Shown: positions 1-64,000, numbered from the stretch's first letter. The stretch: 64,000 nucleotides of DNA from Candidatus Dormiibacterota bacterium (GCA_963709585.1 CAVPXI010000016.1:64001-128000); one strand, 5' to 3'. Notes: generated by a model from the letters alone, not told the origin. Made by a program: numbers and translations.

Positions 1-305
1 AGCTGTTCGTTTCGGCGCGAGCGGCCGACGTGATCCATGTGAAAACACCCGACCTGGGGGGCGTCAACAACGCAATCGAGGCATTGCTTCTCGTCGCCCG
101 GAGTGGGCTGACCGCCTACTGCGGGGGGAGTTGCAATGAAACCGACCGATCCGCGCAGGTCTCGGCGCACATCGCGATGGCCTGCGGAGCTGCCCAGGTG
201 CTGGCCAAGCCGGGAATGGGCGTTGACGAGGGAATGATGATCGTCGGCAACGAGATGGCTCGCGTGGCCGCGCTCGTTGCCGCTCGGGAGCGCGCGCTCT
301 CATGA
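1..305 (+). CDS. mal: Methylaspartate ammonia-lyase, C-terminal part (truncated by window edge)
   Basis: IHVKTPDLGG...AYCGGSCNETDRSAQ...QVLAKPGMGVDEG matches the MAL C-terminus. Confidence 0.88.
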   Translation, partial: LFVSARAADVIHVKTPDLGGVNNAIEALLLVARSGLTAYCGGSCNETDRSAQVSAHIAMACGAAQVLAKPGMGVDEGMMIVGNEMARVAALVAARERALS

Positions 306-1519
306 AGCCACTCGCCGATGTCCGCATCATCGCCATCGAGCAGTACGCAGCGGGACCTTTTGGAAGCGTGCAGCTTGCGGACCTCGGCGCCGATGTCATC
401 AAGATCGAGGATCCGGCGACCGGTGGAGACATCGGGCGCTACGTCCCTCCATTGCAAGAGGGAGAGGACAGCCTCTTTTTCGAGACGTTCAACCGGAACA
501 AGCGAAGCCTCGGTCTGGATCTCAAGACACAGGGCGGCCGCTCGGTGTTCGAAGACCTGGTGCGCGTCAGTGACGTCGTGTACTCGAACCTTCGCGGTGA
601 CGTGCCCCACACCCTGCGGATCAACTACGACGACCTCAAGCACCTCAACCCGGTGATCGTGTGCTGCGCATTGACCGGATTCGGCATGACTGGACCGCGC
701 AGGAACGAGCCCGGATATGACTACTTCCTGCAGGGGCTTGCCGGTTGGATGGACCTCACAGGAGAGCCGTCGGGTCCGCCCGCAAAGTCAGGGCTCTCGC
801 TGGTCGATTACTCCACGGGGCTGGTTGCCGCAGTCGCGGTGCTGGCCGGTGTTCACGCGGCCCGCCGCGACGGGGTGGGAATGGACTGCGACGTCAGCCT
901 TTTCGATACCGCGCTCGCCATGCTGACGTACCCGGCGATCTGGAATCTCAACGGCGACTTCACACCCGCGCGCACGCATCACTCGGCGCATCCATCGCTG
1001 GTTCCCTTCCAGGCCTTCCAGACGCGCGATGGGTGGATCGTGGTGGGATGTGCGAAGGAGAAGTTCTGGGTGCGTCTGGCCGTCGCCATCGATCGACCCG
1101 AGCTTGCGTCCGACGCCCGGTTCGCAACCTTCGCCGATCGCCTTCGCAACGCCGAGGAGTTGCTTCCGATGCTCGAAATCGTGTTCGCATCACGCACAGC
1201 AGGGGAGTGGCTCGACATCCTCGGTCGAGCCGGGGTCCCGTGCAGCCCCGTCAACACCGTGGCCGAAGCCTTGCGGGACGAGCAGACCACCGACCGGGGC
1301 ATGATCGTCGAAACCGAACATCCCCGCTTCGGTACGGTCCGTCAGCTGCGCAGTCCGGTTCGGGTGGGTGCTGTCCAACCCGAATACGTGCGCGCGCCAC
1401 GGCGTGATGAGCATCGGGACGAGGTGCTTCGCGAACTCCTGGGCTACGACGCAACCCGCATCGCCGAGCTCTCCGCCGGCGCAGCGTTTGGGCAGCCCGG
1501 GCCAAAAACGCCGGGGTGA
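302..1519 (+). CDS. CaiB/BaiF family III CoA-transferase (possibly mesaconate CoA-transferase given the mal context)
   Basis: LADLGADVIKIE, NRNKRSLGLDLK and GYD motifs; ATGA overlap with mal. Confidence 0.88.
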   Translation: MKPLADVRIIAIEQYAAGPFGSVQLADLGADVIKIEDPATGGDIGRYVPPLQEGEDSLFFETFNRNKRSLGLDLKTQGGRSVFEDLVRVSDVVYSNLRGDVPHTLRINYDDLKHLNPVIVCCALTGFGMTGPRRNEPGYDYFLQGLAGWMDLTGEPSGPPAKSGLSLVDYSTGLVAAVAVLAGVHAARRDGVGMDCDVSLFDTALAMLTYPAIWNLNGDFTPARTHHSAHPSLVPFQAFQTRDGWIVVGCAKEKFWVRLAVAIDRPELASDARFATFADRLRNAEELLPMLEIVFASRTAGEWLDILGRAGVPCSPVNTVAEALRDEQTTDRGMIVETEHPRFGTVRQLRSPVRVGAVQPEYVRAPRRDEHRDEVLRELLGYDATRIAELSAGAAFGQPGPKTPG

Positions 1520-1541
1520 TTCGGCTGTAGGATCTGTCGCC

Positions 1542-4373
1542 GTGACCAGCGAAAGTAGCCGGATGGATGGAACGTTCGTCGGCAGACGCAACGAGCTGGC
1601 CAGCCTGCTGGCGCAGGCCGCGCAGGCGCGCGACGGCCATCCACGCGTCGTCCTGGTCACCGGCGAGCCGGGGATCGGGAAGACGGCGCTGGCGCATCGT
1701 TTTGTAAGCCAGGCGCACGGGTTCCAGCTCTTGGAGGCGAGTGGAGAGGAGGCCGAGCAGTTGCTCGCCTTCGGGGTGATCGAACAGCTTGTGCGGGCGG
1801 CCCATTCCTCGGGTGGTCCCGCGCTCGCGGACCTGAGCGACCGAGACGGCGAGGCACGAGACCCCATCTGGGTGGGAGCTGGCCTCCTTGAGCTTCTCGG
1901 CACCATGCAGGCGTCCGGCCCGGTCCTTCTGCTCATCGACGACGCCCAGTGGGCGGATCGCCCTTCGTTGCAGGCGCTCGTGTTCGCCCTCCGGCGATTG
2001 CAGGCCGACCGCGTGCTCACTCTCATGGTGTCGCGGAGTGGGTCTCCGAGGGGGCACCTTGCCGGCGTTCACCGCCTCGTCGAGCACGGCCACGGTGCGT
2101 GGGTGCGCGTCCGCGGCCTGGAGGCGTCCTCGATCCGCGACCTCGGGGTCTCCATGGGGGTCGATCACCTCTCGTCGCGGGCCGCCGACCGGATTCGAGC
2201 TCATACCGGCGGCAGTCCGCTGCACGCGACGGCGATCTTCGACGAGATCATCCCCGCGATCCTTCGGGAGCCATCCGACCTGCCGCTGCCTTCGACCGCC
2301 GACTTCGGCGCGCTGGTCCGCTCGCGGCTCGACGGGTGTACTGCCGAAGCCCGGCGGCTGGTGGGTGCGGCGTCGGTGCTCGGGCTCTCCTGCCGGCTCG
2401 CGATCGCGGGCCGGCTCGCCGAGCTCGATGAGCTGCTCGTCCCGCTCGAGCGGGCGATGTCGGCACATCTTCTTGAAGAGCGCGGCTCGCCCATTGATCG
2501 GCTGATCGCCTTCCCCCATCCGCTCGTACAGGCGGCGGCATATCACGCCCTGGGGCCGGCGCATCGCTCCGAACTCCACGAGCGCGCGGCCATCCTCGTC
2601 ACCGACGAGGCGACTGCTCTTCGGCATCGGGTTGCGGGCGCTCGCGGAGCGGATCCCCAACTCGCTGCAGATCTCATCATCTTCGGAATCGACGTCGCGC
2701 GTCGCGGCTCGTGGGATGCGGCTGCCGACGCGCTGCTGTCGGCGAGCCGTCTCACCCCCGACGGGCCCGAGCGCGACCAGCGGGCGCTGATGGCGGCGGA
2801 GTACATGCTGCTCGGCGGCGCAGTCGATGATGTGCTCGCGCTTGTCGGTGAGATCGAGGGTCAAGCTCCAACCGCGCGCCGCGGATTCGTGCTCGGCAGC
2901 CTGGCGATGACCAGTGGTCGATACGACAAAGCCCAGGACCTGCTCGCCGGCGCCTATGACGGTTGCGACCCGGTGCGTGACCACCCGCTGGCCGAGGAGA
3001 TCGCGGCCCAGCTCGCCCGGGTGCACATGGGACGCGGCCACGGCGCCGATGCAGCGCTCTGGGCGACGAGGTCGCTCGACGCCCGCCTGGCGCCGTCACC
3101 GGTCGCCGATTCGCTGTCGGTGCTCGCGATCGGTCTGCTCTTCGCCGGCCGCGCGCCCGAGGCGGCAGCGGCGGTGGCCGAACTACCCGAGGCGAGGCTT
3201 CTCGGCGACGACGCGTCGCTCGACGGATTTATCGGTCGCGGCTACGTACGCTGCGTCACCGACGACCCCGCTGCGGCTCTACAGGACCTCGCGCCGGTGG
3301 CCGAGCGGCTACGTCGCCGTGGACCGGCGCACCAGACGATCGAGGCTCTCAGCATGCTCGCGACCGCCGAGTATCGAATCGGCGACTGGGACGACGCCTC
3401 GGTGCACGGGCAGCTGGCGGCATCGCTCGCCGAGGATGCCGACCAGACGTGGTTGCTGGCCGGGGCTCACGCGGCCGCATGCGCGCCCCTGGCAGGGCGC
3501 GGCCACTGGGAGGCGGCGACGGCCCACGCGGATGCGGCACGGCGCGCCGCCGAGCTCGTGGGCGCCGAGTTCGGGATCGCCCAGGCGGCGATGGCGGCTG
3601 CGTGCATCGCCCGGGCTCGAGGTGACCACGAGTCGGTGATCCACTCGCTCGAGCCGCTGCTCCCACTCGCCGATCTTGGCGGGATCGGTGAGCCCGGCGT
3701 TCTCGACTGGCCCATCCTCTACGCCGAGGCACTGGTGGGCCTGAGCCGGCTTCGTGACGCCGAAACCGTGGTGTCCCGTCTCTCACGGCTCGCCCGTGAG
3801 CGCAACCGCGCGCAGTCGATGGCGGGCGCTGACCGGCTTCGAGCGATGCTCGACGCGGCACTGGGCAGAGCCGACGATGCCGAGGTCTCCTTCGTGGCCA
3901 GCCTGGCCATCCTCGACGACGTCCAGCTCCCGTTCGAGCGAGCACTCACGGAGCTCGAATACGGGCGGTTCCTCATGCGCGAGGGGTTCAACCGCGCGGC
4001 GGTGTGGCAGCTCGATGCCGCACGGGAACGCTTCAGCGACCTCGATGCCCGACCCTTCGTCACTGAATGCGTAGCCGCGCTGGTGCGGTGCGGGATGGCG
4101 CCCTCCACCGAGGGGGGGCACGCCCGCTGGCGCTTGACCCCGCAGGAGGTGTCGGTCGCCCGCCTCGTGGCCACCGGCAGGACCAACCGTCAGGTGGCTG
4201 ACGAGCTGGTGGTCAGCATCAAGACGGTCGAATATCACCTGGCCAACGTGTACGGGAAGCTGCGGATCCGCTCGCGGCAGGAGCTCGTGCCGATCTTCGG
4301 CCCGGTCGACATCGGCCGGCAGCCCCGGATGGCATCCGGCCTGGCCAAGGGTTCCTTCGCCCTAAAAGACTAG
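1542..4373 (+). CDS. Large ATP-binding LuxR-family (LAL) transcriptional regulator
   Basis: FVGRRNEL, Walker A GEPGIGKT, LLIDDAQWAD, C-terminal LuxR HTH (LTPQE...TVEYHLANVYGKL); start GTG 1542 or ATG 1563. Confidence 0.9.
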   Translation: MTSESSRMDGTFVGRRNELASLLAQAAQARDGHPRVVLVTGEPGIGKTALAHRFVSQAHGFQLLEASGEEAEQLLAFGVIEQLVRAAHSSGGPALADLSDRDGEARDPIWVGAGLLELLGTMQASGPVLLLIDDAQWADRPSLQALVFALRRLQADRVLTLMVSRSGSPRGHLAGVHRLVEHGHGAWVRVRGLEASSIRDLGVSMGVDHLSSRAADRIRAHTGGSPLHATAIFDEIIPAILREPSDLPLPSTADFGALVRSRLDGCTAEARRLVGAASVLGLSCRLAIAGRLAELDELLVPLERAMSAHLLEERGSPIDRLIAFPHPLVQAAAYHALGPAHRSELHERAAILVTDEATALRHRVAGARGADPQLAADLIIFGIDVARRGSWDAAADALLSASRLTPDGPERDQRALMAAEYMLLGGAVDDVLALVGEIEGQAPTARRGFVLGSLAMTSGRYDKAQDLLAGAYDGCDPVRDHPLAEEIAAQLARVHMGRGHGADAALWATRSLDARLAPSPVADSLSVLAIGLLFAGRAPEAAAAVAELPEARLLGDDASLDGFIGRGYVRCVTDDPAAALQDLAPVAERLRRRGPAHQTIEALSMLATAEYRIGDWDDASVHGQLAASLAEDADQTWLLAGAHAAACAPLAGRGHWEAATAHADAARRAAELVGAEFGIAQAAMAAACIARARGDHESVIHSLEPLLPLADLGGIGEPGVLDWPILYAEALVGLSRLRDAETVVSRLSRLARERNRAQSMAGADRLRAMLDAALGRADDAEVSFVASLAILDDVQLPFERALTELEYGRFLMREGFNRAAVWQLDAARERFSDLDARPFVTECVAALVRCGMAPSTEGGHARWRLTPQEVSVARLVATGRTNRQVADELVVSIKTVEYHLANVYGKLRIRSRQELVPIFGPVDIGRQPRMASGLAKGSFALKD

Positions 4374-4386
4374 GGTCCAACCCTGG
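4370..4386. promoter_or_regulatory. Imperfect palindrome CTAGGG-N5-CCCTGG, possible LuxR-type operator upstream of padR/hhy
   Basis: Inverted repeat at the LAL stop codon, just before an AT-richer intergenic region. Confidence 0.3.
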
Positions 4387-4444
4387 GGTAAATCGGGTGC
4401 ACGCCTCGTAGAGTTAAGCGAACTGGCCAGTTAGAGGTAAGCAT

Positions 4445-4927
4445 GTGAGCGGGGACATCAAGCCCGATCGGCCGGCTGCGTTGACCGTCGGCTTGCTGCG
4501 GCCCTGCATCCTCGCCCACCTCGTCGGTGGCCAGACCGTATACGGGTACGAGCTGCATCACTGGCTGCTGGGCATCGGCGTGGAATGCGACCTGGGGACG
4601 GTGTACCGATCGCTCAACACGATGGAAGCGGAAGGGCTGCTGCACTCGTCCTGGGAGCGAACCGCGGGCGGGCGCAGCCGCAGGCGCTACGAATTGAGCG
4701 AGCCCGGTCTCGACATGGTCGACGCATACGTGGCCCCGGTAGAACAGCTGAAAGCGGTTGCTCAGGAGTTCCTCGAGATGCGCAGGGGTGGTGCCGGCTC
4801 ACCCGGCAGCGGCGAGTCTCATGACGGCGATTCCATGGAGCCGGCGCAGCCACGTGTTCGCCGGCCACATGCCTTGACCCCGACGAACCGCATCGCCCCG
4901 TTGTCAATGTCCGCGCCACGCGGATAA
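4445..4927 (+). CDS. PadR-family winged-helix transcriptional regulator
   Basis: LLRPCILAHL...YGYEL...GTVYRSLNTMEAEGLL...RRRYELSEPG. Confidence 0.85.
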   Translation: MSGDIKPDRPAALTVGLLRPCILAHLVGGQTVYGYELHHWLLGIGVECDLGTVYRSLNTMEAEGLLHSSWERTAGGRSRRRYELSEPGLDMVDAYVAPVEQLKAVAQEFLEMRRGGAGSPGSGESHDGDSMEPAQPRVRRPHALTPTNRIAPLSMSAPRG

Positions 4928-5050
4928 GTGCGCAACACACGGATTGACGCAGCCAGGACAGGTGGCCACAGTCCCATATCGAGGCGGACCTGGCGGGGTT
5001 TGATCCGTCGGTAGGTGCCGCTGCCAATCGCTCACATAGGAGGAGGTTGG

Positions 5051-6115
5051 ATGGCCACGGATACCGTGCCGTATGGGCGCAAGACCCAGCGGGAGTCACC
5101 CGTCTCCGATCTCCACATCGTCTGGGTCACCGCCGGCCTCGGTTGCGACGGCGATTCGGTGTCGATCACGGCCGCAACGCAGCCCAGCATCGAGGATGTG
5201 CTGCTCGGCGCGATCCCGGGACTTCCCAAAGTCCACCTCTACAACCCCGTCCTCGCCTACGAGAATGGTGAAGAGTTCATCAAGTCCTGGCACGCGGCTG
5301 CAAACGGACAGCTCGACCCGTTCGTGCTCGTCATCGAGGGCTCGATTCCCAACGAGACGATCAAGAAGGAAGGCTACTGGGCCGCAGTGGGAACAGACGC
5401 CGCGACCGGACAGCCCATCACCACATGTGAGTGGATTGATCGTCTCGCTCCGAAGGCACTGGCAGTGGTTGCATGCGGCACGTGCGCGACCTACGGCGGC
5501 ATCCATGCGATGCAGGGCAACCCGACCGGCGCCATGGGCCTTGCCGACTACCTCGGCTGGGACTGGAAGTCCAAAGCGGGCTTGCCCATCGTCAACGTCC
5601 CCGGGTGTCCGGTGCAACCGGACAACTTCATGGAGACGGTGCTGTACCTCCTCTATATGGTTGCGGGGCTCGCGCCGATCATCCCGCTCGACGATCAGCT
5701 CCGCCCGACGTGGCTGTTCGGCGACACGGTCCACGACGGCTGCGACCGCGCAGCCTCATACGAGCAGGGCGATTTCGCCGCCGATTACAACTCGCCGCGC
5801 TGCCTGGTGAAGCTTGGATGCTGGGGACCGGTCGTCAACTGCAACGTGCCCAAACGTGGATGGATGGCCGGTATCGGTGGCTGTCCGAACGTCGGCGGCA
5901 TCTGCATCGGCTGCACCATGCCGGGATTCCCCGACAAGTTCATGCCCTTCATGGATGAGCCGCCTGGGGCGCATCTGTCGACAGGTGTGATCGGCGTCTA
6001 CGGCACCGCCATCCGCGCGCTGCGGAAGGTCACCAACACGACTGTCAACAAGGAGCCCAGATGGCGTCACACGCGGCCCGAGCTCACCACCGGCTACAGG
6101 CCGACCACGTACTGA
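5051..6115 (+). CDS. hhyS: Group 1h [NiFe]-hydrogenase small subunit
   Basis: AGGAGG RBS; GLGCDGD (Asp-ligated proximal cluster), GTCATYGG, PGCP, HDGCDR, CLVKLGCWGP, CIGCTMPGFPD; no Tat signal. Confidence 0.95.
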   Translation: MATDTVPYGRKTQRESPVSDLHIVWVTAGLGCDGDSVSITAATQPSIEDVLLGAIPGLPKVHLYNPVLAYENGEEFIKSWHAAANGQLDPFVLVIEGSIPNETIKKEGYWAAVGTDAATGQPITTCEWIDRLAPKALAVVACGTCATYGGIHAMQGNPTGAMGLADYLGWDWKSKAGLPIVNVPGCPVQPDNFMETVLYLLYMVAGLAPIIPLDDQLRPTWLFGDTVHDGCDRAASYEQGDFAADYNSPRCLVKLGCWGPVVNCNVPKRGWMAGIGGCPNVGGICIGCTMPGFPDKFMPFMDEPPGAHLSTGVIGVYGTAIRALRKVTNTTVNKEPRWRHTRPELTTGYRPTTY

Positions 6116-6128
6116 GGAGAACTGAGCC

Positions 6129-7916
6129 ATGACAGTGGTTGAGAAGGACGCCACCAGGACCAAGGACCCGGTCCTCGTCGACGTTGCCTGGGACCCGATC
6201 ACCAGGATCGTCGGCAGCCTCGGCATCTTCACCAAGATCGACTTCGCCAATCGTGTGGTGGCCGACTGCCGGAGCACGTCGTCGATCTTCCGCGGCTACA
6301 GCATCTTCATGAAGGGCAAGGACCCGCGGGACGCGCACTTCATCACCAGCCGCATCTGCGGCATCTGCGGCGACAACCATGCGACCTGTGCCACCTACGC
6401 GCAGAACATGGCCTTTGGCATCAGGCCGCCGGCCATGGCGGAGTGGATCGTCAATCTCGGTGAAGCCGCCGAGTACATGTTCGACCACAACATCTTCCAG
6501 GACAACCTGCTGATGGTCGACTTCTGCGAGCAGATGGTCAAGGAGACCAACCCGTCGGTTCTTGCCAAGGCGGAGAACACGCCGGCGCCGCATGCAACAG
6601 AGCATGGCTACCGGACGATCGCCGAGATCATGCGGGCGTTGAACCCCTTCACCGGGGAGTTCTACCGCGAGACGCTCCACGTCAGCCGCTACACGCGCGA
6701 GATGTTCTGCCTGATGGAGGGGCGTCACGTCCATCCATCGACGCTGTATCCGGGCGGTGTCGGCACGGTGCCCACGGTCCAGCTCTTCTCGGATTACCTC
6801 GTCCGGCTGATGCGGTACGTCGAGTTCATGAAAAAGGTCGTGCCCCTCCACGACGACATCTTCGACTTCTTCTACGAGGCGCTACCCGGCTACGAGGAGG
6901 TCGGCCGCCGGCGCATGGACACGGTGTGCTGGGGGTCCTTCAACGATCCTGACGAATGCGACTACACATACCGGCACATGACCAACTGGGGCCGTTCGAT
7001 GTTCGTCACCCCGGGAGTGGTTGTCGACGGCAAGCTGGTGACCACCGATCTCGTCGAGATCAACCGCAACATCCGGATCCTGCTCGGGCACTCGTATTAC
7101 GAGGACTGGGCGGACGATGGTGAGGTCTTCGTCGAGAAGGACCCGCTGGGTCACCCGATCGACAAGCGTCATCCATGGAACCAGACGACGATTCCGAAGC
7201 CGGGGAAGCGCGACTTCGACAAGAACTACAGCTGGGTGATGTGTCCCAGGTATCTGCACGAGGGCGAGCACCTCGCGATGGACACCGGGGGCGGCGCCTT
7301 CGCCCGTCTGCTTGCGACGTCGCTCGCGGGTATCGTCGATGTCGGTTACATCAAGGCGACGGGCACCAGCACCAAGATCTACCTGCCGAAGACGGCTTCC
7401 AAGCCCGAGGTGGAGTTCGAGTGGCACGTTCCGAAGTGGAGCAACGCCATCGAACGCGACCGGGCTCGCACCTACTTCCAGGCCTACGCGGCGGCAGCGG
7501 CGCTGCACTTCCTGGACAAGGCATTCGCCGAGCTGAATGCGGGACGCACCGATACGTTCACTCCCTTCACCGTGCCTGACGAGGCGATCGGCTGCGGCTT
7601 CCATGAGGCGGTCCGGGGCGTGCTCTCCCACCACGTCGTGATCCGTGACGGGAAGATCGCCAACTACCACCCGTACCCACCAACGCCGTGGAACGCGACC
7701 CCGCGCGACATGTACGGCACCCCGGGACCCTACGAAGACTCAGTGCAGAACACCCCGATCTTCGAGGAGAACGGACCGGACAACTTCAAGGGCATCGACA
7801 TCATGCGTGCGGTGCGGAGCTTCGATCCCTGCCTGCCGTGCGGTGTGCACATGTATCTCGGCAACGGCAAGGTGCTGGAGACTCGGCACTCGCCGAACTT
7901 CGGCCCGCAACCATGA
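6129..7916 (+). CDS. hhyL: Group 1h [NiFe]-hydrogenase large subunit
   Basis: L1 motif TSRICGICGDNH and L2 motif RSFDPCLPCGVH typical of group 1h. Confidence 0.96.
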   Translation: MTVVEKDATRTKDPVLVDVAWDPITRIVGSLGIFTKIDFANRVVADCRSTSSIFRGYSIFMKGKDPRDAHFITSRICGICGDNHATCATYAQNMAFGIRPPAMAEWIVNLGEAAEYMFDHNIFQDNLLMVDFCEQMVKETNPSVLAKAENTPAPHATEHGYRTIAEIMRALNPFTGEFYRETLHVSRYTREMFCLMEGRHVHPSTLYPGGVGTVPTVQLFSDYLVRLMRYVEFMKKVVPLHDDIFDFFYEALPGYEEVGRRRMDTVCWGSFNDPDECDYTYRHMTNWGRSMFVTPGVVVDGKLVTTDLVEINRNIRILLGHSYYEDWADDGEVFVEKDPLGHPIDKRHPWNQTTIPKPGKRDFDKNYSWVMCPRYLHEGEHLAMDTGGGAFARLLATSLAGIVDVGYIKATGTSTKIYLPKTASKPEVEFEWHVPKWSNAIERDRARTYFQAYAAAAALHFLDKAFAELNAGRTDTFTPFTVPDEAIGCGFHEAVRGVLSHHVVIRDGKIANYHPYPPTPWNATPRDMYGTPGPYEDSVQNTPIFEENGPDNFKGIDIMRAVRSFDPCLPCGVHMYLGNGKVLETRHSPNFGPQP

Positions 7917-8852
7917 ATGGCAGCGCAAGCTCGTATTCTTGAGGAGCGAGAGCTCCAGAAGCGTCTCGCCCATGTCGACACTCTGGTCGGGGAGCTGCAA
8001 CAGCTCCCCGACCTTGCGTCGCGAGCGCTGGTCGAGGAGTTGCTCTCAACGGTGCTCGACCTCCACGGGGAGGCGCTGTCACGAATGCTCGACGCCCTCG
8101 GGCCGCGCGGCGATCCCGCGGCGGACCGGTTGCTCGAGGGCATGGCAGCCGATGACCTGATCCGCGGCGTGCTTCTGCTCCACGGGCTGCACCCGATGGA
8201 TCTGCGCAGCCGTGTTGAGGGGGCGCTCGAGTCGGTTCGGCCGTACATGCGATCTCACGGAGGTGGCGTGGAATTGGTCGGTGTCGCCGGAGACACCGTG
8301 CGCATCCGTCTGGAGGGTCACTGCCAGGGATGTCCCTCATCGATGGTCACGCTCAAGCTGGCTGTCGAGAAGGCGATCTACGAGGCGGCGCCCGACGTCG
8401 CCGCAATCGAGGTCCTCGATCCTCCGGATGCCTCTGTGTCCGGTCCGCCGGCGATCGTCGGTCTGGTGTCGCTTCCGGTCTTCAGTTCGTCCGGTCCGCG
8501 TCCGGCCCCCCGTCCGAGCGTCTCGCCGTCGGGAGAGTGGGTCACGCTCGCGGCGCGCGCCGCTCACATCGACAACGGCAGCGTCCTGAAGACCCGGGCG
8601 GACAACGACGCGGTGTTGATCGCTCGAGCCGGCGACGTGTTCTATGCCTACGTCGCCACGTGTCCCGCCTGTGAGGGCGGGATGGAGGCTGCCGCACTGG
8701 ACGGAGCCCAACTGGTCTGCGACCTCTGCGGCGCCCGTTACGACATCCGCCGCGCCGGCGCGGGCATCGAATCGGACCTTCGCATCGAACCGCTTCCGCT
8801 CCTGGAGGAGTCGGGAGTCCTGCGGATCGCGATCCCCGCGCGGCTGGCATGA
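7917..8852 (+). CDS. NifU-C domain plus Rieske-like protein (HhyE-like hydrogenase accessory Fe-S protein)
   Basis: RVEGALESVRPYMRSHGGGVE...GHCQGCPSS NifU motif; C-terminal CPAC...CDLC. Confidence 0.85.
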   Translation: MAAQARILEERELQKRLAHVDTLVGELQQLPDLASRALVEELLSTVLDLHGEALSRMLDALGPRGDPAADRLLEGMAADDLIRGVLLLHGLHPMDLRSRVEGALESVRPYMRSHGGGVELVGVAGDTVRIRLEGHCQGCPSSMVTLKLAVEKAIYEAAPDVAAIEVLDPPDASVSGPPAIVGLVSLPVFSSSGPRPAPRPSVSPSGEWVTLAARAAHIDNGSVLKTRADNDAVLIARAGDVFYAYVATCPACEGGMEAAALDGAQLVCDLCGARYDIRRAGAGIESDLRIEPLPLLEESGVLRIAIPARLA

Positions 8853-9478
8853 GTACCTCCGCGCGTCTTACGGGACTGAGAGGACTGATCCGCGAGCGTG
8901 TGCCCGCGGAACGGTGCGAGCTGTGCAGCGCCGAGCTGTCGCCGCATCCGCATCACGAGCATCTCTTCGAGCCCTCGTCGCGGCAGATCCACTGCAGCTG
9001 CACGCCCTGCGCCATCCTGTTTCCCTCAGACGCCGAGAAACGCTACCGTCGCGTGCCACGACGCCTTCTGTACCTGGACGACTTCGCGATGAGCGATATG
9101 CAGTGGGAGTTCCTCGCCATCCCGGTGAACATGGCGTTCCTGCACACCAGCGCTGCAGCGGGCGGTGTGCGCGCGTTCTATCCAAGCCCGGCCGGAGCGA
9201 CCGAGTCGATGCTCAGTCTCGAGGGATGGGAGCAGCTGGTGGCGGACAACCCGCTCCTGGGGAGGCTGGAACCGGACGTGGAGGCGCTGCTCATCAACCG
9301 TATCGGCGGGGCCCGCGATCACTACATCGCGCCCATCGACCGCTGCTTCGAGCTGGTCGGTCTCATCCGCATCAGCTGGCGCGGGCTCAGCGGTGGGCAG
9401 GAGGTGTGGGATCGCATCGCCAACTTCTTCGCTGAGTTGCGCAGCGCAGCGACTGTCAGGGTTCGCGCGCATGCCTGA
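8849..9478 (+). CDS. Conserved group 1h accessory protein (DUF5947-like)
   Basis: ERCELC...HEHL...CSCTPC, IPVNMAF, FYPSPAGATES, APIDRCFELVG. Confidence 0.8.
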   Translation: MSTSARLTGLRGLIRERVPAERCELCSAELSPHPHHEHLFEPSSRQIHCSCTPCAILFPSDAEKRYRRVPRRLLYLDDFAMSDMQWEFLAIPVNMAFLHTSAAAGGVRAFYPSPAGATESMLSLEGWEQLVADNPLLGRLEPDVEALLINRIGGARDHYIAPIDRCFELVGLIRISWRGLSGGQEVWDRIANFFAELRSAATVRVRAHA

Positions 9479-10133
9479 CCTGGATCTCGAGGTCGTCTCC
9501 GCCGGCGCCGAGCCGGACACGTTGATCCCGATCCTCAACTTCCGGCTGAGGATTCACGAGCGTGAGGGCCACCGCATCGATTCGATCTCCCTGCGGTGCC
9601 AGATCATGGTCCAGGCGACGCGCAGGACCTACGTGCCGGGTGAGCAGGAGGCCCTCCTGGACCTCTTCGGAAAGCCGTCGCGCTGGGGAACGACGTTGAA
9701 GACGATGCTCTGGACGCACGCCAGCACCGACGTCGCAGGGTTCGTGGGCTCGACCGAAACTGTGGTCCCGGTGCCGTGCACGCACGACCTCACGATCACC
9801 GCAGGCAAGTATTTCTTCGCCCTCGAGCAGGGAGAGGTACCGCTGATGTTCCAGTTCAGCGGCACCGTCTTCTGGCGCGACGACGATGGGAGCCTGCAGG
9901 TTGCCCCGATTCCGTGGTCGAAGGAGGCGGCCTACCGGCTCCCCGTGTCCACCTGGCGGGCCTTGATGGAGGAGCACGACCCGGACAGCGCATGGCTCTG
10001 TCTACGGCGCGACACTGTCGATCGCCTCAACCGCTACAAGGCGCACTCCGGGGTGCCGGGATGGGATGAGGCGCTCGCCCGCCTCCTCGCCAGCACCGAC
10101 GACCATGTCCCCATCGGAAGCGCACCGCAATGA
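9471..10133 (+). CDS. Conserved group 1h accessory protein (DUF6084-like)
   Basis: MPDLDLEV...LRCQIMV...DLFGKPSRWGTTL...VPCTHD...FSGTVF...IPWSKEA. Confidence 0.8.
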   Translation: MPDLDLEVVSAGAEPDTLIPILNFRLRIHEREGHRIDSISLRCQIMVQATRRTYVPGEQEALLDLFGKPSRWGTTLKTMLWTHASTDVAGFVGSTETVVPVPCTHDLTITAGKYFFALEQGEVPLMFQFSGTVFWRDDDGSLQVAPIPWSKEAAYRLPVSTWRALMEEHDPDSAWLCLRRDTVDRLNRYKAHSGVPGWDEALARLLASTDDHVPIGSAPQ

Positions 10134-11194
10134 CCCAGAGCGCGCTCGATCGCCTGGTTGCGGCCACGCTCTACGAGGGGTACATCCTCTACCCGTACCG
10201 GCCGTCCTCGGTGAAGAATCAGGTGCGCTGGACGTTCGGAGGCGTGCATCCGCGCGCGTGGAGCGAGGCTTCCGGCGGCACCGATCCATGGAGCGCGCAG
10301 ACCGAATGCCTGCTGCGTGCGACCGCTGTCACCACGGTCACGGTGCGTGTCCGGTTTCTGCAGTTGGTGACTAGAACCGTCGCGAAACTCGACCCCCCGA
10401 GCCCCTCGCTCGACGCCGACGCAGTCGGACGGCTCGAGGACGTGGATGAGTTGCGTGTGGCGGGAGTCAACCACCGTGCGTGGGAGGAGGCGATCGAGGT
10501 CGCCGTCGACTGTGGAACGCACGCCCTGCAGTCGCTCGTCGAGCGCGAGGTGGTCGTCGAGCACATCACGCCCGCTCACGACGAGGTGGAACCGCTGTGC
10601 GACGAGGGGGGACAGGTTGTCGGCGTCCTCCAACGTGAGCGCCAGCCACTGGCCACGGACGTGACCGTGACGGCGGACCGCGTCGGCGAGGATCTCGTCC
10701 GAGTTGGCGTCACCGTTCGCAACGCCAGTGCCTTCAGCCTGGATGGGAATCGCGACCGCGGGCGCGCGCTGTGTTCCTCGCTCGTATCGACGCATGCCGT
10801 TCTGGTAGCGAAGGACGGCGAATGGCTCTCGCTCGCCGACCCGCCCATCGATGCCGTCGACGCGGCCGCCGGGTGCCGAAACATCGGCCTCTGGCCGGTC
10901 CTCGTCGGCGAAGCGGGCACGTCGGACACGCTGCTCGCTGCTCCGATCATCCTCGAGGATCACCCTCAGATCGCCCCGGAATCGTCGGGCGACCTCTTCG
11001 ATGCGACCGAGATCGACGAGATCTTGAGCCTGCGCATCCTGGCACTCACCGACGAGGAGAAGGCCGAGATGCGAGCTGCCGACGCACGGGCGCGCGCGCT
11101 GCTCGATCGCACCGAGGCGCTAACCGGCGACGACCTGATGCGGATGCACGGCACGATTCGCGAAGTGCGACCGACCATCGGAGAGCGAAGGTGA
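10130..11194 (+). CDS. Conserved group 1h accessory protein
   Basis: LYEGYILYPYRPSSVKNQVRWTFG and PIILEDHPQIAPES.GDLFDATEIDEILSLR motifs; coupled within the operon. Confidence 0.8.
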   Translation: MTQSALDRLVAATLYEGYILYPYRPSSVKNQVRWTFGGVHPRAWSEASGGTDPWSAQTECLLRATAVTTVTVRVRFLQLVTRTVAKLDPPSPSLDADAVGRLEDVDELRVAGVNHRAWEEAIEVAVDCGTHALQSLVEREVVVEHITPAHDEVEPLCDEGGQVVGVLQRERQPLATDVTVTADRVGEDLVRVGVTVRNASAFSLDGNRDRGRALCSSLVSTHAVLVAKDGEWLSLADPPIDAVDAAAGCRNIGLWPVLVGEAGTSDTLLAAPIILEDHPQIAPESSGDLFDATEIDEILSLRILALTDEEKAEMRAADARARALLDRTEALTGDDLMRMHGTIREVRPTIGERR

Positions 11195-11518
11195 AAACGT
11201 TTGACCTCGGCGCCTGGGATCCCGACAGCACGGGCGGGACAACCGAACTCGGTGCGCTGGGGCGATGGGCTGCTCCATCGTGGCGATCGCGTCCGTATCC
11301 GGCCGCGCGGCCGCGCCGACATCATGGACATCGCCCTGCACGGTCGCACCGCCGTCGTCGAGTCCATCGAGCGCGATTACGAGGACGTCGTTCACGTCGC
11401 GGTGCTCGTCGACGACGATCCCGGCAAGGACCTCGGTGCGCTCAGGCAGCCTGGGCACCGCTTCTTCTTCGGCCTCGACGACCTCGAGCGCGTGGAACCA
11501 GCGGAGGAACTGCTGTGA
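11191..11518 (+). CDS. Small conserved hhy accessory protein; probable +1 frameshift near 11232-11238
   Basis: Conserved GDRVRIRPRGRADIMD...DDDPGKDLG...PGHRFFF lies in the 11201 frame, while the coupled GTG at 11191 is in another frame; deleting one G joins them. Confidence 0.7.
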
Positions 11519-12018
11519 GCGAGGCCACGATCCTGGTAGCGGGGATCGGCAACATCTTCCTCGGCGATGACGGCTTCGGTGTCGAGGTTGCACGCCAGCT
11601 CGCGTCCCGACCGCACGCTGAGAGCGTGCGCATCGCCGATTTCGGTATCCGCGGATTCGACCTCGCGTTTGCCATCCTCGACGACCCGGCCGCGACCATC
11701 CTGGTCGACGCCATGCCCCGTGGAGAACGACCCGGCACCGTCTACGTCCTCGAGCCTGATCTCGACGTCGACGCCACACACGCCGATGGTTCGTTCCAGG
11801 GGCACGCCATGACACCGGACTCCGTGTTCGCCCTGGTCCGGACTCTCGGCGGACGGCCGCGCAACGTCACTGTCGTCGGGTGCGAACCCCTGACCCTCGG
11901 CCCTGAGGGCGAAGGCTACATGGGGCTGAGCGAGCCGGTAGCCGATGCGGTCCCCGAAGCGGTGGCGATCGTCGAGCACCTGCTCTCGCGGCTCGTCCCG
12001 ACAACGAGTGCGCCCTGA
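11515..12018 (+). CDS. Hydrogenase maturation protease (HybD/HupD family)
   Basis: ILVAGIGNIFLGDDGFGVEV, ILVDAM, H-M-P motif, VVGCEP. Confidence 0.9.
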   Translation: MSEATILVAGIGNIFLGDDGFGVEVARQLASRPHAESVRIADFGIRGFDLAFAILDDPAATILVDAMPRGERPGTVYVLEPDLDVDATHADGSFQGHAMTPDSVFALVRTLGGRPRNVTVVGCEPLTLGPEGEGYMGLSEPVADAVPEAVAIVEHLLSRLVPTTSAP

Positions 12019-12380
12019 TGCACGAGCTCGGGCTGGCGGAGGGCATCATGACGGTCGCGATCGACATGGCCGGCGGCCGCACCGTAGCGCGCATTGCCGT
12101 GCGCATCGGCGAGGAGCAGCGCATCGTCCCCGACAGCCTCGAGTTCGGATTCCAACTCCTTGCCGAAGGCACCGTCTGTGAAGGGGCGACGTTGCAATGC
12201 CTCGTCGTGTCCGGGGTGAACGTCCTCGTCGACGAGGTGGAACTTGTCGGAGATCCACCGACGGTCCTCCGGCGCCCCGGCGCTCCGATCGTCGAGCCTC
12301 CGCACGACCACATACAGGCCGGCCACAATGGCGTCAATCCGGCGCCGATCACATCAGCACGCACGCAAGGAGGAGCTTAG
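12018..12380 (+). CDS. hypA: HypA nickel chaperone lacking the Zn-finger domain
   Basis: MHELGLA Ni-binding N-terminus and VPDSLEFGF...GTVCEGATL core; both CxxC motifs absent. Confidence 0.85.
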   Translation: MHELGLAEGIMTVAIDMAGGRTVARIAVRIGEEQRIVPDSLEFGFQLLAEGTVCEGATLQCLVVSGVNVLVDEVELVGDPPTVLRRPGAPIVEPPHDHIQAGHNGVNPAPITSARTQGGA

Positions 12381-12512
12381 GTGTCGCTCATGCTCGGTAG
12401 TCAGAAGAACGGCCTGCGGACGATCGTGCAGTGGTTGATCCTCGGAGCCATCGTCGGCGCCGTGCTCAACTCGAAAGACATTCAGCGGTATCTGAAAATC
12501 CGGTCGATGTAG
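12381..12512 (+). CDS. 43-aa membrane peptide (DUF6893-like), not in the ORF track
   Basis: AGGAGG RBS; MSLMLGSQKNGLRTIVQWLILGAIVGAVLNSKDIQRYLKIRSM*, one hydrophobic helix plus DIxRYLKIRSM tail. Confidence 0.8.
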   Translation: MSLMLGSQKNGLRTIVQWLILGAIVGAVLNSKDIQRYLKIRSM

Positions 12513-12530
12513 GAAGCACCAGAGCTCACC

Positions 12531-13043
12531 GTGCCACGGTTCCGCGTGAACACCGCTCAATCGACGGTGAAGGTCGGCCTCAGGGTCAACCTTCACCCGT
12601 CGCACATCAACGCCGACGCGCTCACCGGGTTCATCGAATGCGAGGTGGACGACCAGGGAAAGCCACGCCTCGACCAGCCCTACCGCGCGGAGTTGACTCT
12701 GCCGGTGGATGCCATCAAATCGGGTAACAGCATCCAAGATCGGGAGATGCGCCGTCGCTTCGACGTCTCCCGGTACCCGACGATAACGGCGACGGTGACG
12801 CACGGCGAGGCACTCGAGGGTGAGGGCCGGTATCGGGCCGCGGCGCAGCTCACCATGCATGGTCAGACGCGCGAGATCACCGGCGATGTGCAACTGGGCG
12901 TCAACGGTACGACGATGTCGATCGACGGCCAGCAGGTGATCAACGTCAAGGAGTTCGGCATCGATCCCCCGCGTCTGATCATCCTGAAGGTGGAACCGGA
13001 CGTGGATCTGCAGGTTCACATCGTCGCGGAACGGGAGTCATAG
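12531..13043 (+). CDS. YceI-like lipid/polyisoprenoid-binding protein, no signal peptide
   Basis: LPVDAIKSGNSIQDREMR...FDVSRYPTI...QLTMHGQTREI...INVKEFGIDPP...V.V.I pattern. Confidence 0.8.
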   Translation: MPRFRVNTAQSTVKVGLRVNLHPSHINADALTGFIECEVDDQGKPRLDQPYRAELTLPVDAIKSGNSIQDREMRRRFDVSRYPTITATVTHGEALEGEGRYRAAAQLTMHGQTREITGDVQLGVNGTTMSIDGQQVINVKEFGIDPPRLIILKVEPDVDLQVHIVAERES

Positions 13044-13070
13044 CGATAACGGTTTTTGGAGTGGAATGCA

Positions 13071-13265
13071 ATGCTTGAGAAGCTCGTGATCTTCGGGATC
13101 GGTTATGTGCTCGGGACCCGGGCCGGCAAGGAGCGCTTCGACGAGATCGTCGAAACCGCCAAGAAGTTCGCCGCGCGTGATGACGTCCAGATGGTGGTGA
13201 GCCTGGCGACCGGCTTCCTCGAGGAGCGGTTCAGCTCGACCGCGGAGCACCTGCGCGCCGCATGA
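13071..13265 (+). CDS. Small membrane-anchored protein (GYVLGTRAG motif, YtxH-like)
   Basis: MLEKLVIFGIGYVLGTRAGKERFDEI... Confidence 0.7.
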   Translation: MLEKLVIFGIGYVLGTRAGKERFDEIVETAKKFAARDDVQMVVSLATGFLEERFSSTAEHLRAA

Positions 13266-13269
13266 TTCC

Positions 13270-15627
13270 ATGACCGTCGCAACCCCACCATCGACGACCC
13301 GCTCGGCGGGCGCGAACACACGCGTGCGTGGGGTCGGCGAACGGCAGCGCTTCGCGGTCTACGGCGTCGTTCAGGGGGTGGGGTTTCGCCCCTTTGTCTG
13401 GAACCTCGCGACCCGTCTTGGGCTCGGCGGCTGGGTCCGCAACACCTCCGGAGCGGTCGTCATCGAGGTCGAGGGCGGGCGGATCGAGCTCGACGCGTTT
13501 GCGTCCGCACTGGGCACCGAGGCGCCGCGGCTCGCTCGAATCGAAGCGGTCGAGGCAGTGGCGATGGATGCGGTGGGGGAGATCGGCTTCCGCATCGTGG
13601 AGAGCCGGGCCGTCGATGGCGACTATCAGCCGATCGCTCCCGACGCGGCGACCTGTCCGGATTGCGTCGCCGATATCGTCACCCCCGGCAATCGGCGGCA
13701 CCGATACCCATTCACCAACTGCACCAACTGCGGCCCCCGGTTCACGATCATCGAGGACGTTCCGTACGACCGGCCCCAGACGACCATGCGCCATTTCGCG
13801 ATGTGCGCGGCGTGCACGCAGGAGTACGAGGACCCGGCGGATCGTCGCTTTCACGCGCAGCCGAATGCGTGCCCCGCATGTGGCCCACGGCTCTGGTGCG
13901 CCGATGCGCACGGCGTTGAACTCCCAGACGATCCGATCGATATCGCCGCCGGTTCGCTCGCGCGTGCGGAGATCGTCGCGCTGAAGGGGTTGGGTGGCTT
14001 CCAGCTCTGCTGCGATGCCACCGATGAGGCGGCGGTTGCGCGGCTGCGGGTTCGCAAGCACCGGCCCGCGAAGCCCTTTGCGATTATGTTCGCGGATATC
14101 GGCGGTGTACGCCGCCTCTGTGAGGTGAGCGACGCGGAGGCGGCGTTGCTGGAGGGGCCGGCGCGGCCGATCGTGCTCCTGCGACGCCGGCGGGATCGAG
14201 ACGCGAGCGTGGTCGCAGACTCTGTCGCGCCCGGCCTTCAGGAGCTCGGCGTGATGCTCCCGTATACGCCGATGCACCACCTGCTCCTGCGCGCCACCGG
14301 GGGACCCCTGGTGATGACCAGTGGCAATGTCAGCGAGGAGCCGATCGCCAAGGACAACGACGAAGCCGTGCAGCGCCTCGGCCACATCGCCGACCGGTTT
14401 CTCCTGCACGACCGTGACATCTATGCTCGCTACGACGACTCCGTTGTGCGGGTCGTCGACGGAACCCCGCGCATGGTCCGTCGCGCTCGCGGTTACTGCC
14501 CACTTCCGGTTCGAGTCGAATCCCGTGACGCGCAGGTGCTGGCACTTGGCGCGCACCTCAAGAACACGTTCTGCGTGCTTCACGATCGCAACGCCTTCAC
14601 CGGCCCGCATATCGGCGACCTCGACAGTCCGCGGACACTGGCCCACCAGGACGAAGCGCTGCGCACGTTCCTCCGGCTCTTCCGAACCAACCCTGTCACC
14701 GTCGCGGCCGACCTGCATCCGGACTACGCGTCCAGCCGCATAGCCGAGCGATGGTGGGACTCCGGGGCCCACGGGGTACGGGTGCAACATCATCACGCCC
14801 ACATCGCCAGCGTGCTCGCCGAGCACGGTCTGCGGGGCAGCGTGATCGGTGTGGCGTTCGACGGTGTTGGTCTCGGACCGGATCATTCCATCTGGGGCGG
14901 CGAGTTTCTCCTCTGCGACGAGCGCTCGTATCAGCGTGCGGGTCATATCGCAGCGGTGCGCCAGCCCGGAGGCGACGCCTGTGCCCGGGAAGGGTGGCGA
15001 ATGGCGATTGCGTACCTCGCGGCGGCCGGTGAACTCCAGGACACACCGCCCGACTGGTTCCGCGAGGCGCCGGGTGCGCCGGATCGGCGTCAGTGGCGGC
15101 TCGTCTCCCGGCTGGCGGCATCGGATGCGGCCCCGGTCACCACGAGCGCAGGCCGGCTGTTCGACGCCGTCGCAAGCTTGATCGGAGTTGCGCACGTGTC
15201 GACGTTCGAGGCCGAGGCCGCGATGCGCCTGGAAGCGCTTGCGACCTCCGCCGGCGATCTCTCCTCGGTCGAGGCACCCGACATCGGAGTCGGTGGCGAC
15301 CCGGTCGTTCTGGACACGGTCGATCTGGTCCGCACGCTGCTTCGGGAGCGGCACCAGGGCCGATCGCTCGACGTGCTTGCGGCGATGTTCCACGAGAGCC
15401 TGGCGCGAGGGATCGCGACCATGTGCGTGCGGCTGAGCGCGGAACTCGGCGTGAACCGCGTCGCGCTGAGTGGCGGCGTGTTTCAGAACGCCCTGCTCCT
15501 GGCCCGCGTGGAACGGCTCTTGCGCGAGCGCGACCTCTTCGTCTATACCAATCAGCAGGTCCCGGCCAACGACGGCGGCATCAGCCTGGGACAGGCGCTG
15601 GTCGCGGTTTCACAACTCGAGAGGTGA
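13270..15627 (+). CDS. hypF: Carbamoyltransferase HypF
   Basis: Acylphosphatase GVVQGVGFRP, Zn fingers CPDC/CTNCGPR/CAAC/CPACGP, HHHAH, PANDGGISLGQ. Confidence 0.97.
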   Translation: MTVATPPSTTRSAGANTRVRGVGERQRFAVYGVVQGVGFRPFVWNLATRLGLGGWVRNTSGAVVIEVEGGRIELDAFASALGTEAPRLARIEAVEAVAMDAVGEIGFRIVESRAVDGDYQPIAPDAATCPDCVADIVTPGNRRHRYPFTNCTNCGPRFTIIEDVPYDRPQTTMRHFAMCAACTQEYEDPADRRFHAQPNACPACGPRLWCADAHGVELPDDPIDIAAGSLARAEIVALKGLGGFQLCCDATDEAAVARLRVRKHRPAKPFAIMFADIGGVRRLCEVSDAEAALLEGPARPIVLLRRRRDRDASVVADSVAPGLQELGVMLPYTPMHHLLLRATGGPLVMTSGNVSEEPIAKDNDEAVQRLGHIADRFLLHDRDIYARYDDSVVRVVDGTPRMVRRARGYCPLPVRVESRDAQVLALGAHLKNTFCVLHDRNAFTGPHIGDLDSPRTLAHQDEALRTFLRLFRTNPVTVAADLHPDYASSRIAERWWDSGAHGVRVQHHHAHIASVLAEHGLRGSVIGVAFDGVGLGPDHSIWGGEFLLCDERSYQRAGHIAAVRQPGGDACAREGWRMAIAYLAAAGELQDTPPDWFREAPGAPDRRQWRLVSRLAASDAAPVTTSAGRLFDAVASLIGVAHVSTFEAEAAMRLEALATSAGDLSSVEAPDIGVGGDPVVLDTVDLVRTLLRERHQGRSLDVLAAMFHESLARGIATMCVRLSAELGVNRVALSGGVFQNALLLARVERLLRERDLFVYTNQQVPANDGGISLGQALVAVSQLER

Positions 15628-15633
15628 CGTGAC

Positions 15634-16269
15634 ATGAGTGTGCAGGTGGGACACGACCGCGACGCCGCTCTTGCGGCCGGTCGCGGCTTTCTCGATGAGC
15701 GTGTCGCGGCGTCGAACCGATCCGGCGAAGAGTACTTCGGCCAGCATGCACACGACATCGCCGCGTGCGCTGCGGCCATGGCGGATCGCTTCTTCGCCGG
15801 AGGGACGCTGCTCGTGTTCGGTTCGGGACCGCACGCGACTGACGCCCAGCACAACTCGGTGGAGTTTGTGCATCCGGTGTTGCCGGGGTGCCGAGCGCTG
15901 CCCGCGCTGTCGCTGACCAATGACATGGCGACCGTCACCGGGATCCTCCAGGGAGACGCTTCGATGGACGTCTACGCGCACCAGTTGCGCGTCCTGGGAC
16001 GGTCCGGGGATATCGCGCTCGCGTTCGCGCACGCGCCGGTGCACCCGTCGATCACCCGCGGGCTGGACGCTGCCGCGGCGGGCGGCATGCTCACCGTCGC
16101 GCTCACATCGGGCGAAGGCGGCACGGGGCGCGAGCAGGTGGACTTTGGGTTCCATGTGCACGGAGCCGACCGAAGCGGAGCTCACGAACTGCACCTGGCG
16201 ACGTACCACATGCTGTGGGAGCTGGTCCACATCGTCCTCAACCATCGCGGAATCGGAGACGTTTCGTGA
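15634..16269 (+). CDS. GmhA-like SIS-domain protein, copy 1 (phosphate-binding loops degenerate)
   Basis: DAQHNSVEFVHP, ALPALSLTND, ELHLATYHMLWELVH. Confidence 0.8.
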   Translation: MSVQVGHDRDAALAAGRGFLDERVAASNRSGEEYFGQHAHDIAACAAAMADRFFAGGTLLVFGSGPHATDAQHNSVEFVHPVLPGCRALPALSLTNDMATVTGILQGDASMDVYAHQLRVLGRSGDIALAFAHAPVHPSITRGLDAAAAGGMLTVALTSGEGGTGREQVDFGFHVHGADRSGAHELHLATYHMLWELVHIVLNHRGIGDVS

Positions 16270-16493
16270 GCACCGAGTGTCACGACGAGGTGTGCATCAC
16301 GTGCTCCGACCAGCTTCTCGCGATGGTGGTCACCGGCGTCGACATCGAGTCGGGCATCGCGCGTGGCACCATCGACGGATCGGTGGTCGAAGTCGGCATC
16401 GATCTCCTCGAGGGCGTCGCCGTGGGTGAGGTGTTGCTCTGCCACGGGGGCGTGGCCCTGCAGCGGGGTATGGCGGTGGAGGTGGGCGCATGA
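16266..16493 (+). CDS. HypC/HupF-like chaperone with N-terminal CxxxxCxxC
   Basis: STECHDEVCITCSD...VAVGEVLLCHGGVAL; GTGA-coupled. Confidence 0.75.
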   Translation: MSTECHDEVCITCSDQLLAMVVTGVDIESGIARGTIDGSVVEVGIDLLEGVAVGEVLLCHGGVALQRGMAVEVGA

Positions 16494-17167
16494 CCGAACC
16501 CGGCCGCGATCCCTTCTCGCAGCTGCTGTATCCGATGTTGAGCCCGCAGCCTGGAGCGGGTGACGAACTCGTCCAGGAGCTCGCCCGCGCCCCACTCGAG
16601 AAGTCGGCGGAGAGCAACCGCCTGCGCGTGGAGTTGCTCGATGAGTTCGGTGACGAGATCGTGAGTGCCGCACAGCGGATGGCTGAGGCATTTCAGAGAG
16701 GCGGGCGGTTGCTGGCCCTTGGAAACGGTGGCAGCGCCACGTCGGCAGCGGACATGGTGACCGAGATGCTCGTGCCCTCCGACGGTGGCCGTCCGATTCC
16801 CGCGCTCTGCCTCACCAACGACATCGCGGTGGTCACCGGGATCGGCAACGACGTGGGGTTCGGCGACGTTTTCGTTCGCCAGATCATCGCCCTGGGACGT
16901 GCCGATGACGTGGTGCTCGCCGTCTCCACGAGCGGGAACTCCGAGAACCTCGTCCGCGGGCTCGGTGAAGCCCGGCGTCGGGGCTTGTACACGATCGCGA
17001 TCTGTGGGTACGACGGAGGCCGGCTCGCCCGCGAACGGGTCGCCGACCACTGCTTCGTCGTTCGATCCAGCAGTATCCACCGGATTCAGGAGGTCCAGAT
17101 GACGCTCTACCACCTCCTCACCGAGTTGGTGCAACGCGCACTTGAAGGAGAGCCGGCATGTGCCTAG
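16490..17167 (+). CDS. GmhA-like SIS-domain protein, copy 2
   Basis: GNGGSA, LTND, GNDVGF, STSGNS, RIQEVQ...YH motifs. Confidence 0.85.
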   Translation: MTEPGRDPFSQLLYPMLSPQPGAGDELVQELARAPLEKSAESNRLRVELLDEFGDEIVSAAQRMAEAFQRGGRLLALGNGGSATSAADMVTEMLVPSDGGRPIPALCLTNDIAVVTGIGNDVGFGDVFVRQIIALGRADDVVLAVSTSGNSENLVRGLGEARRRGLYTIAICGYDGGRLARERVADHCFVVRSSSIHRIQEVQMTLYHLLTELVQRALEGEPACA

Positions 17168-17484
17168 CGATTCCCGCCCGCCTCGTCGAGTACATCGACG
17201 AGGACCGTCTGTACGGCAAGGTCGAGCTCGGCGGTGTTCAGCGCCGCATCAACACCTCGCTGCTCGTGGGCGAGGATGCGACCGAGCCCGGCGAGTACGT
17301 GCTCGTTCACGTGGGTTTTGCGCTGAGCCGTGTCAGTGAAACCGAAGCCGCGGAGACGCTCCGCATCCTCGAGGAGATGGGGCCGGCATACCACGATGAG
17401 GTGCAGCAGATCCGCGAATGGCAGGCGATGGAAGAGGAGCTGGTCGGCGCCAACTACCGCGAGGGCAACGGGAAATCGGCATGA
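17158..17484 (+). CDS. hypC: Hydrogenase chaperone HypC
   Basis: MCLAIPA...GEYVLVHVGFAL. Confidence 0.95.
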   Translation: MCLAIPARLVEYIDEDRLYGKVELGGVQRRINTSLLVGEDATEPGEYVLVHVGFALSRVSETEAAETLRILEEMGPAYHDEVQQIREWQAMEEELVGANYREGNGKSA

Positions 17485-18695
17485 AATTCGCAGATGAATT
17501 CCGCGATGCCGATCTCGCCCGGGCGCTGGGGGCGCGCATCGCCGGCGAGGCCGGCGACAAGCACTGGAAGATCATGGAGGTGTGCGGAGGCCACACCCAC
17601 ACGATCTTCAAGTACGGCATCGAGGACCTGCTTCCGAGCAACGTCGAGCTGGTGCACGGACCGGGGTGTCCGGTGTGCGTGATCCCGATGGGGCGTCTCG
17701 ATGACGGCATCGCCGTCGCGCATCAACCCGGGGTCATCTTCACGTGCTTCGGCGACCTGATGCGCGTCCCCGGCAGCGATGGCAGCCTGCTCGACGCGAA
17801 GGCGGCCGGAGCGGACGTGCGCATGGTGTACTCGCCACTCGACGCGTTGAAGATCGCGCAGCAGAACCCCGACCGGCAGGTCGTCTTCTACGCGATCGGT
17901 TTCGAAACCACGGCACCGTCGACCGCACTGACGCTGATGCGAGCCAAGGCGGAAGGGATTCGCAATCTCTTCGTGTTCTGCAACCACGTGACCATCATCC
18001 CGCCGATGAAGGCGATCCTCAACTCTCCGGATCTGCAGCTCGACGGCTTCCTCGGACCAGGACACGTGTCCACCGTTGTCGGGATCAGGCCCTTCGAGTT
18101 CGTGACCAGGACGTACAACAAGCCGGTGGTGGTTGTCGGATTCGAACCGCTCGACATTCTCCAGGGCGTGCACATGATCATCCAGCAGATCCACGAGGGG
18201 CGCTGCGAAGTCGAGAACCAGTACAAGCGCGTTGTCCACGACGACGGCAACCCGAAGGCGCTCGAGGTGCTCGCGCGCGTCTTCAAGCTGCGCTCGCACT
18301 TCGAGTGGCGCGGACTCGGCTTCATCAGCCAGAGCGCGCTCGAGCTGCAGGACGAGTACGCGGACTACGATGCGGAGAAGGTGTTCTCGGTACCGGGCGT
18401 CCGGGTCGCCGATCCCAAAGCGTGCCAGTGCGGTGAGGTACTCAAGGGGGTTCTCAAGCCGTGGGAGTGCAAGGTGTTCGGCACCGCATGCACGCCGGAG
18501 ACGCCGATCGGTACGTGCATGGTGTCCTCCGAGGGCGCATGCGCCGCGTACTACAACTTCGGCAGGTACTCCCGCGCGCGTGAGCGCGAGCGTGTGCTCT
18601 CCTCGGGAGAGCGACCCGATGGCAACGGCCATGCCAACGGCAACGGCATGCTCACGGAACGCGAGCTCCGGCCGATTCCGGTGCAGGCTCGATGA
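17481..18695 (+). CDS. hypD: Hydrogenase maturation protein HypD
   Basis: MEVCGGHTH, GPGCPVCV, GFETTAP, PGHVS, CMVSSEGACAA. Confidence 0.97.
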   Translation: MKFADEFRDADLARALGARIAGEAGDKHWKIMEVCGGHTHTIFKYGIEDLLPSNVELVHGPGCPVCVIPMGRLDDGIAVAHQPGVIFTCFGDLMRVPGSDGSLLDAKAAGADVRMVYSPLDALKIAQQNPDRQVVFYAIGFETTAPSTALTLMRAKAEGIRNLFVFCNHVTIIPPMKAILNSPDLQLDGFLGPGHVSTVVGIRPFEFVTRTYNKPVVVVGFEPLDILQGVHMIIQQIHEGRCEVENQYKRVVHDDGNPKALEVLARVFKLRSHFEWRGLGFISQSALELQDEYADYDAEKVFSVPGVRVADPKACQCGEVLKGVLKPWECKVFGTACTPETPIGTCMVSSEGACAAYYNFGRYSRARERERVLSSGERPDGNGHANGNGMLTERELRPIPVQAR

Positions 18696-19837
18696 CGGAC
18701 ACCATCGTCGAGCCGGGTAGTGGCGCCGCGATCAAAGCCGCATCAGCGCGCATCGCAGATCCCGAGCAGCGCGTGCTTGAGCGGATCGCCGAGATTCGCA
18801 AGCGCAAGCCGTCGCTGCGTGAGGACGCGATCACCATAAGTCACGGCGCGGGAGGGAAGGCCAGCCACACGCTGGTGACCGCGCTCTTCGGCGACATCCT
18901 CAGCAATCCGGTGCTCGACCAGCTCGGTGATCAGGCCGTACTGTCGCTGCCGGGCGTGGACCATATCGGGCTCGCGGTCACCACCGATTCGTTCGTGGTG
19001 AGCCCGCTCTTCTTCCCGGGCGGCGACATCGGCGAGCTCGCGGTCAACGGCACCATCAACGATCTCGCAGTCGGCGGCGGGACCCCGCTCGGCATCTCGG
19101 CCGCGTTCATCCTCGAGGAGGGCCTTGATGTCGCCACTCTGCGGCGCGTGGTGGAGTCCATGCGCCGGGCCGCTGACCGGGCGGGTGTCAACGTCGTCAC
19201 CGGCGACACCAAGGTCGTGCCCCGCGGCAAGGCCGACCAGCTCTTCATCACCACCACGGGGGTGGGGGTGGTGCCTCTCCCACAGCGCGTGGCGATTCAT
19301 CGGGTGGTCCCGGGCGACGTCGTGGTGCTCAGCGGTGCGATGGGCGACCACGGCAGCACCGTGATGCTCGCTCGCGGCGACGTCGACCTTGAAGCCGACA
19401 ACCTGCGCTCCGACACCATGCCCTTGCACGGGCTGACGGCTGCACTCCTCGACGACGGCATCGACGTGCATTTCATGCGCGATGCCACCCGCGGCGGCGT
19501 GGCGACGGTCCTCAACGAGATCGCCCAGGCCGCCGGGGTGGCGGTGGCAATCGACGAGGCATCGCTTCCGATTCACGACGAGGTGCGCGGGGTCGCCGAG
19601 ATCCTCGGCATCGACCCGCTCTACATCGCCAACGAGGGCAAGCTGGTCGCGATCGTGGCCGCCGAGCACGCGTCACGCGCCGTCGATCTCATGCGCTCGC
19701 GCCCGGAGGGCGCCGAGGCGGCCGTGATCGGCGAGGTCCTCGCCGACCCGGAAGGCATGGTCTTCATCCACACCGGTTTTGGCGGCACCCGGGTGGTCGA
19801 CATGCTGATCGGCGACCCGCTGCCGAGGATCTGCTGA
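18692..19837 (+). CDS. hypE: Carbamoyl dehydratase HypE
   Basis: HGAGGK, TTDSFVV, GDTKVV, RDATRGG, C-terminal PRIC. Confidence 0.97.
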   Translation: MTDTIVEPGSGAAIKAASARIADPEQRVLERIAEIRKRKPSLREDAITISHGAGGKASHTLVTALFGDILSNPVLDQLGDQAVLSLPGVDHIGLAVTTDSFVVSPLFFPGGDIGELAVNGTINDLAVGGGTPLGISAAFILEEGLDVATLRRVVESMRRAADRAGVNVVTGDTKVVPRGKADQLFITTTGVGVVPLPQRVAIHRVVPGDVVVLSGAMGDHGSTVMLARGDVDLEADNLRSDTMPLHGLTAALLDDGIDVHFMRDATRGGVATVLNEIAQAAGVAVAIDEASLPIHDEVRGVAEILGIDPLYIANEGKLVAIVAAEHASRAVDLMRSRPEGAEAAVIGEVLADPEGMVFIHTGFGGTRVVDMLIGDPLPRIC

Positions 19838-19841
19838 ACAA

Positions 19842-19863
19842 GAGTCCGCAGGCGAACGGACTC
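19842..19863 (+). terminator. Short hairpin after hypE
   Basis: GAGTCCG-N8-CGGACTC just after the stop codon; no U-tract. Confidence 0.3.
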
Positions 19864-19923
19864 GCGACACGAACCGGCGTATGGTCTGGGTGCGGTCTAC
19901 ACCACACGAGCCGTGATCACCTC

Positions 19924-20148
19924 ATGGACCCTCAGCCCCGGATGTGGCCCCTCGACCCGGACGCACACGGCACCGCGCTGCCGGCAGCGGACGTGCGCAT
20001 TCAGACGGTGGCGTGCGGGCGCTGCGGCTGGCCCAATGCCTGCCGCACTCAGAGCGGGATGCGGACGCTGCGCTTCATGTGCCAGTGGTGCGAGCGGATG
20101 ACCACCGGGATTGTGGACCCGTCGATCAAGCGCAACGTGATCTTCTAA
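19924..20148 (+). CDS. Small putative zinc-ribbon protein
   Basis: CGRC-x18-CQWC; fills the gap between hypE and cbbX. Confidence 0.55.
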
Positions 20149-21185
20149 CCCGCCGGCACGGCTCGCCCGTCGACCGCCTGCGCGTCGGGCGACTCGGTGA
20201 ACCACCGGCTCTTGTAGATGTCCTCGGCCTCGATGCGCATCAGGTCGTCGCGGGTCGCCAACCTTCCGTCCGAGACCAGCCGGTTGGCCTGCCGGAGCCG
20301 CGCTCGTTCCAGGGCATTCCGAACGCTTCGGGCATTGGCGAAACGTGGCTGGGTCATCCGGCGTGAGAGCAACTCCCGGAACGCCGGCTCGGCATCGCTC
20401 GAGAACGTGTACCGCTGGTGATCGAGCATGATTCGCGCGATCGCAACCAGCTCATCGAGGTCGTAGTCGGGGAAGTCGATGTGGTGCGCGATCCGTGACC
20501 CCATCCCGGGATTGCTGCTGAAGAACTGGTCCATGCGATCGCGGTAACCGGCCAGGATGACCACGATGTCATTGCGCTGGTTCTCCATGACCTGCAATAG
20601 GATCTCGATCGCTTCCTGGCCATAATCGCGCTCGTTCTCCTGGCGGTGGAGGTAGTACGCCTCGTCGATGAAGAGCACGCCGCCCATGGCGCGTTTCAGC
20701 ACTTCGCGCGTCTTCGGCGCGGTGTGCCCGATGTACTGCCCGACGAGTTCGTCGCGGGTGACCGCGACCAGGTGTCCCTTGGCGAGGTATCCGAGACGGT
20801 GGAGCACCGTCGCCATCCGCATCGCGACGGTGGTCTTGCCCGTTCCAGGGCTGCCCGTGAAGCACATGTGCAGGTTCGGACGTTCCGCCTCGAGTCCGAA
20901 ACGGCGCCGGGCCGTGTCGACGATCAGGAGCGCCGCGATCTCGCGGATGCGGGTCTTGACCGGATCGAGGCCGACAAGCTCGCGATCGAGGTCGGCGATG
21001 ACGTCGAACACGCCGGACGCGCGAGCATCCGCCTCGACGTTGATACCCGCCGGATCTGCATGCGGCTGTTTCGCATCGTCGGACACGCGCGCACCGTTCC
21101 TGCTTGCAACCTCGGGCACGGACTGCGCGAGGTCAAGGGCGGAGGGACGCGGCATCCCGAAGGGGACGTGGCTGTCCTGAGTCAT
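20145..21185 (-). CDS. cbbX: Red-type RuBisCO activase CbbX
   Basis: [44 protein letters not shown]. Confidence 0.95.
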
Positions 21186-21188
21186 CGC

Positions 21189-21611
21189 TCAGCGCTCGTA
21201 GCGCTCTCCGGAGCCGCGATCGGCCGCATACGGGTGAATGGTGTACCGGAGCTGCCGATCAGGACCCTCCTGACGGTCGAGGCGGAAGCCCCGCTCATTC
21301 CCGGGACGCTGCACGATGAAGCTGAGCGCCGTCGTCTGGCGTCCCAGCCGCCGGTCGTAAGCGTTTACACGAACGTAGCGCGCTGGGTACGCGTCACGGC
21401 AGCGTTGCATCTCGAGGAGGATTGCCGCGGGATCGCGCATGTCGAACATGGGCAGGCCCCACATGTCCCAGAGGAAGTTGCGCGGGTGGGGATCGTCGGT
21501 GAACTCCACCGAGAGCGCCCACGCATTGTCGAGTGCGTACTGCACCTGCGCCTTGACCTGTTCGTCGGTGAGGGGCGGAAGGTACGAGAACGTTCCCTGC
21601 GTGACGTGCAT
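21189..21611 (-). CDS. cbbS: RuBisCO small subunit (red-type)
   Basis: [41 protein letters not shown]. Confidence 0.96.
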
Positions 21612-21622
21612 GTGATTCCTCC

Positions 21623-24117
<2,495 letters not shown>

Positions 24118-24164
24118 GGCGTTCTCGCGTCGAGGTGGTGGCGGCGACGAACCATGGCACCGAA

Positions 24165-24229
24165 GATAAATCGCGGCTATCCTGCCGTCCAATGCATGAT
24201 TCTTATAGTTTCAATAAGATTGCCTAATG
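24165..24229. promoter_or_regulatory. LysR/CbbR T-N11-A binding boxes in the divergent cbbR-prk promoter
   Basis: GATAAATCGCGGCTATC, TGCATGATTCTTA and TAAGATTGCCTAA in an AT-rich intergenic region. Confidence 0.65.
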
Positions 24230-25168
24230 GAAACCAGGCTCGAGCGCAGCATCACCCTTCGCCAGCTCCGGATCTTCACGAGTGTGATCGAGCAACGGAG
24301 CTTCACGCGTGCCGCCGAGGTGCTCTCGCTGACCCAGCCGGCGGTGACCCACCAGATGCAGGCGCTCGCCCGGGCCGTCGGCCAACCACTCCTCGACCCC
24401 GGAATCCGCGCTCCAGTGCTCACAGCCGTCGGGCAGGCGCTCCATGAGCGCGCCGGCCGGATCCTGGCGATGGTCGGTGACGCAGAGGAGGCGATCGAGG
24501 ACGTCGCAGGTCTGCGTGCCGGAAGGGTCCGGGTTGCCGGCGACACGACGGTCGGGATCTACGTGCTTCCGGACGCGATGGCCGCATTCCACCGCGAGCA
24601 CCTCGGAGTGGCGTTGAGCCTCGACGTCGTCAATCGCGCCCAGGTCCGCGAGTTGCTCCTTGAGGGCGTCGCCGATGTCGGTGTCGTCGGGACCCTGTGG
24701 AAGGACGAGGTGCTCGCGGCGGAGCCGTTCCTCGAGAACTCACTGATGTGCTTCTGCGCTCCCGGTCATCCGCTCGCGCAGCGCGAACCGTTGCAGCCGG
24801 TCGATCTGCTCGACGGTCCGCTGCTCCTCCGCGAACCAGGGTCGGGCACGCGCGATTCGGCGGAACGGATCCTGCGTGAGGCTGGTATCGAGCCGATGGC
24901 CGCCATGGAGATGGCCAGTAACGGCGCGTTGAAACGCGCGGTCGCCGGAGGTCTCGGAGTGACGGTGCTTTCGACGTATGCCGTTCGCCTCGAACTCCAG
25001 CTCGGGCTGCTCAGACCCCTACGCGTGCATGGATTCCCGGTGGAACGGATGTGGCACGCAGTCTGGGCCCGCGACCGCCTGCTCAGCCCGGCCGCCGGAG
25101 CGTTCAAGGCGTTCCTGCACAGCCCCGATTGGCGAGCGTCGCTGCTGACCCCGCTGGGCAGCGAATAA
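24227..25168 (+). CDS. cbbR: LysR-family regulator CbbR
   Basis: TLRQLRIF...SFTRAAEVLSLTQPAVT HTH, REPGSGTR; divergent from the cbb operon. Confidence 0.9.
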   Translation: METRLERSITLRQLRIFTSVIEQRSFTRAAEVLSLTQPAVTHQMQALARAVGQPLLDPGIRAPVLTAVGQALHERAGRILAMVGDAEEAIEDVAGLRAGRVRVAGDTTVGIYVLPDAMAAFHREHLGVALSLDVVNRAQVRELLLEGVADVGVVGTLWKDEVLAAEPFLENSLMCFCAPGHPLAQREPLQPVDLLDGPLLLREPGSGTRDSAERILREAGIEPMAAMEMASNGALKRAVAGGLGVTVLSTYAVRLELQLGLLRPLRVHGFPVERMWHAVWARDRLLSPAAGAFKAFLHSPDWRASLLTPLGSE

Positions 25169-25173
25169 CGCAA

Positions 25174-25923
25174 TCAGGAAAACGTCGGACCGAGTGCCGC
25201 CAGCGAGGACTGGATGGGGAGCACGAATATCTTCCCGGCAGAGCAGAAGGTTTGACCGTCCGGGAAGCCGTCAACTCGCAGGTTCACGACAACCGGGGTC
25301 GATGACCCTGGTGTGATGACGCGGACGCTGTCCGCAACCTCGCAGGGTTCGATGACGTCGTCCCCGGAGAAGTTGATGTATGCGGCCGGAGCCGCGTCGG
25401 CCGCGCAGCGGTTCGGCTGTGCGCAGGGGATCAGACTGACAGCGACGTCACGCGCGCTCCCGGAGAAGGTTGATGTGGTTTCCACCCAATGGGTCGGCAC
25501 GAGACCGCCGGCCTTGTTGAGGAATTGGAGTGTTGGCCAGCCACGCAGCTTGCACGGCCTGGCGCCACGGTTCCAGACCGCGAGCGATATCGCGGCGTTA
25601 CCGGCTGCCCCGCCGCTGAGAGCCGGCCAGTACGCAATCTGCAATTGAGCACCCGTGCACGTCGGCTCGTTGGCGGTGGGGATCGGCGCAGACGGCTGAG
25701 CCGTCGGTGCTTCGGTGGGCGAAGGGCTTGGGAGGGCGCTCGGCGCGATTGATGGAGCGGGAGGAGACGGGGTGCTGTGCGGTGAGCCCGACGGCGTCTG
25801 GACCGAAGGGGTGCCCGTGCACGACGCGAGCAGGGTGGCCAGCGCAGCCGCGAGAACGACCAGATGGCCGGGCACCCGGCTCGAGGCGGTTCCGGCTGAC
25901 GAGCGCTCGTGCGGTCTCAGCAT
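25174..25923 (-). CDS. Putative lipoprotein with DUF4232-like domain (start uncertain)
   Basis: Lipobox LLASC, Pro/Ser linker, CTGAQL...GGAAGN...CKLRGWP. Confidence 0.65.
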   Translation of the reverse strand: MLRPHERSSAGTASSRVPGHLVVLAAALATLLASCTGTPSVQTPSGSPHSTPSPPAPSIAPSALPSPSPTEAPTAQPSAPIPTANEPTCTGAQLQIAYWPALSGGAAGNAAISLAVWNRGARPCKLRGWPTLQFLNKAGGLVPTHWVETTSTFSGSARDVAVSLIPCAQPNRCAADAAPAAYINFSGDDVIEPCEVADSVRVITPGSSTPVVVNLRVDGFPDGQTFCSAGKIFVLPIQSSLAALGPTFS

Positions 25924-26115
25924 CGTCGATGTCGTAACGCGGAACGAGCGACCACGGTTCCAGCCGAGGCTGGCCGGGCTCTCGACGCGAGCACGCTCGA
26001 GGCGGAGTCGCATCCTGACTGACGATGAGCACCACGTAAGCAAAGTCTGTTGCTGCCGCGGCCGCCGTAGCCAGCAACGCTGCGGTCGTCATCCGCCGCC
26101 GATGCTTTTGGTCCA

Positions 26116-26490
26116 TCACTTCTGATCGGATGCGCCGCTGCCGTGGACCTTGTCGATGACGTCAAAGACGTTGCCCTCAGGATCCAACAGCGTGACGAAG
26201 TCCTCCCCGGGCTCCACTTTCCGGGGATGGCGCACCGCTCCCAACTCGAGCAGACGCGCGACATCGCCAGCCTGGTCAGCGGTGTACAGGTCGAGGTGGA
26301 GCCGGTTCTTTCCGACCGATGGCTCCGGGACTCGTTGGAGGGAAACGTTGACGTGGCCTCCGTCGGGGTCCCGCAACACCGCCCATCCGTCTTCGGGCGG
26401 ATCCCGAGGCACATAGCGAAGCGCGGCCGCCCAGAACGCGTACATGGCGCTGAAGTCGTTGCAATCGATCACCACCGATCCGACGTACAT
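26116..26490 (-). CDS. VOC/glyoxalase-like protein
   Basis: GGAGG RBS; VVIDC...FWAAAL...KNRLHLDL...LDPEGNVF. Confidence 0.85.
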   Translation of the reverse strand: MYVGSVVIDCNDFSAMYAFWAAALRYVPRDPPEDGWAVLRDPDGGHVNVSLQRVPEPSVGKNRLHLDLYTADQAGDVARLLELGAVRHPRKVEPGEDFVTLLDPEGNVFDVIDKVHGSGASDQK

Positions 26491-26581
26491 ATGAAATCCT
26501 CCTGAAACATTTAGCTCATGAAGTCGACAGGATGCCGGGTCCATGATGCGACCGTGATCCAACCGCGATAGGGGATGAGCA

Positions 26582-26824
26582 ATGCTCGCGATCGACGTCA
26601 GGGACAGCGACATCATGGAGACCACGCCGCAACGCCAGGGTGGGGTGGGGCGCATGCTCGCCGCGCTGCAGGATGCCGGTCTCCGCGTGATCCGGATCGA
26701 GCCCCGAACCAACGAGGTCGGGATGTACCGCGTGACCATGACCGACAGCCCTGAACTTGCGCTGCGGGTCTTGAGGGCGATCGGTCGCCGGGTGACACCA
26801 TCCATGTCGACCGCCGTCGGGTAG
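26582..26824 (+). CDS. Small hypothetical protein, ACT-like
   Basis: GGVGRMLAALQDAGLRV pattern; fills the intergenic gap. Confidence 0.4.
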   Translation: MLAIDVRDSDIMETTPQRQGGVGRMLAALQDAGLRVIRIEPRTNEVGMYRVTMTDSPELALRVLRAIGRRVTPSMSTAVG

Positions 26825-26909
26825 GGAGCGCCTCAAAGCGCCCACTCGCGCTACGCTGACTGCGTCCGCCCTGTCTGGCTGAGGATCTACGAACGATCAA
26901 CGAACGCGG

Positions 26910-29900
26910 GTGAGCGAAGCTGCCGTCAAGCCCGGTTGGATCCGGCGCCTGTGGGGCTACATGCTCCGGCACCGACGCGACGTCGTGCTGTCGGTGGGTG
27001 CCGCGGTGCTCGGCAGCGTGTGTCAGACGGCCGTCCCGCTCGTCGCACGCCAGATCGTTGACGGAGTCATTCTCTCCAGCACCTCGGCGCTGTGGCCGTG
27101 GCTCCTCCTGCTGGTCGGGCTCGCCGCGGCCAGCTTCGGCTTCGCGTACATCCGCCGATACCGTGGTGGCCGGGTGGCGCTCGAGGTCCAGTACGACCTG
27201 CGCAATGACATGCACGATCACCTGCAGGTCCTCGACTTCGACAACCTGGGCCGCATGCCGACCGGCCAGCTGGTCGCGCGCGCGAACTCCAACTCGACGC
27301 TGGTCCAGGGGCTCCTGAGCTTCTTCCCGATCATGAGCAGCAACGTCCTGCTGCTGTTGCTCTCCCTCGGCGTGATGCTCTACCTGTCGCCGCTGCTGGC
27401 GCTGGTGAGCCTCGTGGTCGCGCCGAGCCTGCTCATCGTGTCCTACCGCATGCGCTGGCGCATCTTTCCGGCGACCTGGGACGGACAGCAACGGGAGGGC
27501 GAGCTCGTCCAGATCGTCGACGAGGACCTGAACGGCGTCCGCGTCGTGAAGGCGTTCGGTCAGGAGCAGCGCGAGGTCGAACGAATCGCAGCCGCCGCCA
27601 AGACCGTTTACGGATCGCAGATGCGTGCGGTGCGTCTGCAGTCGCGCTACCAGCCGCTGCTGGAGGCGATCCCACTGTTCGCGCAGGTGGCCATCCTCGC
27701 GCTTGGCGGTTGGCTGGCGCTCCAGCATCAGATCACCCTGGGCACCTTCCTGGCGTTCTCGACCTACGTCACGCAGCTCATGGCTCCGGCCCGCCAGCTC
27801 GCCGGGGTCCTGACCATCGGCCAGCAGGCTCGGGCGGGGATCGAGCGCATCTTCCAGCTGCTCGACCTGCCGCCGGCCATCGCCGACGCACCTGACGCCG
27901 TCGACCTCCCCGAGCTCCGCGGTGACATCAGGTTCTCGAGCGTCCACTTCCGCTACGGCGACGATGACCCGGTCATTCGAGGAGTCGATCTGCATGTCGC
28001 GCCGGGTGAACGCGTTGCCATCGTCGGCCCGAGCGGGAGCGGCAAGTCGACCCTGGCGATGCTCGTCCCGCGCTTCTACGACCCAACCCAGGGCGCGGTC
28101 CTCATCGACGGCTACGACGTGCGCACTGTCACGCTGCGGTCGCTGCGCCGGCAGGTGGGGGTTGTCTTCGAGGACAGCTTCCTGTTCTCCAACTCGGTTC
28201 GGGCGAACATCGCCTACGGACGGCCCGACGCGACCGACGCGCAGATCGAGGCGGCCGCCCGCGCGGCGCAGGCGCACGAGTTCATCGAGGACCTGCCCCG
28301 CGGCTATGACACGGCAATCGGTGAGCGGGGCCTGACCCTGTCGGGGGGTCAGCGTCAGCGGATCGCGCTCGCCCGCGCGATCCTGTACGACCCACGCATC
28401 CTCATCCTCGACGACGCCACGAGCGCGATCGACGCCGAAGTCGAGGCAGCAGTCCACGACGCTCTCCGCGGGGTCATGGCCGGTCGCACGACGCTGCTGA
28501 TCGCGCACCGGCAATCGACGCTGCATCTCGCCGACAGGATCGTGGTGCTCGACGGTGGCGTCGTCGTCGACCAGGGCACCCACGACGAGCTGATGGCCCG
28601 AAGCGCGCTCTATCGGACACTAGTATCCGGGCTCGACGAGCTCGATTCCATCGAGGCGCTCGCGACGATTGCATCGACCGCCGGCGCGGACGGCGTTACC
28701 GCGGCCGCGTGGGCCGGTGACCGGCAGCGTTCCGGCAATCGTGCGGCCGCACGGTCCATCGGCGCGCCCAGCCTGGGTCCGGGCCTCGGCGGCGGGTCCG
28801 GCTGGCGGCTGAACCTGGCGCCGACCCCCGAGCTGCTCGCCCGCGTGGCGCGATTGCGGCCGGTGCGCGACGTGCCCGTGGTCGATCTCGATCGGGAGTC
28901 ACGTCCGGACAGGAACTTCAGCCTGCTCCGGCTGCTGCGCGAGTTCCGGCGGCCATTGCTGCTCGGACTCGTCTTTGTGGTCATCGACGGGTTGATGACC
29001 CTTGCAGGGCCGATCCTGGTGAAGACGGGTCTCGACGACGGGGTGGCGAAGGGGTCGTCCGTCGTCCTCTTCGCCGCAGCCGGTGTGTTTCTGGTGGTCA
29101 CGCTCGTCGACCTCGTCGACGAGATCGGTGAGACGTTTGTCACAGGACGTGCCGCGCAGCGAATCATGCTGTCGCTCCGGATCCGCATCTGGGCGCAGCT
29201 GCAACGCCTGTCCCTCGATTATTACGAGCGCGAGATGGCGGGTCGAATCATGACCCGGATGACGACCGACGTCGACCAGTTCGAGTCGCTGATCGAGAAC
29301 GGACTGCTCTCCGCGCTCGTCTCGATTGTCACGTTCATCGGGGTCGGTGTCGCGCTGGTGGTGATCAACACCGAGCTCGGCCTCTGCACGCTCTCGGTGG
29401 CGATTCCCCTTGCTGCGGCGACGGTCGTCTTCCGGCAGAAGGCGGCCCGCCTCTACAGCATCTCCCGCGAGCGAATCGCCATCGTCAACGCGGATTTCCA
29501 GGAGAGCCTCTCCGGTGTTCGCGAGTCGCAGGCATTCGTGCATGAAGGCGCCGCGATGGCGCAGTTTCACCGGCTCGGTCGCTCATACCTCGACACCCGG
29601 GTCGCAGCCCAGCGTCTGGTGGCGACGTACTTCCCGTTCGTCCAGTTCATGGCCGCTGTCGCCGACGCGATCGTGCTCGGCGTCGGTGCGCGGCTGATAG
29701 CCAGCGGCAACCTGACCACCGGGGCGCTCATCGCATTCCTGCTGTACATCGATCTGTTCTTCTCGCCGATCCAGCAGCTGTCGCAGGTGTTCGACGCCTG
29801 GCAGCAGACGCGCGTATCAGTCGGTCGTATCGCCGAACTGATGCAGCTCGACACGCTCACGCCCAACCCGGCCCTTCCCGAGGACCCGGGCCGGCTCCAC

Positions 29901-30755
29901 GGCGATCTCAGCCTCAACCACGTGCGATTTTCGTACCCGGTGCCGGTGAATCGACCCGGCTTCGAGGGGGTCCGCCCCGTCGACCGGCGAGGACCCAAGG
30001 ATCCGCGGCTCCTGCAATCGCGAGATGCGGCGTGGCGGAGGCCGCCGGAGGCGCTGCGCGGCATCGACCTGCAGATCGCAGCAGGGGAGACGGTTGCGCT
30101 TGTCGGTGAGACGGGCGCCGGCAAGTCGACGGTCATGAAGCTGCTGGCTCGTTTCTACGATCCGGATGAGGGAAGCGTCGAGGTCGATGGCCACGACCTC
30201 CGTGCCATCGACCTGCACGCGTTCCGGCTGCAACTCGGGTATGTGCCGCAGGAGGCATTCCTGTTCTCGGGCACGATTCGGGACAACATCGCTTACGGCC
30301 GGCCGGAAGCGAGCGATGCCGAGGTGGAAGCGGCGGCTCGCGCGGTGGGCGCGCACGAGTTCATCGCCCGCCTTTCCGATGGCTACCACCACGAGTTGAC
30401 CGAGCGTGGGCGGTCGCTCTCGTCCGGTCAGCGCCAGCTGATCGCGCTGGCTCGCGCCGAGCTGGTCGACCCCGCGCTCCTCCTCCTCGACGAGGCGACA
30501 TCGAACCTCGACCTGGTGACCGAGGCACGCGTCGCCGCTGCGATGCAGGAGGTGTCCCACGGTCGGACCACCGTGGTGATCGCCCACCGCCTGCAGACCG
30601 CGAGAGCGGCGGACCGCATCATCGTGTTGCACAGCGGGCAGGTGGTCGAGACCGGAACCCACGCCCAGCTGATTGCGACGCGGGGCAGATACGCGGCGAT
30701 GTGGGACGTCTTCAGCGTTGCCGGCAGCGCCACGCCCGCCCCGCAACTCCGGTAG
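26910..30755 (+). CDS. Fused ABC exporter TMD-NBD-TMD-NBD (Rv0194-like multidrug type)
   Basis: Two TM domains; Walker A GPSGSGKS and GETGAGKS; signatures LSGGQRQ and LSSGQRQ. Confidence 0.92.
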   Translation: MSEAAVKPGWIRRLWGYMLRHRRDVVLSVGAAVLGSVCQTAVPLVARQIVDGVILSSTSALWPWLLLLVGLAAASFGFAYIRRYRGGRVALEVQYDLRNDMHDHLQVLDFDNLGRMPTGQLVARANSNSTLVQGLLSFFPIMSSNVLLLLLSLGVMLYLSPLLALVSLVVAPSLLIVSYRMRWRIFPATWDGQQREGELVQIVDEDLNGVRVVKAFGQEQREVERIAAAAKTVYGSQMRAVRLQSRYQPLLEAIPLFAQVAILALGGWLALQHQITLGTFLAFSTYVTQLMAPARQLAGVLTIGQQARAGIERIFQLLDLPPAIADAPDAVDLPELRGDIRFSSVHFRYGDDDPVIRGVDLHVAPGERVAIVGPSGSGKSTLAMLVPRFYDPTQGAVLIDGYDVRTVTLRSLRRQVGVVFEDSFLFSNSVRANIAYGRPDATDAQIEAAARAAQAHEFIEDLPRGYDTAIGERGLTLSGGQRQRIALARAILYDPRILILDDATSAIDAEVEAAVHDALRGVMAGRTTLLIAHRQSTLHLADRIVVLDGGVVVDQGTHDELMARSALYRTLVSGLDELDSIEALATIASTAGADGVTAAAWAGDRQRSGNRAAARSIGAPSLGPGLGGGSGWRLNLAPTPELLARVARLRPVRDVPVVDLDRESRPDRNFSLLRLLREFRRPLLLGLVFVVIDGLMTLAGPILVKTGLDDGVAKGSSVVLFAAAGVFLVVTLVDLVDEIGETFVTGRAAQRIMLSLRIRIWAQLQRLSLDYYEREMAGRIMTRMTTDVDQFESLIENGLLSALVSIVTFIGVGVALVVINTELGLCTLSVAIPLAAATVVFRQKAARLYSISRERIAIVNADFQESLSGVRESQAFVHEGAAMAQFHRLGRSYLDTRVAAQRLVATYFPFVQFMAAVADAIVLGVGARLIASGNLTTGALIAFLLYIDLFFSPIQQLSQVFDAWQQTRVSVGRIAELMQLDTLTPNPALPEDPGRLHGDLSLNHVRFSYPVPVNRPGFEGVRPVDRRGPKDPRLLQSRDAAWRRPPEALRGIDLQIAAGETVALVGETGAGKSTVMKLLARFYDPDEGSVEVDGHDLRAIDLHAFRLQLGYVPQEAFLFSGTIRDNIAYGRPEASDAEVEAAARAVGAHEFIARLSDGYHHELTERGRSLSSGQRQLIALARAELVDPALLLLDEATSNLDLVTEARVAAAMQEVSHGRTTVVIAHRLQTARAADRIIVLHSGQVVETGTHAQLIATRGRYAAMWDVFSVAGSATPAPQLR

Positions 30756-30777
30756 CGGCGGGCGCGTGCTCGCCTAC

Positions 30778-31107
30778 CTACGCGGCGATCTGCAACGCCT
30801 CGTCGATGAATGCGACCAGCCGTCCCTTCGACGTGAACCCCACCATCTGGCGTACCGGCTTGCCGCCGATGAACACCAGCAGGGTGGGCACTGACATCAC
30901 GCCATATCGCCCCTGGGTCACGGGGCTGGCGTCGACGTCGACAGTGAGCACGCGAAGCTCGCTCGACCGCTCCTCCGCGACCTCGTCGAGCACCGGCGCG
31001 AGCATGCGGCACGGCGGGCACCATGTTGCACCGAACTCGACGAGCACCGGTGTATCGGATGCGAGCACGTCGGCATCGAAGCTCGCGTCGTCGACGGTCT
31101 TGATCAT
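30778..31107 (-). CDS. trxA: Thioredoxin
   Basis: WCPPC active site, VMSVPTL; AGGAG RBS. Confidence 0.9.
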   Translation of the reverse strand: MIKTVDDASFDADVLASDTPVLVEFGATWCPPCRMLAPVLDEVAEERSSELRVLTVDVDASPVTQGRYGVMSVPTLLVFIGGKPVRQMVGFTSKGRLVAFIDEALQIAA

Positions 31108-31466
31108 GTGGTTTCTCCTGACGAGTGGCGGGTGGTGACGGCCTTGTAGGCGGCGCAATTCGAAAAGGTGTGGGTCGCGATTCGGGCGCGGGCGCGCTGT
31201 CCACGCGAGGGCGGCGGCGGGTCGCGATCCTCGGCGGCGTACCGGTCCCAGACCGACTGACGTGACATGCCGAGGCGGTCGGCGATGTCCTGCCAGCTCA
31301 TGCCGTCGGCGCGAGCCGCGAGCACGGTGGATGCCCTGCGAGATCCGAGCAGCACGGCGACCGATCGCAATGCGACCAGGCGATCCTCGGTCGGCAGGGC
31401 GTTGAGGACCTTGAGCACGGTTCCCACAGCGGCGTCCGCATTCGGGCTGGAGGTCGAGTACGCCAT
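31104..31466 (-). CDS. Small helix-turn-helix protein coupled to trxA
   Basis: AARADGMSWQDIADRLGMSRQSVWDRY. Confidence 0.7.
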   Translation of the reverse strand: MAYSTSSPNADAAVGTVLKVLNALPTEDRLVALRSVAVLLGSRRASTVLAARADGMSWQDIADRLGMSRQSVWDRYAAEDRDPPPPSRGQRARARIATHTFSNCAAYKAVTTRHSSGETT

Positions 31467-31492
31467 ATGTCAACTATACATGACAAATCCAG

Positions 31493-32428
31493 TCAGACGC
31501 TGAGGCGGCGATTGACCCCCAGGCGGCGCGGGATGCCCGTTCCGCGCGTGATGGCGACGCCTCCAAGGCAGAGAACGCCCCCGAGGAGCGCCAGCAAAGG
31601 CGGCACGTCGCCCAGCACCACCCATCCCATCGCGATCGCCACCGGCGGGACGAGATACCCCATCGCGCCCATACGGCCGCCGCTGGTGCGCGCCAGGGCG
31701 TACGCCCAGAAACTGAACCCGACCGCCGTGGGAAAGAGGCCGAGATAGATAGCCCACATGACGGTCCCTGGATCCGACCTGCTCAGGTCATGGGCAAGCT
31801 GGGGCGCGAAGGGCAGGCAGGCGACCGCGCCGATCGCACACGCGAGCCAGGTGACGGTGAGGGCTGAGTTGTGCCGGAGCAGGGGCTTTTCAGCGGTAAC
31901 CCCGCCCGCGTACACCGCGGCGGCGGCGATGCAGAGCGCGGCGCCCAATCCCGCCTGGAATCCGCGCGTCGAGGTGGCGAATCCAATCACGACCGCTCCG
32001 GCAAACCCCACGAGGCACCCGAGCACGACGCGTCGAGGAAAGCCCTCCCGAAGAAACAGTCCACTGAGAATCGCCACGAAGACCGGCCCCGTGTTGACCA
32101 GCATGGCTGCGGTGCCGGCGTCGACCGTCTGCTCCGCCTGGTTGAGCAGGAGGTTGTAGGCGCCGAACCAGAGCAGACCGCAGGTCACCAGTCCGGGGAT
32201 GTCGGTGCGCCTCGGAAGCGGCTGCCCGCGGACCGCGACGAGTATCCCGAGGGCGATGGTGCCGACCACCAGGCGCGCCAGGGCGAAAGATCCCGGCGAG
32301 AGCACGCGACCTGCCGCCCGAATCCCCACGAACGCCGAGGCCCACAGGATGACGGTCGCGATCGCCGCGCCGAGCGCGAGGCCGCGTTCGCTCTGCGGCA
32401 CAGCCTGAACAGCGTGGTCGCCGGTCAT
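31493..32428 (-). CDS. DMT/EamA-family transporter
   Basis: About 10 hydrophobic segments, LWASAFVGIR, YLGLFPTAVGF. Confidence 0.9.
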   Translation of the reverse strand: MTGDHAVQAVPQSERGLALGAAIATVILWASAFVGIRAAGRVLSPGSFALARLVVGTIALGILVAVRGQPLPRRTDIPGLVTCGLLWFGAYNLLLNQAEQTVDAGTAAMLVNTGPVFVAILSGLFLREGFPRRVVLGCLVGFAGAVVIGFATSTRGFQAGLGAALCIAAAAVYAGGVTAEKPLLRHNSALTVTWLACAIGAVACLPFAPQLAHDLSRSDPGTVMWAIYLGLFPTAVGFSFWAYALARTSGGRMGAMGYLVPPVAIAMGWVVLGDVPPLLALLGGVLCLGGVAITRGTGIPRRLGVNRRLSV

Positions 32429-32491
32429 CGGTCTAGCCTATTTCCTTGAACACGTCGTCGATAACCGAACAACGAGGTTGCACCCTTCGCT

Positions 32492-32983
32492 GTGAGCCCG
32501 CGCACGAGTCCGATCATCCGCCCGGCCGCTCGTGCGCTCATCGTTAATGCTGCGCAGCGCGTGCTGCTCTTCCGCGGCGAACTGCCCGGGCGTGAACCAT
32601 GGTGGTTCGCTCCCGGCGGCGCGCTCGAGCAGGGCGATACGTTCGAGGCCGCGCTGGTGCGCGAAGTGGGGGAGGAGACCGGCCTCGTGGTCGATATCGA
32701 CGCGGTCCGGGCACCGGTATGGACCCGCGACTTCCTGTTCACGTGGAAGGGCACACGGGAGCGCCATCTCGAACAATTCTTCCTGATCGTGGTCCCGGCG
32801 CACGACGTGGACGCGAGTCGCTTCGAGGCCGCGGAGTCGGAGGTCATCAGAACTCATCGGTGGTGGAGCCTCGACGACATCAGGCGCAGCGCGGAACGCT
32901 TTTCACCGGTGCGCCTGGGCGATCATCTGGCGCCGCTCCTGCAAGGCGCATTGCCGGGCCACCCGGTGGCAGTAGGGGAGTAG
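32492..32983 (+). CDS. NUDIX hydrolase
   Basis: Nudix box GGALEQGDTFEAALVREVGEETGL. Confidence 0.88.
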   Translation: MSPRTSPIIRPAARALIVNAAQRVLLFRGELPGREPWWFAPGGALEQGDTFEAALVREVGEETGLVVDIDAVRAPVWTRDFLFTWKGTRERHLEQFFLIVVPAHDVDASRFEAAESEVIRTHRWWSLDDIRRSAERFSPVRLGDHLAPLLQGALPGHPVAVGE

Positions 32984-35177
32984 TCCTCAGACTTCTTGCC
33001 GAGCCGGCACTGTGCTCGCGTGCCGCATCGACGGAATGGCTGAGCACGATCAGAGATCGCAGCTGCAGCGGGACCTCATCGCCCTCGTGATGCACGCTCG
33101 ATCCACGATGTCCTTCGGGGTCGTCCGTATCCATGACCAGCGTCCACCCGCCGCGCCACCCTGACGGCATCGTCCAGGTGATCGGCACGTCCCCGCTGTG
33201 GAGCAGGATCATCAGCGAGTTCCCCACGATGCGATGACCACGCGGATCGCGGTCGGGGATCTCCTCTCCGTTGAGGATCATGCCGATGGTTCGCTCGCCG
33301 TCGTTGTCCCAGTTCGCATCGGTGAACTCCTCGCCGTTGGGCAGCAGCCAGATGATGTCCTTGCGTCCCGAGCGCCGGGTTGCCTCACCCGAGAAGAAGC
33401 GTTTCCGGCGCAGCACCGGCTGCTCGCGTCGAAACGCGACGACCCGCTGGACGAAGCGCAGCATCACCGGGTCGACGTTGGTCCAGTCGAGCCACGACAA
33501 CTCGTTGTCCTGACAATACGCATTGTTGTTGCCCAGCTGAGTGCGGCCGATCTCGTCGCCACCGCAGATCATCGGGCAGCCCTGGGAGAGCAGCACGGTC
33601 GCGATCAGGTTGCGGCGTTGGCGGTCTCGCAGCGCGGTGATGGCCGGGTCGTCGGTCTCGCCCTCGAGACCGCAATTCCATGAGCGGTTGTCATTGGCTC
33701 CATCGTCGTTTCCTTCACCGTTGGCCTGGTTGTGCTTCTCGTTGTACGTGACCAGGTCGCGGAGGGTAAAGCCATCGTGCGCGGTGACGAAGTTGATGCT
33801 CGCCCAAGGCTGTCGCCCATCCCATTGGTAGAGGCTGCTCGATCCGGTGAGGCAGTTAGCGATGTCGCGCACACCGCCCGCTTCGCCGCGCCAGAAGTCA
33901 CGGACGGTGTCGCGGTACGCGCCGTTCCACTCCGCCCACCGCACCGGGAAGTTACCGACATGATAGCCACCCTCGCCAACGTCCCACGGCTCGGCGACGA
34001 GCTTGACCCGAGAGAGCACCGGATCCTGGTGGATGATGTCGAAGAACGCCGAGAGACGATCCACGTCATAGAACTGTCGCGCCAGGGCAGCTGCCAGGTC
34101 GAATCTGAACCCATCGACATGCATCTCGGTCACCCAGTAGCGAAGACTGTCGGTGATCAACTGCAAGGTGATCGGACTGCTGACGTTGAGACTGTTGCCG
34201 GTCCCGGTGACGTCGAAATAGAAGCGCGGCTCGTCCTCGACCAGTCGGTAATAGGACGGGTTGTCGATGCCTCGAAAACTCAGCGTCGGGCCCAGATGGT
34301 TGCCCTCGCCCGTGTGGTTGTACACGACGTCGAGGATCACCTCGAGCCCCGCGGCATGGAGGGCGCGCACCATGGCCTTGAACTCACGGACCTGGTCCCC
34401 GCTTCGGCCACCGGCGGAATAGCGGCTCTCTGGTGAGAAGTACCCGACCGAGTCGTATCCCCAGTAGTTCACCTGGCCGCGATCGATGAGGTCGCCCGCA
34501 TCGATGAAGTGGTGCACCGGCATGAGCTCGACTGCGGTGACTCCGAGTTGCTGCAGATATTCGAGCGAGCTGGGGTGTGCCAGTCCGGCATACGTGCCCC
34601 GCAATTCCGTCGGAATGTCGGGATTGCGTTTCGTGAACCCCTTCACGTGCAGCTCGTAGATCACGGTGTCAGCCCACGCGGTGTCCGGCCGCCGATCGTC
34701 GCCCCACGGGAAACTCCTGTCGACCACCACGCTTTTCGGCATCGCGGCAGCGGAATCGAGTTGACTGAGGTCGAGATCGTCGCCGTCGAACGAATAGCCG
34801 AACAACGCGGGACCGTGCTCGAACCGTCCCGCGATCGCCAGCGCGTAGGGGTCGAGGAGCAGCTTCCGGGGGTTGTGTCGAAGGCCGTGTCGCGGGTCGT
34901 ACTTCCCGTGAACGCGCAGGCCGTACAGCTGTCCGGGACCGACCTGGTCGATGTACCCGTGCCAGACGAGATCGGTACGCTCCTCGAGTGCATACGTGGC
35001 TGTTTCGACGCCATCCTGCGTGTACAGCACGACGTCGATTGCATCCGCCGATGCCGAATACACGGCGAAGTTCGTGCCCTCACCATCCCAGGTGGCGCCG
35101 AGCGGCGCCTCACTGCCGGGCCAGGCCTGTTGTCGAGGTGTGGATCGGCCTCCCGTCCGCCGGCTAGGAGCGGTCAT
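32880..35177 (-). CDS. glgX: Glycogen debranching enzyme GlgX/TreX (GH13)
   Basis: PLGATWDGEGTNFA, NYWGYD, DVVYNHT, DGFRFDLA, NFVTAHDGFTL; the 3' tail overlaps the NUDIX gene. Confidence 0.95.
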   Translation of the reverse strand: MTAPSRRTGGRSTPRQQAWPGSEAPLGATWDGEGTNFAVYSASADAIDVVLYTQDGVETATYALEERTDLVWHGYIDQVGPGQLYGLRVHGKYDPRHGLRHNPRKLLLDPYALAIAGRFEHGPALFGYSFDGDDLDLSQLDSAAAMPKSVVVDRSFPWGDDRRPDTAWADTVIYELHVKGFTKRNPDIPTELRGTYAGLAHPSSLEYLQQLGVTAVELMPVHHFIDAGDLIDRGQVNYWGYDSVGYFSPESRYSAGGRSGDQVREFKAMVRALHAAGLEVILDVVYNHTGEGNHLGPTLSFRGIDNPSYYRLVEDEPRFYFDVTGTGNSLNVSSPITLQLITDSLRYWVTEMHVDGFRFDLAAALARQFYDVDRLSAFFDIIHQDPVLSRVKLVAEPWDVGEGGYHVGNFPVRWAEWNGAYRDTVRDFWRGEAGGVRDIANCLTGSSSLYQWDGRQPWASINFVTAHDGFTLRDLVTYNEKHNQANGEGNDDGANDNRSWNCGLEGETDDPAITALRDRQRRNLIATVLLSQGCPMICGGDEIGRTQLGNNNAYCQDNELSWLDWTNVDPVMLRFVQRVVAFRREQPVLRRKRFFSGEATRRSGRKDIIWLLPNGEEFTDANWDNDGERTIGMILNGEEIPDRDPRGHRIVGNSLMILLHSGDVPITWTMPSGWRGGWTLVMDTDDPEGHRGSSVHHEGDEVPLQLRSLIVLSHSVDAAREHSAGSARSLRTTPLLPPGGPAMRLAGAAPDDRPGAPVKSVPRCA

Positions 35178-35281
35178 GCAGGTCCAATGATGGCGCACCT
35201 TCAAAAATTGATAGCATCACTTGCATACGTGCTTATACCGCAACTGATACTAGCGAAGGTCATCGTGCCCGGACAGCGCTT

Positions 35282-37688
35282 GTGAGGGCGAATCCTCGCG
35301 CCACCTACCGGGTGCAACTGCGCGAGGAATTCGACTTCGACGCTGCCTCTGCCATCGTGCCGTACCTCGAGGAGTTGGGGATCTCGCACCTCTACTGCTC
35401 ACCGTACATGCAGGCGGCGGAGCACAGTGCTCACGGGTATGACGTCGTCGATCCGACGCGGGTGAGCAGGTCGCTCGGCGGAGAAACCGGGCTTCGTCGC
35501 CTCGATCACGCACTCAGGGCCGCGCAGATGGGGCAGCTCCTCGACATCGTGCCAAACCACATGTGCATCTCCGAGCGCGCGAACATTTGGTGGTGGGACG
35601 TCCTCCGCCGTGGGCGTGGCAGCCCGTACGCGCCGTTCTTTGACATCGATTGGGATGCGCCCGCGCTGCAGGGTCGCGTGCTGCTTCCCGTGCTCGGCGC
35701 GCCCCGAGCCGAGCTGCTCGCCGCCGGCGCACTGCAGGTCGTCAGGGGAGCGGACGACGACCTCGAACTGCACTACGAGGCACACTCGTTTCCGCTCGCG
35801 CCCGGTTCGGCCCTGACACCCGGACCGGTGTCGCTCGAGACCCTTGACGCGCAGCACTACATCCTCGAGGAACTCGGGGACGGGAGCGGCTCATGTCAAT
35901 TACCGCAGGTTCTTCGATGTCTCATCGCTGGCCGGCGTCTGCGTCGAGGTGGCTACCGTCTTCGACACCGTCCTCGCTCGCGCGCTCGAATTGGTCAAGG
36001 ACGGCAGCGTCGACGGGCTTCGCGTCGACCACATCGACGGGCTTCGTGACCCGGCCGCGTTCGCGTCCCGCCTGAGATCCCAGGCTCCGGCGGCCTGGCT
36101 GATCGTCGAGAAGATCCTTGCGACCGGGGAGCAGCTGCCGGTCGACTGGCCGATCGACGGGACCACCGGATACGAGTTCGGCGCCCTGCTGACGTCGCTC
36201 ATGGTCCATCCGGGGGGGCTCTCGGAACTCTCCGAGTGCTACCGCCAGTTCACCGGCGACGCCGGCGACTTTCCAGTCCATTCGCATCGATCCCGCAGCG
36301 AGGTGCTCGAGACCGTGCTGAGCGCCGAACTCAACCGGCTCAATCGCGTCGCTGCCGCAGCCGGAATTGACGATGCGCGGTCAGAACTCGTCGAACTCGT
36401 GGCGGGGATGCCGCGGTATCGGGTCTATCCGCGAGACGACGCCGCGCTCTCCATCGACGACGAGCGAGCGATTGCCGTTGCCGAGGAGTGGGCGCGGCAA
36501 TCCGGTCGTTGTGATGAGCAGCGCCTTGACGCCCTCCTCGCGGCGCTCCGGGGTGAGGACGAACGGTCGGCCGCGAGCGGCGAACTCCGCGTGCGCTTTC
36601 AGCAGGTTGCGAGCGCGGTCGTGGCGAAGGGGGTCGAGGACACCGCCTTCTACCGCTCTGTTCGCCTCGTCGCGCTCAACGAAGTCGGTTCCGACCCGGA
36701 GCGCACCACCAGGCTCGACGAGTTTCACGCGTCGTGCGCCCAGAACTCGAGCCGGCACCCGCTGACATTGCTGGCCACCACCACGCACGACACCAAGCGG
36801 GCGGAGGATGCGCGCCTGCGAGTCGGACTGCTCTCCGAGATGCCGCAGCGATGGCGCGATGCCGTCGCGCGTCTGGACGTCGTCGGCGCGCGTCACCGTG
36901 GCGCGCACCCGCCATCACGCGAAGCCGAATACCTCTTCTACCAGACCATGGTGGCTGCTCATCCGCTGGATGTGGATCGCGCATGGGCGTACATGCTCAA
37001 GGCAGCTCGTGAGGCAAAGCTCGAGACGAACTGGGTGGAGCCGAATCAGCACTATGAGGCGCATCTCGAGCATTTTGTGCGCGCCATGGTGGCCGATCCG
37101 GACGTGCAGGCGGTGATTGGTGAGGTGGTGGCGTCGATGACGCCGGAGTGGCAGACGCTGTCTCTCTCGCAGACGTTGATCAAGCTCACCGCCCCCGGCA
37201 TTCCGGACATCTATCAGGGTTCAGAGCTCTGGGACCAGCGACTCGTGGATCCCGACAATCGCGAGCCGGTTGATTACGAGGTCCGTCGCCGGTTGCTGCG
37301 CGTCGTGATGGCCGATCACGGCAGCTTCATGTCCCAACTCGCGGAAGGCGGTCCGAAGCTGCGCCTGATTGCGACCGCACTCGCGGTGCGAGCTCGCAAT
37401 CCCGAGGCATATGACATCGGCTCCGGATATCAGCGCGTGGTTGCGATCGGAGCGCGTGCGGATCACGCGATCTGTTTCGTCCGCACCCGTGCGGACGAGC
37501 GGCCGGTCACGGTGACGATCGCGTTCCGCTGGCCGCTTTTGCTCCGCCCCGGATGGCTGGAGACGCTGGTGCATCTTCCCCATGGCCGCTGGCGCGACGC
37601 ACTCACCGGACATGATGTGGGAGGCGGTGAGCAGCGCCTGGCGACATTGCTTGACGAAGCGCCCGTCGCGCTGCTGGAGCGCGCGTGA
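35282..37688 (+). CDS. treY: Malto-oligosyltrehalose synthase, split by a +1 frameshift at about 35876-35879
   Basis: PRATYRVQ, HGYDVVD and DIVPNHM in the first frame; NYRRFFDV, GLRVDHIDGL, TTTHDTKR and PDIYQG in the second frame. Confidence 0.9.
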
Positions 37689-37697
37689 CCGCCCGGA

Positions 37698-40130
37698 TCA
37701 GCGTAAAGGCGACGGCGGCGACGTGGCGTCGGGCTCCACCTGCCAGACCGGCAGCGTCAATGCGAACGAGGCACCGCCGCCGGGAGTCGATCGGGCAGTG
37801 ATGTCGCCGCCGTGGAGACGGGCCAGTTCGCGCGAGAGGTAGAGCCCCAGTCCGGTGCCGGAGATGTGACTGTTCTCAGCGGTCACGAGACGGCTGAATC
37901 GAGTGAACAGACGGTGCATCTGCTCTGGCGGGATGCCGAGGCCGTGATCGATGACAGCGACGCTCGCGATGCCTTGGCTCACGGTCGCGTGGCAGCTGAT
38001 CTCACCTCCATTTGGAGAGAACTTGACCGCGTTGTCGAGGAGATTCCTCAGGATCGTGTCGATCCTCCCCGCGTCGACATCGACGAGCACGCCGCTGTCC
38101 GGCAGGCGCACGTCGAGATGGTGGTGGGCGCTGAGCTGCGATTGGATCGCCGACGTCGCGGCGACGAGGATGTCTCGGAGGCTCTGGGGCTCGCGCTCGA
38201 GGCGGGTCACGCCCTCCTCGAGACGCGCGGTCTCGAGCATCTCGTTGACGAGCGCGTTCATGTCGTTGAGCTTTCGCTCGATAACCGGCATCGCGCGTTC
38301 GAGCCCGTCGTCGTCGAGCGACCCATCAGCCATCATGGAGAAATATCCGCGCACCACGGCGATGGGCCCGCGCAGCTCATGCGACGCAAGCTTGAGGAAA
38401 TCGGAGCGCATCTTCTCCATCGCGCGTGTGCGCTCGATGTGCTCGTGCAACCGCCGCGCCTCGGCATCACCGAGGGCGCGGATGCGTTCCTCGGAGGCCT
38501 TGATCTGCCAGACGAGTCCGGCGGCGAACGCGGCGAGCTGCAGCGTCCATGCGTCCTCATGGCTGAATCCCTCGGGTTTGATGGGTTCGTGGGCGGCGAG
38601 GACCCCGAGGCGCAGCGATCCGGCGCGCCATGCGACGGCCATCGTATCGGCGGCGGACATCGCGTGTTCCCGGTCCTGCACGCCCAAGCCGAGGTCCGCC
38701 GCACGCCCGCGAAACACCTCATCACCGAAGACGACGCGATCACGATCGGATGTGCCGGCGGGATCGCACGGCACCGCTCGCCACCGCTGGAACTCGGTCG
38801 CCGCGACACCGTGGGCGCCCGCCGCAGGGATCAACCTCGTGGCGTCGGTGCTGAGCCGCCAGAGCGTGACACGGCGTGCTCCCACGAGCTCTGCGACGGT
38901 CCCGGCGAAACGCGCGTACAGAGCGACGTCTGATGATGTCGCGTCCAGGTGATCGGAGACACTCAGGAGCGCGTGCAGGGCCTTCTGCTGTGCCTCCTTG
39001 GTCTCGGCAAACAGGCTCGCGTTGTGGAGCGCGAGGGCCGCGGAGAGTGCGATCTGTTCGAGGTTGTCCAGATCGAGCTGCGCGAATGGTTGGTCCGTGC
39101 GCCGGCTGACCGCGAGGATGCCGAGAACGCGGCCACCGGTTCTGAGCGGCAGGATCACGCGCGTGCGCACATCCGACAATTGCTCCTGCATATCGGGCGG
39201 CATGCCCGGCATGTCGGAAAAGCCTTCGAACGCCACTTCACCGCTGTCGATCCCGGCGCGGAGTTGGGGTGTGAGCTCCCACCTCGCGCCGATTCGCGCG
39301 GGCACGCGACCCTTGTCGTACCCCGCAATCGCCTCGATCGAATCCGCCTCGAACTTGGTCACGGTGATGCGGTCCACGTCGACCAGTTCGGCGATACGTT
39401 CGACGATCGCCTGGACCACCCGCGGGGGATCGAGAGACGAGGACAGCTCCCTGGTTGCCTCGCTCGTGAGGCGCAGTCGATCGACAAGGCGCTGGGTCGA
39501 CTCCCTCGCCTCGTCGCCGACCACCATGATGCTGATGAGCCGAGTGAAGCGATCCATGATGGCTCGCTCGGTATCGGTGAACGGTCGGGTCTCGGGACGC
39601 CAGAAACCGACGACCCCCATTCCGACGCGCCCGTCGGGGAGGGGCATCCCGGTGGCCATCGGCACCAACCGTCCGATGCGAATGTCGGTGCCGAAGACCT
39701 CCGGCGCGGCGCTCTCCTGGGGAGCGTTGGCGGTCTCGATGGGAACGCGATACAGCATCGCCCGGCCGTGCAGCATGCCCTCGTGCAGGGGCCACTCCTC
39801 GCCGATGAGGCTCTCGGCCCAGGGACCCGACGCAGCGACGACCTGAAACACGTCCGGTCGTGTGGCCGGCACGACCGAGATGACGCACTCGGTATGGGGG
39901 ACGACGCGAGTGCCCTCGGTCGCCATCGTCTGGAGCAGGTCCCGCAGCGGGACGATCTCGCGGGGATCCGTGGGGACTTCATCGAGAAGCCGCGCCACCA
40001 GGCGGCCGATCGCCTCATTGACGCTGGGAAGCTCCTCACCGGTGGGAGAGGGCCAGGATCGGGTCTCGACGACCCCGGAGGACGAGTGCTTCTGGCTCGC
40101 TTCGGGCACGGCTATACGATGCGGAGGCAC
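37698..40130 (-). CDS. Multi-GAF sensor histidine kinase (start uncertain)
   Basis: GAF repeats, HisKA LASHELRGP, NLLDNAVKFS, DHGLG, GTGLGL. Confidence 0.9.
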   Translation of the reverse strand: MPPHRIAVPEASQKHSSSGVVETRSWPSPTGEELPSVNEAIGRLVARLLDEVPTDPREIVPLRDLLQTMATEGTRVVPHTECVISVVPATRPDVFQVVAASGPWAESLIGEEWPLHEGMLHGRAMLYRVPIETANAPQESAAPEVFGTDIRIGRLVPMATGMPLPDGRVGMGVVGFWRPETRPFTDTERAIMDRFTRLISIMVVGDEARESTQRLVDRLRLTSEATRELSSSLDPPRVVQAIVERIAELVDVDRITVTKFEADSIEAIAGYDKGRVPARIGARWELTPQLRAGIDSGEVAFEGFSDMPGMPPDMQEQLSDVRTRVILPLRTGGRVLGILAVSRRTDQPFAQLDLDNLEQIALSAALALHNASLFAETKEAQQKALHALLSVSDHLDATSSDVALYARFAGTVAELVGARRVTLWRLSTDATRLIPAAGAHGVAATEFQRWRAVPCDPAGTSDRDRVVFGDEVFRGRAADLGLGVQDREHAMSAADTMAVAWRAGSLRLGVLAAHEPIKPEGFSHEDAWTLQLAAFAAGLVWQIKASEERIRALGDAEARRLHEHIERTRAMEKMRSDFLKLASHELRGPIAVVRGYFSMMADGSLDDDGLERAMPVIERKLNDMNALVNEMLETARLEEGVTRLEREPQSLRDILVAATSAIQSQLSAHHHLDVRLPDSGVLVDVDAGRIDTILRNLLDNAVKFSPNGGEISCHATVSQGIASVAVIDHGLGIPPEQMHRLFTRFSRLVTAENSHISGTGLGLYLSRELARLHGGDITARSTPGGGASFALTLPVWQVEPDATSPPSPLR

Positions 40131-40136
40131 GTCATT

Positions 40137-40250
40137 TTGATGATAGTGACTATATCACTCAAGATCGAAATCACTCCAGATCGAACAATCCCTGGAAAGT
40201 GGATCGTGCAATCACCTATGATACACTATGGATACCATGTTAGATGATAG
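40137..40250. promoter_or_regulatory. AT-rich divergent promoter region with inverted and direct repeats
   Basis: TGATA-N7-TATCA palindrome; tandem 16-mers ATCACTC(A/C)AGATCGAA at 40154 and 40170. Confidence 0.55.
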
Positions 40251-40262
40251 CGTGGCTGCAAC

Positions 40263-41507
40263 TTGACCACGTCTCCGTCCAGGCGAGTCGCATCCTCCTC
40301 AGCCGGTCGAGGGAGCACGGGCAAGAACCACGCCGCGCAGCGAACAGCTCGAACGGCGACCGCGCGCCGGCCGGGGAGTCAGCGGCTGTGCGAAACGCCG
40401 TCGGTGAGAGCGCTGATGTGGCTGGCCATCATCCTCGCGGTCATCTGGATATTCGAAGGGGCGGCGTTCATCCTCGTACATGTCTTCAATGTGCTCCTGC
40501 TCTTCGTCTTTGCGGGAATCGTCGCGCTCCTCCTGACGCCGCTTGTGGACCGGATCGAGCGCGTCAGGCCCTTTCGCGGACATCGGTCCTTCACCGTTCT
40601 CCTGATCTACGCGATTGGCCTTGGGATCGTTGCCGGCGCGATCATGCTGGTGCTCCCGACGGTTGTCGCGCAAGCGAAAGGAGTCCCCGGACTGCTGCAG
40701 ACCGTCGACCATCAGCTGCGCCAGCACGGCATCTCCTTCTCGTTCGCCTCGCTGATCAACGCGGTGAACGGGCAACAACTCGGCGTGGCACTCGGCGTTG
40801 CGGCGGCCTTCGTGTCGGGGCTGGTCAGCGTGGTGCTGGTCCTGGTCATCTCCATCTATCTCCTGATCGAAGGTCACGCCGTCATCGCAACTGCGCGCAA
40901 CGTCTTCCCGAATCGACAGCGCGAGTTCGACTTCGTTGCGCTCGCGGTTGGGTCGACCGTGGCGGCGTATGTGCGCGGACAGATCGTGATGTCATTCGTC
41001 ATCGGCACCTATACAGGCGTGGCTCTGACCATCGCCGGCGTCCGGTACGCGATTCTGCTCGGGATCCTCGCCTTCTTCCTCGAGTTCATCCCCATCGTCG
41101 GTGCGGTCGCCGCCATGGTCCTCGCCGTCGCCGTGGCCCTGGTGCAAAGCCCGGTGCTCGCGCTCGTCGCCGCTGCGATCGGCCTGCTGGGGCATGCCAT
41201 CGACGCGTACCTTCTGGGTCCGCGCGTGTACGGGCGTGTCACGCGGCTTCACGCACTGGTGGCGATGGCGGCACTGCTGGTCGGCGCGGAGCTGGCCGGA
41301 GTGCTCGGTGCTCTCTTCGCTGTGCCCGTCGCCGCAGTCGGCAACATCTTCCTGGGAGCGCTCTATCGCGCTCGCCGCGGAGAAACACCAATGAGCACCG
41401 CCGCGGATGACGAGGTGAGTGTGGAGACGCTGCCCCGCCTGGGGGAAGAGGTCAGTGCGGTCGAGGACGAGGGCGTGAACCGAAAGCCGGTGCCCCACAG
41501 CGCCTAG
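40263..41507 (+). CDS. AI-2E (PerM) family membrane transporter (start may be ATG 40416)
   Basis: AYVRGQ, EFIPIVG, GVLGALFAVPVAA. Confidence 0.88.
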   Translation: MTTSPSRRVASSSAGRGSTGKNHAAQRTARTATARRPGSQRLCETPSVRALMWLAIILAVIWIFEGAAFILVHVFNVLLLFVFAGIVALLLTPLVDRIERVRPFRGHRSFTVLLIYAIGLGIVAGAIMLVLPTVVAQAKGVPGLLQTVDHQLRQHGISFSFASLINAVNGQQLGVALGVAAAFVSGLVSVVLVLVISIYLLIEGHAVIATARNVFPNRQREFDFVALAVGSTVAAYVRGQIVMSFVIGTYTGVALTIAGVRYAILLGILAFFLEFIPIVGAVAAMVLAVAVALVQSPVLALVAAAIGLLGHAIDAYLLGPRVYGRVTRLHALVAMAALLVGAELAGVLGALFAVPVAAVGNIFLGALYRARRGETPMSTAADDEVSVETLPRLGEEVSAVEDEGVNRKPVPHSA

Positions 41508-41546
41508 CCTGATGACCAGCGAGACGACGACGGATCGAGGGTGAGC

Positions 41547-41954
41547 TCAGCGGGGCGTATCGGCCGACGGGATCGCCGGCGATTCGCGTGACCGCTCGAC
41601 CTTCGTGGACAGCTGCGCAGGTGTCGTGTCCGCCTTGACCAGGAACTCGAGGGCCCCGAGCTTCAGGCCACGCTCGCGCAACTCGGGCTCGCCGTAGTTG
41701 CTGAGAATGATCACCGGGATGTGGGTTGTCGCCGGGTCTCCCCGGAGCCGCTCGAGCACCTCGAACCCGTCGAGGCCGGGCAGGCGGAGGTCGAGATAGA
41801 TGAAGTCCGGCACCTCTTCGTTGGCCATCCGCAGACCTTCCTCGCCGTCGCGTGCGACCACCACGTTGTAGCCATCCGCCGCGAGCCGCAGGCGGTACAT
41901 TTCCGCGGCTGCGGTGTCGTCCTCGATCAACAGAACCTTGACGTCATCGTCCAC
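41547..41954 (-). CDS. Stand-alone response regulator receiver (copy A)
   Basis: GAGGAGG RBS; VLLIEDD, YLDLRLPGLDG, IILSN, FLVK. Confidence 0.92.
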   Translation of the reverse strand: MDDDVKVLLIEDDTAAAEMYRLRLAADGYNVVVARDGEEGLRMANEEVPDFIYLDLRLPGLDGFEVLERLRGDPATTHIPVIILSNYGEPELRERGLKLGALEFLVKADTTPAQLSTKVERSRESPAIPSADTPR

Positions 41955-42076
41955 AAAGCTTCCTCCTCTGACACCCGCCATCGGTGAAAACCCCTGGCAT
42001 CCGGCTCCGCTTCGTTTCTCTGATTTTAGCGCTCCTGCGTCCTCGGGATATTGACACATGACGACTATAAGATTGC

Positions 42077-42106
42077 TTGACACTCCTTATGCCAAGCTGA
42101 TAGTCT
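42077..42106 (+). promoter_or_regulatory. Sigma70-type promoter TTGACA-N18-TAGTCT (extended TG)
   Basis: Perfect -35 and a TAnnnT -10. Confidence 0.6.
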
Positions 42107-42111
42107 GCCTT

Positions 42112-42195
42112 GCGGTCGGAGAACGTCAATCACGCCTGAATTCCTCTCCCCAAAGCCCACCCCGCCGGGGGTCGCGCCCCCGGCGGGGTGGCACC
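42112..42195 (+). ncRNA. Candidate sRNA or structured leader 1
   Basis: Follows the promoter; anti-SD-like TTCCTCTCCCC, then a perfect 15-bp stem (42157-42171/42177-42191). Confidence 0.45.
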
Positions 42196-42301
42196 GTGCC
42201 GGGCAGATGCTAGGGGCTGGTGATGAGCGCGTTCTCGACGGCCGACACACGATATAGACTCCCACTCAATGATCGACAGCGCCCCCGGCTGAGCAGGCTC
42301 G

Positions 42302-42946
42302 ATGGCCATGCTTTCGGAGCGCCGGTCGGTGGCGCTGTCGGCGGCCCGAGCATCCGAACCGCATGACCGATGCCGATTCGGCCGCGATTTCGATCGGGCG
42401 ACTGTCGAATGCCCGGCGTTCCAGCGAGCCCAGTTCATCGCCGCAACCTCGTATGGAAAGCCGCTCGGTACACACGTGGCGTGCTCACACCTGCTGGTTG
42501 GCGAGCTCACCACGAACCAGTTCTACCCTCGCTGCTCACTCGGCTCCGATCTCGACAGGATGAGCTGGCTCGAAACCATGGGTCCCCGGCGGATCGAGGT
42601 GCTCAGGGCGCTCAACGCCGAGTTCGAGACGCTCTACCCCGATTCGCTCAGGCAGCTGGTTGCGGCCAAGGCAGTCGCGCTCGCCGGCCCCCCGGACGAC
42701 CGCCCGGGCCGCCTCGCGCTCGCCGCGGTGCTTCGAGAGTTCCTTGCGGAGTTCAGCGCGTTTGTGAACGCCAACGCGGACCGCATCGCCGAGATCGGCG
42801 TCTTGCCGACCGATCTGACCGTGCGCGCCGCGCGGGTGCTCGGCGAGTGGCAGCACAGTTCGCGGCTGGATCTGCCGGGACTCGACGAACAGTCGATTCT
42901 GCGACCCGAAAACCTCCGTGCTCTGCACGACGCGCGCCAGCGGTGA
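42302..42946 (+). CDS. Hypothetical protein with four N-terminal-half Cys
   Basis: Good ORF coupled to the downstream MerR (GTGA overlap); no recognised family. Confidence 0.65.
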   Translation: MAMLSERRSVALSAARASEPHDRCRFGRDFDRATVECPAFQRAQFIAATSYGKPLGTHVACSHLLVGELTTNQFYPRCSLGSDLDRMSWLETMGPRRIEVLRALNAEFETLYPDSLRQLVAAKAVALAGPPDDRPGRLALAAVLREFLAEFSAFVNANADRIAEIGVLPTDLTVRAARVLGEWQHSSRLDLPGLDEQSILRPENLRALHDARQR

Positions 42947-43287
42947 GCCGGGCCGCCGCGTCGGCAGAACAGGCGAAGCTGTTGAACCTCGACAAGCCGT
43001 TGTACACGATCGGCATCACCGCGGAAATCCTCGCCACCCATACGCGCACGCTGATGATGTACGAGCATCTGGGCCTCGTCGTCCCCAGCCGAACCGCGAC
43101 CAACCGCCGCCTGTACTCGCAGCGCGACATCATCACGCTCGGAGCGATCCAGAGGCTGACTCGCGGCTACGGGCTCAATCTGATCAGTGCGCGCTATCTC
43201 ATCCACTGCCTGCAATTGCTCGACGCGCATGGAGTCCCGAGGCCGGCCGGCCTGACGGACATCGACGTGGAGCACGTGAAGGTCTGA
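42943..43287 (+). CDS. MerR-family (HspR-like) regulator, copy A
   Basis: PLYTIGITAEILATHTRTLMMYEHLGLVVPSRTATNRRLYSQRD. Confidence 0.88.
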   Translation: MSRAAASAEQAKLLNLDKPLYTIGITAEILATHTRTLMMYEHLGLVVPSRTATNRRLYSQRDIITLGAIQRLTRGYGLNLISARYLIHCLQLLDAHGVPRPAGLTDIDVEHVKV

Positions 43288-43303
43288 GGCTCGACGGGCG
43301 GGC

Positions 43304-44053
43304 CTACTGGGTGATGCGGTCCGAGCGGTCCCGAAACCGTGCCACAGCCTCGGAGATCGTTTCCTCGAGGTACTGGTAGAACACCCGGCGCTGGGAGATG
43401 TCGATCGCCGCCTCGACGTGGTGGCCTTCTCTGCGTCGCGCGATCCATGGGGGCACGCCGTCGGCGACCGCCTCGGTTCCCACCCGAACGTGCACGAGTG
43501 CGTCGTCGTCCTCCGCGACGTGCAGGGTCACGTTGAGGATGGGACCGGTGTGTTCGATGAGGCGCCAGCTGCGCTCCCATCGGGCGTTGCGGCGAACGTC
43601 GTGCGCGAGCCGCACAGCGTCGTCGACGAGGACGCTCTCGCCCGGCCGGGCCGTCCGAGCAAGCATCGTCCGGACGTTTTTGTCGATGTCACGGGCGATC
43701 CAGTCGACAAGCGACGGAGCGCGATCGTCGATGTCGGGACGACCGCTCTGATCCAGCGCCAGCTCACCGATCGCCTGCACAGTGCCTGCGTGCCGGCGGC
43801 AGTAGACGACGCCGCCGAGCGAGATGCCGTGCGCGGGACAGATCGTTGCCGGGCATGAGCGTTCGCGGCGGTCACGGTATGCACACAGCTGCGCGGTCAG
43901 GTTGCCGCAACCGCGCATCGTGCACGCAATTCCCGACGCGGGGCGAGCCGGATGCGGGGAGCGCTCTCCTCGGCGGAACAGTGCCGTTCCCGGCAAGGTT
44001 CCAAGGCGACGAAGCGCGCGCGTCTCCCTTCGGGGAGTCTCCGCAGTCGGCAC
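43304..44053 (-). CDS. Cys/His-rich hypothetical protein (B-box-like zinc finger)
   Basis: C-x4-C-x7-C-x9-C-x4-C-x2-H...C-x2-H; GGAGG before GTG 44053. Confidence 0.65.
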   Translation of the reverse strand: MPTAETPRRETRALRRLGTLPGTALFRRGERSPHPARPASGIACTMRGCGNLTAQLCAYRDRRERSCPATICPAHGISLGGVVYCRRHAGTVQAIGELALDQSGRPDIDDRAPSLVDWIARDIDKNVRTMLARTARPGESVLVDDAVRLAHDVRRNARWERSWRLIEHTGPILNVTLHVAEDDDALVHVRVGTEAVADGVPPWIARRREGHHVEAAIDISQRRVFYQYLEETISEAVARFRDRSDRITQ

Positions 44054-44196
44054 GGCACAGTCCTCCATGTCCCTCTCGGGCGCCGTCACCCTCGCCGGCG
44101 CCCCTGGCGTAATCAGACGCTACGGGCGGCTTCCGTGGCTTGGTGTGCGACGGCTTGCGATCCAGCGGTGACGTGGCGCAACGGCCATCGCTTGGA

Positions 44197-44577
44197 TTAT
44201 TCGGAGTCGGTGACGGACCTCGCCTTGAGCTCGTCGGCGCGCTCGTGCCAGAAGTCGAGGCGCCGCTCGAAGCGAGCTGCTTCGGCCATGAGGACCTTGA
44301 GGTCGGTGTCCTTGACCTCCGATTCCGCGTCGTCATTCATTGAGCTCAGCTGGCGCTCCGCGACCGCGAGGAGGCTGCGTTTGAAGTCGAGGAGCTCCGC
44401 GTAGACCTTGGTCCAGTGGACCGCATCGTCGACGTAGGCGGTGCGCTCGTCCTCGCCCTCGAGCAGACGTTCCGGCTCGACGGCGTCGAGCGCGGCTTCG
44501 CGTGCCTCCTGATGATCCGGGACGCGCTCCGCGCCCCGGTCCGCCCCTGAATCCTCCTGCGCTCCGGCGTCGTTCAC
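44197..44577 (-). CDS. Hypothetical helical protein coupled to a receiver gene
   Basis: LLEGED...DAVHWTKVYAELLDFK...RLDFW; GTGA overlap. Confidence 0.7.
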   Translation of the reverse strand: MNDAGAQEDSGADRGAERVPDHQEAREAALDAVEPERLLEGEDERTAYVDDAVHWTKVYAELLDFKRSLLAVAERQLSSMNDDAESEVKDTDLKVLMAEAARFERRLDFWHERADELKARSVTDSE

Positions 44578-44957
44578 GACACCCATTTTCGCGTCGCTTC
44601 GGCGAGAAGTGCGGGCGGCGTGTGCGCCTTGATGAGGTAATCGTGCGCACCAAGCTCGCGACCGCGCTCGACCAGGTCGGGTTCGCTGTAGTTGGTGAGG
44701 ATGATCACTGGGATGGCGGCCGTACTCGGAGCGGCGCGGAGCTGCTCCAGGACGTCGAAACCGTGCATCTCCGGGAGGCCGAGATCGAGGTAGATCAGAT
44801 CGGGAGCGTCCGTGCTCGCACGCTCGATCGCCTCCGCGCCGGAGCCTGCTCGGATGACGTGGAATCCCTGAGCCTCGAGCTGCATCTCGTACATCGCGGC
44901 GACGTCCACGTCGTCGTCGACGAGCAGCAGCCGTATTCCCAGTGACCCATCAGGCAT
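44574..44957 (-). CDS. Stand-alone response regulator receiver (copy C)
   Basis: LLLVDDD, YLDLGLPEMHG, IILTN, YLIK; GGGGAGAG RBS. Confidence 0.9.
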   Translation of the reverse strand: MPDGSLGIRLLLVDDDVDVAAMYEMQLEAQGFHVIRAGSGAEAIERASTDAPDLIYLDLGLPEMHGFDVLEQLRAAPSTAAIPVIILTNYSEPDLVERGRELGAHDYLIKAHTPPALLAEATRKWVS

Positions 44958-46822
44958 GGACTCTCCCCGCTGGCCGGCTACGTCCGCGCGGCAGACGCAG
45001 CGTGAATGTACTCCCTTCGCCAGGCCGGGACTTGACCTCGATGTCCCCGCCCTCGGCCTGTGCCAGCGCGCGCGAGAGGTGCAGGCCAAGCCCGGTCCCT
45101 TGAATGCCGGCGGCGATCGCACTCTGGAGTCGTCCGAATGGTTGAAACAGCTTCGGCAGGTCTTCCTCGGCGATCCCGTCGCCGTGATCGGTGACGTCGA
45201 CGGCAACCCAGCCGGGCTCGTCACGAACCGCAATGGTGACGTCGGCGCTGTCGGGAGAGTACTTCAACGCATTTGACACGAGGTTGCCGAGGATCGTCGT
45301 CACCTGTTCGGGGTCCGCCCGAACCCGAATCCGTCCGGCCAACTCGACGTTGATCGTTCGCTTCGACCGGCCACCGGCCGGGACGCGTGCTGACGCCGCC
45401 ACGGCGCGTGCCAGCGCGTCCAAACCGACATCCTTGGCGTGCTGGCCGCGGGACCGAACCTCCATCCGGCTGGTGGTCAGCATCCGGTCGACGAGTTCGC
45501 TCATGTGACGCATCCGCGCCGTCATCAGGGGAACCACCTTGGCGATCGCTTGCGGTAATTCCCCGAGCGAGCCCTCCTCGAGCATCGAGAGATATCCGCT
45601 CACCAGCGTGATCGGGGCGCGCAGCTCGTGCGAGGCCAGCTGCAGGAATTCCGACTTCTGCCGCTCCAACTCAGCCATCCGCTGGGCGTGAGCCTCGAGG
45701 CGATCCAGCTCGGCGGCCTGGAGACCCTGGGCGCGCTGTTCCGCCGCATAGCCCTGCCAGACGAGTGCCGATGCGCGCGCGGCCAAGCCCATGATCCACT
45801 CATCCTGGTCGGAGAAGCCCGACTGCGAATTCCACGCGCCGAGAATTCCGAGGGGCACCGCGGCGGTACGCCATGGGACGGCGAGCACGTCCCTCGCGCC
45901 CAGGCGCGCGAGCACCGAGTCCGGACGCGTGACCTCCAAGGCATCGCCGTCGCCGAGCCTCAGCGCCTGACCCGAGACGAGGACACGCGCCAGAACCTCG
46001 TCGCCACTGGAATCGAGCCGCCCACGCGTTGGGGGACCCGATTGCTCCGTCGCGAAGGCGGATCCCTGGTGGAGCGGGACCAGTTCGGTGCCCGTGAGCT
46101 GCCAGAAACCAGCGCGCTCCGCGCCGACCAGGCGGGCGACAGTTTCGCTCATCTTTTCGAAGAAGGTCGCCGGGTCCAAACTCGAGGCGACGTGCCGCGA
46201 CATCTGCGTCAGTGAGTTCATGCCCGCGTCGCTGCGCGCTTCGGACCTCGTCCACAAGACGCGCGTTGCGCAGTGCGAGGACGGCGAGCAAGCCGACCTG
46301 CTGGAGCCCATCGAGCTCGTTCGCGACAAACGGCCGGTCACTTCGCCGGCTCAGGATCAGCACTGCCCCGACGGTCTCGCCCACGGACAGCGGCACGATC
46401 GCGGTATGGCGCATCGCCTTCAAAGCGGGCGTGATGTCGGGGTCAGAGGTGCCGCTTTCGGCGAGGCTGCCGCCCAGCACGATCGCGCCCGTGGTCACCG
46501 CCTGATACAGCAGCGGCTGCCTCGGCAACCAGGTCAGCGGATATTCGTGTCCGATGAAGTTGGGTGGCCCGCCGCGCTGATAGCTCGCCTCGACGCGGAG
46601 CACGTCCTGGTCGAGGCTCGTCAGGGTGCACCGGTCGACGTCGACGTTTTCGGCGGCGAAACGGACGAGGCGTCCCATGATCTGGTGCGGGTCGCCGAGG
46701 GAGACGACGTCCGCTTCGATCGACCTGGCGAAATTGGCCGTCGTCGGTGGGCGGGGATCGACGTCAGAGGCGGACGTGCTCGATGTCAATCCCGACAAGC
46801 TCCGGAGGCCGAGGGATGCCAT
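44950..46822 (-). CDS. GAF-GAF histidine kinase split by a +1 frameshift at about 46223-46225 (start uncertain)
   Basis: GAF ORF (45800-46831) ending ...LVDEVRSAQRRG continues as MNSLTQMSRH... in the kinase ORF (LASHELRAP, NALKYS, GTGLGL); the joined sequence aligns with the 37698 kinase. Confidence 0.85.
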
Positions 46823-47108
46823 GGGCGTCAAGAAGTTGCAGACATTTGATGACGTATCGCGCCCCGGCGATGTTCAACCCGTACTGCCGGGTGAGCCGCT
46901 GAATCGCGCTCAGCGTGAGCAGGTCGCGTTGCGAGTACCGACGACGGTTCGTCGCGGTGCGCTCCGGCACACCGAGTCCCATGGTCTCGTACATCATCAG
47001 AGTCCGAGGGTGGCTCGCCAGGATCTCGGCGGCGACGCTGATCGTGTACAGCGGTTTGTCGAGATCGAGCATCTGCTCGGACGTGGGAACCATCATCTCA
47101 GCGGGCAT
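46764..47108 (-). CDS. MerR-family (HspR-like) regulator, copy B
   Basis: PLYTISVAAEILASHPRTLMMYE...RRRYSQRD; about 70% identical to copy A by manual alignment. Confidence 0.88.
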   Translation of the reverse strand: MPAEMMVPTSEQMLDLDKPLYTISVAAEILASHPRTLMMYETMGLGVPERTATNRRRYSQRDLLTLSAIQRLTRQYGLNIAGARYVIKCLQLLDAHGIPRPPELVGIDIEHVRL

Positions 47109-47210
47109 CGGATCGAGTGAACCGCGCGCCCGGGACACTGCGACCGGCAGCGCGCAACCTGAGCAACACGACAGCGATTCTATACGTCAATCGCCGCGGC
47201 GCTCGAAGGG

Positions 47211-47414
47211 TCAGACGAAGCTCACGCTGGTCGCGGGGCGCTGGCGGAAGAACTGCACGCGGCAGTGGTCACAGCGGAAGACGAGGCGAAGTCCCATTCT
47301 CCCCAGCACCTCGGTGATCCGCGAGCTGCACTGCGGGCAGGTCGCAGCCTCGTCGAGGTAGGGGCCGACCACCGGCTTGACATCGAGCTGGATCGGCTTG
47401 TATCTGCGAGCCAT
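47211..47414 (-). CDS. 67-aa zinc-ribbon protein
   Basis: GGAGG RBS; MARRYKP...CPQC-x18-CDHC. Confidence 0.7.
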   Translation of the reverse strand: MARRYKPIQLDVKPVVGPYLDEAATCPQCSSRITEVLGRMGLRLVFRCDHCRVQFFRQRPATSVSFV

Positions 47415-47504
47415 CAAGTACCTCCAAAGTGCTGGGGTGGGTTCCCTGATCCCCACCGTCAAGAGCATCCTATCACAAAACGTGATAGTACCGTTATTGC
47501 TATC

Positions 47505-47684
47505 ATGGGATCGATGTCCGAAATGCTGTCCCGCGGCCGGGGAAAGACGGGTGGTGCGCCGATCCGGTCGCGATCCTTCAGACGGCGCCGGAGGATGGAC
47601 CTCCGCACCGTTGCAACCGGTGCGGCGCTGTTCGTGGCGGCCGCCTGGACCATCATCTTCGGAGTGGGCGTGGTCCTCCGCTGA
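47505..47684 (+). CDS. Small protein with Arg-rich stretch and C-terminal TM helix
   Basis: RSFRRRRRMDLRTVATGAALFVAAAWTIIFGVGVVLR. Confidence 0.45.
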   Translation: MGSMSEMLSRGRGKTGGAPIRSRSFRRRRRMDLRTVATGAALFVAAAWTIIFGVGVVLR

Positions 47685-47848
47685 CCCTGTCGCCGGCTCG
47701 AGCGTCGCGGCTGCCATCGACCGAACCGGCCGGCAGCGGTTGCAGCCGGGCTGGAGAACATATCGCGCTTCTGCCTGCTACCGTACAAAAGGCGGAAGTC
47801 AATTCTGGCCGAGGGAGCGCTGACTCCACCCGGCATGGAGGAGCAGTT

Positions 47849-48244
47849 TTGGAGGATGACGTCAAAGTCCTGCTGATCGAGGACGACGTCGCCGCCGCGG
47901 AGATGTACCGGCTCCGCCTGGCGGCCGACGGCTACTCGGTCGTGATCGCGCACGACGGCCAGGAAGGCCTGCGCATGGCAGCCGACGAAGCCCCAGACTT
48001 CATCTATCTCGATCTCCGCCTTCCCGGTCTCGATGGGTTCGAGGTGCTCGAGCGGCTCCGCGCCGGCATGGCGACGAGACACATCCCGGTGATCATCCTC
48101 TCCAACTACGGCGAGCCGGAGTTGCGGGAGCGTGGCATGAAGCTCGGTGTCCTGGAGTTCCTGGTCAAGGCTGACACCACCCCAGCCCAGCTCTCCGAGA
48201 GCGTCGAACGGGCGACCAGCCCGCGCGCACTGCCCTCAACCTGA
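47849..48244 (+). CDS. Stand-alone response regulator receiver (copy B)
   Basis: GGAGGAG RBS, TTG start; 100 of 114 aligned residues identical to copy A (manual count). Confidence 0.92.
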   Translation: MEDDVKVLLIEDDVAAAEMYRLRLAADGYSVVIAHDGQEGLRMAADEAPDFIYLDLRLPGLDGFEVLERLRAGMATRHIPVIILSNYGEPELRERGMKLGVLEFLVKADTTPAQLSESVERATSPRALPST

Positions 48245-48262
48245 GGTCAGCGCGGCAACGCC

Positions 48263-49399
48263 GTGGCGGACCTGGCATCCACCTGGGATGATCCCGGGTC
48301 CGCCGACGACACGTCCCGCACGCTCCTCCTCGAGACGCTCAGGCTCGCCTCCCAGCTGGCCTCCGCACGCGGCCGCGAGCGCGAGGCGTCGCTGCTTCTG
48401 CTCCACAGCGATGTCCTGACCTGCGTCGCGGCGTCCGGGGTGGCGGGGAACGTGGGGCACGGGCCGTACCGCGTGACGGAGCATCCGGCGTACGAGCATG
48501 CGATGACCACCGGCGAGATCGTCGAAGACGCGTCACGCACCCTGTTTCCGGTGCGGGCGGCGGGCGATGTGACCGCGCTCCTGGTGATCGACGATGGAGA
48601 GGGGCTGGACGGCGAGCAACGAAGCAGTTTGACCTTGATCGCGCGCATCCTCGGCCTCGGCGTCGACCAGGCCGCGAGCATCGATGAGCTCCAACAGGAG
48701 GCGGAGCGCAGCCGCCGGCTCGAGCGGCTCAAGGGCGAGTTCCTGAACATCGCAGCTCACGAGTTGCGCAGCCCCCTCGGGATCATCCGGGGATATGCGT
48801 CCATGCTCAGTGAGGGAATGCTCGCGGAGCCGGATCGTGGCGTGGCGCTGACCCGGATCGGGGAGAAGACCGAGGAGATGGCGCGTCAGGTTTCCGAGAT
48901 GCTCGAGACCGCTCGCCTCGAGACGCTCGGCTTCGAGTTGCAGCTCGAACCGGTCGATCTCCTCGGGGTGGTCGACGACGCGGCGGAGGCGATGCGTCCG
49001 CTGTTCGGAGCCAACCACCGGTTCGTGGTCTCGGCGCCGCGCGACCCGATCGCGGTCGTCGCCGATCGGCGACGGCTGACGATGACGCTCACCAACCTCA
49101 TCGACAACGCGATCAAGTATTCGCCTGCGGGCGGGGAGATCGAGATCGGCTGTGAGCACGACGGCCGGGACGCCAGCATCTCGGTTCGCGACCATGGCAT
49201 CGGCATCAGCGCTGAGCAGGCCCACCTCCTCTTCACTCGATTTGGCCGCCTCGTCACGCCGGAGACGAGCCATATCCGGGGTACCGGGCTCGGCCTCTAT
49301 CTGGCCCGCGAGACCGCGCGCCTGCACGGGGGAGACATCGTGGTCACGTCAACGCCCGGGGGCGGCAGCACCTTCACGGTGATCCTGCCCCTCGCTTGA
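48263..49399 (+). CDS. Sensor histidine kinase with a degenerate GAF domain
   Basis: IAAHELRSP, NLIDNAIKYS, DHGIG, GTGLGL. Confidence 0.9.
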   Translation: MADLASTWDDPGSADDTSRTLLLETLRLASQLASARGREREASLLLLHSDVLTCVAASGVAGNVGHGPYRVTEHPAYEHAMTTGEIVEDASRTLFPVRAAGDVTALLVIDDGEGLDGEQRSSLTLIARILGLGVDQAASIDELQQEAERSRRLERLKGEFLNIAAHELRSPLGIIRGYASMLSEGMLAEPDRGVALTRIGEKTEEMARQVSEMLETARLETLGFELQLEPVDLLGVVDDAAEAMRPLFGANHRFVVSAPRDPIAVVADRRRLTMTLTNLIDNAIKYSPAGGEIEIGCEHDGRDASISVRDHGIGISAEQAHLLFTRFGRLVTPETSHIRGTGLGLYLARETARLHGGDIVVTSTPGGGSTFTVILPLA

Positions 49400-49409
49400 G
49401 CGGAAAAGC

Positions 49410-49499
49410 AAAAAGTCCACCCCGCGCCGTGGACGTTGGCCGGCGGGATGGACTCTGCTGGGAGGGGGGTGGGGGACGGCGATCACCCGACCGCCGACC
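49410..49499 (-). ncRNA. Candidate sRNA 2 (about 90 nt)
   Basis: 5' hairpin CGGCGGUC-GGGU-GAUCGCCG, unpaired CCCCACCCCCCUCCC, then a GC-rich stem with a UUUUU tail; no ORF. Confidence 0.6.
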
Positions 49500-49504
49500 C
49501 TACG

Positions 49505-49534
49505 AGCTTAGTGATCCGTACCCCAGCCTGTCAA
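49505..49534 (-). promoter_or_regulatory. Sigma70-type promoter TTGACA-N18-TAAGCT driving sRNA 2
   Basis: Reverse complement of agctta (49505-49510) ... tgtcaa (49529-49534). Confidence 0.6.
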
Positions 49535-49580
49535 ATTAGTGGGTAGCCGGGTTATACAGTTTTGTCGACCTTGTGGCAAC

Positions 49581-50087
49581 TCACGAGTTGTCCGCGACGT
49601 ACTCATCGGGATCCCTGTCCTCGATGCTGATGCCGCGGGCGCCCGCATGCTCGGTCTCGAAGGAAGCGAACGCTGAAGCCACCTCCGCCTGCTCGTCGGA
49701 CGAGGCGGCATCGTCGAACTCGATGAGCGGGCCCTGCTCCTCTTCGTACATGTGCTCGGTGTTGGCGTGCTCGGTGGCGTTGACGGCCTCCCACCAGGCG
49801 GCTTCGCCGATCCGCTGACCCTCGGCGTCGCGGATCGCGTCGCGAATCTCATTGTGGTCCCGGATGGCGTCCTTGGTGTCATCGGTCGCGTCGGAGTCGT
49901 CCTTGAGCAGCCGAGGATAGAAGAGCGCCTCCTCCGCCGCCGCATGGACCTCGAGCCGGGCCGAGAGCGCGGCCCACAGGGACGCGATTGTCCCAGCATC
50001 GTCCCGCGCGGCTTGCAGCGCCGCGAACTGGCTGCGGAACCAGATGTGGTCAAGGCGGATGAGGTCGGTGACCCGGGTGGTTTGCAT
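49581..50087 (-). CDS. Hemerythrin-like (HHE) domain protein
   Basis: DH...HAAAEEALFYP...DHNEI...HMYEEE. Confidence 0.85.
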   Translation of the reverse strand: MQTTRVTDLIRLDHIWFRSQFAALQAARDDAGTIASLWAALSARLEVHAAAEEALFYPRLLKDDSDATDDTKDAIRDHNEIRDAIRDAEGQRIGEAAWWEAVNATEHANTEHMYEEEQGPLIEFDDAASSDEQAEVASAFASFETEHAGARGISIEDRDPDEYVADNS

Positions 50088-50163
50088 GAAGGCCGATATT
50101 CCTGACAGCGACCATATCAGATAGACGCCCATAATCAGGTACAAGTGAGCCAGACTCACTGCC

Positions 50164-50316
50164 ATGAACATCCCGATGACCCCTACGCCGATGCCCCCGC
50201 GTGAGCCGGACCCCGAGCCGGAGATCAAGGAGCCCGATCCCGAGATGCCGGAGGTTCCGGACCCTGACCGATCGGCCGAGACCGACGCGCCCGAAACCCG
50301 CCCCGAGCAGGAGTAA
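50164..50316 (+). CDS. 50-aa Pro/Glu/Asp-rich peptide, not in the ORF track
   Basis: MNIPMTPTPMPPREPDPEPEIKEPDPEMPEVPDPDRSAETDAPETRPEQE*. Confidence 0.5.
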   Translation: MNIPMTPTPMPPREPDPEPEIKEPDPEMPEVPDPDRSAETDAPETRPEQE

Positions 50317-50368
50317 GCGCGTCTCGCGCGATCGAAGCCGTCGAGCGCGCTCAGGGTACGAGCCGCGG

Positions 50369-52168
50369 TCAGACGTCGAGGTGTCTTCGCAGAAAAGCGA
50401 GCATCCGGGGCGCAGCATCGAGCCGGTTGGCGCGCTTGGCAAGCCCGTGCCCCTCGTCGTCATAGATCAGCAATTCGCCGGCGATCCCGCGGGCGAGCAG
50501 CGACGCGTGCAATTGCCGCGCCTCGCCCACAGGCACGCGCGGGTCGTTCGCACCGTGAATCAGCATCAGGGGCGCGCGGATGTCGTCGACGTGGGTCATC
50601 GGCGACGCTTCGATGAGAAAGTCGCGGTCGGTGTCGAGAAATCCGTACTCGACCTCGCGGATCCGGCGCCGGTACGGCGAGGTGTTCTCGAGGAATGTCA
50701 CCAGGCTGCTGATCCCGACGGTCGCGATGCCTGCCGCCCACAGGTCAGGATAAAAGGCCAGCGCGGCGAGGGTCATATAGCCACCGTACGATCCGCCGAT
50801 CACGGCGGCGCGGGTGCCGTCGACACCGCGGTCGGGGAGCGACGCGTGCACCGCGGTGAGGTCTCCAACGGAGTCGAGTCGCAGCCTGCGATCGTCGAGT
50901 GAGACGAACCGGCGTCCCCAGCCCGCTGAGCCACGAACATTCGGCGCTACCACGGCGATGCCCTCGGCGACCAACCGAATGATGAAGGGATCGTACCGAG
51001 GCGCGAAGCGTGCCTCCGGGCCTCCGTGTACCACCACCACCACGGGGGGATTCGCGACCGGCGGTCGGTAGAGGAAGTAGGTGATGCGCTCACCGTCAAA
51101 TGAAGCGATCGTGTGCAGCTCGGGCGTGACCAGCGCTGGCGAGACGATCTGGTCGACCGGCAGCAGCCGCACCGGCGAGCCGCCGTCAACGGTGTCGATG
51201 CGCAGCGGAATCAGCGGCGTCGCGGTGGTCGTGTAGGTCAACAATGCCGTCGTGCCATCGGCGGAGAGCGACGGCCGCGGCACAAGTGGGAGCCCGAAGC
51301 CGGTGCCGGCTTCGGGCAGCTCGAGGTCGCGTATGTGGGCGAGGGTCTCCCCGTCATGGAGTTGGAGGCGAGTGATCGCGTCTTCGGCATGGACGACGAG
51401 CGCCGTACGGCCGTCGCCGCTCAGACTTGCCTCGCTCTCCCAGGTGGTGCTCAGCACGTAGTGCCAGGACGCCGTTCTCACGTCGTAGCGAGCGATCGAC
51501 ACGACGTCTTGACCAGCATCGGTGCTGAACAGGAATCCCGATGAGTCGGGATACCACGTTGGGGCGACGGAGGTTCCCGGCCCGGTGCGGTCCACCACGG
51601 TGCGCACCTCGGTGGTCTTCAGGTCGACGAGCAGCAGGTCGTCGCTGATCGCGAATGCGCCGTCAAGGCGCACCACCGTGAGCCAGCGGGCGTCGGGGGA
51701 GAAGCACTCGACGCGGTTCCAACCACCCTCGACGACGCTCCGGATCGTGCCATCCTCGCGGTCGAGCACGTAGACGTCGATGTCGACACCGTTTCGCTTC
51801 GTCGAGCAGAATGCGATGAGCTTCCCATCGCGACTGACGTCACCGAGATCGTGCTTGATGTTCTCTTCGACAACAAGCGCGCGCGGCTCGCCGCCGTTGA
51901 GGTTCACCAGCCAGAGCTGGTAGTTCTCGTTGCCGCCACGATCGACAGCAACGACGATGTCGTCGGCGCCCGGAATGTAGCGTGCGGCGGCGACAGGCTC
52001 GTCGAGGAAGGTCAGTTGGGTGAGGTCGCCGCCGTCAGCGGGCAGGCGATACACCTGCATGCTGCCGGTGTCGTCGCAGCGCACGAGGAGCTCGGCGCCA
52101 TCCGGGGCGATATCGGCGATGACTGCACTGCGCGCCGCCAGCAGGCGCGAGAGGAGCTCGTCGACCAC
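50369..52168 (-). CDS. S9 family (prolyl oligopeptidase/acylaminoacyl) peptidase
   Basis: Beta-propeller N-terminus, HGGPE, GGSYGG, NDPRV, DEGHG. Confidence 0.92.
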   Translation of the reverse strand: MVDELLSRLLAARSAVIADIAPDGAELLVRCDDTGSMQVYRLPADGGDLTQLTFLDEPVAAARYIPGADDIVVAVDRGGNENYQLWLVNLNGGEPRALVVEENIKHDLGDVSRDGKLIAFCSTKRNGVDIDVYVLDREDGTIRSVVEGGWNRVECFSPDARWLTVVRLDGAFAISDDLLLVDLKTTEVRTVVDRTGPGTSVAPTWYPDSSGFLFSTDAGQDVVSIARYDVRTASWHYVLSTTWESEASLSGDGRTALVVHAEDAITRLQLHDGETLAHIRDLELPEAGTGFGLPLVPRPSLSADGTTALLTYTTTATPLIPLRIDTVDGGSPVRLLPVDQIVSPALVTPELHTIASFDGERITYFLYRPPVANPPVVVVVHGGPEARFAPRYDPFIIRLVAEGIAVVAPNVRGSAGWGRRFVSLDDRRLRLDSVGDLTAVHASLPDRGVDGTRAAVIGGSYGGYMTLAALAFYPDLWAAGIATVGISSLVTFLENTSPYRRRIREVEYGFLDTDRDFLIEASPMTHVDDIRAPLMLIHGANDPRVPVGEARQLHASLLARGIAGELLIYDDEGHGLAKRANRLDAAPRMLAFLRRHLDV

Positions 52169-52194
52169 GCCGTCATCTTCGCACCTGCCAGGAT

Positions 52195-52959
52195 GTGTTC
52201 GTGGACAGGGTGCGCAGACCGATCACGATCGTCACCGGGGCCGGCAGGGGCATCGGCGCCGCGACCGCGCTCCACCTTGCTCAGATCGGTCACGACGTCA
52301 CCGTGAATTACCGGCAGGATCGCGCCGCGGCGGATCGTGTCGTTGCGATGGCCGAGGCATCCGGTGCTCGAGCAATCGCGGTCCAGGCCGACGTCACGCA
52401 AGAAGACGACGTCGCTCGGCTGTTCGCGACGACCCGCGAGAGCCTCGGAGCGGCGGAGTGCCTGGTCAACAACGCGGGCGCGACACTCCATATTGGTGAC
52501 CTCGCCGACACCCCGGTGGCAACGATCAGGTCGGTCATCGACGTCAACCTCCTCAGCGTGATTCTCTGTGCACGTCGCGCCGCCCTGCTGATGTCCACCA
52601 GCCGCGGCGGTGGCGGGGGCGCCATCGTGAACGTCTCCTCGGCGGCAGCGACCTTGGGCAGCGCGCACGAGTACGTTCACTACGCGGCCGCGAAGGCCGG
52701 CGTCGACGCCCTGACCATCGGGCTCGCGAAGGAGCTTGCCGACGACGGTATCCGGGTCAATGCGGTGGCTCCCGGCGTTGCCCGCACCGACATCCACGGC
52801 GCTGCCGGCGCCCCCGATCGGGCCGAGCTGGCCGCCGCCAGAATTCCGATGGGGCGCGCCGCGGGTGCGCACGAAATCGCCGTCGCCATTGCGTGGTTGC
52901 TCGGGCCCGAGGCGACCTATGTCACCGGCGCGATCCTGCGCGTGTCCGGCGGCCTGTAG
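52195..52959 (+). CDS. Short-chain dehydrogenase/reductase
   Basis: TGAGRGIG, NNAG, YAAAK. Confidence 0.92.
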   Translation: MFVDRVRRPITIVTGAGRGIGAATALHLAQIGHDVTVNYRQDRAAADRVVAMAEASGARAIAVQADVTQEDDVARLFATTRESLGAAECLVNNAGATLHIGDLADTPVATIRSVIDVNLLSVILCARRAALLMSTSRGGGGGAIVNVSSAAATLGSAHEYVHYAAAKAGVDALTIGLAKELADDGIRVNAVAPGVARTDIHGAAGAPDRAELAAARIPMGRAAGAHEIAVAIAWLLGPEATYVTGAILRVSGGL

Positions 52960-53030
52960 CGAAGTGAGCTCGTTGACGGCCTCGCGTTGAGACAGGAAGA
53001 GCGCCGCCGAAACGCAGTAGTCTTGCCGCC

Positions 53031-54389
53031 GTGAAAATCGCGCCACGCCAGCTCGCCGATGCGGCAGAGATCGCCCGTCGCTGGATTCGCTATCAGGCGA
53101 TGCTCTGGGACGTTCCGGGAATCTCGTTCGGGATCAGCCATGACGCGCGCGTGGTGCTGCTGGATGCCAAGGGCACCGCGGACGTGGCGTCCGGGCGCCG
53201 CGCCACGCCGGAGGCGACCAGCTATCGCTGCGCGTCGATCACCAAGACGATGACCGCTACGCTTGTGATGCAGCAGGTTGAAGCTGGCAGGATGCGCCTC
53301 GACGAGCCGATTGCTTCGTATCTGGGTTGGACGCTCCGGCTGCCGCACGCGAGGGAGATCACCCTGCGCCATCTGCTCATTCACGGCGGCGGCGTGATTC
53401 GTGACGGCTCGAATTGCTGGGGTGACGATGACTTCCCAGATCGAGACACCGTGCACAGGGAACTGCGGCGGCAACTCACGTTCGCCGAGCCCGCGACGAC
53501 CTTCCGCTACTCGAACCTCGCATATGTGCTTCTCGGCGAGGCACTCGAGGCGGTGACCGGGAGGCCCTTCGAGGCGATCCTGCAACGGAATGTGCTGCGA
53601 CCGCTGGGGCTGAAAGGAAGCGCTCCATCGGTGACGCCGCCCGTCCGAAGGACGCTCGCCACCGGCTATTACCATCGTCGTCCCGGCGAGGAGCCACATC
53701 CGGCGCGACACCCCGACGCGCGCGCCTTCGGGCCCGCGGGAGGCCTCGTCTCGACGGTGCCGGACCTTCTCAGCTATCAGCATGCCCATTTCCCTGGAGC
53801 AGGCGATCTCGTGTCGGACCTCTCACGGCGTGAGATGCAGCGCACTCAGTGGCAGCGACGTGAAGAACCGAATCACGGACTCGGCTGGATGATCTGGCAC
53901 GTCGACGGCGTTGACATCCGCGGTCACAGCGGCGGGTTTCCCGGGTTCACCACCAAGATCGGGTTCTCGCCGGAGTGGGGCCTTGCCGCGGCGGTCCTCA
54001 GCAACATCAACGGTCCGGTGCCGAGCCTCGCGCTCGACATGGTCTTCCACAGTGCGGCCTGGGTGGTGCGGCGATGGGATGATGCCTCCAAGACGGCGCA
54101 TGGACATTCGCGTGCGAGCCTCGGCCGCTTCGCCGGCCACTACCGCGGCGACATCGACGAGATCACGATCGCGCGCATCAATCGTTCGCTGTATCTGATC
54201 GATCCCGAGATGGTGATGCCGCTGGCGTCAGCCGCACGATTGCGGCCGGACGGTGCGCGGCGTTTCACCATCGTCGAGGGCGACGACTACGGCCACTTCG
54301 GGGAAGAGGTGAAGTTCGCGGTGGACCGGGCAGGGCATGCCACGGCAATGCAATATGGGCCCCACACCCTCCATCCAGCGGATGTCTAG
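53031..54389 (+). CDS. Serine hydrolase, beta-lactamase class C/PBP-like
   Basis: SxxK (SITK), YSN, HSG motifs. Confidence 0.88.
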   Translation: MKIAPRQLADAAEIARRWIRYQAMLWDVPGISFGISHDARVVLLDAKGTADVASGRRATPEATSYRCASITKTMTATLVMQQVEAGRMRLDEPIASYLGWTLRLPHAREITLRHLLIHGGGVIRDGSNCWGDDDFPDRDTVHRELRRQLTFAEPATTFRYSNLAYVLLGEALEAVTGRPFEAILQRNVLRPLGLKGSAPSVTPPVRRTLATGYYHRRPGEEPHPARHPDARAFGPAGGLVSTVPDLLSYQHAHFPGAGDLVSDLSRREMQRTQWQRREEPNHGLGWMIWHVDGVDIRGHSGGFPGFTTKIGFSPEWGLAAAVLSNINGPVPSLALDMVFHSAAWVVRRWDDASKTAHGHSRASLGRFAGHYRGDIDEITIARINRSLYLIDPEMVMPLASAARLRPDGARRFTIVEGDDYGHFGEEVKFAVDRAGHATAMQYGPHTLHPADV

Positions 54390-56743
54390 GAGGTCGTTCG
54401 ATCCGCCGCGATGACGAGGTCGTGTAGAAGCTGAAGCCGGCTCTCGCGGTCGCGAACGAACCGTCCGATGCCCTCGAGAAGGTATGCCGTGGTCAGGTGC
54501 GCCTCGTCCATGACCTCGTCGACCGAGCCACCGGTGCGCCACCGGTTGTCCCAGTCGGCACCCATCGAATACTCCGCACCCAGCGGCCCGTCGACCCAGT
54601 CACGCATGAGCTTGACGGTCCGATTGGTGATCGCCATCGCATCGAGCCGGTCGGCGGGAGCGATCACGCTGTCGCGATACGAGGCGGGTTGCCTGCGAAA
54701 CAGCTGCGGGCTGAGGGCGGCGACGACCTTCACGTTGAGGCCAAGACTGTCAAGATCAGGTAGCGCCTTGACGAGGTTCGCGGTCGTCGTCGTCCCCTGC
54801 ACGAACACCGTCCCCATCGGGCGGAGGTCGGTCCGGAAATGCCGGAGCACGTAGGCGCCGCGTGCCGCCTCGAAATGACTCGGCATGCCGAGCGCCTCGC
54901 GGTCGGGTAGCTCGATCGCCGGTCGCGTGAGATGGAGCGCGATGATCGGCACATCGGTGGCGAGCGCGGCGGCGAGCACCACGGGTACCTCGTTGTACTC
55001 CCACGGGTGCAGGTCGATGACCTTGCCCTCGGGAAACAGTTGGGTAACCCCGGGCTCGTAGATCCCGAAGTGAGTTCGCGAGTCCTCGGCGGTCTCCGGG
55101 CCCGAGTGACCGGCCACCCAGAGCACCTTGCCGACCTTCAGCTCGCAATCCTGGGCGAGCTGACTGAATAGCCGCATCTCACCGTATTTGAGATAGCTGA
55201 ACGAACCGTAGGTCGAGCACGCGCCCCAGAAACCGTTGAACGACGTGAACGGCTCGGACGACAGGTTCACCGACGCGAGCCCGACGATCATGCCTGCGTT
55301 GGTGAACTCGGTGATCTCGGTGGGGAGCAGCGCGCCGCCTGGATTCGAATCGCGTTCGTACCATCCGTATCCGGGCATGTCGCCGAAATCCTTGCTGAAG
55401 CCGGAGAGGTTCGTCGAATCGGCGAGGTCTGCTGACGCTGCGATGAAGAGCGGACGCCCGTAGTCCTGTCTCGCCATCGCGTTCACCCACGAGCTCCACG
55501 CGCCGAATGCCGTGCGGTTCGCCTGCTTCTCGCCCGGCTTCTTGTAGAGCGCAGCCGGATAGCTCCGGAAATCGGTCAGGCGCGGATCGCTGAAGACGTC
55601 TGCGCCATGACCGCCCACTCTGAGCCCGTCGACCTGCTCGGGTACCTGCGCAGCCAGCTCGATGAGGCGGTTCGAGATCGCATCGACAACCTCTGCGTGA
55701 TCCGCGAGCACGCCTGCCGCGCGGCGCAGGTTCTCCGCCGCCTGCTCATGGAGGGCACCGGGATCCGAGGGGGCAGGCTCGTCGACACCGGCATAGCTCG
55801 CCCCGTACTTCGCCATGAACGCCTTGCGCAGCTCCCAGAACGGCGCACTGTTCATGGCGTGTGGGGAGCCGTGATTCTTGTTGTCGTATTTGCCGTAGCC
55901 GCGTCCTTTTCGGGTTCGGAACCAGGCGACCGACGGCACCCGGTCGGGATTCTCGCCGCACGCCACCTCGAGGATCGCCCTGGTCACCGGCGACCACTCC
56001 GAGCCGTCCATGGTCCCCGCCACCCGCCAGTTGTAGGATCCGAACCAGGTTGCGGGTGTTCCCGGAACGACCGATGACGCAGCGAAATCGTCGATGCCGA
56101 AGTCGTTCCAGTCGAGGAGGAAGATGAGGTTCGCGAGGCCGAGACCCCAGGCGGCATTGCGCGTCTCGTGGCTCGCCCCGGCGGTCAGGCCGCCCTCACC
56201 CTCGACAACGAAGACCCGCACATCGCCCGCCCCGGCAAGCTTCAGGGCGAGGGCCTCGCCGGCAGAGGGAGGCATCCCGTGGCCGGACGGACCGGTGTTG
56301 AACTTGAGGAACAGGGTCTTACCCGCCATCTCGGGGTGGCCCGGAAGACCGCCGCGGTGGCGCAGCGTGGTCAGGTGCTCGGGGAGCAGGGCCCAGCGCC
56401 CGTCCTCGGGCAGGGTGAAGGCAGGATTCGGGTCGCGTGCGCCCCGCAGGCGGAGCGTCTCATTGAGCGCGGCGAGCGTGGCGTAGACGACTGGAACCGT
56501 GTGTCCCGCGGAGAGCACGAATCGGTCCGCGAAGGGAAGCCACGGACGGCGGATGTCCCAACGCATCGCACCCGACAGCATGGTCGCGAGCAGCAGATGG
56601 ACCTTGGAGCGTGATCCACCTGGGTGCCCGCTCTGGCGGTAGTTCAGGGCGAGGTCGATGAACTCGTCGACGACGTCCTTGACCACCTCCCACACCGGGA
56701 AGGACGCCTCCGCGTCCGCGTATAGGCGTTCGGAAGTCTCCAC
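54386..56743 (-). CDS. tkt: Divergent transketolase
   Basis: SGHPGGS, SAGH, LPGHPE, NTGPSGHG, GEG...DWN ThDP motif, SADLADS, HSGPETAEDSRTH. Confidence 0.8.
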   Translation of the reverse strand: METSERLYADAEASFPVWEVVKDVVDEFIDLALNYRQSGHPGGSRSKVHLLLATMLSGAMRWDIRRPWLPFADRFVLSAGHTVPVVYATLAALNETLRLRGARDPNPAFTLPEDGRWALLPEHLTTLRHRGGLPGHPEMAGKTLFLKFNTGPSGHGMPPSAGEALALKLAGAGDVRVFVVEGEGGLTAGASHETRNAAWGLGLANLIFLLDWNDFGIDDFAASSVVPGTPATWFGSYNWRVAGTMDGSEWSPVTRAILEVACGENPDRVPSVAWFRTRKGRGYGKYDNKNHGSPHAMNSAPFWELRKAFMAKYGASYAGVDEPAPSDPGALHEQAAENLRRAAGVLADHAEVVDAISNRLIELAAQVPEQVDGLRVGGHGADVFSDPRLTDFRSYPAALYKKPGEKQANRTAFGAWSSWVNAMARQDYGRPLFIAASADLADSTNLSGFSKDFGDMPGYGWYERDSNPGGALLPTEITEFTNAGMIVGLASVNLSSEPFTSFNGFWGACSTYGSFSYLKYGEMRLFSQLAQDCELKVGKVLWVAGHSGPETAEDSRTHFGIYEPGVTQLFPEGKVIDLHPWEYNEVPVVLAAALATDVPIIALHLTRPAIELPDREALGMPSHFEAARGAYVLRHFRTDLRPMGTVFVQGTTTTANLVKALPDLDSLGLNVKVVAALSPQLFRRQPASYRDSVIAPADRLDAMAITNRTVKLMRDWVDGPLGAEYSMGADWDNRWRTGGSVDEVMDEAHLTTAYLLEGIGRFVRDRESRLQLLHDLVIAADRTTS

Positions 56744-56775
56744 GCTTGTGCACAATAGCCGTCCAGGAGAACCGC

Positions 56776-57993
56776 ATGACGACGACCGTCCCCGTCGAAA
56801 TCCAGGACGCGATCCATCAAGCGACCAGTGCGTGCGCCGATGAGTTGATCGCCACCTCGCGCGCGATTCATGCGCTCGCCGAGATCGGCTTCGAGGAGGT
56901 CGAGTCGTCGCGTCTGCTCAGCGGCGTCATCGAGCAGCACGGCTTCCGCGTCGAGCGCGGCGTGTCGGGGATGCCGACGGCGTTCGTGGCACGGCACGGA
57001 AATGCCGGCCCCCATGTTGCTTTTGTCTGCGAGTACGACGCGCTCCGCGGCCTCGGCCACGCATGCGGACACAACCTCATCGCCACGTCGTCGGCGGGTG
57101 CCGGCATCGCGCTTGCCCGCTCGCTGGAGGCTCGTGGTGTCGCCGCCCGCGTGACCATCGTTGGCGCGCCCGCCGAGGAAGGTGGTGGCGGCAAGATTCC
57201 TCTCTGCCACGACGGAATGTTCGACGACTGCGACGCCGTGCTCATCTTTCACCCGTCGGACCGAACCGCATCGACGCAGTACGCGCTGGCGTGCACTCAC
57301 TGGGAGTGGACGTTCCGTGGCAAGGCGGCTCACGCGGCGGGACATCCGGACCATGGGATCAATGCGCTGGACGCGTTCGTGCACGCGTACAACGGTGTTT
57401 CGCTCTGGCGCCAGCAACTGCGCGACGACGCGCGGGTTCACGGATTCATCGTCGAGGGGGGCACGGCTCCGAACATCATCCCGGAGCTCACCCGTGGCGA
57501 ATTTCTGACGCGTGCGCGCGACGGCGACTACCTGCGCAGCATGAACATCCGTTTCCGAGCGATCTTCCAGGCGGCCGCGCAGGCAACCGGCTGCGAACTG
57601 CAGCTCGACGAGAAGGAGACCTACCTCGACCTCCGTTCGAACCCGGTCCTCGCCGAGCGCGCCAGCCTGCACCTCGCCGCCGTGGGGCTCACCGAGGATC
57701 GCGTCATCCCATGGGAGCGCACCGGCTCGACCGACGTCGGCGACGTCTCGTATGCGGCGCCGACCCTCCACCCTGAATTCGCGATCGCTGACGAGGGCAT
57801 CGGCCCGCATACGCACGCCTTTCGCGAAGCTGCGCTGTCACCGCGCGGCGAGGCCGCGATGCTGAAGGCCGCCGAGGTGCTGGGCAGGATCGGCGCCGAT
57901 GTGATCTTCGACCCGGATGTCCGCCGCGGCGTGCGCGACGCGTTTCTCGCCCAGGCGCAGCACCGTGCGCAATGGGCCGGTACGGAGGCGTAG
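56776..57993 (+). CDS. M20 family amidohydrolase (Acy1L2/AbgB-like)
   Basis: EYDAL, HACGHN, PAEEGGGGK, GSTDVGDVS. Confidence 0.9.
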   Translation: MTTTVPVEIQDAIHQATSACADELIATSRAIHALAEIGFEEVESSRLLSGVIEQHGFRVERGVSGMPTAFVARHGNAGPHVAFVCEYDALRGLGHACGHNLIATSSAGAGIALARSLEARGVAARVTIVGAPAEEGGGGKIPLCHDGMFDDCDAVLIFHPSDRTASTQYALACTHWEWTFRGKAAHAAGHPDHGINALDAFVHAYNGVSLWRQQLRDDARVHGFIVEGGTAPNIIPELTRGEFLTRARDGDYLRSMNIRFRAIFQAAAQATGCELQLDEKETYLDLRSNPVLAERASLHLAAVGLTEDRVIPWERTGSTDVGDVSYAAPTLHPEFAIADEGIGPHTHAFREAALSPRGEAAMLKAAEVLGRIGADVIFDPDVRRGVRDAFLAQAQHRAQWAGTEA

Positions 57994-58046
57994 CCGGGGA
58001 GCGGAGCGACGACCCCCGCACCGCACTTCCCCGGGGGATGCACTGG

Positions 58047-59066
58047 TCAGGAGGGCGCTTCGGGTTTGCGAGCCCGGCTCGGTGCGACGCGCGACGGTTC
58101 CCCGGGCATCTTCGGGTACTGGGGCGGCCACGGCGCGTCGACCTGTCCCGCGGCAGTGTCGCGCTCGTGGAGCGCGAGCACCGGTTCGAGCGACTGTGGT
58201 GCAGCCGACATCGGCTGCCACGGGTCACCGTTTCGGGAAACACGAGGCGGCACCGTCACGATGGTGAGCGCATCGGGTGTGATCGCATCCAGCTCATCCC
58301 ACGAGAAGGGGGTCGAGACCTGCGCCCCGGGACGCGCGCGTACCGACCAGGCGCCGAAAATCGTCTTGTGCGGCGCATTCTGGTTGAAGTCGACGAAGAC
58401 TCGGCGTCCTCGTTCCTCCTTCCACCAGGCGCCGGTGATGAGATCGGGGCGGCGGCGCTCGAGCTCCCGGGCGACGGCCACCGCCGACGAACGCACCTCG
58501 TACGAGGTCCAGCGCGGTTGCAAGCGGACGTACACGTGGATGCCGCGGTTGCCGGTCGTCTTGGGAAGACACGCCACCCCAAGCTCGTCGAACAGCGCGC
58601 GAACCTCACGTGCCGCCTTCTGCACCATCGGGAACACAACGCCAGGGCTCGGGTCGAGGTCGATCCGGAGCTCGTCGGCGTGCTCGGGGTCCGATGCCTG
58701 CGACGGCCAGACGTGGAATCCAAGGCATCCGAGGTTGACCGCCCAGAGCACGTGAGCCAGGTCGGCCGCAACCAGGGCGCGAGACGTGGTCCCGTTGGGC
58801 GTGGTGACGATGGTGGTCTCGAGCCAGTCGGGACGGGAGTCCGGGACGCGCTTCTGAAAGAAAGACGGCCCGCTCGCCCCGTTGGGGAAACGCTGGAGCA
58901 GCACCGGGCGCCCACCCATGGCACGGAGCAACGGCTCCTCGACCGCCTGGTAGTAGCGGACAAGGTCAAGCTTGGTCTCGCCCCGCTCGTTGAAATAGAC
59001 CTTGCCGGGGTTGGTGATCGGGATCTCGCGACCACCCGCTTCGACCATGACGACGTCATCAGCCAT
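58047..59066 (-). CDS. Stand-alone LigD-type primase-polymerase (Prim-PolC-like)
   Basis: ITNPGKVYF, RFPNG, ELRIDLDP, KTTGNRGIH, VFVDFNQN. Confidence 0.88.
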   Translation of the reverse strand: MADDVVMVEAGGREIPITNPGKVYFNERGETKLDLVRYYQAVEEPLLRAMGGRPVLLQRFPNGASGPSFFQKRVPDSRPDWLETTIVTTPNGTTSRALVAADLAHVLWAVNLGCLGFHVWPSQASDPEHADELRIDLDPSPGVVFPMVQKAAREVRALFDELGVACLPKTTGNRGIHVYVRLQPRWTSYEVRSSAVAVARELERRRPDLITGAWWKEERGRRVFVDFNQNAPHKTIFGAWSVRARPGAQVSTPFSWDELDAITPDALTIVTVPPRVSRNGDPWQPMSAAPQSLEPVLALHERDTAAGQVDAPWPPQYPKMPGEPSRVAPSRARKPEAPS

Positions 59067-59074
59067 CGGGTCGC

Positions 59075-60052
59075 TCAGTTGGTCGGGCTCACGCCGTCGC
59101 GACGTTTGACCGCGAGCGCTGAGATCGCCTCGAGAATGCACCGATGCGCGTTTTGCGAGGTCAACTCCGCCCAGTCATAGGGCGGTGCCACCTCGACCAC
59201 ATCCACCGCCACCACGTCTGTACGCAGAACGATCTGGCGGATGGCGCGGAACAGATCGACCGGTTGCATGCCGCCGGGTTCTGGCGTCCCGGTTCCGGGT
59301 GCGAACCCAGGATCGAGCACGTCGATGTCGACAGAGAGATAGATGTGATCCGGTCCGTCGAGCGCTTCGTCGATGGCGTCCTCGATGACGGGCGCCACCC
59401 CGCGATCGCGGAGTTCGCCCATGAGATGCCAGCGCATCCCCTGCGCTCGCATCCAGTCGAACACGTCCTTCGGGGGCCAGTACCCGCGCAGCCCGACCTG
59501 AACGAAATTGCGCCCCGGAATCGCACCCGATTCGATGAGACGGCGCATCGGCGAACCGTGTGAGTACAGGTTCCCCCAGACGTTGTTTCCGGTGTCCGCG
59601 TGCGCGTCGAAATGGACCATGCCAACGCTTCCGGGGGGATGCGCCGCCGCCACGGCGGTCGCCGACGGCCAGGTGATCGAGTGGTCACCACCGATGACCA
59701 TCGGGACGATGTTCCGCGTCACGACGTCACCGACATGCTGCCGGATGTCCGCGTGCGAGACCTCGGCCATGCCCGGCAGGCATCGCGCGTCGCCGTAGTC
59801 GATGACCCGAAGCACCTCGAGGGGCGCGATCTCGAGCTCGAGATGCCACTCAGCGCTCTGATAGGACGCGGTGCGGACGGCACGCGGGCCGAAGCGCGCC
59901 CCTGGCCGGTAGGTGACCCCTCCGTCCCACGGAGCGCCGATGACGGCGACGTCCGGGCGCACCTCGTCGAGCTGATGGGTGCTCGTCAGCAGGGGAACGC
60001 GGCAGAACGTCGTCGGGCCCAGGTAGGCAGGCCCGTCGTCATACCGTTGCAC
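59075..60052 (-). CDS. speB: Agmatinase / ureohydrolase
   Basis: GARFGP, GGDHS, HFDAHAD, SVDIDVLDP, PGTGTPEPGG. Confidence 0.85.
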   Translation of the reverse strand: MQRYDDGPAYLGPTTFCRVPLLTSTHQLDEVRPDVAVIGAPWDGGVTYRPGARFGPRAVRTASYQSAEWHLELEIAPLEVLRVIDYGDARCLPGMAEVSHADIRQHVGDVVTRNIVPMVIGGDHSITWPSATAVAAAHPPGSVGMVHFDAHADTGNNVWGNLYSHGSPMRRLIESGAIPGRNFVQVGLRGYWPPKDVFDWMRAQGMRWHLMGELRDRGVAPVIEDAIDEALDGPDHIYLSVDIDVLDPGFAPGTGTPEPGGMQPVDLFRAIRQIVLRTDVVAVDVVEVAPPYDWAELTSQNAHRCILEAISALAVKRRDGVSPTN

Positions 60053-60124
60053 GGCGCGAAGACTATCGCGTCCGTCGCCGGGGTGCGAGGTGCCGTTCGG
60101 CTGCTGACGTTCCCCGCGTGCAGA

Positions 60125-60901
60125 TCAGAGAGCTCGCTGATAGGCGCGGAATGACCGAACTGCGAGGAGCCCGAACACGACCGCGAGCGCCGCGAGGCCA
60201 CCGAGCCTGGTCAGCACGATCGACCAGTCCACATTGGCGAGGATGCTCTGCCGCCCGGCCTCGACGGCCCAGTTGACCGGGTTGAAACGGGCAACGGTCT
60301 GAATCCACTCGGGCATCAGGGCCTGCGGCAGGAACACAGAGGATATGAAGCACAGCGGCAGAACGAGCATCACGTTCGCCGCAATGACGGTGTTCTGGTC
60401 GCGCAGCCGCAGTGCCAGGGTGTTGGAAAAGCAGGCCATCACCAGGCCGAGCAGCACGGCGGCGGCGACGAGCGCAAGCACGCTCAGGCCTCCACCGGCG
60501 AACCGCGCCCCGCCAAGCAGTGCCAGCCCGACAAGGATCACCGACTGGACGACGGTGAGAGTCGCCCAGTATCCGAGTTGCCCGATGAGAAAAGAGCTGC
60601 GCCGGGCCGGCGTGGAGAGAAGCCGGTCGAGCACGCCGCGCTCCATATCCGTGAGATACAGCGTCCCGCTCCATCCGTTCGAGAGGAGGGCGCTCATCAC
60701 CAGCACACCGGGCGCGAGATAGTCGATGTACGAGACGCCCGCGAAACCGGGCAGCGTGGCGACGTTCTTGAACAGCTGTCCGAAGAGAAACAACCAGATC
60801 ACCGGCTGGACGAGTTGCATCACGACGTACAGCGGCTGGCGCCAGAGTGCACGCAGATAGCGGACGGCCATGTGCGTCGGTTGCATGACGAGCGTGCTCA
60901 T
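60125..60901 (-). CDS. ABC-2 type exporter permease
   Basis: QPVIWLFLFG, DMERGVLDRLLSTP, MPEWIQTVARFNP. Confidence 0.9.
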   Translation of the reverse strand: MSTLVMQPTHMAVRYLRALWRQPLYVVMQLVQPVIWLFLFGQLFKNVATLPGFAGVSYIDYLAPGVLVMSALLSNGWSGTLYLTDMERGVLDRLLSTPARRSSFLIGQLGYWATLTVVQSVILVGLALLGGARFAGGGLSVLALVAAAVLLGLVMACFSNTLALRLRDQNTVIAANVMLVLPLCFISSVFLPQALMPEWIQTVARFNPVNWAVEAGRQSILANVDWSIVLTRLGGLAALAVVFGLLAVRSFRAYQRAL

Positions 60902-61893
60902 CGCGAATCTCCTGCATGTGTGGCGCTGAAGCTGCGCCCGGTGTGGCTGAGGTAGACGTCGTCCAGGGAAGGCCGCGACACGGTGACCGACGCCACCGTC
61001 ACGCCGGCGGCATCGAGCGCCGCGAGGACGCCGGGAACCGCGCGCGCGCCGTCGTCGACGCGGGCGTGAACCGCGCGACCCTCGGCGGTGAGGTCTCGAA
61101 GCCACCCGCTTCGGGGGCTCAGGGCGCGGAGGGCATCGCCAATCACGGCATCTGCGTCGAGTTGGATATTGATCGCATCGCCGAGCAGCCGGCTCTTGAG
61201 CTGATCGGGGGTCCCATCGGTAACCACCCGACCCTCGTCGATGATCGCCAGACGGTGAGCCAGATGGTCGGCCTCATCGAGGTAATGCGTGGTCAGGAGC
61301 ACGGACACGCCGTCGCATGCAGCGAGGCGATGGATCTCGGACCAGAGGCTGCTGCGCGCCTCGGGATCCAATCCCGTGGTGGGCTCGTCGAGAAAGAGCA
61401 CCTCGGGCTGATGCACCAGCCCCATTGCAACGCCGAGCTTGCGGCGCATGCCTCCCGAGTACGTGCGCGCCAGGCGGTCGGCCGCGTCAGTGAGCTGGAA
61501 TCTGTCGAGCAGCTCGGCAACCCGGCGTCGCCCGTCGCGGCTCCCCATTCCATACATCTGTGCTTGCAGGGTGATGTTCTCGCGACCCGTCGCCTCGAGG
61601 TCGACGGCATCCTTCTGGGCGACGCAGCCGATGATCCGCCGGACGCCCCGGGGATTGGCGATGACATCGATCCCGGCGACGCGTGCCCGACCGGCATCCG
61701 GGTGGGTCATCGTCGTGAGGATCTTCACCGCAGTGGACTTACCGGCCCCATTGGGACCGAGGAGGGCGAAGATCGTTCCGCGCTCCACCTGGAAGCTCAG
61801 GCCACGGAGCGCGACGACGTCCTTGCCGTACCTCTTCTCGAGATGCTGGGCCTCGATGGCGAACGGTCCGAAGGCGGCCACTGCGGCATTCAT
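60898..61893 (-). CDS. ABC exporter ATP-binding subunit (DrrA-like)
   Basis: GPNGAGKS, YSGGMRR, FLDEPTTGLD, TTHYLDEAD. Confidence 0.93.
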   Translation of the reverse strand: MNAAVAAFGPFAIEAQHLEKRYGKDVVALRGLSFQVERGTIFALLGPNGAGKSTAVKILTTMTHPDAGRARVAGIDVIANPRGVRRIIGCVAQKDAVDLEATGRENITLQAQMYGMGSRDGRRRVAELLDRFQLTDAADRLARTYSGGMRRKLGVAMGLVHQPEVLFLDEPTTGLDPEARSSLWSEIHRLAACDGVSVLLTTHYLDEADHLAHRLAIIDEGRVVTDGTPDQLKSRLLGDAINIQLDADAVIGDALRALSPRSGWLRDLTAEGRAVHARVDDGARAVPGVLAALDAAGVTVASVTVSRPSLDDVYLSHTGRSFSATHAGDSR

Positions 61894-61913
61894 GCGAAGG
61901 CGCTCCTTTTGAG

Positions 61914-61972
61914 CTAACGTTGTTAGGTCGATCGAGGAGCGAAATGTACCCCTAACGGTGTTAGTCTGTCAA
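61914..61972 (-). promoter_or_regulatory. Promoter TTGACA-N18-TACATT with two CTAAC-N3-GTTAG TetR-type operators
   Basis: Palindromes at 61914-61926 and 61952-61964, the second inside the -35/-10 spacer. Confidence 0.75.
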
Positions 61973-62021
61973 GTATGGTGGTCATAGTGTCCAGTCCAAT
62001 GAGCAACCCGGCGGAACGGGC

Positions 62022-63143
62022 GTGAACCGCATCACCCTCGCCGCCACCGCGCTCGAGTTGATCCAGGAGGACGGCCTTGACGCGCTGACGATGCGAACCC
62101 TTGCGGATCGGAGCGGTGTCAGGGCGGCCTCGCTGTACTGGCACGTGCGCGATCGCGAGGAGCTGCTCGAACTCGTTGCCGATGCGCTACTCGCCCGGGT
62201 TCCCACCCCCGCGCAAGGACTGGACTGGCGCGAGGCGGCCCTGGCGTTGTGCACCGCCACCGCCGCGCATATCGCGTCTCAGCGCGATGGCGACCGCATC
62301 CTGCACGAGGTCCCCGGGGCCGTTCGGCGCAGCGCCGCCTACACCAGGCTCGCCCAGGACATCGCCAGTCGGGGCATCGCTGCCGGGACCGCCGCCGAGG
62401 TCGCGGCGATGATGATCGGGTACGTGGTGACGCTGCCGTCAACCCGTTTCCTTGATCGGCCGGCGGTCGGAGGCAAGACCATCACCCTGGCCATCGACTC
62501 GGGTTCTCGTGGCGTCGTGGTCCAGGCCGGCGCGTCGATGGAGGGGCTGTTCCGAATCCCCCATGACACAGCGGCAACCGCGCCCACCGTGCTCCGCGAC
62601 GAGCGGGTGATCGTGCGGCGGCTTCGCGGTGGCAAACGCGGTGAGATCGAGATCAACCCGGCTCATCCATGGCGCATTCAGGTCCAGGGGCCTACGTGGA
62701 ACACGCTCCTCGACCTGCGCGGCGTCAACCTGCGCGAAGTGCACCTGGACAGCAGCGCGAGCAAAGTCGAATGTCTGCTGCCTCATCCACAGGGTGTCGT
62801 GCCGATCCACATTTCGAGTGGGGTCATCGGCGTCTCGCTCAAACGAATCCCGGGGACTGCGGTCACCGCAGTTATCAAGAGCGGTGCGGTCCAGGTGAAT
62901 CTGGACGGCTTCCAGACCCGCGTGGCGGTCGTTGACGCGCGGTGGGAATCACCCGAGGCGAGTGCCGCACCCGACCGGTACGAGCTCGAGGTGAGCGGCG
63001 GCGCGGTTCGCGTGAGCCTCGACCAGTCGGCCGTCGAACCCACCCCGGTGCCCAGCCCCCAGCCGGCCGGGGCAGGCAACGACGAGTTCGGCACGGCGCT
63101 CGGCATCGTCCTCGACGGCATCGCGATGCGGAACCGGTCGTGA
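62022..63143 (+). CDS. TetR-family regulator with an inserted beta-rich domain
   Basis: HTH LTMRTLADRSGVRAASLYWHV; TetR_C helices interrupted by about 190 aa; terminal DEFGTALGIVLDGI helix. Confidence 0.8.
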   Translation: MNRITLAATALELIQEDGLDALTMRTLADRSGVRAASLYWHVRDREELLELVADALLARVPTPAQGLDWREAALALCTATAAHIASQRDGDRILHEVPGAVRRSAAYTRLAQDIASRGIAAGTAAEVAAMMIGYVVTLPSTRFLDRPAVGGKTITLAIDSGSRGVVVQAGASMEGLFRIPHDTAATAPTVLRDERVIVRRLRGGKRGEIEINPAHPWRIQVQGPTWNTLLDLRGVNLREVHLDSSASKVECLLPHPQGVVPIHISSGVIGVSLKRIPGTAVTAVIKSGAVQVNLDGFQTRVAVVDARWESPEASAAPDRYELEVSGGAVRVSLDQSAVEPTPVPSPQPAGAGNDEFGTALGIVLDGIAMRNRS

Positions 63144-63249
63144 CGGGACAGCGTCCCGCCGCCCGCGTCTCTGACCGCTCACCCCGCGTATCGTTGCCAC
63201 GTGCGGCGCGCACGCACCGTGCCAACGCGTGACGAGGAGGTCGACGCAG

Positions 63250-64000
63250 ATGCTGTCGTACGCATCGGGGACCAGCACCGTGCCCCTGCTCGGCGAGACC
63301 ATCGGCCAGAATCTGCGCCGGACGGTTGAGCGGCACGGCGACTCCGAAGCGCTCGTCGTACCCCACCAGAACTACCGGGCGACATACCGTGAGCTCTGGG
63401 AACAGGTCTCCCTGGTGGCACGCGGCCTGATCGCTCGTGGCGTCGGCCGCGGAGACCGAGTCGGCATATGGTCGCCGAATCGCTTCGAGTGGGTGGTCGT
63501 CCAGTATGCGACCGCGCGAATCGGCGCCATCCTGGTCAACATCAACCCCGCCTACCGGACCACGGAGCTGGAGTACGCGCTCGGACAGTCCGGCGTTTCG
63601 TTTCTGATTCTCGCGCGGGGTTTCCGTCAGACCGACTACGTCGGCATGCTCGACGCGGTCAAGGGCTCGTGCCCCGAGCTTCGCGAGGCGCTGGTCCTGG
63701 AAGACGGCTGGGACTCGCTGCTGCGAGATGGCGCGGGACTCGCCGACGATGCCCTCGAGGAGGTCGAATCGAGACTTCAGTTCGACGACCCGATCAACAT
63801 TCAGTACACATCCGGAACCACAGGATTTCCGAAGGGTGCGACCCTCTCGCATCACAACATCCTCAACAACGGGTTCTTCGTCGGTGAGACCGTCAAGTAC
63901 ACGTCCGCGGACCGGGTGTGCATCCCGGTGCCGTTCTATCACTGCTTCGGCATGGTCCTGGGCAACCTCGCGTGCACCAGTCACGGTGCATGCATCGTGG
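63250..64000 (+). CDS. AMP-binding acyl-CoA synthetase, 5' part (truncated by window edge)
   Basis: MLSYASGTS...LVNINPAYR...INIQYTSGTTGFPKGATLSHHNILNNG; absent from the ORF track because there is no stop in the window. Confidence 0.9.
   Translation, partial: MLSYASGTSTVPLLGETIGQNLRRTVERHGDSEALVVPHQNYRATYRELWEQVSLVARGLIARGVGRGDRVGIWSPNRFEWVVVQYATARIGAILVNINPAYRTTELEYALGQSGVSFLILARGFRQTDYVGMLDAVKGSCPELREALVLEDGWDSLLRDGAGLADDALEEVESRLQFDDPINIQYTSGTTGFPKGATLSHHNILNNGFFVGETVKYTSADRVCIPVPFYHCFGMVLGNLACTSHGACIV

Follow-up and report, generated by a model that had tools for sequence, protein, structure and literature searches.

Two related units, one on each strand, bracket a signalling gene cluster in the 64,000-nucleotide stretch of Candidatus Dormiibacterota DNA analysed here (the window). 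On balance, we consider it probable that they are two related small RNA (sRNA) genes with their own promoters, and that their products, of approximately 85 and 95 nt, act in trans through C-rich seeds on G-rich Shine-Dalgarno regions. As judged in silico, both units are single-copy promoter-to-hairpin modules restricted to one genus of Dormibacterota.

Unit 1 lies on the plus strand. Its promoter (42077–42106) consists of the –35 box TTGACA (42077–42082), an 18-nt spacer, and the –10 box TAGTCT (42101–42106), which is of the TANNNT type. The predicted RNA of approximately 83 to 85 nt (42113–42195) was placed by setting its 5' end about 7 nt past the –10 box and its 3' end at the base of the hairpin, both ends thus being inferred. 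Read from the sequence, the octamer GCGGTCGG occupies 42112–42119 and the C-run TTCCTCTCCCC occupies 42141–42151; the latter belongs to a C-rich seed, predicted to be unpaired, TTCCTCTCCCCAAAG (42141–42155; genus consensus TTCCCCTCCCCAAAG), which is followed by a 16-bp GC hairpin, CCCACCCCGCCGGGGG/CCCCCGGCGGGGTGG (42156–42192), a putative terminator without a U-tract. In 28 loci of relatives, TTGACA or TTGACT was found 16 to 19 nt from TANNNT with a variable spacer sequence, independent evidence coming from the –35 box and the spacing alone, given that the search pattern demanded TA...T. Model R2 scored 74.7 bits at 42105–42194. The portion CTCCCCAA of the seed was invariant among 19 aligned relatives, and the computed probability that the seed is unpaired averaged 0.72 and exceeded 0.5 in 21 of 27 cases. 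The unit folded with a z score of –4.5, with none of 200 shuffles being equally good. Its 5' segment formed a hairpin of –5 kcal/mol or lower, with diverse stem sequences, in 24 of 28 relatives (z ≤ –1.5 in 15 of the 28), and the segment in the window itself folded weakly (–1.2 kcal/mol).

Unit 2 lies on the minus strand, with a promoter at 49534–49505 (–35 box TTGACA, 49534–49529; 18-nt spacer; –10 box TAAGCT, 49510–49505). The boxes and spacings that a preliminary description had given for the two units are indeed present at the positions assigned to them. The predicted RNA of approximately 95 nt (49498–49404) comprises a 5' hairpin (49496–49477) that contains GCGGTCGG (49494–49487), a C-run (49475–49460), and a 3' hairpin (approximately 49453–49415), which is followed by TTTTTGCTTTT, a U-tract at 49414–49404. 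At this 3' end, the window has the hairpin plus UUUUUGCUUUU, and relatives have mostly CUCUUCG, not a clean U-run. The –35 box was retained in all 17 aligned relatives with a varying spacer, and the –10 box in 15, the remaining two having TGAGCT and TAGTCT; conservation detected by BLAST began at the –35 box in five relatives and 5 nt upstream of it in two more. Model R1 scored unit 2 at 95.2 bits. The covariation proposed earlier as a check was detected: in 23 sequences, 97.8% of cells were paired and five pairs showed compensatory changes, a number matched by 1 of 500 shuffles. The CUCCC heptamer had a probability of being unpaired of >0.5 in 20 of 21 cases, and the folding z score was –3.9, with none of 200 shuffles equally good.

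Unit 1 was present in 34 and unit 2 in 22 of the 41 other genomes of the genus, as one sense copy each, and neither was found in 75 genomes from 21 other genera of the family. A combined model, run on 151 genomes drawn from the order, was positive in 33 of 39 genomes of the genus, and its five other weak matches did not have the promoter-hairpin design. For both units, the conserved block extends from the –35 box to the end of the 3' hairpin, with the hexamers kept and the spacers variable. This promoter-to-hairpin conservation supports, in silico, the earlier view of the units as small RNA genes in their own right. The C-run carries indels of 1 or 2 nt between close relatives and the codon-position GC content is flat across 42100–42340 at unit 1, and we therefore regard the units as non-coding. 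The preliminary description had called them free of open reading frames (ORFs); the lack of a coding signal bears this out in substance, but mechanical ORFs do overlap both units. The computational evidence covers how the units are conserved and structured, that they do not code for protein, and that they are unique in the genome and confined to the genus; from it we infer the transcripts, their ends, their action in trans, and their targets.

Under the reading that we favor, each unit would have a housekeeping-type promoter of its own, TTGACA-N17/18-TANNNT, from which it is transcribed. The 5' hairpin is probably protective, the unpaired C-rich stretch would serve as the seed (UUCCCCUCCCCAAAG for unit 1 in the genus and UUCCUCUCCCCAAAG in the window; CCCCCACCCCCUCCCAAC for unit 2), and the third part would be the very stable GC-rich 3' hairpin. 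The CCUCCCC-type stretch is reminiscent of the anti-Shine-Dalgarno end of 16S rRNA, and the seed may pair in trans with G-rich (GGGGAGG-like) ribosome-binding regions and so keep translation from starting; with so many G-C pairs, a chaperone is probably not needed. Unit 2 RNA might also arise from the hemerythrin mRNA, given that its –35 box lies on the same strand only 47 nt past the hemerythrin stop codon and that no hairpin was seen in those 47 nt; the unit 2 hairpin would then be a common terminator for the convergent hemerythrin and kinase genes. Termination at the hairpins of both units is assumed, since unit 1 has no U-tract and most relatives have CUCUUCG after unit 2.

The same placement of unit 2, in the position of a 3' untranslated region, suits a different explanation, namely that the units are not free sRNAs but cis-acting elements, with unit 1 a 5' leader and unit 2 the 3' untranslated region or terminator of the hemerythrin gene. 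Unit 1 would then lead the operon of an upstream ORF (uORF), geneA, and an HspR-like gene, or, in the two genomes G002 and G032, a gene for a small membrane protein, and the C-run would work within its own transcript; it might cover a Shine-Dalgarno sequence further downstream, for instance, or stabilize the mRNA. A co-directional gene begins approximately 40 to 130 nt past unit 1 in both contexts, the unit 1 hairpin has no U-tract, and a GGAGG site approximately 50 nt past the hairpin in G002 could pair with the C-run. Against this, the stretch from the hairpin to the next gene is constant neither in length nor in sequence, and a –10-like box starts approximately 15 to 50 nt after the hairpin. 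In the window, this box (TAGACT, 42255–42260, plus strand) lies outside the unit 1 RNA and 8 nt upstream of an ORF of seven codons plus stop (ATG at 42269 to TGA at 42292) that heads the downstream operon. Of 20 islands analysed by script, 19 had TANACT 6 to 8 nt upstream of the start codon, and the uORF was exactly 24 nt long in 18 of these 19. The 42269 ORF thus looks like a leaderless uORF of the downstream operon, and a conserved TANACT so close to a start codon without a Shine-Dalgarno sequence fits a separate leaderless start, which argues that the genes downstream of unit 1 own their transcription start. In G002 and G032, moreover, the same promoter-to-hairpin block sits outside the island, between a kinase gene and the membrane-protein gene; unit 1 is therefore, on sequence evidence, a portable module that retains its promoter and form although the neighbouring genes in the two settings are unrelated. 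As for unit 2, the conserved TTGACA-N18-TAAGCT, the covarying 5' hairpin, and the C-run would be superfluous for a mere terminator. The gap between the hemerythrin and kinase genes in four islands that have only unit 1 is short (a few tens to approximately 110 nt), is unrelated in sequence, and gave no match in a model search; such islands cope without unit 2, which we consequently regard, from these comparisons, as a discrete accessory module. A cis-acting role for the units is therefore unlikely in our estimation.

Proteins rather than mRNAs might be the partners of the units, with the palindrome CCACCCCGCCG...CGGCGGGGTGG and the C-run serving as recognition sites, either in RNA, for an RNA-binding protein (as a decoy or sponge), or in DNA, for a regulator of the island such as one of its two HspR-like MerR proteins. 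The 3' stems are kept in sequence, the 14 consensus pairs of the unit 1 hairpin being near-invariant with no compensatory changes. Conservation of that hairpin therefore appears to act on sequence and not on fold alone, and stems that vary so little cannot be supported by covariation. A sequence-specific constraint on the 3' stems, such as protein or DNA binding, is possible. The same arm sequence recurs in both units, and among the regulators of the island are two HspR-like proteins but no response regulator with a DNA-binding domain. However, a palindrome that served as an operator alone could do without an upstream promoter, a covarying 5' hairpin, and an unpaired C-run set at a constant distance, and no candidate binding protein was identified. 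The HspR operator motif, which we take to be CTTGAGT-N7-ACTCAAG, was absent from the units even when three mismatches were allowed. We regard pure binding sites without mRNA pairing as improbable.

The relation between the units was also considered. They share a colinear joint alignment with near-invariant columns in common, as well as the 5' arm of the 3' hairpin, CCACCCCGCCG. Both BLAST, which found no connection between them, and the unit 2 model, which gave unit 1 no more than 17 bits (E = 3.7) in a genome-wide search, leave room for chance; in an 89-kb search, on the other hand, the same model located unit 1, in the sense orientation, at all 29 of the loci that carry it, 10 of them with E < 0.01. 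Across the 3.52-Mb host assembly (88.8% complete, 67% G+C), the two units are the sole occurrences of the composite motif C[CT]CCC-N3-12-CCA[CT]CCCGCCG; TTGACA-N16-19-TA[AG][GT]CT occurs four times, two of these being the units; and of 26 places where a hairpin of –28 kcal/mol or lower follows a C-rich octamer, only the two units have the promoter upstream. All such patterns were drawn up after the units had been seen and so overstate the case. The shared 5' octamer GCGGTCGG, previously put forward as a sign of paralogy, is attributable to chance, with 748 occurrences in the genome and no retention in the unit 1 of relatives. Paralogy thus survives in the shared design and arm and in the weak recognition of each unit by the model of the other, and a common origin is plausible, given that the units share a design, but not proven. 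That they are merely unrelated intergenic hairpins of a G+C-rich genome, where such hairpins are not rare, with promoter-like hexamers and C-runs nearby by coincidence, is scarcely credible in view of the conservation of each whole module across the genus, the cross-recognition and colinearity just described, the restriction of the promoter to two of the 26 places, and the indels and frame plot, which speak against an overlapping coding sequence.

The enclosed island comprises three histidine kinases, three receiver-only proteins in which no DNA-binding domain was found, and the two HspR-like (MerR) regulators. Each of the receiver genes RR1, RR2, and RR3 has a G-rich ribosome-binding site. 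That of RR2 (44574–44957, minus strand, ATG at 44957) is GGGGAGAG at 44967–44960, inside the coding end of a kinase gene, and the preliminary description had singled it out as complementary to unit 1. The 8-nt match is real, but only this genome and its nearest relative have it: 18 of 19 relatives retain GGGGAGA(G/A) (the one variant has GGGAGA), and in most of them the unit 1 seed is CCCCUCCCC with the RR2 site unchanged, leaving a generic 6-nt CUCCCC:GGGGAG pairing without covariation. The target prediction proposed earlier did not favor the island: duplexes predicted between the units and island 5' regions lay within approximately 1.2 standard deviations of the genome background, and island genes ranked unremarkably in what was a rough ranking with crudely called gene starts. 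An ABC-2 permease gene, the one strong candidate target examined, has lost its site in relatives with or without the RNAs; no target was conserved or stood out in the genome-wide ranking and the relatives compared. A role of the units as regulators of this island, as a post-transcriptional layer, is accordingly a guess. It is conceivable, if rather doubtful, that the RNAs form the island's output arm, a pair of anti-Shine-Dalgarno RNAs serving as a genus-specific switch to low-translation dormancy; the RNA level would be set jointly by the two HspR-like repressors and by signalling through GAF and hemerythrin sensors of redox state, O2, or NO, and the RNAs would damp translation of RR1, RR2, RR3, and many other mRNAs. 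Contigs from metatranscriptome X20 contained parts of several island genes and not the units; short RNAs assemble poorly, and this observation is uninformative.

With regard to known systems, Rfam 15 covariance models gave no match at gathering scores in the 64-kb window, in agreement with the earlier expectation of no Rfam family. The only weak match to the CcsR1 or "cuckoo" CCUCCUCCC RNAs (RF02791), at 16 bits (E = 4.2) against a gathering score of 65.3, lies at 48347–48422 inside a kinase gene and not at the units. The 6C family (RF01066; gathering score 47 bits) likewise gave no match at gathering scores in the window, at E up to 10 in 41800–49900, or at E up to 1 in the whole assembly. 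Hosts of 6C are high-G+C bacteria with TANNNT-type –10 boxes. The 6C RNAs (B11 of mycobacteria; Actinobacteria) resemble the units in being short, highly structured, and GC-rich, with exposed C-runs directed at G-rich mRNA. Their C-rich loops bind mRNAs through multiple G-C pairs independently of a chaperone (PMC6486639). These C-runs lie in hairpin loops, whereas those of the units would be single-stranded linkers between two hairpins. The units also differ from 6C in phylum and in that two paralog-like copies flank one gene island.

RoxS/RsaE and other C-rich sRNAs of Bacillota have unpaired C-rich seeds against Shine-Dalgarno sequences and are stand-alone genes with a promoter and a terminator hairpin. 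The units would share such a seed and layout, but do not match them in Rfam and differ in architecture and phylum. RoxS is regulated by ResD and Rex, and counterparts of these regulators and of the known targets are not shown at the units. The csRNAs of Streptococcus, which are controlled by CiaRH, have several paralogues and an anti-Shine-Dalgarno core, and are linked to two-component signalling. The paralog-like units have a similar core and lie beside two-component genes, but no response-regulator operator was identified at their promoters, the three receivers of the island are devoid of a DNA-binding domain, and the copies are convergent, 5 to 9 kb apart, and not tandem. DapZ and MicL are enterobacterial sRNAs embedded in 3' untranslated regions with their own promoters; unit 2 is similar in directly following a same-strand protein gene and in its predicted internal promoter and shared terminator, but the organisms are unrelated. 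The units most likely constitute a new sRNA family of the known translation-blocking kind.

Dormibacterota is an uncultured soil phylum that is abundant in cold and dry soils, and a literature search for Dormibacterota sRNAs or dormibacter small RNAs found no paper. U-tract terminators were not enriched in the region (four found versus 3.6 expected). Given that the kind of regulator is well known, the finding adds a family and not a principle. The units would nevertheless offer a first handle on the promoter and terminator grammar of Dormibacterota, with TTGACA-N17/18-TANNNT promoters, hairpins without U-tracts, and a leaderless-type uORF, as well as a testable case of regulation by C-rich seeds outside Actinobacteria and Bacillota.

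Reading the sequence directly, we found every element listed in the preliminary description in its place. Unit 1 (+ strand) opens with a predicted promoter, in which 18 nt separate TTGACA at 42077 from TAGTCT; its body consists of GCGGTCGG, then TTCCTCTCCCC (42141–42151), and then a 16-bp GC hairpin (42156–42192) without a T-tract. Unit 2 (− strand) likewise has 18 nt between its two hexamers, TTGACA at 49534 and TAAGCT, and these are followed by a 5' hairpin containing GCGGTCGG, a 16-nt C-run (49475–49460), a long hairpin, and TTTTTGCTTTT. Both units folded better than shuffled sequences (z = −4.5 for unit 1 and −3.9 for unit 2), and 0 of 200 shuffles were equally good. In alignments of relatives, both promoters keep TAC(C/G) approximately 7–8 nt past TTGACA (spacers 42083–42100 and 49528–49511), and a TATA(A/G)-containing block lies just upstream of the −35 box in both (unit 1, GCTAT(A/C)AGTTTGC; unit 2, CTGTATAGC). 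These common motifs may constitute a shared operator. The HspR operator motif (CTTGAGT-N7-ACTCAAG) had no site at either unit with up to three mismatches, and its single match in the window lay away from the units and was at chance level.

The units proved to be conserved in related genomes. BLAST against 60 relatives located both units in the same genus; this set included 24 sister-family genomes, of which two unpublished ones (G044 and G048) bear only on the negative tally of that family. The BLAST block of unit 2 starts at the −35 box in five relatives and 5 nt earlier in two more, and it ends at the T-tract. In the unit 2 alignment, TTGACA is present in 17/17 sequences and TAAGCT in 15/17, with a variable spacer, and the promoter is followed by the 5' hairpin, a conserved C-run with indels of 1–2 nt, and the 3' hairpin. 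The unit 1 alignment shows a like promoter, a segment variable in sequence, CTCCCCAA without any variation, and a 3' hairpin that hardly varies. Such alignments are the pattern expected for a gene with its own promoter. With covariance models, 34 of the genus's 41 other genomes yielded unit 1 (model R2) and 22 of the 41 yielded unit 2 (model R1); neither unit was recovered from 75 genomes in 21 other genera of the family. Many of the searched genomes are incomplete, so that a unit not found is not necessarily absent. A joint model (R3) found 33 of 39 genus genomes among 151 genomes drawn from the order. Five weak R3 matches (in genera g7, g13, and g26 and, for two of them, in genomes of the genus) lacked the promoter-hairpin design, appeared coding-like by eye, and were rejected as members. 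Matches of R1 and R2 elsewhere in the genome were at chance level, and the three that we inspected were likewise coding-like by eye and without the design, so that they were not taken as further copies. When metagenomes were scanned for the core of unit 1, just two more loci came up, both of them full unit 1 copies, and the alignment therefore became no deeper.

Among 23 unit 2 sequences, 97.8% of cells were paired and five pairs showed compensatory changes, a number reached by one of 500 shuffles; slid controls gave 0–3. The 3' stems of both units hardly vary in this set, and that of unit 1 for this reason had no compensatory changes. In 24 of 28 relatives, the 5' segment of unit 1 formed a hairpin at least as stable as −5 kcal/mol, and the stems were of many different sequences; the window's own segment folded weakly (−1.2 kcal/mol). 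Shuffles of this segment preserved only mononucleotide content. An unpaired CUCCC-containing heptamer (P > 0.5) was predicted for 20 of the 21 RNAs of unit 2 and for 21 of the 27 of unit 1.

The assembly comprises 3.52 Mb in 24 contigs (66.6% G+C, completeness of 88.8%), and the sequencing runs containing the stretch are labeled as soil and peat metagenomes. Gene order in the island, based on Pfam, NCBIfam, and a codon-position GC plot, runs from a GAF kinase gene (−) and an AI-2E transporter gene (+) to the receiver gene RR1 (41547–41954, −) and unit 1, which lies between RR1 and a tiny uORF (+). Next are geneA (approximately 42308–42946, +), of no known family, and the HspR-like gene MerR1 (42982–43287, +), followed on the − strand by two unknown genes, the receiver gene RR2 (ATG at 44957, as previously described), the GAF-GAF histidine kinase gene HK2 (44950–46831), a second HspR-like gene, MerR2 (46767–47069), and the gene for Zn168. 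Receiver gene RR3 (47849–48244) and kinase gene HK3, both on the + strand, stand ahead of unit 2. HK3 and the hemerythrin gene are convergent, and unit 2 occupies the space between them, 47 nt downstream of the hemerythrin stop codon; the hemerythrin gene and an S9 peptidase gene (both −) end the order. RR1, RR2, and RR3 all encode receiver-only proteins. No Pfam or NCBIfam family was found for geneA, unk261, unk129, or Zn168, the sole match being a sub-threshold zinc ribbon for Zn168. An Atlas search with unk261 returned Dormibacterota hypotheticals only. This 261-aa protein of no known family (43304–44089, −) is multi-copy, with approximately 4–11 matches per genome in 42/42 genomes of the genus, and its Atlas clusters carry mostly Dormibacterota labels. 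HK2 is split over two frames in this assembly (ORFs 45800–46831 and 44950–46341; locus at approximately 46221–46224). In relatives compared by coordinates (such as G003 and G033), both tblastn pieces are in the same frame and adjoin each other, and at 46221 the contigs of related strains are one base shorter; the split reflects either a frameshift in the gene or a mistake in the assembly. The 76 nt before the RR1 start codon (41960–42035, −) are 86–99% identical in nine relatives, far above neighboring intergenic DNA, and had no Rfam match; they may serve RR1 as a conserved 5' leader or as an operator region.

Paralogy of the two units had been proposed partly on the basis of the octamer GCGGTCGG in both, which proved to be a chance likeness, with 748 copies in the genome and none in unit 1 of relatives. 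Two further results were neutral or spoke against paralogy: BLAST gave no link between the units, and when the entire genome was searched with the unit 2 model, unit 1 ranked only fifth (17 bits, E = 3.7). In favor of paralogy, the same model, run on 29 loci that had been picked for holding unit 1, pointed to the sense-strand unit 1 site in all 29, ten of them at E < 0.01 in 89 kb and many at full length and in the same register. A joint alignment was colinear and has near-invariant columns in common, CC..AG.CCACCCCGCCG...CGGC.GGGTGG. A composite motif composed post hoc, C[CT]CCC-N3-12-CCA[CT]CCCGCCG, occurs genome-wide only at the two units. Places with a C-run plus hairpin number 26 in the genome, and only two, the units, have such a promoter. 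Because the test loci were preselected and the motifs post hoc, we grade a common origin as plausible rather than shown, and the units as plausible paralogs. Within the island, RR1 and RR3 share 82% identity and MerR1 and MerR2 72%, as would fit a segmental duplication, from which both RNA genes could have arisen as well. In G013, a genome without unit 2, a lone stem resembling the 3' hairpin of the units lies just after the RR3 gene (contig L210, 4809–4843) and is possibly what is left of unit 2.

The absence of a U-tract from unit 1 argues against a clean small RNA, and its hairpin is possibly read through into a longer transcript. Both units were found in 22 other genomes, and in 20 of these they lie on one contig, convergent and 5–9 kb apart, around the same island; in the remaining two, each unit is on a contig of its own. 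Unit 1 has a second context in G002 and G032, where, together with its promoter, it follows a kinase gene and precedes a gene for a small membrane protein. Four islands have unit 1 without unit 2, and there the kinase/hemerythrin gap is short (a few tens of nt to approximately 110 nt) and of unrelated sequence, which makes unit 2 an accessory module and not simply a terminator needed at the junction. The placement of the units, the second context of unit 1, and the islands without unit 2 together favor self-contained genes. Downstream of the unit 1 hairpin is a stretch variable in length and sequence that ends in a conserved TANACT box. The downstream operon, whose first gene is geneA or, where geneA is absent, the HspR-like gene, appears to have a leaderless start of its own here, which also points to a self-contained unit 1. 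Box and uORF together span 42255–42292 (+). The TANACT box lies 6–8 nt ahead of a start codon without a Shine-Dalgarno sequence, at the same place in 19 related islands, and geneA or the HspR-like gene follows directly. The uORF has seven codons (24 nt including the stop) in 18 of the 19 islands, and the peptide varies (for example, MIDSAPG and MIERVTA); it is likely leaderless and conserved in length rather than in sequence. Metatranscriptome contigs (X20) on 41900–49700 covered parts of several island genes and left the units uncovered, and so give no evidence either way; X18 and X19, labeled RNA-Seq and probably DNA, were compared as contigs with the same region.

Unit 1 had also been proposed to pair with the ribosome-binding site of RR2, and as a conserved pairing this did not hold. 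Of 19 relatives, 18 retain the site upstream of RR2, GGGGAGA(G/A), and one has the variant GGGAGA. In most relatives, however, unit 1 has the seed CCCCUCCCC, with which the complementarity shrinks to 6 nt, and there is no covariation. The GGGGAGAG site of RR2 lies within the end of the upstream kinase gene, and the genome contains 77 copies of GGGGAGAG and 1,942 of GGGGAG. Exact 10- to 12-mers complementary to the seeds gave nothing obvious in the whole genome. With RNAduplex, island genes were no outliers among 2,164 crudely called gene starts, several of which, that of RR2 included, were wrong. When 5' regions of the island were tested against the RNAs of the respective genome, RR1 and RR3 gave approximately −24 kcal/mol with unit 2 (background of −17.4, sd 5.7) and RR2 gave −18.3 with unit 1 (background of −15.4, sd 4.1), none of these duplexes being distinctive. 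An ABC-2 permease gene with GGGGAGGGGG ahead of its start, a strong candidate outside the island, was rejected as a target, given that the site is not conserved and is independent of the presence of the RNAs in relatives.

The units had been put forward as an undescribed family, and the Rfam search agreed with this: Rfam 15 gave no match in the window at gathering scores and none at either unit at E values up to 10, and the 6C model had no match in the whole assembly. In the library searched, we found no paper joining Dormibacterota with sRNA or small RNA. Functionally closest to the units are the 6C RNA of Actinobacteria and the sRNAs with C-rich regions of Bacillota, and unit 2 resembles in position the 3'-UTR sRNAs that have their own promoter. 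For 6C, C-rich loops are described in the cited account as pairing with G-rich regions (PMC6486639). The exposed stretch of the units is CCUCCCC-like, that is, anti-Shine-Dalgarno-like, and in the best-supported model, drawn by analogy with 6C, their seeds would pair with G-rich ribosome-binding regions. Units 1 and 2 are real, conserved predicted sRNA genes, forming a new family of a familiar kind.
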